Part shown: positions 1-32,000 of the stretch, in pieces
Numbering within the stretch: the stretch's first letter is position 1
Layout: every line of letters starts with the position of its first letter
Assembly (NCBI RefSeq): GCF_001421665.1
Contig: NZ_LMKV01000001.1
Location: forward strand, 671,415 to 703,414
Source of the DNA: Sphingobium sp. Leaf26
GTDB lineage: Bacteria; Pseudomonadota; Alphaproteobacteria; Sphingomonadales; Sphingomonadaceae
Direction of reading: 5' to 3'
Length of the DNA: 32,000 nt
Notes under the pieces: generated by a model
What the model saw: only the letters and a program-made list of their open reading frames with translations
The model's database searches: none
Told to the model about the DNA's origin: nothing
Translations under genes and position numbers: made by a program

Positions 1-7876: not shown

Positions 7877-8913
7877 GACTGGCCCTCCAGCGCGATGCGC
7901 CCCTTATACCAGAGTGCCGCATTGGCAGAGATACCGCCCACGACGTCGTTCCAGTCGATGTTGCTTTCCTCGCGTTCGGCCACGCTTTCCTTCAGGATAT
8001 CGGCTTTGACCCATTCGATGAAGTCACGGGTCCGACACGGATCAAGCTGACCATCAACCGCTTCGGCAAGCGCCTGCTCCATCCGCTGTTCAGTGCAGAA
8101 CGCTTCGGCGAAAAGGTTCTTCGTCGGGAACCACTGGGCTTTCAGGTGGACCGCGTCACGGCTGCGGTTGACCCGTAGGTTTTCCGCTTTGGCCTTGAAA
8201 TTGAGGACCGACCACATTGGGATTTCATCCGGGGCGTAGGACAGGCCGTTGCCGACCATGGGGTAGCCGACCAGACCTTCGCCCTTCCCTTCGATGCCGA
8301 ACATCGACGCCATCAGGGGATCACGTTCGCCGATCTGTTCCACTTCATCGTTCAGCGCCATGACGGTCGCGACGGTGGCATCCTTGTCCCCAAAGTCGAT
8401 GGTGACCTTGGAATGGTAGGGCAGCGTCTTCACCGATGACGGCGCGGGCATCGTGCCCGACATGCGGAAACTGATTTCCTGCGGGTCATACAGGCGCTGC
8501 TGAAGCTGGCCAGCCACGTCATAGGTGTCGATGGCGAAGGGGTAGAACACCGGTTCCGGCGTAGCCGAACAAGCAACATCCTGCTGGATGCCCGGCCCGG
8601 CCCACTCACCCCACACATAGGTAGCAAGATCGGGATTGTGGAAGGTCGCCCAATAGCTGGGGTTGGCTTCCACCCATGCGCGAAAGCCGCCGTTGTCGGT
8701 GTCGCCGGGAATGTCGCTGCTACGGCGCTGGGCCGCAACCTGCCCATTGGGCTGGACACGCACACCGGCATTGGTGCCATGGATTTTGATCTTGAAACCG
8801 TAGGTGACCTTGTAGTCCTGATCGCGCAGGGTGCGATGGACCGCGACCTTGTTCACGCCACGGATGACATCATGGAAGCTGTTGAGGGAATCCCATTTGC
8901 GGAAGCCGTTCAT
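7873..8913 (-). CDS. ATP-dependent RNA ligase, T4 Rnl2-like
   Basis: Motif I is KIKIHGTN (T4 Rnl2 has EKIHGTN). VWGEWAGPGIQQDV compares with VFGEFAGPGIQKNV, FYPFAI with FYVFDI, and the N-terminal KWDSLNS with KYSSLEN. T4 Rnl2 sequence recalled from memory. Confidence 0.8.
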   Translation of the reverse strand: MNGFRKWDSLNSFHDVIRGVNKVAVHRTLRDQDYKVTYGFKIKIHGTNAGVRVQPNGQVAAQRRSSDIPGDTDNGGFRAWVEANPSYWATFHNPDLATYVWGEWAGPGIQQDVACSATPEPVFYPFAIDTYDVAGQLQQRLYDPQEISFRMSGTMPAPSSVKTLPYHSKVTIDFGDKDATVATVMALNDEVEQIGERDPLMASMFGIEGKGEGLVGYPMVGNGLSYAPDEIPMWSVLNFKAKAENLRVNRSRDAVHLKAQWFPTKNLFAEAFCTEQRMEQALAEAVDGQLDPCRTRDFIEWVKADILKESVAEREESNIDWNDVVGGISANAALWYKGRIALEGQS

Positions 8914-9182
8914 GACTGGTCGCCCCCATCGATCATCGTGATGGTGATGGCTGTGTCGGCGGCGTCATATTCGGTGCAATCGAGGTAAAGGGTCGCGACG
9001 TAATCAGACGCATCCTGAAATCGAATAGGATCAGCCTGAACCAATGAGGGGTGAGTTTCAACAAAGGCTGCCCAACAGCGGGCCAACTCGCGAACCGCCT
9101 GACGTTCGGCCGCCTGACGTTCGGCCGCCATACGGTCAACCACCTCACGGACGCGGGCGAGGAATTCTTGGGTGTCGACCAT
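8910..9182 (-). CDS. Hypothetical protein
   Basis: 90 aa with an SD (GGGGAGGG). Its stop forms an ATGA overlap with the RNA ligase start. It contains a duplicated AAERQ encoded by a 15-bp tandem repeat. Confidence 0.55.
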   Translation of the reverse strand: MVDTQEFLARVREVVDRMAAERQAAERQAVRELARCWAAFVETHPSLVQADPIRFQDASDYVATLYLDCTEYDAADTAITITMIDGGDQS

Positions 9183-9577
9183 CAGTCCTGACCCTCCCCA
9201 AAAAAGTCATTCATCAGGTCGAACAGATTATCGCTGCGGCGCTTTCCGTTTTCCAGCACGTCGCTGTTGCACATTGCAGGGTTATCGCCGCGCATTTCAG
9301 GGGCAACGCGGCGACCAAGACAAGCGCCCGCCATGTAGGTGACGACATCGTCGAAATCACTGACGATATCCGCGACAGCCTCATCGGCGAACCGGGGCTG
9401 ATCGGGCATCGTCGCCAAATGTTGTTCAGCGATATCGACCCGTTCGTCGATGAAGCGGACCCGACGTTCGAAATCGTCTTTCATGTTGTGAATGGCTGCG
9501 GTCATGGTCTGCCGCATGTGCTGAATGTCGCTTTCCATCTTTGCCTTGAAGGCTTCGAGTTTCTGCTTGGGGGTCAT
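9182..9577 (-). CDS. Hypothetical protein
   Basis: 131 aa. The start is embedded in the reiterated junction GGGGAGGGTCGCTGATCATG. It is coupled to both neighbours. Confidence 0.6.
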   Translation of the reverse strand: MTPKQKLEAFKAKMESDIQHMRQTMTAAIHNMKDDFERRVRFIDERVDIAEQHLATMPDQPRFADEAVADIVSDFDDVVTYMAGACLGRRVAPEMRGDNPAMCNSDVLENGKRRSDNLFDLMNDFFGEGQD

Positions 9578-9579
9578 GA

Positions 9580-10389
9580 TCAGCGACCCTCCCCGACGTC
9601 GTCCCAGCGCAGCAAATAGCTACCCAGCTTGGTCCGGCTGATATGAACCGCAAAACCCAGTTCTAGCGCTCTTTCGAAAACGGCTTCCTGCGCGCGTTTG
9701 CGGTCGGTGATGATCTGATATGTGCAACCTGACTTGGGACGCTCGCCAACGATGGCTTCGAACGTTCCCAATTCATCTGCGGAAGGAGAGTGAACCCATT
9801 CCTCCGTCATTTGCCCAAGGCCATTGATAGTGAACCCCTTGGGCTGGGACGGTGCGGGCGCGGCATCCTTGGGCTGATGATCGGCCTGAATATCCTTGAT
9901 CCAACGATTGGCTTCGATGATCCGGGCTTCGTTGCGAGCGAGAGAGTCGGCATCGATCGCCGGACGCAGCAATGGCGGTAAAGAGGGCATTTCCTCCAAC
10001 GCATCCGTCAACAGTTGCTGCTTTATCTGGTCGATATGCTTCTGTGCATGAGCGTTCAATTCTTCCAGAATTTCGTTCGCCCGCTGCGCGCCAGCCTGAG
10101 CCGGGGCAGGATCGATGGCGTCCATCGCCTCCAAGACCTTGGCCAGCGTATCGTTCGTCTTCTTCGTCGATTTGACGAGGGCGACAGTTTGCTTTTCGAC
10201 AGCCGCATCAGCGTCGTCGGCCGCGTTGATCTTCGCGACCAGAGCATCCCGTTCAGCGACCCGATTATGCAGTTCCCGATCCAACTGGCGCAAATCACCT
10301 AAAGTGTCAGCCCCTGCGATCTTCTGTTCAAGCAGTTCAATCCGAATGACCCAGTGCATCAGGGTCAGGAAATCGTTGTCGATACGCAT
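9580..10389 (-). CDS. Hypothetical coiled-coil protein
   Basis: 269 aa counted from ATG 10389 (MRIDNDFLTLMHW...), which follows the same 20-nt junction. The longer 351-aa ORF call would overlap the upstream membrane-protein gene in another frame. Confidence 0.6.
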   Translation of the reverse strand: MRIDNDFLTLMHWVIRIELLEQKIAGADTLGDLRQLDRELHNRVAERDALVAKINAADDADAAVEKQTVALVKSTKKTNDTLAKVLEAMDAIDPAPAQAGAQRANEILEELNAHAQKHIDQIKQQLLTDALEEMPSLPPLLRPAIDADSLARNEARIIEANRWIKDIQADHQPKDAAPAPSQPKGFTINGLGQMTEEWVHSPSADELGTFEAIVGERPKSGCTYQIITDRKRAQEAVFERALELGFAVHISRTKLGSYLLRWDDVGEGR

Positions 10390-10391
10390 GA

Positions 10392-10574
10392 TCAGCGACC
10401 CTCCCCAGCTTCGCGGATCAGGCGGCGTAGCCCGGCATAGAACATGGTGAAGCCCAGAACGCCCAAAATCCAAGCGGCGGCGAAATGGGGAACGTCCGGC
10501 GTTTCGAAAACGGCGCTGACGGCAGTTATATTGAAGCCAAAGAAAATCAGTAGGACAGTAAAAATATTCGACAT
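10392..10574 (-). CDS. Small two-helix membrane protein (holin-like topology, function unknown)
   Basis: MSNIFTVLLIFFGFNITAVSAVF...FAAAWILGVLGFTMFYAGLRRLIREAGEGR has two hydrophobic helices and a charged tail. GGGAGA lies 11 nt upstream of ATG 10574. An alternative start is at 10607. Confidence 0.5.
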   Translation of the reverse strand: MSNIFTVLLIFFGFNITAVSAVFETPDVPHFAAAWILGVLGFTMFYAGLRRLIREAGEGR

Positions 10575-10736
10575 TTGAAATGCAATCTCCCAATTGTGTA
10601 ACGCCATTGTGGCTAAGGGAGACCGCGAAAGTCATTATTCTTCTTCATCTCCCGCATGTATTTACACGGTTGGGTGATTTTTCTTTGGACAACGGGTGAA
10701 AATAGCAATTTTTTTTGAAAGTCGAATTGATGCGCT

Positions 10737-11231
10737 ATGGCATTCAAAACAGGAGTGACCGCCTTGGAAGCGACATGGATCACAGACAGCACAGTAGACC
10801 TTGACGGCGCGCGCGTTGCAGTCGCCTACAAACATCATATCGACCAGTGGGAAGATACGGGTGAGGAGTTCCGGCGACGGCAAAGGGGTTCGATCCTCCC
10901 CACCATCAACCTGTATAGCTATCGGGCAAGAGCGAACGACCGCGCAGGTGACGCGAAGGTTGAAGGCTGGGCTGAGTTTTTCGGCACCCTCGTTCAATTT
11001 TCAAATCGCATCATCGTTGCCGAACCGGAGTGGGACGGCGGACGCCTGTTGAATGTGCAGAACTTCGTTAGGAGTGGCTGTGACATCCGCTTCGAAATCC
11101 TCCCCGCCCCATTCGAGCTGGTAAACATCCGGACAGTCCCCGAAATGCAAAAGCGCGATTTCGTCCCCGTGGGATATGCCGATCCTGATCACATCAGGAA
11201 CCAACCAGAATTGCGCGAATGGCGCTGGTAA
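10737..11231 (+). CDS. Hypothetical protein (strand assignment uncertain)
   Basis: 164-aa ORF starting at the edge of an AT-rich divergent region. Position-specific GC does not separate it from the same-register minus-strand ORFs. The plus-strand product looks more protein-like over its whole length. Confidence 0.4.
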   Translation: MAFKTGVTALEATWITDSTVDLDGARVAVAYKHHIDQWEDTGEEFRRRQRGSILPTINLYSYRARANDRAGDAKVEGWAEFFGTLVQFSNRIIVAEPEWDGGRLLNVQNFVRSGCDIRFEILPAPFELVNIRTVPEMQKRDFVPVGYADPDHIRNQPELREWRW

Positions 11232-11356
11232 AGTGAGATTGGGCATCCACTCCGAAATGGTATGAGAGGGTAAAGGCGTTGCTGGCGACCAGCACCACGA
11301 TAGCAACGAAAATGACTCCAACAGTATCAAGGTGCTCAACCAACCGGAGAACCAAA

Positions 11357-11494
11357 ATGGGTGAGAAAACCAGAGTTTGCGACAACTGCGACAATGTCGT
11401 CGTCGGCGAAGCTGCGATCGAAAATGGCCGTCAGGTCGGCAATGACTTCTATTGCGCGAAATGCAAAAGCAAAGTTCGCGACGGCAATCGTTGA
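11357..11494 (+). CDS. Small zinc-ribbon protein
   Basis: 45 aa, MGEKTRVCDNCDNVV...FYCAKCKSKVRDGNR, with CxxC...CxxC. SD GGAGA lies 7 nt upstream. Confidence 0.5.
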   Translation: MGEKTRVCDNCDNVVVGEAAIENGRQVGNDFYCAKCKSKVRDGNR

Positions 11495-11504
11495 TTAAAA
11501 TGAG

Positions 11505-11527
11505 GGGGGAGGCGCTTGGCCTCCCCC
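11505..11527 (+). terminator. GC-rich hairpin after the zinc-ribbon gene (no clear U tract)
   Basis: gggggaggc-gcttg-gcctccccc. A closely similar hairpin (gggggaggcgctgacctcccc) follows the gene ending at 19088. Confidence 0.35.
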
Positions 11528-11727
11528 GGATCGTTGCGAACCTTCGCGGGTATATGATTTGTAGGGCTGGTCGCCCCCGCGTTGACGCACACGGGCTGGA
11601 TCAGCCGACGTGCGCAGAATCGCCTTTGCCAAGACCGTGATCCAGACGGTCCCCGAATTGGCGTAGCCCTTCGGAACTAATTATCCCGGCATCCCGGTCG
11701 CGGTGACGAAGCCGGGATAAATTCGAG

Positions 11728-12048
11728 ATGAGAAATCGTTTCGAACGCGCCGTGGCCACCCAACTGGGCACAGGCTGGGAATATGAAGCCATCCGCCTGA
11801 CCTATACCGTCCAGCATACCTACACCCCTGACTTCATCGACCGTGAAAATCGGATCATCCGGGAAGCCAAGGGTCACTTTCCGTCAGAGGATCGGCGCAA
11901 AATGAAGGCGGTGAAGGCCGCCCACCCCGACTGGCGCATCATCATCGTGTTGCAGCGTCCCGATACCCGGATCAGCAAGAAATCGAAGACCACCTATGCG
12001 GGCTGGTGCGAGAAGAACGGTTTCGAATGGGAGGCCGGACCAGCCTGA
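11728..12048 (+). CDS. T7 endonuclease I-like Holliday junction resolvase
   Basis: Collinear with T7 gene 3 protein from memory: HTYTPDF is identical, EAKG compares with ETKG, EDRRKM with DDRKKH, HPDWRIIIV with HPELDIRIV, and TTYAGWCEKNGFEW with TSYGEFCEKHGIKF. Confidence 0.85.
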   Translation: MRNRFERAVATQLGTGWEYEAIRLTYTVQHTYTPDFIDRENRIIREAKGHFPSEDRRKMKAVKAAHPDWRIIIVLQRPDTRISKKSKTTYAGWCEKNGFEWEAGPA

Positions 12049-12067
12049 TTCGGAGACATCCGTAGGT

Positions 12068-12280
12068 TCATCGCCTCTTTGGGTCGCCTTCAAAAAGGCC
12101 GAAAAGGATCGTGGCGGGGGCGACCAAGCAGAAATCGACGATGAAGGCTGGCGCGAGAAGTCCATAGGCTATCGCCACGGTGAACAATCCGAGGCCGACG
12201 CTACTCGACTTGTAGGCGTCTTTTGCCATGCCACTGATAAGGCCAAGGCAGCCGGCCGTTAGCGGAAAGGGGTTGTTCAT
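12068..12280 (-). CDS. Candidate small membrane protein (possible holin)
   Basis: MNNPFPLTAGCLGLISGMAKD...LGLFTVAIAYGLLAPAFIVDFCLVAPATILFGLF has 2-3 hydrophobic segments. It sits beside the peptidoglycan hydrolase gene but on the opposite strand. SD is weak. Confidence 0.35.
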   Translation of the reverse strand: MNNPFPLTAGCLGLISGMAKDAYKSSSVGLGLFTVAIAYGLLAPAFIVDFCLVAPATILFGLFEGDPKRR

Positions 12281-12372
12281 GTCGTCGGTTTCCTGATGGA
12301 TAGCCCGAAGCATCATAACCGCAAAGCCTTTCCAACTTTATACTGACGGTCAACCATCTGGCTAAATTCCAG

Positions 12373-12879
12373 ATGACGAACGAAATCATCTGGGTCGACG
12401 TGGCCCGCAAACTTATCGGCACCCGCGAAATCAAGGGTCCGAAGCACAATCAGACAATCATGGGCTGGATCAAACGCCTTGGCAGCAAGGTGCTGGGGAT
12501 CGCGGTCACCGATGATGAAACGCCATGGTGTGGCACCTTCATGGCCGCAGTGATGACAGAATGCGGTTTTGCCCCTCCCAAGGTCGCGGTGCGGGCATCA
12601 TCGTGGGACGCCTTTGGGGTAGCGGTATCGAAGCCCTACTTGGGTGCCGTGGTGCGGTTCCAGCGTCCGGGTGGCGGGCATGTCGGGATCATCATCGGCC
12701 AGTCCAAGGATGGCAAATTGCTTCGCGTATTGGGCGGCAACCAGTCCGATAGCGTTAATGAAACTTGGATCGAGCGCAGTCGCGCCGTTGCGTATCGTTG
12801 GCCTTCCGGAGTGGGCAAGCCGGAACTACTTGCACCAATACTTACCCACTCAGGTTTAATTTCTAAGGACGAAGCCTAA
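12373..12879 (+). CDS. CHAP / NlpC-P60-type peptidoglycan hydrolase (TIGR02594-like), probable endolysin
   Basis: 168 aa. A catalytic-type Cys is in ETPWCGTFM and a His in GGGHVGIIIG, followed by LGGNQSD, matching my memory of the TIGR02594 family. Confidence 0.75.
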   Translation: MTNEIIWVDVARKLIGTREIKGPKHNQTIMGWIKRLGSKVLGIAVTDDETPWCGTFMAAVMTECGFAPPKVAVRASSWDAFGVAVSKPYLGAVVRFQRPGGGHVGIIIGQSKDGKLLRVLGGNQSDSVNETWIERSRAVAYRWPSGVGKPELLAPILTHSGLISKDEA

Positions 12880-12908
12880 TTGACGTATCGTCACGCCAAT
12901 AGTAATAT
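12880..12908 (+). promoter_or_regulatory. Sigma70-like promoter of structured RNA copy A
   Basis: TTGACG (12880-85), a 17-nt spacer, then TAATAT (12903-08). Hairpin H1 begins 2 nt later. Confidence 0.5.
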
Positions 12909-12910
12909 GT

Positions 12911-13100
12911 GGCCCTGACGTGCTGCGAAGCAGGTCAGGGCCTGCCGGTCTTACCGGCTCAGGCTACGGAGGAGGCACTACCATTTCCAATCGTCTCAGT
13001 GGCGAGGTTTTGAGTTCCTCTATTTGGATCAGATTGGCGTCTGATCCGGCGAACGGGCCATCTGGGGTGTCGACTACCTTGGATGGCCCAGCGCCCTTTT
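12911..13100 (+). ncRNA. Candidate structured RNA, copy A (unassigned family)
   Basis: Elements in order: H1 12911-12942; H2 12944-12958; GGCTACGGAGG 12962-72; GAGGA:TCCTC 12969-73/13016-20; H3 13026-47 with loop ttggcg; H4 13055-89; tail cccTTTTac. It is collinear with copy B, with compensatory stem changes, and has no RBS-led ORF. Confidence 0.5.
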
Positions 13101-13369
13101 ACTCCCAGCACAAGCGTCGGATCAAGGGGCTGCCGCAAAAAAATCAAGTATCCGGCTAGACCGGACAACGCGATCCGAAAATTCGGAAATATTCGGGGCG
13201 CTAGACCCGCTCCCAATCTCATTGACGACACCGTCAACGACAATAACCGTTGACATAAAGCTGCACTTTGATCGCTATATTTCGTGGATTAACTCGTGGA
13301 ATATCTCGCAACCAATATCCAACTTAACCATCAGGCAAAAGACTGTTCAAAGAATCTTCGAAGAGTCTT

Positions 13370-13490
13370 GATCAAAAACTCCGCCGAAAACTACGTCGGA
13401 AAAGCCGCGCCAAAAGCCGGGCTAAAAACCGGGACGACCAACCACATCGAAAAATGATCAAAAATCCGGCGCATTCAACGCCGCAAAAGC
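13370..13490. repeat. Phased A-tract / degenerate 12-13-bp repeat array
   Basis: A4-5 tracts start at 13374, 13387, 13400, 13412, 13424, 13450, 13460 and 13485. The units resemble ccgNNgaaaaNN (ccgccgaaaacta / cgtcggaaaagc / cgcgccaaaagc / cgggctaaaaac). Confidence 0.6.
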
Positions 13491-13658
13491 CACCACGTTT
13501 TATGCAATCATATGGCGCAACGCCAAATAGGCACCGATGTTGGACAGCCCGGATGCAAAAGTTAGCACGAAAAATGCTGAAACTTTTTAGCCAGCCTTGT
13601 TCCAACAATCGGCGCGCACCATCTGAGACGCCCCGTAAACACAACATAGGAGGGAAAT

Positions 13659-13955
13659 ATGGGTGGTATAAAACGTCAAGGCGGTGAAATGGACGACATG
13701 CGGCGTGCTGCGGAAGATGTCCTTATCGAAGCCGGTGCGCTGACTAAGTGTGATGTCCACGGTGACGTCTATGATTGCGATTCCGATCGACTGGCTTCAG
13801 CCTATCCAATCGCCAATAGTAAAATCAGCAGTGGCCAAATCGTTCTACCAAGCGGATGGACGCGCAAGGATTTCACCGACGTGGTGAAGAGCGTTTATGA
13901 AGACAACAGCAATATCGATTATTGCCCTTCATGCGATAAGAACGATCGCAGCTAA
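13659..13955 (+). CDS. Hypothetical Cys/His-containing protein
   Basis: 98 aa with a strong SD (AGGAGGGaaatATG). CDVHGDVYDC ... CPSC suggests a metal site. It is convergent with the recombinase gene across a 2-bp gap. Confidence 0.6.
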   Translation: MGGIKRQGGEMDDMRRAAEDVLIEAGALTKCDVHGDVYDCDSDRLASAYPIANSKISSGQIVLPSGWTRKDFTDVVKSVYEDNSNIDYCPSCDKNDRS

Positions 13956-13957
13956 TT

Positions 13958-14722
13958 TTACTGGTTATGGGCTTCGTTCGGATGCGAAGCCTGTTGCCTT
14001 ACTACCCTTTTCACCGCTGTCGGTGACCATTGCCCGCCACGGGGTGCCCGGATCGACCGTTCATTCAGGTATGCAGCGATCTTGGCTAAGGATACCGCCC
14101 CGTGCGCCTGAGCCTCAACAATCACCCTATTGACGCTGGCCGCCCTCTGTCGGGCCGCCGTCTGACGGACATGTAGCGAACGCTGGAGGCCAACAGTCTG
14201 GTTTCGGAGGTTGGTGCCATCGTTGCCTAGCTTACGCCCACGGGCCTTAGAAGCTGCCAGAGCGGCCTTCGTTCGCTCGCTGATCATATGGGCCTCTGCT
14301 TGCGCCACAGCAGACAAGATATGAACGGTCAAATGGTTCGCGTCAGGAAGATCAGCCGCCACGAATGGCACCTTCGTTTCCATCAGCGTCGTGATGAAGT
14401 GTAGATTTCTCGCAAGCCTGTCTAATTTCGCCACGATCAACCGCGCGCCGGTAAGCCGGGCACGTTCTATGGCTTCGGTGAGGGCTGGCCTATCCCTTCT
14501 GCGGCCGGATTCGACTTCCGTGAATTCCGCAATCACCTGATCCCGGCTGCGCAGGTGATCTGTGACGGCTTTACGCTGAGCTTCTAGCCCCAGACCAGAT
14601 GCCCCCTGCCTGCGGGTCGATACCCGATAATAAGCCACATAGTCAGTCACTTCATTGATCCCTGAAAAGCGTGCCAAAGGATAAGGAAGCTTTATCGTTA
14701 GGTCAAACGTTCGTCTGACCAA
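13958..14722 (-). CDS. Small serine recombinase (resolvase/invertase family)
   Basis: The catalytic-Ser motif is YYRVSTRRQ, followed by GLGLEAQR, VESGRRRDRP and LIVAKLDRLARN. The C-terminal HTH is SLAKIAAYLNERSIRAPRGGQWSPTAVKRV. The start may be TTG 14722, 4 nt after the terS-like stop, or GTG 14650. Confidence 0.9.
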   Translation of the reverse strand: MVRRTFDLTIKLPYPLARFSGINEVTDYVAYYRVSTRRQGASGLGLEAQRKAVTDHLRSRDQVIAEFTEVESGRRRDRPALTEAIERARLTGARLIVAKLDRLARNLHFITTLMETKVPFVAADLPDANHLTVHILSAVAQAEAHMISERTKAALAASKARGRKLGNDGTNLRNQTVGLQRSLHVRQTAARQRAASVNRVIVEAQAHGAVSLAKIAAYLNERSIRAPRGGQWSPTAVKRVVRQQASHPNEAHNQ

Positions 14723-14725
14723 ATG

Positions 14726-15271
14726 TCATTCCTGCGAATTGTCCTCAATCGCCGCCACTTCAACGAAATCAGCGTCAAGAATATCGTCGTCGGGAAGATG
14801 CACGATCTGGAATGGCTTGCCGCCGCTGGTGATGTCGAGACGATCGGCATAGCGATTGTTCCGCTTGCTCATGATCCATATCAGCAGCTTCACAAGGTCA
14901 CGATCACGCGCACGATCGCCGGTGGACAATGACCCGCCAGACTGAATGTTGATCATCCGGGATTCCAGACTTTCCATGCCCAGTTCGCGCGCAGCTTCAA
15001 ATTCAACGGCAAATTCCTCCCGAACCTTGCACCAATCGCGCACCGTTTGGTCACTCACACCGATTTCACGACAGGCATCCTCAAAAGCCAGCCCGGATCG
15101 AAGGTAAAGCAACAGGTCTTCCGCAATTTCCGGGGTGAATTTGGTCGGTCGACCCATCTTGCGCATCGTCCGGACCTCCTCCGCGATCTTCGCCATCAGG
15201 TCGCGACCGTTAGCAGCCAACACTTTCTGGGCCTTTCCGCGCCCATCCTTCTTCTGATCATTATCGTCCAT
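14726..15271 (-). CDS. Terminase small subunit-like HTH protein
   Basis: GRPTKFTPEIAEDLLLYLRSGLAFEDACREIGVSDQTVRDWCKVREEFAVEFEAARE plus the C-terminal RDRDLVKLLIWIMSKRNNRYADR fit the GRPTKYTPE-type TerS family as I remember it. Start context is TAAGTA-GGTG-ATG. Confidence 0.6.
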   Translation of the reverse strand: MDDNDQKKDGRGKAQKVLAANGRDLMAKIAEEVRTMRKMGRPTKFTPEIAEDLLLYLRSGLAFEDACREIGVSDQTVRDWCKVREEFAVEFEAARELGMESLESRMINIQSGGSLSTGDRARDRDLVKLLIWIMSKRNNRYADRLDITSGGKPFQIVHLPDDDILDADFVEVAAIEDNSQE

Positions 15272-15436
15272 CACCTACTTATAGTGATGTCAATAATCTG
15301 GGGCACAACATATGGTATTCCCGTGAGTTTACCATACCACAGGTTGGATTAAAGGTGGAACATCGTGGCAACATCGGCTATGAGAATCATGCACGGGCCA
15401 GAATGTCGATCAACCTTTTAAAAAAGGAATGAAGCC

Positions 15437-15691
15437 ATGATTGAAGTGCGAACCAAAATCCTCAACATCTTGCGAAAAGGTCCAGTGCTTGCGGTCAATC
15501 ACAGGTTCCATATCGAAGGTGAAGACGCGGCAGTCGTGCATGAGACAGCAGCGGAGATGCACAACCGAGGTGAGTTTAGAGTAATCGGGGCACCGAATAT
15601 GAACTCAGACTATGCCGGTGCCGATCCTGAAGTATTTTATCTATCACCGCACCGTGCAGAAGCAGAACGCATGTGGAATTTGTTGACCTGA
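15437..15691 (+). CDS. Hypothetical protein
   Basis: 84 aa with an SD (AAGGAAtgaagccATG). No recognisable motif. Confidence 0.55.
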   Translation: MIEVRTKILNILRKGPVLAVNHRFHIEGEDAAVVHETAAEMHNRGEFRVIGAPNMNSDYAGADPEVFYLSPHRAEAERMWNLLT

Positions 15692-15711
15692 CCGTCAATA
15701 CCCCGTAATGA
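15683..15711 (+). promoter_or_regulatory. Sigma70-like promoter of structured RNA copy B
   Basis: TTGACC (15683-88), a 17-nt spacer, then TAATGA (15706-11). Hairpin H1 begins 4 nt later. The geometry matches the copy A promoter. Confidence 0.45.
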
Positions 15712-15715
15712 GGAA

Positions 15716-15883
15716 GCCCCAGCAGTCGCTGACTGCTGGGGCTGCCCCTTGGGGCTACGGAGGTTCCACGTTCTGATCCTTTCTTACCAAGGCTAGGCCG
15801 AACGACCTCAATTTGAACTGGATGGCCGTCCAGTTCGGCGAAATGGACCGCTAAGGGTAACCTTGGCGGTCCTTTTGCTTTCT
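15716..15883 (+). ncRNA. Candidate structured RNA, copy B (unassigned family)
   Basis: Elements in order: H1 15716-42 (12-bp perfect stem); GGCTACGGAGG 15753-63; GAGGT:ACCTC 15760-64/15805-09; H3 15815-36 with loop tggccg; GGCGAA linker; H4 15845-72; then TTTTGCTTTCT, an intrinsic-terminator shape. Confidence 0.5.
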
Positions 15884-16359
15884 GGCTTGTTAGCCAGACA
15901 CCCCCTATCGTTGATTTCTAGGGCGGACGCAAGCCATTTTGAAGTCAACAGTTAAAATTGTTCTTGGCCACCAAGTTGACAGAGCGGTCAATAGGGTTTG
16001 AAACAGGTCTGAAACGCATATGAAACGCGATTAGCGTGAATTAGCGTTATCTAGAATGAACTAGAGATATGCGGGAAGTCTATCGCGTTTAAACGCGGTG
16101 TTACCGAAACCGAACACAACTCTAATCGGATTGATAATGTTATCACTGCAACTGGGTGCAAACTATCATCAAGTTTAGCGACGTAGAAGCGGATTAAACG
16201 CACATTCACCGAAGACAGACATAGCGTTCCGTCGAAGCTAACATGAAGACAGCGCCGACACAGCGACGGTGCAACGGGTTGCAACCGGCATTGGAAATGA
16301 TTTCCCGGTCACAGAGTTTGCTAAAGCACATACTCACCAATCACCGCGATCGGTTGGTA

Positions 16360-16611
16360 TCACTCTTTCACCCTGACGATCACATTGGCTTTCCAGTCAT
16401 AAGCGCGGATCGCGCCGCCGCAGTAAACATGATGGCGGATTGCATAGCGGACGGCTTCGATCGCGTCGGCACCGTCACGCAGGGCAGCCGTCGCCTCAAC
16501 CCGTCGCGCGCCGTCCCGCCCCGCAACCACTTTCCGCGCCACATAATCGTTTCTATTTCTGGGGGGCGCAGAGCGCTTCTCTCTATTAATAGAGGGCTTG
16601 CGCCACCACAT
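16360..16611 (-). CDS. Possible small protein (weak call)
   Basis: The C-terminal 60 aa of this 83-aa ORF look protein-like (DYVARKVVAGRDGARRVEATAALRDGADAIEAVRYAIRHHVY...). It has no SD, and its 5' end overlaps an operator-like palindrome. Confidence 0.3.
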   Translation of the reverse strand: MWWRKPSINREKRSAPPRNRNDYVARKVVAGRDGARRVEATAALRDGADAIEAVRYAIRHHVYCGGAIRAYDWKANVIVRVKE

Positions 16612-16820
16612 TATGTGTTCATCTGGCAGAGGCGCAGAGCGCCTTAGAAAACCAGCGTAAGCTGCATATTGCGGATACGATCGCTGGGGCGAACGGATCT
16701 CTATTAATAGAGAATCGACCCCGAAGGGGTTGCACGTAAGTGCATGTATTTGAATGGAAATCTCTGATTTCTCTATTAATATTAATTACTACGTAATCCT
16801 TCCTTATATTAATAGAGATT
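16565..16820. promoter_or_regulatory. Operator/iteron-like cluster built on the 16-bp palindrome TCTCTATTAATAGAGA
   Basis: A perfect copy lies at 16698-16713 and a 15/16 copy at 16579-16594. Half-sites ctctattaat (16771-80) and attaatagag (16809-18) form a wider inverted repeat. The direct repeat ggcgcagagcgc occurs at 16565-76 and 16631-42. Confidence 0.6.
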
Positions 16821-17543
16821 CCGCGTTGACCACCCAGCCAGCCGGGCGCTCAAATCCGCGTCATCTGGGTCAACATACCGGCATTGGGCGATGCAGTTGC
16901 CGGACAGGCGTTTGCCGCTGGCATCCAAATGGCTGAAACCGAGCAGGTCGATGCGCGTGTTCGCGTCAACAAACAAGATGGCTGATCGCGGGCTGCGTTC
17001 GTCCAGTTGAGCCGCATCCATCAGAACCAGTTGGTGGTCGTGGTAGTAGGTGCCGCCCTTTTTGGTATAGAGTAGACCGCCACGAAGGCCCGCCTCTTCC
17101 ATGACCGGGGCGATCTCGGTGGTGATTGTCGCCGCGTAGCTATCGCTGATCGGTTCCAACAAAGTTTTGCGTTTCAGGTCCGTGGCCTTCTCCGCGATGG
17201 TCTTTGAATCGAACAGGGTGACGGTCCCGGCGAAGGATGGCTTCTTCCAGTCGATTCTGGCCCCTTTCAGCCACACCTTCAAGGTTAGGCCATAACGGTA
17301 TGGTTTCCCCTTCTTCTTCCCCTGCACGCCCTTCCAATTGTCAAAAACAGCCAGTTCTGCGGCGGCGATAGCAGTGGGACAGGCGGCCGGTCGCTCCCAT
17401 TTCTGGGGGGCATCGATGATTCCGGCTTCGGCCAACATCGCGCGGATCGAACCGGCCATAAGATCGTCCGATTTGCAGATTTCCGCCATTTCCGCGATTG
17501 AAGCGCGGATTTCGTCAAGTTTGAAAAGCAACACGTTTAACAC
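16809..17543 (-). CDS. Hypothetical protein, 244 aa (start uncertain)
   Basis: Long ORF with protein-like composition and no motif I recognise. It is flanked on both sides by the palindromic sites. The listed start is a GTG; GTG 17534 or ATG 17492 are alternatives. Confidence 0.6.
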   Translation of the reverse strand: MLNVLLFKLDEIRASIAEMAEICKSDDLMAGSIRAMLAEAGIIDAPQKWERPAACPTAIAAAELAVFDNWKGVQGKKKGKPYRYGLTLKVWLKGARIDWKKPSFAGTVTLFDSKTIAEKATDLKRKTLLEPISDSYAATITTEIAPVMEEAGLRGGLLYTKKGGTYYHDHQLVLMDAAQLDERSPRSAILFVDANTRIDLLGFSHLDASGKRLSGNCIAQCRYVDPDDADLSARLAGWSTRNLY

Positions 17544-17548
17544 CTCTG

Positions 17549-17589
17549 TAAAACAAAAAACGCCCGTGGGTTAGCGGTCCCACGGGCGT
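17549..17589 (-). terminator. Intrinsic terminator in the leader of the 244-aa gene
   Basis: Minus strand reads ACGCCCGTGGG-accgctaa-CCCACGGGCGT followed by TTTTTTGTTTTAC. It ends 5 nt before the annotated start codon. Confidence 0.65.
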
Positions 17590-17616
17590 CGAATGTTCTT
17601 CAGAGGTATGACGTAG

Positions 17617-17646
17617 TATATATCTACGGCAGACCTATTTAGTCAA
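17617..17646 (-). promoter_or_regulatory. Sigma70-like promoter reading toward the 244-aa gene
   Basis: Minus strand reads TTGACT (17646-41), an 18-nt spacer, then TATATA (17622-17). Confidence 0.5.
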
Positions 17647-17684
17647 AATCATTCTTCCGTGCGCGAGCCGCTAATCCCGTGCAT

Positions 17685-17700
17685 GTCTATTTAATAGAGA
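17685..17700. promoter_or_regulatory. Fifth, slightly imperfect copy of the palindromic site
   Basis: tctatttaatagaga lies about 40 bp upstream of the -35 element above. Confidence 0.5.
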
Positions 17701-17751
17701 ATGCCATTTTGATATCTTCTAACACAATATTTTATTCGTTCTTAAATATCG

Positions 17752-17891
17752 ACGGGGAGACCCGACATCTTGTATAAATAATTGGTCGGGACGTTTTTCT
17801 CTCTCCCCAGTTGGTTGTGTCGTCCCGGCCGCTACTACCAAATCATGGCTTGGGGTCACCGTCAGCTTTCAGACGGTGACCCCATCTTTTT
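17752..17891 (+). ncRNA. Candidate small RNA (weak)
   Basis: A long imperfect hairpin, ggggagacccgac...gtcgggacgtttttctctctcccc (17755-17807), is followed by the terminator at 17852-17891. TAAATATCG at 17743-51 may act as a -10 element. There is no ORF of 60 aa or more. Confidence 0.3.
17852..17891 (+). terminator. Rho-independent terminator
   Basis: ggggtcaccgtc-agctttca-gacggtgacccc followed by atcttttt. Confidence 0.7.
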
Positions 17892-17982
17892 GGCTTAAAC
17901 ACGAGTTCCGGAAGTCGTGTAACTCCTTGAAGTAATCATAACAGAACTTCCAGAACTCGTTGAAAGTAAGTAGTTTTTCTTC

Positions 17983-18011
17983 TTGAAAATAATTTTGGCT
18001 CGCCATAAGTA
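17983..18011 (+). promoter_or_regulatory. Sigma70-like promoter for the HTH gene operon
   Basis: TTGAAA (17983-88), a 17-nt spacer, then TAAGTA (18006-11). A second TTGAAA-g-TAAGTA lies at 17960-72. Confidence 0.5.
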
Positions 18012-18038
18012 GACATCCAACGCAGCAAGGAGACACAA

Positions 18039-18197
18039 GTGCAACTTACGCGAAGCCAAGTAGCCGAACGTCTGGGGATTAGTGTGCGGACGTTTGACCG
18101 GCTTCGGCAGGAGGGATCAATTCCCGAACCGATCAAGACTATTCGGAAACGCCCCATTGTTTGGGACGCTTCAACGATCGAGACACTTCGAACCTAA
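18039..18197 (+). CDS. Excisionase/MerR-type HTH DNA-binding protein (52 aa, absent from the ORF track)
   Basis: Starts at a GTG with AAGGAG 6 nt upstream. The product is VQLTRSQVAERLGISVRTFDRLRQEGSIPEPIKTIRKRPIVWDASTIETLRT, a typical HTH_17 pattern. Confidence 0.6.
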   Translation: MQLTRSQVAERLGISVRTFDRLRQEGSIPEPIKTIRKRPIVWDASTIETLRT

Positions 18198-18277
18198 AAT
18201 GACTGACAATCTGAACTGACCATCCGGGGCCATGCGGTTCCGAAGACGCCCCTACTTTACCCAAAGGAATTCCAAAA

Positions 18278-18625
18278 ATGACTGACAATCCACGTTCACA
18301 GCGCCCGGAAGGCCCACGCATCGCGCCGCTGGAAATTATGGGTGATGATAACGGTGCGGTGCGCGACGCAATGTTGGCCGCCCTTCCCGCAGCAGAAATC
18401 ATCGCGTGCCGTCCATTGGACGAACATTCTACGTGGGAGCAATACAAGCTGGCTACCGGTCAAATCGTAGGGTTCATTCTGTTCCGCAATTCGAAAGATG
18501 AACCCGACACACTTGGCACCGGTGGCGTTCTTCCGCTGATCGGCGGGTGCTTTGACTACTACGTCCGCGATCCCGTGCATCATCGTTATCTCGCACGGAT
18601 GTTGGAAGCATCGCGAGGGCTGTAA
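18278..18625 (+). CDS. Hypothetical protein
   Basis: 115 aa. SD AAGGA lies 9 nt upstream. Confidence 0.55.
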   Translation: MTDNPRSQRPEGPRIAPLEIMGDDNGAVRDAMLAALPAAEIIACRPLDEHSTWEQYKLATGQIVGFILFRNSKDEPDTLGTGGVLPLIGGCFDYYVRDPVHHRYLARMLEASRGL

Positions 18626-18635
18626 GGTTCGAAGC

Positions 18636-19088
18636 ATGGCCGGGCAGGCCTTGACCTATTGGGGTGATAAAATGATTTCGGTTTATGATTTCGAAGAATT
18701 TTGGCTGGCCAATCCAGTTTTGGAAAAGGCGCTTTTGGGGCTGATCGACATCCCGCTGTCGCCGACAACGATCACCGTGGATGGAGCGCAAGTCGACATC
18801 GCGTGGGTCGATTTCGGAGGCGTCCGTAGCGCGGGTGCGGACATTAGCCACCCGGAATTCTCTATCAATTTCGAAACGGTCTTTGATGCTGCGCGGGTCG
18901 AGGGCGACAAATATCGCGTCATCCTTTCTGAAGATGAACGCCTCGCGATGTTGGAATCTTTCGACGGCCCTGCCGGGACCGATGCTTTTCAGGCGTTCTT
19001 TAAATGGCTGGCCGACAACACGGACCAGACGACCTATCCAGCGAAAATCAAAGCAGCAGCCGCAACCTTCGCGGACATCTCGCGCTAA
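18636..19088 (+). CDS. Hypothetical protein
   Basis: 150 aa from ATG 18636 (MAGQALTYWGDK...), 10 nt after the previous stop. An alternative ATG is at 18672. It is followed by a GC hairpin. Confidence 0.55.
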   Translation: MAGQALTYWGDKMISVYDFEEFWLANPVLEKALLGLIDIPLSPTTITVDGAQVDIAWVDFGGVRSAGADISHPEFSINFETVFDAARVEGDKYRVILSEDERLAMLESFDGPAGTDAFQAFFKWLADNTDQTTYPAKIKAAAATFADISR

Positions 19089-19254
19089 CGATCCGGGGGA
19101 GGCGCTGACCTCCCCACCCTTTCGACATCGTCACTTCAAATACATCTGCGCGCCGGGGGCGTGTGGAACCCCGTGACCCTGTGCGGGTCATAACCCATCC
19201 TTGCGCCCCTTCCGGTCTAGCCAAGGATGTCACCAGACCGGGGGGACCATCACC

Positions 19255-19419
19255 ATGAACGACCTGATCACGATCACCATCCTTGCCGCCGCGAACGATA
19301 ACACTCTGCTGATGATCATCGTCGACGAACCCCGTCAGCCACACTGGGCCGCAACGGGTGAATATGACCCGGCGATGATGGAAGCCTACTGGTCCGATGT
19401 GGCTTTGCAGTTCGGCTGA
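19255..19419 (+). CDS. Hypothetical small protein
   Basis: 54 aa (MNDLITITILAAANDNTLLMIIVDEPRQ...). The SD is G-rich (GGGGGGA). Confidence 0.4.
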   Translation: MNDLITITILAAANDNTLLMIIVDEPRQPHWAATGEYDPAMMEAYWSDVALQFG

Positions 19420-19566
19420 CCGTCACTTCAAAGAGTTAACGGGTTGCACCAATTTCCGCGAATCGTGGCCAAAATGCTGAAAAACCAGCGTGCCACGATT
19501 TTAATTTTGAGTTTCGATAGTCCCAGTCGGTAGCTTTGGGCTTCAACCAATAGATTGACCCTACCG

Positions 19567-19758
19567 ATGACCGACCGTTTCATTTCTCAGAAGGAAGTGC
19601 TGGCACAGACCAGCTTGTCGCGCATGACCATCTACCGGATGCGTCAGGATGGAGAATTCCCCGCTCCTGTTTATCTCAACAAGAACCGCACCCGCGTCGC
19701 ATGGCGCGAAAGCGAGGTGCGGCAATGGATGGAATCCCGGCTGTCAGTCACTCACTGA
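19567..19758 (+). CDS. alpA: AlpA-family phage transcriptional regulator / excisionase-like protein
   Basis: MTDRFISQKEVLAQTSLSRMTIYRMRQDGEFPAPVYLNKNRTRVAWRESEVRQWMESR shows the classic AlpA pattern. The gene is convergent with int. Confidence 0.8.
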   Translation: MTDRFISQKEVLAQTSLSRMTIYRMRQDGEFPAPVYLNKNRTRVAWRESEVRQWMESRLSVTH

Positions 19759-19767
19759 CCATGCCGG

Positions 19768-21165
19768 TCAAACGTGGCTGACCGAAATTTTAGCCGCCTT
19801 CCGCACCTTGGACGTGCGCTTGATAGGGTCAAGCTGCCCACGTTTTGCGGCGCGGACATCTTCATCCGCCTTGGCTTTATCCAGCACCTCTTGCCACACG
19901 CGCAGCGCGTAGGCCTTTTCGTGCATATAGTTGTGCTTGTTGTAATTTTTCCTGCTGCCGACCGTGGTGGTTCGTTCGACATGGTTCAGAAGGGCTTCGG
20001 TCACTTCATCGGTGACGACCCGATTGATCGTGCCGGGGTGATGCAGCCGCTGGAACGTCGTCGTGATTGTGCGCCGAAAATCGTGCGCTGACCAACCTTC
20101 CATGGCGAAGCCGTCCGCCTTGGCCAGATGTTCGGTTTCACGAAACAGCAGATGCGTCGATTTGGAAAAGGCGTTCAACGCCTTATCTGCCTTCGCTTGC
20201 TGAAACACGAAGGTCGCCTTTGGATTCGCCTCCCTCAACGCCCGCAGCCAGTCCACGATAGGCTGCTGAAGCAGCAGATAGTTCGGCCGCCCATTCTTGG
20301 TGGATGGCCCCGGTTGCGTCCAACTCCCTTCGTCAAGATCGAACTGATCCCACGTCGCTGTCATCGCTTCTTCAAGCCGACAGCCTGTCGCTAGGATGAG
20401 ACGCAAGCCCAGTGCGAAGGACCGATGGTTGCTTGGCTTTTCGGCCGTCGCATAACGGTCGATGACCGCGATGACATAGCCCAGTTCGCGTTCGTCAAGG
20501 TAGCGTTCGACCGTGCCGATCGTGTTCTTGGCCCCAAGGTATCGTGCGGCATCCTCCTGATTGACGACCTTATAGCGATATTCGCTGACCATCCGCTTCC
20601 ACAGCGTTTTCAGGAATCCGGCAAATTTGTAACCCTGATGCGGTGACCGAGCCTTTGCCTTATCCAACAGCCGATCCAGCACCCTGTGGTCGATCTGGGT
20701 CAATGGAAGGTCGGCGATTTCGGACAGGTATCGCGACCAATACAGCTTTTCAGCGTGGGGCTGTTTCAACGTCTCCACATGGTCGGGCAGGTAATAGGTG
20801 TCCCAGAACCATTGAAGGGTCTGTGTGTCATTCGCTGCCTTGGCGTCCTCGACGGCCTTCGCCTCTTCCTTCAGACGGACCTTTTCCAATTTCGGGTCGA
20901 TCCCGCGTGCCCGCAGCGCCTCCTGTTCGCCCGCCCACGACCGGGCCATGGTCAAGGAAAATGCCGGGTATGACCCCAGCGACATTTTCGCCTGCTTCTG
21001 ATCGCTGGGGCGGCGATACTGATACACCCACGATTTCGAACCCGTTGGCTGCACCATCAGATACAGGCCGGGAGTCATCCCATCCTTGATCGCATCCGCC
21101 GACTTCGCACCGGGCGTGGGCTTGGCGGCCTTCACAGCCGTGTCCGTCAAATTCTTCGCAGCCAT
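19768..21165 (-). CDS. int: Tyrosine integrase, P4-like (DUF4102 arm-binding N-terminus)
   Basis: The N-terminus is LTDTAVKAAKP...GLYLMVQPTGSKSWVYQYR. The C-terminal catalytic region has GCRLEE, HDFRRT and LLNHV...NY. I take the start at ATG 21165, with AAGGGA 7 nt upstream. Confidence 0.9.
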   Translation of the reverse strand: MAAKNLTDTAVKAAKPTPGAKSADAIKDGMTPGLYLMVQPTGSKSWVYQYRRPSDQKQAKMSLGSYPAFSLTMARSWAGEQEALRARGIDPKLEKVRLKEEAKAVEDAKAANDTQTLQWFWDTYYLPDHVETLKQPHAEKLYWSRYLSEIADLPLTQIDHRVLDRLLDKAKARSPHQGYKFAGFLKTLWKRMVSEYRYKVVNQEDAARYLGAKNTIGTVERYLDERELGYVIAVIDRYATAEKPSNHRSFALGLRLILATGCRLEEAMTATWDQFDLDEGSWTQPGPSTKNGRPNYLLLQQPIVDWLRALREANPKATFVFQQAKADKALNAFSKSTHLLFRETEHLAKADGFAMEGWSAHDFRRTITTTFQRLHHPGTINRVVTDEVTEALLNHVERTTTVGSRKNYNKHNYMHEKAYALRVWQEVLDKAKADEDVRAAKRGQLDPIKRTSKVRKAAKISVSHV

Positions 21166-21333
21166 AGCTGTGTCCCTTCGCAGGCCAAGTAGTCTACAAG
21201 TAGTCACAGGTCCATACTGCGGGGGTGCCGGGGAGACTCGCTGATACCATTGCCAGACCGGACAACCTCTATAGAATGACGGAAATCAGCCATTTTATTG
21301 GTCACATTCGGTATCGGATGGTATCAGCGAATT

Positions 21334-21387
21334 TGGCACCGCATCAGATTAGGAATCTAATGCTCTATCCTGCTGAGCTACGGGTGC
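21334..21387 (-). tRNA. tRNA-Arg(CCT)-like sequence lacking a recognisable T arm (truncated or rearranged tRNA at the att junction)
   Basis: Reverse complement is GCACCCG-TA-GCTCAGCAGGATAGAGC-A-TTAGA-TTCCTAA-TCTGA-TGC-GGTGCCA. The acceptor 5' strand, D arm and anticodon arm (CCT) are canonical. They are followed directly by GGTGCCA; no GTTCRANYC-type loop is present. Confidence 0.55.
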
Positions 21388-21448
21388 CCGGCGACGGCTC
21401 TATTGTGCGCGAAGAGCCCGGTCAATTCTCGGCCGTCAATTTAATGGC

Positions 21449-21934
21449 TCAATTCTTGGCCTGAGGCGGGATGACCGGAAAGGGAAGCGGCGCGACCTCC
21501 ACCCCTTCGGCGATCAGCGCCTTCGCCTCGGCCGGGGCGACCTCGCCATGGATGCTGGTGCGGTCCTTTTCGCCATAATGCATCGCGCGCGCCTGTTCGG
21601 CAAAGCCGCGCCCGACCCAGGTGGACCCTTCCAGCGCCTTGGCCTGCGCCTGCCCCAACGCCTCTACCAGCGCCTGCATCTTGGCCTGGTCGGCGACGTT
21701 CATCACCGGCGCGGTCGGTTCGGCCTGCGCGGGCGATGCAGGCGCGATGCCCGAACGGCTATTGCCCTTCGCGCCAACCGCCGGGGCCATCACCGCCTTG
21801 GTCACATCAGCGTCGCCACACATCGGACAGGTCAGAAGGCCGCGCGCCTTCTGATCCGCATAATCGGCGCTGGACCCGAACCATGCCTCGAACACATGGC
21901 CCTGGCCCGCGCATTTCAGGTCGAACACGATCAC
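21449..21934 (-). CDS. DUF1178 family zinc-ribbon protein
   Basis: Product from GTG 21934 is (M)IVFDLKCAGQGHVFEAWFGSSADYADQKARGLLTCPMCGD. A GTGA start/stop overlap joins it to the upstream hydrolase gene. Confidence 0.8.
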   Translation of the reverse strand: MIVFDLKCAGQGHVFEAWFGSSADYADQKARGLLTCPMCGDADVTKAVMAPAVGAKGNSRSGIAPASPAQAEPTAPVMNVADQAKMQALVEALGQAQAKALEGSTWVGRGFAEQARAMHYGEKDRTSIHGEVAPAEAKALIAEGVEVAPLPFPVIPPQAKN

Positions 21935-22770
21935 GAAACAGTCACATCCTTCGGTATCACACGGCGGTTGGCGATCGCCGGCACGCGTCCGCGCACATCC
22001 CCTATGCGCGACAGGTCGATGTCCGCAAGCCCCAGTCCCGCGCGCTCGCCCATGTCGAGCAATATCTCGCCCCACGGATCGATCACCACGCTATGGCCGT
22101 AAGTGACGCGGCCATCCTCATGCTGCCCCACCTGCGCCGTCGCGATGACATAGCAGCCCGCCTCGATCGCCCGCGCGCGCAGCAGCACATGCCAATGCGC
22201 CTGCCCGGTCGGCACGGTGAAGGCGGCCGGCGCGAGCAATATCGTCGCCCCCGCATTGGTCAGCGCCCGGTACAGGTCGGGGAAACGCATGTCGTAGCAG
22301 ATGGAAAAGCCCATCCGCCCCCATGGCGTATCGGCGGCGACCGCCTGTTCGCCCGGCCCATAGACCGAGGATTCACGCCAGCTTTCACCGGTAGCCAGAT
22401 CGACGTCGAACAGATGGATCTTGTCGTAGCGCGCCCGGACTTTCCCCGTATCGTCGATCAGGAAGCTGCGATTGGCCCAGCGCCCGTCGGCCCGCTCGCC
22501 CTTCAGCGGCAGCGACCCGATATGCACCCACAGCCCTTCGCGCGCCGCCGCATCCCGCACGGCGGCCAGCACCACATCCTCCGCCTCGCTGCGCAGCGTA
22601 TCTGCGGCGCGCCCCCGGTCGCGGTCCAGATATCCGGCCATTTCGGGCGTGAACAACATGTCCGCGCCCTCACCCTTGGCCCGCTTCACCATGTCCACGA
22701 TGGCAGCGGCATTGGCGGCGGGATCGACCCCGCTGGTCATCTGGAACAGGGCGGCGCGCATCCTGCTCAT
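21931..22770 (-). CDS. Carbon-nitrogen hydrolase family protein (nitrilase superfamily)
   Basis: 279 aa. It has an LFTPEM-type Glu, the lysine motif YDKIHLFD, and the Cys motif GFSICYDMRFPDLY. Confidence 0.9.
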   Translation of the reverse strand: MSRMRAALFQMTSGVDPAANAAAIVDMVKRAKGEGADMLFTPEMAGYLDRDRGRAADTLRSEAEDVVLAAVRDAAAREGLWVHIGSLPLKGERADGRWANRSFLIDDTGKVRARYDKIHLFDVDLATGESWRESSVYGPGEQAVAADTPWGRMGFSICYDMRFPDLYRALTNAGATILLAPAAFTVPTGQAHWHVLLRARAIEAGCYVIATAQVGQHEDGRVTYGHSVVIDPWGEILLDMGERAGLGLADIDLSRIGDVRGRVPAIANRRVIPKDVTVS

Positions 22771-23024
22771 AGGCCCAGCAAGGCGTCCAGCTTGCCCTCT
22801 CGGTTCAGCGCGGACAGGTCGTCGCTGCCGCCAATATGTTGTCCGTCGATAAAGATTTGCGGCACGCTGGACCGGCCGGGCGCACGCTCCAGCATTTCCT
22901 CGCGCTTCGGCCCGCCCAGCGTGATGTCATATTCCTCGAACGCGACGCCCTTGTCGGTCAGCAACGCCTTGGCCCGCGCGCAATAGCCGCACCAGTCCTT
23001 GGTATAGATTTCAACCTTCGCCAT
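22767..23024 (-). CDS. grxC: Glutaredoxin 3
   Basis: MAKVEIYTKDWCGYCARAKALL...VPQIFIDGQHIGGSDDL. AAGGAG lies upstream of ATG 23024. Confidence 0.9.
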   Translation of the reverse strand: MAKVEIYTKDWCGYCARAKALLTDKGVAFEEYDITLGGPKREEMLERAPGRSSVPQIFIDGQHIGGSDDLSALNREGKLDALLGL

Positions 23025-23078
23025 GATAACTCCTTTCTCCCGAAATTGGGGCAAAGCCGCGCTTTGTCAATCAGCAGG

Positions 23079-23828
23079 TCAGTCGACCGCATCCGGCAGC
23101 ACCCGTGCCCAGCAGAGCAGCCGCACTTCCATCGCTCCGCCGCGCTTCAGCATCTTCGCGCAGGCCGCCGCCGTCGCCCCGCTGGTATGGACATCGTCGA
23201 TCAGCAGCACGCGCCGTCCCTTTACCCCTTGCCGCCCTTCATGACCTTGGCCCAGCGCAAAGGCGCCGCGTACCATCGTCGCCCGCTGCTTCGGGTTCAT
23301 GCCCCGCAGCGGCGCGGTCCGCTTCACCCGGCGCAGGGCGTGCTTCTCCACCGGCCAGCCGGTCAGCCGCCCCAGATGGTCCGCGATCAGCGCAGACTGA
23401 TTGAAGCCCCTGCTCCATAACCGCCAGCGGTGCAGCGGCACCGGCACGATCAGGGCCTCCTGCGTCCCGACATGGCGCAGCATCTGCCGCGCGATCAGCC
23501 GGGCGAGGCCGATCCGCCGCCCATATTTCAGCCGCAACGCCACCGTCCGGGCGACATCGCCATAGGCCAGCACCGCGCGCGCGCTGTCCCAGGGCGGCGG
23601 GTCGGCCATGCAGGCGCCGCATTCCGCGCCTTCGCCCATGTCGTGCGGGAACGGGATGCCGCAGCGCGCACAACAGGGTTCCCCCAGCAACGCCATCCCA
23701 CCCCAGCAGGACAGGCAGAAGGCGAAATCCTCGCCCACGATGGCACCGCAGCCGGGGCAACGCGGCGGCAGCGCATAATCGACCGCAGGCTGCAAAAGCC
23801 CCTTGAGAAGCGGGAGGACAGGCATCAT
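23079..23828 (-). CDS. ComF family protein (double zinc ribbon plus phosphoribosyltransferase domain)
   Basis: The N-terminus has the cysteines PPRCPGCG...CLSCW...CCARCG. The C-terminus has the PRTase motif VLLIDDVHTSGAT. Confidence 0.85.
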   Translation of the reverse strand: MMPVLPLLKGLLQPAVDYALPPRCPGCGAIVGEDFAFCLSCWGGMALLGEPCCARCGIPFPHDMGEGAECGACMADPPPWDSARAVLAYGDVARTVALRLKYGRRIGLARLIARQMLRHVGTQEALIVPVPLHRWRLWSRGFNQSALIADHLGRLTGWPVEKHALRRVKRTAPLRGMNPKQRATMVRGAFALGQGHEGRQGVKGRRVLLIDDVHTSGATAAACAKMLKRGGAMEVRLLCWARVLPDAVD

Positions 23829-23869
23829 CTGCCTTGTCCGCACTTCGCGCCCGATGCACAAGGCCCGCC

Positions 23870-24721
23870 ATGGATTCCCGCCCCGACATTTTCGATCGCG
23901 CCCGCCGCGCCCGCCAGCGCGACCGTATGCTAGACGGCTTTGCCGACCATGATTTCCTCCACCGCGCGATGCTGGACGAATTGCTCGACCGACTGGGCGA
24001 CGTGCAGCGCGACCTACCCGAAGTGCTGGTGATCGGTTGCCCCGACGGCAGCGCGAAGGCGGCGCTGGAAGCCCTGGGCAAGCGCGTCGCCTGCGCCGAC
24101 CCCGGCTTCCTGGCGGCCAGGGCGGCGGGCGGGGTGCAGGTGGACGAGGATGCCCTGCCCTTCGCCGACGACAGTTTCGACCTCATTATCGCCTGCGGTA
24201 CGCTCGACAGCGTGAACGACTTGCCGGGCGCGCTCATCCTGATGCGCCGCGTGTTGCGCCCCGACGGGCTGATGCTGGCCGCCTTCGCCGGTGCCGGCAG
24301 CCTGCCGCGCCTCAAGGCCGCCCTGCTCGCCGCCGAGGGCGACCGCCCCGGCCAGCATGTCCATCCGCAGGTCGATGTGCGCTCCGCCGGCGACTTGCTC
24401 AGCCGCGCGGGCTTCACCATGCCAGTCGCGGACGGAGACGTACTGAACATCCGCTATGGCGATGTCCTACGCCTGATGCACGACCTGCGTGGCATGGGTG
24501 CAGGCAATGCGCTGGCGACCCGCGCGCCCGCGCTCACTCGCGCCGTGCTGATACGCGCGGCGGCCCAGTTTGCCGGGGCCGCCGACCCGGATGGCCGCAC
24601 CGCAGAGCAGATGGCGATCATCTACCTGTCCGGCTGGAAACCCGACCCCAGCCAGGCCGCGCCCGCAAAACGCGGCAGCGCCACGGTATCGCTGGCGGCG
24701 GCGCTGAAGGGGAAGGATTGA
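23870..24721 (+). CDS. Class I SAM-dependent methyltransferase
   Basis: It has VLVIGCPDG (motif I) and DLIIACGTLDSVNDLPGAL. It is divergent from the comF-family gene, a common alphaproteobacterial arrangement. Confidence 0.8.
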   Translation: MDSRPDIFDRARRARQRDRMLDGFADHDFLHRAMLDELLDRLGDVQRDLPEVLVIGCPDGSAKAALEALGKRVACADPGFLAARAAGGVQVDEDALPFADDSFDLIIACGTLDSVNDLPGALILMRRVLRPDGLMLAAFAGAGSLPRLKAALLAAEGDRPGQHVHPQVDVRSAGDLLSRAGFTMPVADGDVLNIRYGDVLRLMHDLRGMGAGNALATRAPALTRAVLIRAAAQFAGAADPDGRTAEQMAIIYLSGWKPDPSQAAPAKRGSATVSLAAALKGKD

Positions 24722-24740
24722 CCCTTCCCCCGCGTGCCGA

Positions 24741-25526
24741 TCATTCGATGGTCACGCCCGCCACGCGCCATATGCCGCCTTCCTTGTCCAGACTGACCGT
24801 TTCGATCGCATCGGCCTTGTTGGCGTAGCTGGTGCGGAACTTCACCACTTCATAGCCATAGGGCGGCGCCGGCAGATTTTGCTGACTGAGCAGGACGCGG
24901 GACAGCACAGCGCCCAGCGGCACCCGAACCTTTTCCGACGTATCGGCCCAGACTTTCAGGCTGTTCAATTTGCGGAAGGAGGCCATCGTCCCGCGATAGC
25001 TGTCCTCCCATTTCCCCTGGTCCACCAGCGTCAGCCACTGGCGGGCGGCATCCACCACCTGCGGGTCGGTTGCCGCACTGGCCGCAACGGGGGCTGTCTG
25101 GTCAGTGGGCATATTCTGCGGGATGGCGGCCAATGCCAGCAGGCCAAGAAGGAATGTCATGAGCGTTACTCCGATGATGATCCGGACAGGACGAACCGCC
25201 CGGCCCGCGCCGCCGGTCGGCGCCGCATCCTGATCGGCCGGAGTGGCCGCCGCATCTTCCCCTATTTCTGTGTCCCCGACACAATTGGGGAACGCCGCAC
25301 CCTGTCCATCGCCGCCCTCCGCCTCCAGCAGCAGCCGGGCCGCCTCCCGGCTGCTCGACACCGCCATCTTGCGCCGCGCATCGCGGAGCCGTTCGTTGAT
25401 GGTATGGACCGACAGGCCCAGGCTGCGCGCGATCGACTTGGCGTCATGGCCACGCACGATCAGGCGCAGCGTCTGCTTCTCCTTCTCGGTCAGCGTCCAG
25501 CCCATATCCGTCATCTGCATGCTCAT
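24741..25526 (-). CDS. LuxR-family HTH regulator with a transmembrane segment and DUF4019-like C-terminal domain
   Basis: The N-terminus is LTEKEKQTLRLIVRGHDAKSIARSLGLSVHTINERLRDARRKM. A hydrophobic helix is IIIGVTLMTFLLGLLALAAI. The C-terminal domain is about 100 aa. Confidence 0.75.
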   Translation of the reverse strand: MSMQMTDMGWTLTEKEKQTLRLIVRGHDAKSIARSLGLSVHTINERLRDARRKMAVSSSREAARLLLEAEGGDGQGAAFPNCVGDTEIGEDAAATPADQDAAPTGGAGRAVRPVRIIIGVTLMTFLLGLLALAAIPQNMPTDQTAPVAASAATDPQVVDAARQWLTLVDQGKWEDSYRGTMASFRKLNSLKVWADTSEKVRVPLGAVLSRVLLSQQNLPAPPYGYEVVKFRTSYANKADAIETVSLDKEGGIWRVAGVTIE

Positions 25527-25749
25527 AGGAGTGAAGACCTAAGCCGCCCATCGGATAGCAGCTACCCCCAAAAATTTGTATTCGAGCCGGAGATGGACGC
25601 CCGCCTGTCCTACAGCGCCTTGCTCATGATAAGCTATTGAACCCTGTTCGGCCGCCTGGAGAGCGCTGCGCCAGATAGGAAAGATAATGTCCGACTTTGC
25701 TCATATCATGTCAAAATCAGCGGGAAATATGCGAAGTTAAGGCCCAGCC

Positions 25750-26616
25750 TCAGCCGACCGCCACCGCGCCCACCATCGGTCCGTCCTCCACCGTCCGCGA
25801 CGTCCAGCCCGCACTGTCATGGGCATATTCGACATGACTCGCCCGGCGAAACGCCGCGCCGTCCCACACGATCACCTGCAATTCGATCTCGTTGTTGCGG
25901 CGGACATGCAGCCAGTTGAAGCTTTGCGGCTCGGCATTGCGCAGCCGGGTCGATGTGGCGGTGCCAGCCTGAATCACCAGCGCGCCGCCGCTATGTTCGA
26001 CCATCTTCTGCGCGGCCTGCGCATAGGTGCGGTGGAAATGGCCGGCCAGCGCCAGATGCACCCCGGCCTCGCACGCGGCCTTGACCGCATCGTCATGCCG
26101 GCCGACCGCCTCGCTCAGTTCGCCGCCCTTGCCAATCGGCATTTCGAACAGCGGATGATGGGTGACGAGGATGCGGGTCTTGTCCGGCGCCACCTGTGCA
26201 AAGCGTTCGCGCAGGAGGTCCATCTGGTCATGGTTGATCCGCCCGTCCTTGATCGTCAGCGACCGCGCCGTGTTGATCCCTTGGATCGCAACCTCCCGGT
26301 CCTCATAAAAGGGGCAGAGGTCATTGCTGATATAGCGTTTGTAACGCGCCAGCGGCCGGGTGAAGCGGCGCACCACATCATAGAGCGGCACATCATGATT
26401 ACCCGGCACCACCAGCGTCTTCAGCCCCGCACCGTGCAGCCGGCTGACCCAGGCAGCGGCCTCACGAAACTGCTCCACCCGCGCCCGCTGGGTGAAGTCG
26501 CCGCTGATGACGACCAGATCGGGCCGCTTTTCTTCGAGCCAGGCGGTGGCGGCGTCCACGATCTTGCGATCATTGGCGCCAAAATGGATATCGGACAGAT
26601 GAGCGATGCGAGCCAT
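25750..26616 (-). CDS. Metallophosphoesterase
   Basis: Motifs found: HLSDIHFG, SGDFTQ, GNHD and HHP. Confidence 0.85.
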   Translation of the reverse strand: MARIAHLSDIHFGANDRKIVDAATAWLEEKRPDLVVISGDFTQRARVEQFREAAAWVSRLHGAGLKTLVVPGNHDVPLYDVVRRFTRPLARYKRYISNDLCPFYEDREVAIQGINTARSLTIKDGRINHDQMDLLRERFAQVAPDKTRILVTHHPLFEMPIGKGGELSEAVGRHDDAVKAACEAGVHLALAGHFHRTYAQAAQKMVEHSGGALVIQAGTATSTRLRNAEPQSFNWLHVRRNNEIELQVIVWDGAAFRRASHVEYAHDSAGWTSRTVEDGPMVGAVAVG

Positions 26617-26686
26617 GGCACAGTAACGATTGCAAGCCACAGGGTTTCCAACGGACCCAAATCCCTTCTCGTGGAGTTATTGCGGC

Positions 26687-27580
26687 ATGGAAACGAAGCC
26701 CCTCCCCAAGGACGCCATATTGGTCGTCAACGCCCATAGCCGAAGCGGGCAGGACAATTTCGCGCAGGCGAAGGCAAAGCTGGAAGCCGCGGGTGTCCGC
26801 CTGATCGCCGCCCACGCGGTGGAAGAACCGGAACGGATGGCCGCCACCGTCCGTCAGGCAGTGGAAAGCGGTGCGCCGATGGTGATCGTCGGCGGCGGCG
26901 ATGGCTCCATGTCGGGCACGGTGGACGAACTGGTCGGCAAGGACTGCGTATTCGGCGTGCTGCCGCTTGGCACCGCGAACAGCTTCGCGCGGACGCTCGG
27001 CCTGCCGCTCGACCTGGACGGGGCAGTGCAGGCGATCGCTACCGGCCAGCGCCGCCGGGTCGATCTCGGCATGATAGACCAGGACTATTTCGTCAACGCT
27101 GCCTCGCTCGGCCTTTCGCCGATGATCGGGCGGACTGTCCCGCACAAGCTGAAACGCTATCTCGGACGGATCGGCTATCTGCTCTGGGCAGTCAAATGTT
27201 CGGTCGGCTTCCGCCCCTTCCGCCTGACGATCGACGATGGCGTGAAGGAACGGCGCCTGTGGTCGACCGAGGTGCGCATCCTCAACGGCCCTTATCATGG
27301 CGGGGTCGAACTGTCCGACCATGCCGATGTCGATACCGGGGAAATCGTGGTGCAGGCCGTCGTGGGCCGCAGCAAGCCGCGCCTGGCCTGGGACTGGTAT
27401 GCCAAATTCTTCAAGCTGCGCGATCGCGACGCCCATACCGAGGAGTTTCACGGCCGCTCCTTCAGGATCGAGACCGTCCCGCGCCAGCGTATCTCGATCG
27501 ACGGCGAGGTGCTGGCGAAGACGCCTGTCACGGTGAAGGTCGCGGCGGGCGCGATCGACGTCGCCGTTCCGGGCGACTAG
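26687..27580 (+). CDS. Diacylglycerol/lipid kinase family protein (YegS-like)
   Basis: Motifs found: VVNAHSRSG, VGGGDGSMSG and GVLPLGTANSFAR. Confidence 0.85.
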   Translation: METKPLPKDAILVVNAHSRSGQDNFAQAKAKLEAAGVRLIAAHAVEEPERMAATVRQAVESGAPMVIVGGGDGSMSGTVDELVGKDCVFGVLPLGTANSFARTLGLPLDLDGAVQAIATGQRRRVDLGMIDQDYFVNAASLGLSPMIGRTVPHKLKRYLGRIGYLLWAVKCSVGFRPFRLTIDDGVKERRLWSTEVRILNGPYHGGVELSDHADVDTGEIVVQAVVGRSKPRLAWDWYAKFFKLRDRDAHTEEFHGRSFRIETVPRQRISIDGEVLAKTPVTVKVAAGAIDVAVPGD

Positions 27581-27647
27581 GGACGGATGCTTGCCAAATC
27601 GGCATGGCGCGGCAAGAAGGCGTCGAGCAAGGCCAATGTGAGGATCA

Positions 27648-29588
27648 ATGCCCCAATATCCGGACCAGATCCGCAAATTATGGAAATCGGACCTGTTCCG
27701 CCTGATGCGGATGATCGTCTCGCCCCAGGCACGCACCAAATTCCACCTTGCCCCCGGCCCGGCGCCATCGACGCTGGTCGAACCGTGGCATAGCGACCAT
27801 CGCTATCGTAACCCGGTCGACCTGCGCGTCCGTGACGTGCCGATCCGCCGCGCCCTCGTCATCGGCTCCTGCCTCGCCCAAGCCTATGCCGACTATCGCG
27901 GCTTCGCCCCGCATTTCGATTGCGATTTCGTCCTTGCCAACTTCGCGCATGAATTGCCGGCCACCCCGCCCCGATCTGTCGCCGACTATGATTTCCAGTT
28001 GGTCAGCCCCGCCTATCGCGTGCTCGTGCCGGAATATGGTTTCTTCACCATCCCCTATAGCGACCTTGCGGGTTATGAGCGCTTCTTCGCTGAATGTTGC
28101 GACCGGCTCGACATGGTGCTGGCCTCGCTGCTGACCTGGAATCGCGATCACCAGTTGCTCAGCTTCGTCACCAACTTCCTCGTACCGCAACAAAATCCCA
28201 TGGGCCGCCTGCTCCCGCCCCACGATCTGCGCAACCCGGCCTTTTTCGTCGAGCGGTTGAACGAGCATCTGCATCGGCGCCTGACTGATTATCCCAACGC
28301 CCATATGATCGACATCGCCGCGATCGCGCGCAATTTCGGCCAGAAGCTGATTCAGGACGATCATGTGTGGCACCAGTCCCATGGCAGCTATCTGGGCGAC
28401 TGGGATCATGAAGTGGATGGTGGCCGGATCGAACCGACCTATCCCGCCAGCCATTTCTACCCGCTCAAGACCTCGCCCTTCTTCAAGGCCGTGTGGGAAG
28501 AGATTGGCGGCGCCTATCGCATCATCCACCAGATCGACCCGGTGAAGATGGTCGTGGTCGACCTGGACGACACATTATGGCGCGGGGTCATGGCCGAAGA
28601 CGCCCTCAGCCATGTCGAACCACTGGAAGGCTGGCCGCTCGGTGTCATCGACGCGCTGGCGACGCTGCGCAAGCGCGGCATCTTGCTGGCGATCCTCAGC
28701 AAGAATGAAGAGGCCAAGGTCGAAGCCTTGTGGCCGGACGTCCTTCGGCCGATCTTTCCCCTGTCCGCCTTTGCCAGCCGCCGGATCAACTGGCGGCCCA
28801 AGGCGGAGAATATGGCCGAACTGCTCAAGGAGACAAACCTCCTGCCGAAAAATATCGTTTTCATCGACGATAATCCGGTGGAGCGCGCGGCGATGAAGGC
28901 GGCGTGGCCCGATATTCGGGTGCTGGGCGATCATCCCTATCTGCTGCGCCGCATCCTGCTCTGGGCCCCTGAAACGCAGGTGCCCGCGATCTCAGAGGAA
29001 TCGGCCCGCCGTACCGACATGATCCAGGCGCAGGTGGTGCGCGACACCGCACGCAGCAGCATGACCCGCGAGACATTCCTGGCCGAACTGAACGTGCGGA
29101 TCGCCCCGGTCACGATCCGCGATGTCCGCCATGCGCTGTTCCCGCGCGCGATGGAACTCATCAACAAGACCAACCAGTTCAACACCACCGGCGAACGCTG
29201 GACGATGGAACGGCTGGCCGCCCTGTTCGATCGCGGCGGCCATCTGGCGGCCTTTGCCGTGACCGACAAATTCTCCGCCTATGGCACCGTCATCGTCGCC
29301 ATCGTGGCGCCGGCGCAGATCGTGCAGATGGTGATGAGTTGCCGGGTGATCGGGCTGGGCGTCGAACAGGCAGCGCTGGCCTGGATCATCGACACGATGC
29401 GACCGGACGGCGATAGACGCCTGACGGCGCCATTGATCGAGACGAAGGACAATCTGCCTGCACGGGATATCTATCGCCAGGCTGGCTTCACCCAGCATGG
29501 CGACCAATGGATATTGGACGGTAGTGGCCCTGCCATGCCCGCCCATGTCCGTATCGCCGCCGACCCCAAAGCTGCGGCCCTCGCCTGA
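27648..29588 (+). CDS. HAD-IIIC family phosphatase / FkbH-like protein
   Basis: 646 aa. The HAD motif I is VVVDLDDTLWRGVM; also LSKNEE and FIDDNPVER. The C-terminal region is acyltransferase-like and the N-terminal ~300 aa are unassigned. Confidence 0.8.
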   Translation: MPQYPDQIRKLWKSDLFRLMRMIVSPQARTKFHLAPGPAPSTLVEPWHSDHRYRNPVDLRVRDVPIRRALVIGSCLAQAYADYRGFAPHFDCDFVLANFAHELPATPPRSVADYDFQLVSPAYRVLVPEYGFFTIPYSDLAGYERFFAECCDRLDMVLASLLTWNRDHQLLSFVTNFLVPQQNPMGRLLPPHDLRNPAFFVERLNEHLHRRLTDYPNAHMIDIAAIARNFGQKLIQDDHVWHQSHGSYLGDWDHEVDGGRIEPTYPASHFYPLKTSPFFKAVWEEIGGAYRIIHQIDPVKMVVVDLDDTLWRGVMAEDALSHVEPLEGWPLGVIDALATLRKRGILLAILSKNEEAKVEALWPDVLRPIFPLSAFASRRINWRPKAENMAELLKETNLLPKNIVFIDDNPVERAAMKAAWPDIRVLGDHPYLLRRILLWAPETQVPAISEESARRTDMIQAQVVRDTARSSMTRETFLAELNVRIAPVTIRDVRHALFPRAMELINKTNQFNTTGERWTMERLAALFDRGGHLAAFAVTDKFSAYGTVIVAIVAPAQIVQMVMSCRVIGLGVEQAALAWIIDTMRPDGDRRLTAPLIETKDNLPARDIYRQAGFTQHGDQWILDGSGPAMPAHVRIAADPKAAALA

Positions 29589-29594
29589 AGCCAC

Positions 29595-29632
29595 AAAAAA
29601 GGGGCCGGAAAACCGGCCCCTTTCCTGTTTTC
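29595..29632. terminator. Bidirectional intrinsic terminator between the FkbH-like gene and rpsI
   Basis: aaaaaa-ggggccgg-aaaa-ccggcccc-tttcctgtttt. Confidence 0.75.
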
Positions 29633-29647
29633 ATATTCCGAAGAAAC

Positions 29648-30196
29648 TTAGCGCTTCGAGAACTGGAAGCTCTTGCGGGCCTTCGCCTTGCCGTACTTCT
29701 TACGCTCGACGACGCGGCTGTCGCGGGTCAGGAAGCCTTCGGCCTTGACCGCGCTGCGCAGCGCCGGTTCATACTTCGACAGCGCCTGGGCGATGCCATG
29801 CTTCACGGCGCCGGCCTGACCCGACAGACCGCCGCCCTTGACGGTAGCGATCACGTCATACTGGCCGACACGGTCGGTAACCGTGAACGTCTGGTTGATG
29901 ACCAGACGCAGGGTCGGACGGGCGAAATAGATTTCCTGATCGCGGCCGTTGACCGTGATCTTGCCGGTGCCGGGCTTCACCCACACGCGAGCGACGGCGT
30001 CTTTACGACGGCCGGTCGCATAGGCGCGGCCGAGGCTGTCGATTTCCTGATCGCGCAGCGGCGCCGAAGGCTGAACCGGAGCGGCGACGACGGGCGCTTC
30101 ACCTTCCACGGCGTCGGCAGCGACAGGCGCGGCAGCGACGGGGGCGTTGGTGGTCAGCGACGCGAGGTCGGACAGAGACTGGCGGTTATCGGTCAT
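29648..30196 (-). CDS. rpsI: 30S ribosomal protein S9 (with Ala/Pro/Val-rich N-terminal extension)
   Basis: [25 protein letters not shown]...[19 protein letters not shown]...[26 protein letters not shown]. Confidence 0.95.
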
Positions 30197-30675
30197 TATG
30201 CACCCACCTTGTTCTTGCGGTTGCGCGACACGAAGTCGAGCACTTCAGGGTTCTGGGCTTCATGGGCGTGTTCGGCACCAGCGAAGATACGCAGGTTGCG
30301 CATCTGCTGACGGCCCAGCGGACCACGGGGGATCATACGCTCTACGGCCTTTTCCAGGACGCGCTCGGGGAAACGACCTTCCAGAATCTTCTGGGGGGTG
30401 GTTTCCTTGATGCCGCCGGCATAACCGGTGTGCTTGTAGTACACCTTGTCGGTCAGCTTGCGACCGGTGAACTTCACCTTGCCGGCGTTGATGATGATGA
30501 CATTGTCACCGCAATCGACGTGGGGGGTGAAGCTGGTCTTGTGCTTGCCGCGCAGGATATTCGCGACGGTCGATGCGAGACGGCCCACGACGGCGCCTTC
30601 GGCGTCGATCAGGATCCACTTCTTTTCGACCGTTGCCGGGGTGGCCGGCTTGGTGGTCTTCATCAGCGCCTTCAT
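30196..30675 (-). CDS. rplM: 50S ribosomal protein L13
   Basis: [18 protein letters not shown]...[21 protein letters not shown]...[13 protein letters not shown]. The stop overlaps the rpsI start. Confidence 0.95.
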
Positions 30676-30810
30676 GGTGCCAATACTCCAGAATGTAAAA
30701 TGAAACCGGGTGCCGTTGCCGACACCCGGAAGTGGGGCGCTAATGATGGATGAGGACCGTCAAGTCAAGAGATTCGGCCGCTTTGCTGACGGGTAAAATA
30801 ATACCGCCGA

Positions 30811-31599
30811 TCAATTCGCCAATGTCAGCACACGGTTTTCGGTCAGCGCCAGCGTGCCTACCGCCAGGCTGCGCTGCTGGCTTTCGACCAGTCCAGTCGT
30901 GCGCGACAGATGATAGCGGATGCTGACCTGTACCCCGTCGCCAGCCAGCTTCTCCTCAAGGTCCAGTGCACCAGCCGCCTCACCGTCGACCCGCAACATG
31001 CCTTCCACCGGCACCGGACGGCCCAGCGGCGATCCCGCCACGGTGCGCAGACCGCGCCCCTCGCCGCCTGCAACATCGCTGCCGGCAAACAGGAAGAGCG
31101 GCTGCACCTCTCCCGCCAGCAGTGCCAGCCGCCCCTCCGGCGAAAGGCTCGCGAACAGTGCCTGGACATTGGCGGCCGCCTTGTGCCGGGGCGCGTCAGG
31201 CGGAAAGCTCGCCAGCATGGCGTCGATCCCGGCCTGCACCTTGGCCCAGACCGCATCCAGATCGTCCGCAGCGATGATCCGACCCTTGTCGTCCAGCCGG
31301 AATCGCACCGTCACGCCGATCAGAGGGGTCAACGCCGCGCGATAGGGTTCCGCCCCGGCAGCCGGCGCGTCGCTGTCGATGGCCCGCAGCGTCACGTCCA
31401 GCCTGTAGCCATCGGCGGTGCGCGCAAACCGCAGGTCGCGCGCAGCGCTGAAGACACGCGCGACACCTTCGACCGGCCGATGCTGCTCGATCCGGTAGCT
31501 GAGCGTCCGGTCGATCGGCGGTGCAAAGGGGATGGCGATGGTCTGAGCCGCGACCGGTTGCGCCAGCGCAATCGCGATGATGGCGGACAATCCCCTCAA
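30811..31599 (-). CDS. Hypothetical secreted protein
   Basis: TTG 31599 forms a TTGA overlap with the COX15 stop. The product (M)RGLSAIIAIALAQPVAAQ has a signal-peptide shape. The longer ORF call would overlap COX15. Confidence 0.55.
   Translation of the reverse strand: MRGLSAIIAIALAQPVAAQTIAIPFAPPIDRTLSYRIEQHRPVEGVARVFSAARDLRFARTADGYRLDVTLRAIDSDAPAAGAEPYRAALTPLIGVTVRFRLDDKGRIIAADDLDAVWAKVQAGIDAMLASFPPDAPRHKAAANVQALFASLSPEGRLALLAGEVQPLFLFAGSDVAGGEGRGLRTVAGSPLGRPVPVEGMLRVDGEAAGALDLEEKLAGDGVQVSIRYHLSRTTGLVESQQRSLAVGTLALTENRVLTLAN

Positions 31600-32000: not shown

Follow-up and report, generated by a model that had tools for sequence, protein, structure and literature searches.

The window, by which we mean the whole 32,000-nucleotide stretch that was analysed, is a prophage of Sphingobium sp. 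Leaf26, a cultured strain isolated from an Arabidopsis leaf. Capsid, Mu-F-like, portal and TerL genes run leftward from ~7.5 kb. Next after this block come an RNA-ligase-domain ORF, a T7-type endonuclease I gene and a CHAP lysin gene. Past ~21.3 kb of the window the GC content rises sharply to host levels. The genes around the two RNA copies described below are as follows.

12373-12879, + strand: CHAP lysin gene, with its stop codon directly before the TTGACG -35 of RNA copy A
Between copies A and B, + strand: small ORFs, one of them ea8.5-like
13958-15274, - strand: 254-aa serine recombinase (Resolvase and partial Recombinase domain), preceded by a TerS-like/HTH_Tnp_1 protein
15437-15691, + strand: 84-aa gene (P0001, identical to a hypothetical protein of Sphingobium sp. 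Leaf26), directly preceding copy B, with its stop codon within palindrome O1-B
18039-18197, + strand: HTH_17/MerR-like (excisionase-type) small ORF, kept in the window, in the Hainich groundwater phage (L001) and in Sphingobium sp. WW5 (L262)
19768-21207, - strand: integrase

The serine recombinase and its TerS-like partner sit between both RNA copies and are absent from the other phages that carry the RNA; the pair may be an inserted module. The RNA-ligase-domain ORF (7873-8913, - strand; PF09414, E = 7.5e-8) adjoins the large terminase gene, and a family search with the two ORFs beside it (131 and 351 aa) gave no match. This ORF and its neighbours may have a role in RNA repair or anti-defence.

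Architecture and folding of the two RNA copies

Two segments of the + strand are diverged paralogues of one small-RNA gene cassette, which is new and carried by the prophage. A preliminary description of the same DNA had proposed that they share one collinear architecture, and the two were found to adopt the same folds. In both copies the order is H1, H2, GGCUACGGAGG with a GAGG:CCUC pairing, a variable domain of 40-45 nt, H3, H4 and a U-rich tail. Over the known versions, the length of the RNA is ~165-190 nt.

12909-13100, + strand: RNA copy A, ~190 nt
12911-12942, + strand: H1 of copy A, with the GNRA loop GCGA
12944-12958, + strand: H2 of copy A
12962-12972, + strand: conserved GGCUACGGAGG of copy A
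12968-12974 / 13015-13021, + strand: closing helix of the variable central domain of copy A
13026-13047, + strand: H3 of copy A
13055-13089, + strand: H4 of copy A, extended by GGCG/CGCC, with the tail CUUUU
13149-13167, - strand: terminator-like hairpin with a T-run, just right of copy A, found by terminator scan
15712-15881, + strand: RNA copy B, ~170 nt
15716-15742, + strand: H1 of copy B
15744-15755, + strand: H2 of copy B
15753-15763, + strand: GGCUACGGAGG of copy B
15760-15764 / 15805-15809, + strand: closing helix of copy B, enclosing a CU-rich variable domain
15815-15836, + strand: H3 of copy B
15845-15872, + strand: H4 terminator hairpin of copy B, with the tail UUUUGCUUU

The minimum-free-energy folds of copy A (-100.5 kcal/mol) and copy B (-93.5 kcal/mol; folded as 15712-15885) displayed the same hairpin series. 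The z-scores of the folds were -6.6 and -7.0, respectively, and none of 200 shuffles was equally stable. The - strand folded 12-16 kcal/mol less stably than the + strand, and several of the stem pairs are G-U. These two results point to a structure formed by an RNA of the + strand rather than by double-stranded DNA.

Most of the individual elements named in the preliminary description were recovered. The H1 motifs are present at 12911-42 and 15716-42, and the pairing of GAGGA with TCCTC in copy A and of GAGGT with ACCTC in copy B was confirmed, the closing helix being nearly invariant. In H3 (13026-47/15815-36), four pairs are altered on both sides, each with compensation. Some points had to be revised. 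GGCTACGGAGG, at 12962-72/15753-63, is identical in copies A and B, but it is not invariant as had been claimed, as two homologues have GGCTATGGAGG. The WATTT and GGCGAA linkers are present, but RNAalifold carries H3 and H4 into these stretches (AUUUG and CGRCGAA), so that they are largely helix extensions and the RNA is almost wholly helical. H4 is located at 13055-89/15845-72, but 'GGGT..ACCTTG' is not the loop motif that it was taken for, CCTTGG being the 3' arm of the H4 stem. Between the two copies, the clean intrinsic-terminator shape is, as had been noted, found in copy B only; in copy A a longer stem (GGCG...CGCC around H4) is followed by CUUUU.

Few conserved nucleotides are left exposed, namely CUAYG ahead of the closing helix and a CAC internal loop after GGAGG. 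A further exposed stretch, the CU-rich part of the central hairpin, is variable in sequence. Near-complete base-pairing with very short conserved single-stranded stretches is atypical of a small RNA that acts by seed pairing. As for the minus-strand hairpin at 13149-13167, judging from its sequence it would shield copy A from leftward transcription.

Covariation, homologues and distribution

A covariance model (R1) was built from copy B and one homologue from outside the window, with copy A left out. This model matched copy A at 49.2 bits (E = 4e-13), and no real match was obtained when it was run against ~1 Mb of decoy loci. A second model, R2, scored copy A at 121 bits. We then examined the 47 pairs of a model-based alignment of five good sequences. 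Standard pairing was observed in 88.5% of the cells. Double changes were found in 18 of the 47 pairs, compared with 8.3 ± 1.9 in column shuffles (0/500 shuffles reached 18) and just 1-3 in slid controls. The compensated pairs were distributed over H1 (5), H3 (5) and H4 (6), and the 5-bp closing helix (GAGG/CCUC) was nearly invariant. RNAalifold, run independently, returned the same helices and also 18 compensated pairs. Within the central domain, an inner helix (CGUUC/GAACG) was only 60% paired and was taken out of the model. Compensatory changes thus preserve H1, H3 and H4 in five distinct sequences, a covariation that is unusually clean given so few of them. Covariation is strong in both the model-based alignment and the independent RNAalifold run. 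We consider it probable that the segments encode a functional structured RNA, as the preliminary description had argued.

The non-coding nature of the RNA was also borne out. No ORF is conserved through the helices; two ORFs overlapping copy A (12920-13159 and 13083-13253) have no counterpart in copy B, and a start codon at a usable distance after GGAGG is not present in all copies. In a scan of the whole window with the 4227 covariance models of Rfam 15, no match reached the gathering threshold. At E <= 10 there were sub-threshold snoRNA, miRNA and other weak matches (e.g. aceE-II), none of which lay over either copy, and no weak match recurred between the copies. A hit to sX6 (18.8 bits; gathering threshold 40) was on the wrong strand of the WW5 locus and was not reproduced in the window. 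The RNA is thus, as the preliminary description had supposed, outside known families: a new, previously uncatalogued family of narrow distribution, whose general kind, the prophage-encoded small RNA gene, is known. New bacterial non-coding RNA motifs turn up routinely.

Beyond copies A and B, four further distinct versions were identified in four other prophage sequences or contigs.

L001 (= L114 = L111): Hainich groundwater phage; three identical metagenome or IMG/VR contigs, found by exact-motif DNA scans
L262: Sphingobium sp. WW5, found via a search with the 84-aa protein
L263-267: set of Logan contigs, found via the 84-aa protein search
L275, 4580-4775: degenerate version on a GenBank metagenome-type contig, found via the 84-aa protein search

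The known set thus comprises six sequence variants in five Sphingobium-type prophage contexts, from closely related hosts, and only the window has two RNA copies in one phage. The version in L275 (25.7 bits, z = -3.5) retains H1 and the terminator, has lost GGAGG/CCUC and lies between decayed forms of the two palindromes described below; it is a diverged and possibly decaying version of the RNA. Its downstream sequence is homologous to window 15900-16300, which indicates that mosaic joints between the phages fall at the cassette. The genes flanking the RNA vary by locus (HNH or terminase; Abi_alpha, DUF6232 and lysozyme; AbiTii), and a comparison across the phages revealed no partner gene in common downstream of the RNA. 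The setting of the cassette is an accessory region beside lysis and Abi genes.

Seven motif scans of viral contigs (five with the RNA's own motifs, one with the relaxed GGCTAYGGAGG and one with the H1 hairpin) gave nothing beyond L001. A pattern scan with GGCTACGGAGG..CCTCNATTTG produced 20 matches in genome contigs, all due to chance, and 27 in metagenome contigs, of which only L111 and L114 were real; the remaining pattern matches failed either against the covariance models or on inspection of their motifs. L262 and L263 carry the motif variants GGCUAUGGAGG and CCUCUGAUUUG and were therefore overlooked by the exact-motif patterns. As these patterns overlooked the GGCTATGGAGG variants, the distribution of the RNA is probably underestimated. 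With copies A and B as blastn queries, the INPHARED phages and the PLSDB plasmids yielded the lysin gene only. H1-like hairpins in L283 and L284 turned out to be ordinary terminators and not homologues.

Promoter-like sites, palindromes and the upstream gene

Both promoter-like sites reported in the preliminary description were confirmed. They are listed here together with the bracketing palindromes, which, like the linked 81-84-aa gene, were missed in the preliminary description.

12880-12893: palindrome O1-A, TTGACgtatcGTCA, over the -35 of copy A
12880-12908, + strand: promoter-like site of copy A, TTGACG-17-TAATAT, with its -35 inside O1-A
13222-13237: palindrome O2-A, TTGACgacaccGTCAA, 342 bp past O1-A
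13251-13282, + strand: promoter-like site TTGACA-N18-GCTATATT, after O2-A, serving small + strand ORFs from 13296
15683-15698: palindrome O1-B, TTGACctgaccGTCAA, over the -35 of copy B
15683-15711, + strand: promoter-like site of copy B, TTGACC-17-TAATGA, overlapping O1-B
15976-15991: palindrome O2-B, TTGACagagcgGTCAA, 293 bp past O1-B

A TTGAC -35, a 17-nt spacer and a TAnnnA/T -10, all sequence matches only, precede the RNA in 6/6 versions. The -10 is weak in the homologues (TAACGA, TACATA). At the other end, the H4 hairpin is followed by a U-tract in copy B, where the terminator scan flagged it, and in L001, L262 and L263. The terminator is clean in copy B, L001 and L262, and weak in copy A, which does not have a good U-tract.

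At none of the loci does a terminator separate the RNA from the gene before it, and the RNA must therefore also be co-transcribed as a 3' UTR. This raises the possibility that the RNA is not a gene of its own but a structured module, 3' UTR and terminator in one, that belongs to the preceding genes (the lysin gene for copy A and the 84-aa gene for copy B) and would stabilise or terminate their mRNAs in cis or yield a small RNA by processing. The weak -10 hexamers in 4/6 versions would be consistent with such a module, as would the upstream stop codon that abuts or overlaps the -35 at all loci and the fact that H4 is the first terminator past the upstream genes. Nevertheless, the -35 and the 17-nt spacing are kept even in L275, despite its decayed palindrome, the same RNA is found behind two unrelated genes, and termination does not need the covarying H1-H3. 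We regard a 3' UTR module as unlikely.

The five well-conserved copies have exactly two TTGAC-N5/6-GTCA palindromes each, one on either side, the first over the -35 and the second 293-376 bp downstream. The same two-palindrome layout was observed in L001, L262, L263, L264 and L265, and no such palindromes were found at the loci of protein homologues that have no RNA. With the spacer relaxed (TTGAC-N4-9-GTCA), nine occurrences were counted in the window against 1.2 expected, four of which belong to the cassettes. The location of O1, across the -35 and spacer of the predicted RNA promoter, is that of a repressor site. From sequence, the palindromes might be bound by the 84-aa winged-helix-like protein or by the HTH_17 protein at 18039-18197, but naming these candidates is guesswork.

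Short, phased repeats follow O2. In the window (15995-16215) and in L275 they are TGAAAC (x3), ATTAGCGT (x2) and TTAAACGC..ACCGAA (x2), and in L001 and L262 (L262 10630-10790) they are ACGAAC (x5-7). These repeats look like iterons and, judging by their sequence, may mark a replication origin. An ORF called at L001 1134-1439 is probably spurious.

The 81-84-aa gene lies immediately 5' of the RNA in five independent prophage contexts. Copy A is the sole exception, and no paralogue of the gene was detected upstream of it. At all the other loci the stop codon of the gene overlaps the TTGAC -35 of the RNA, and copy B begins in the final codons of the 84-aa ORF (15437-15691). The corresponding ORF in the Hainich phage encodes 84 residues from a GTG start codon and 81 from ATG. 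The AlphaFold model of the 84-aa protein had a pLDDT of 83, and the best PDB matches in Foldseek were PadR/HxlR winged helices with weak E values of 0.06-0.2; the predicted fold is thus weakly winged-helix-like. Pfam gave no match to the 81-84-aa protein, and the PADLOC defence models gave none to the 84-aa protein or its neighbours. Distant homologues of the protein (P0004-P0006 and P0014; 70-71 aa and 79-80 aa) occur in ICE-like or other contexts, and are not followed by the RNA.

We considered whether the 81-84-aa protein, the RNA and the two palindromes together make up a single mobile cassette of RNA and protein that is self-contained and has its own function, which we regard as rather doubtful. 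Such a cassette, which adjoins Abi_alpha and AbiTii genes in prophage accessory islands, could use its RNA for superinfection immunity or abortive infection, or could be a switch of RNA and protein between lysis and lysogeny. The RNA would then be an effector or a sensor and not an ordinary base-pairing small RNA.

Possible roles and comparison with known phage RNAs

The reading that we favour, with modest confidence, is that of a small RNA gene of the prophage moron type, gated by an operator and bounded by a terminator, whose product works as a free RNA. The RNA would be transcribed from its own sigma-70-type promoter, in addition to read-through from the upstream gene, and transcription would stop at the H4 intrinsic terminator, releasing the RNA in stable, free form. 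Its synthesis would be gated by a DNA-binding dimer of the phage that sits on the palindromes. The RNA would act in trans, either as a regulator or by binding protein, much like a prophage moron. Its contact surface would likely consist of CUAYG and the CAC internal loop, together with the CU-rich part (arm and loop) of the hairpin in the central domain.

We also weighed a cis-acting function, in which the nascent RNA would be a leader that governs read-through of its own terminator (an attenuator or a put-like antiterminator), or in which its transcription would activate or prime a possible replication origin in the repeats past O2. The putL/putR RNAs of phage HK022, each with two hairpins in ~70 nt, affect in cis the operons that follow them. 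They resemble the Sphingobium RNA in having two diverged copies per phage, placed before two gene blocks, in starting at a promoter, which for the Sphingobium RNA is a predicted one, and in having compensatory stems. O2 lies within ~100-175 nt after each copy, iteron-like repeats come next for copy B and the outside homologues, and + strand genes come next in the window and in L001. However, the 170-190 nt Sphingobium RNA, with its five helices and a predicted terminator at its end, differs from put in size and architecture, and copy B in particular ends in a strong predicted terminator. Moreover, the gene downstream of the RNA is convergent in L262 and L263, with the next + strand gene ~1.5 kb away, which speaks against a leader. 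After O2, copy A has a promoter-like site and small ORFs instead of iteron-like repeats, and this good promoter-like site belongs to the ORFs themselves. The repeats also vary between the phages, whereas the RNA is conserved. We therefore rejected a put-type antiterminator, there being no co-oriented gene directly downstream in L262 and L263, and consider a leader or origin function in general to be quite improbable.

A site acting at the DNA level, in recombination, packaging or as a single-strand origin, for instance for the serine recombinase, is very improbable: two direct copies do flank the serine-recombinase/HTH gene pair, palindromes lie on either side of each copy and the phages have mosaic joints close to the cassette, but the other RNA-bearing phages do not have such a recombinase, the fold is strand-asymmetric with G-U intermediates preserving the stems, and stem sequences that drift while pairing is kept are the opposite of a DNA site recognised by a protein.

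A moron-type small RNA gene finds its closest counterparts in those of other prophages (e.g. DicF, IpeX, and the anti-sRNAs AgvB and AsxR of EHEC prophages). These are likewise short, non-coding, structured and, as presumed for the RNA here, stable, and have a promoter and an intrinsic terminator, which in the present case are predicted from sequence, between genes of the accessory region of a temperate phage. The Sphingobium RNA, on the other hand, is larger and far more base-paired, has no long single-stranded seed, comes with a small gene upstream and with palindromes on both sides, and no relationship in sequence or in Rfam was found. In the arbitrium system of SPbeta-like phages (aimR-aimP-aimX), a small gene is followed by a palindromic operator that controls the promoter of a non-coding RNA. 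The likeness to the Sphingobium cassette lies in the gene layout only; the hosts here are alphaproteobacteria, there is no AimR-like TPR receptor, and the 84-aa protein has neither of the features tested, a signal peptide or a propeptide. The C4 RNA of P1/P7 and the CI RNA of P4, both of which function in immunity, are also phage-encoded and structured, but at 70-80 nt they are processed from longer transcripts and have complementary targets nearby. No such sites were found here, and the Rfam set scanned, which presumably includes a C4 model, gave no match to it.

In searches for base-pairing targets, antisense or target sites for the conserved motif were no commoner in the window than by chance (12 against 9 expected), no long inverted repeats were present between the RNA and other genes of the window, and RNAduplex against the translation-initiation regions of the phage ORFs yielded non-specific output. 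Mimicry of the 16S rRNA 3' end (h45 and anti-Shine-Dalgarno) by the CU-rich domain was rejected, as local alignments were equal to those of shuffles (p = 0.1-0.9).

Further RNA classes were also rejected. For a type III toxin-antitoxin system (ToxIN-like), neither copy overlaps a tandem repeat array, and the protein gene, of 81-84 aa, lies upstream. For a retron msr-msd, no reverse transcriptase domain was found in the neighbouring ORFs scanned. For an IS110 bridge RNA or a TnpB/IscB omega RNA, no such gene is adjacent, the sole recombinase nearby is the 254-aa serine recombinase, and Rfam gave no match.

Few non-coding RNAs are known from temperate phages of alphaproteobacteria, and the RNA adds a well-supported structured family to them. 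Its layout is testable: a small gene for a DNA-binding-like protein comes first, then a promoter-like site overlapped by an operator-like palindrome, then the RNA and last the second palindrome. Its present value is mainly that of a candidate for experiment. If the RNA governs immunity, lysis timing or host physiology, it would provide, in Sphingobium lysogens, an experimentally tractable case of RNA-based prophage control outside the enterobacteria.

Two other features of the prophage were noted. A 16-bp palindrome, TCTCTATTAATAGAGA, occurs in four copies at 16580-16818 with 0-3 mismatches (chance expectation, 0.03), in a mostly non-coding stretch ahead of a 244-aa minus-strand ORF, and probably represents an operator array or an origin element. 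Window 21200-22090 matches L001 11365-11527 in short stretches of 78-100% identity, a homologue of the same host gene abutting the Hainich phage. The integrases of the two phages are only 25% identical. The Hainich phage and the Leaf26 prophage probably share an attachment locus.
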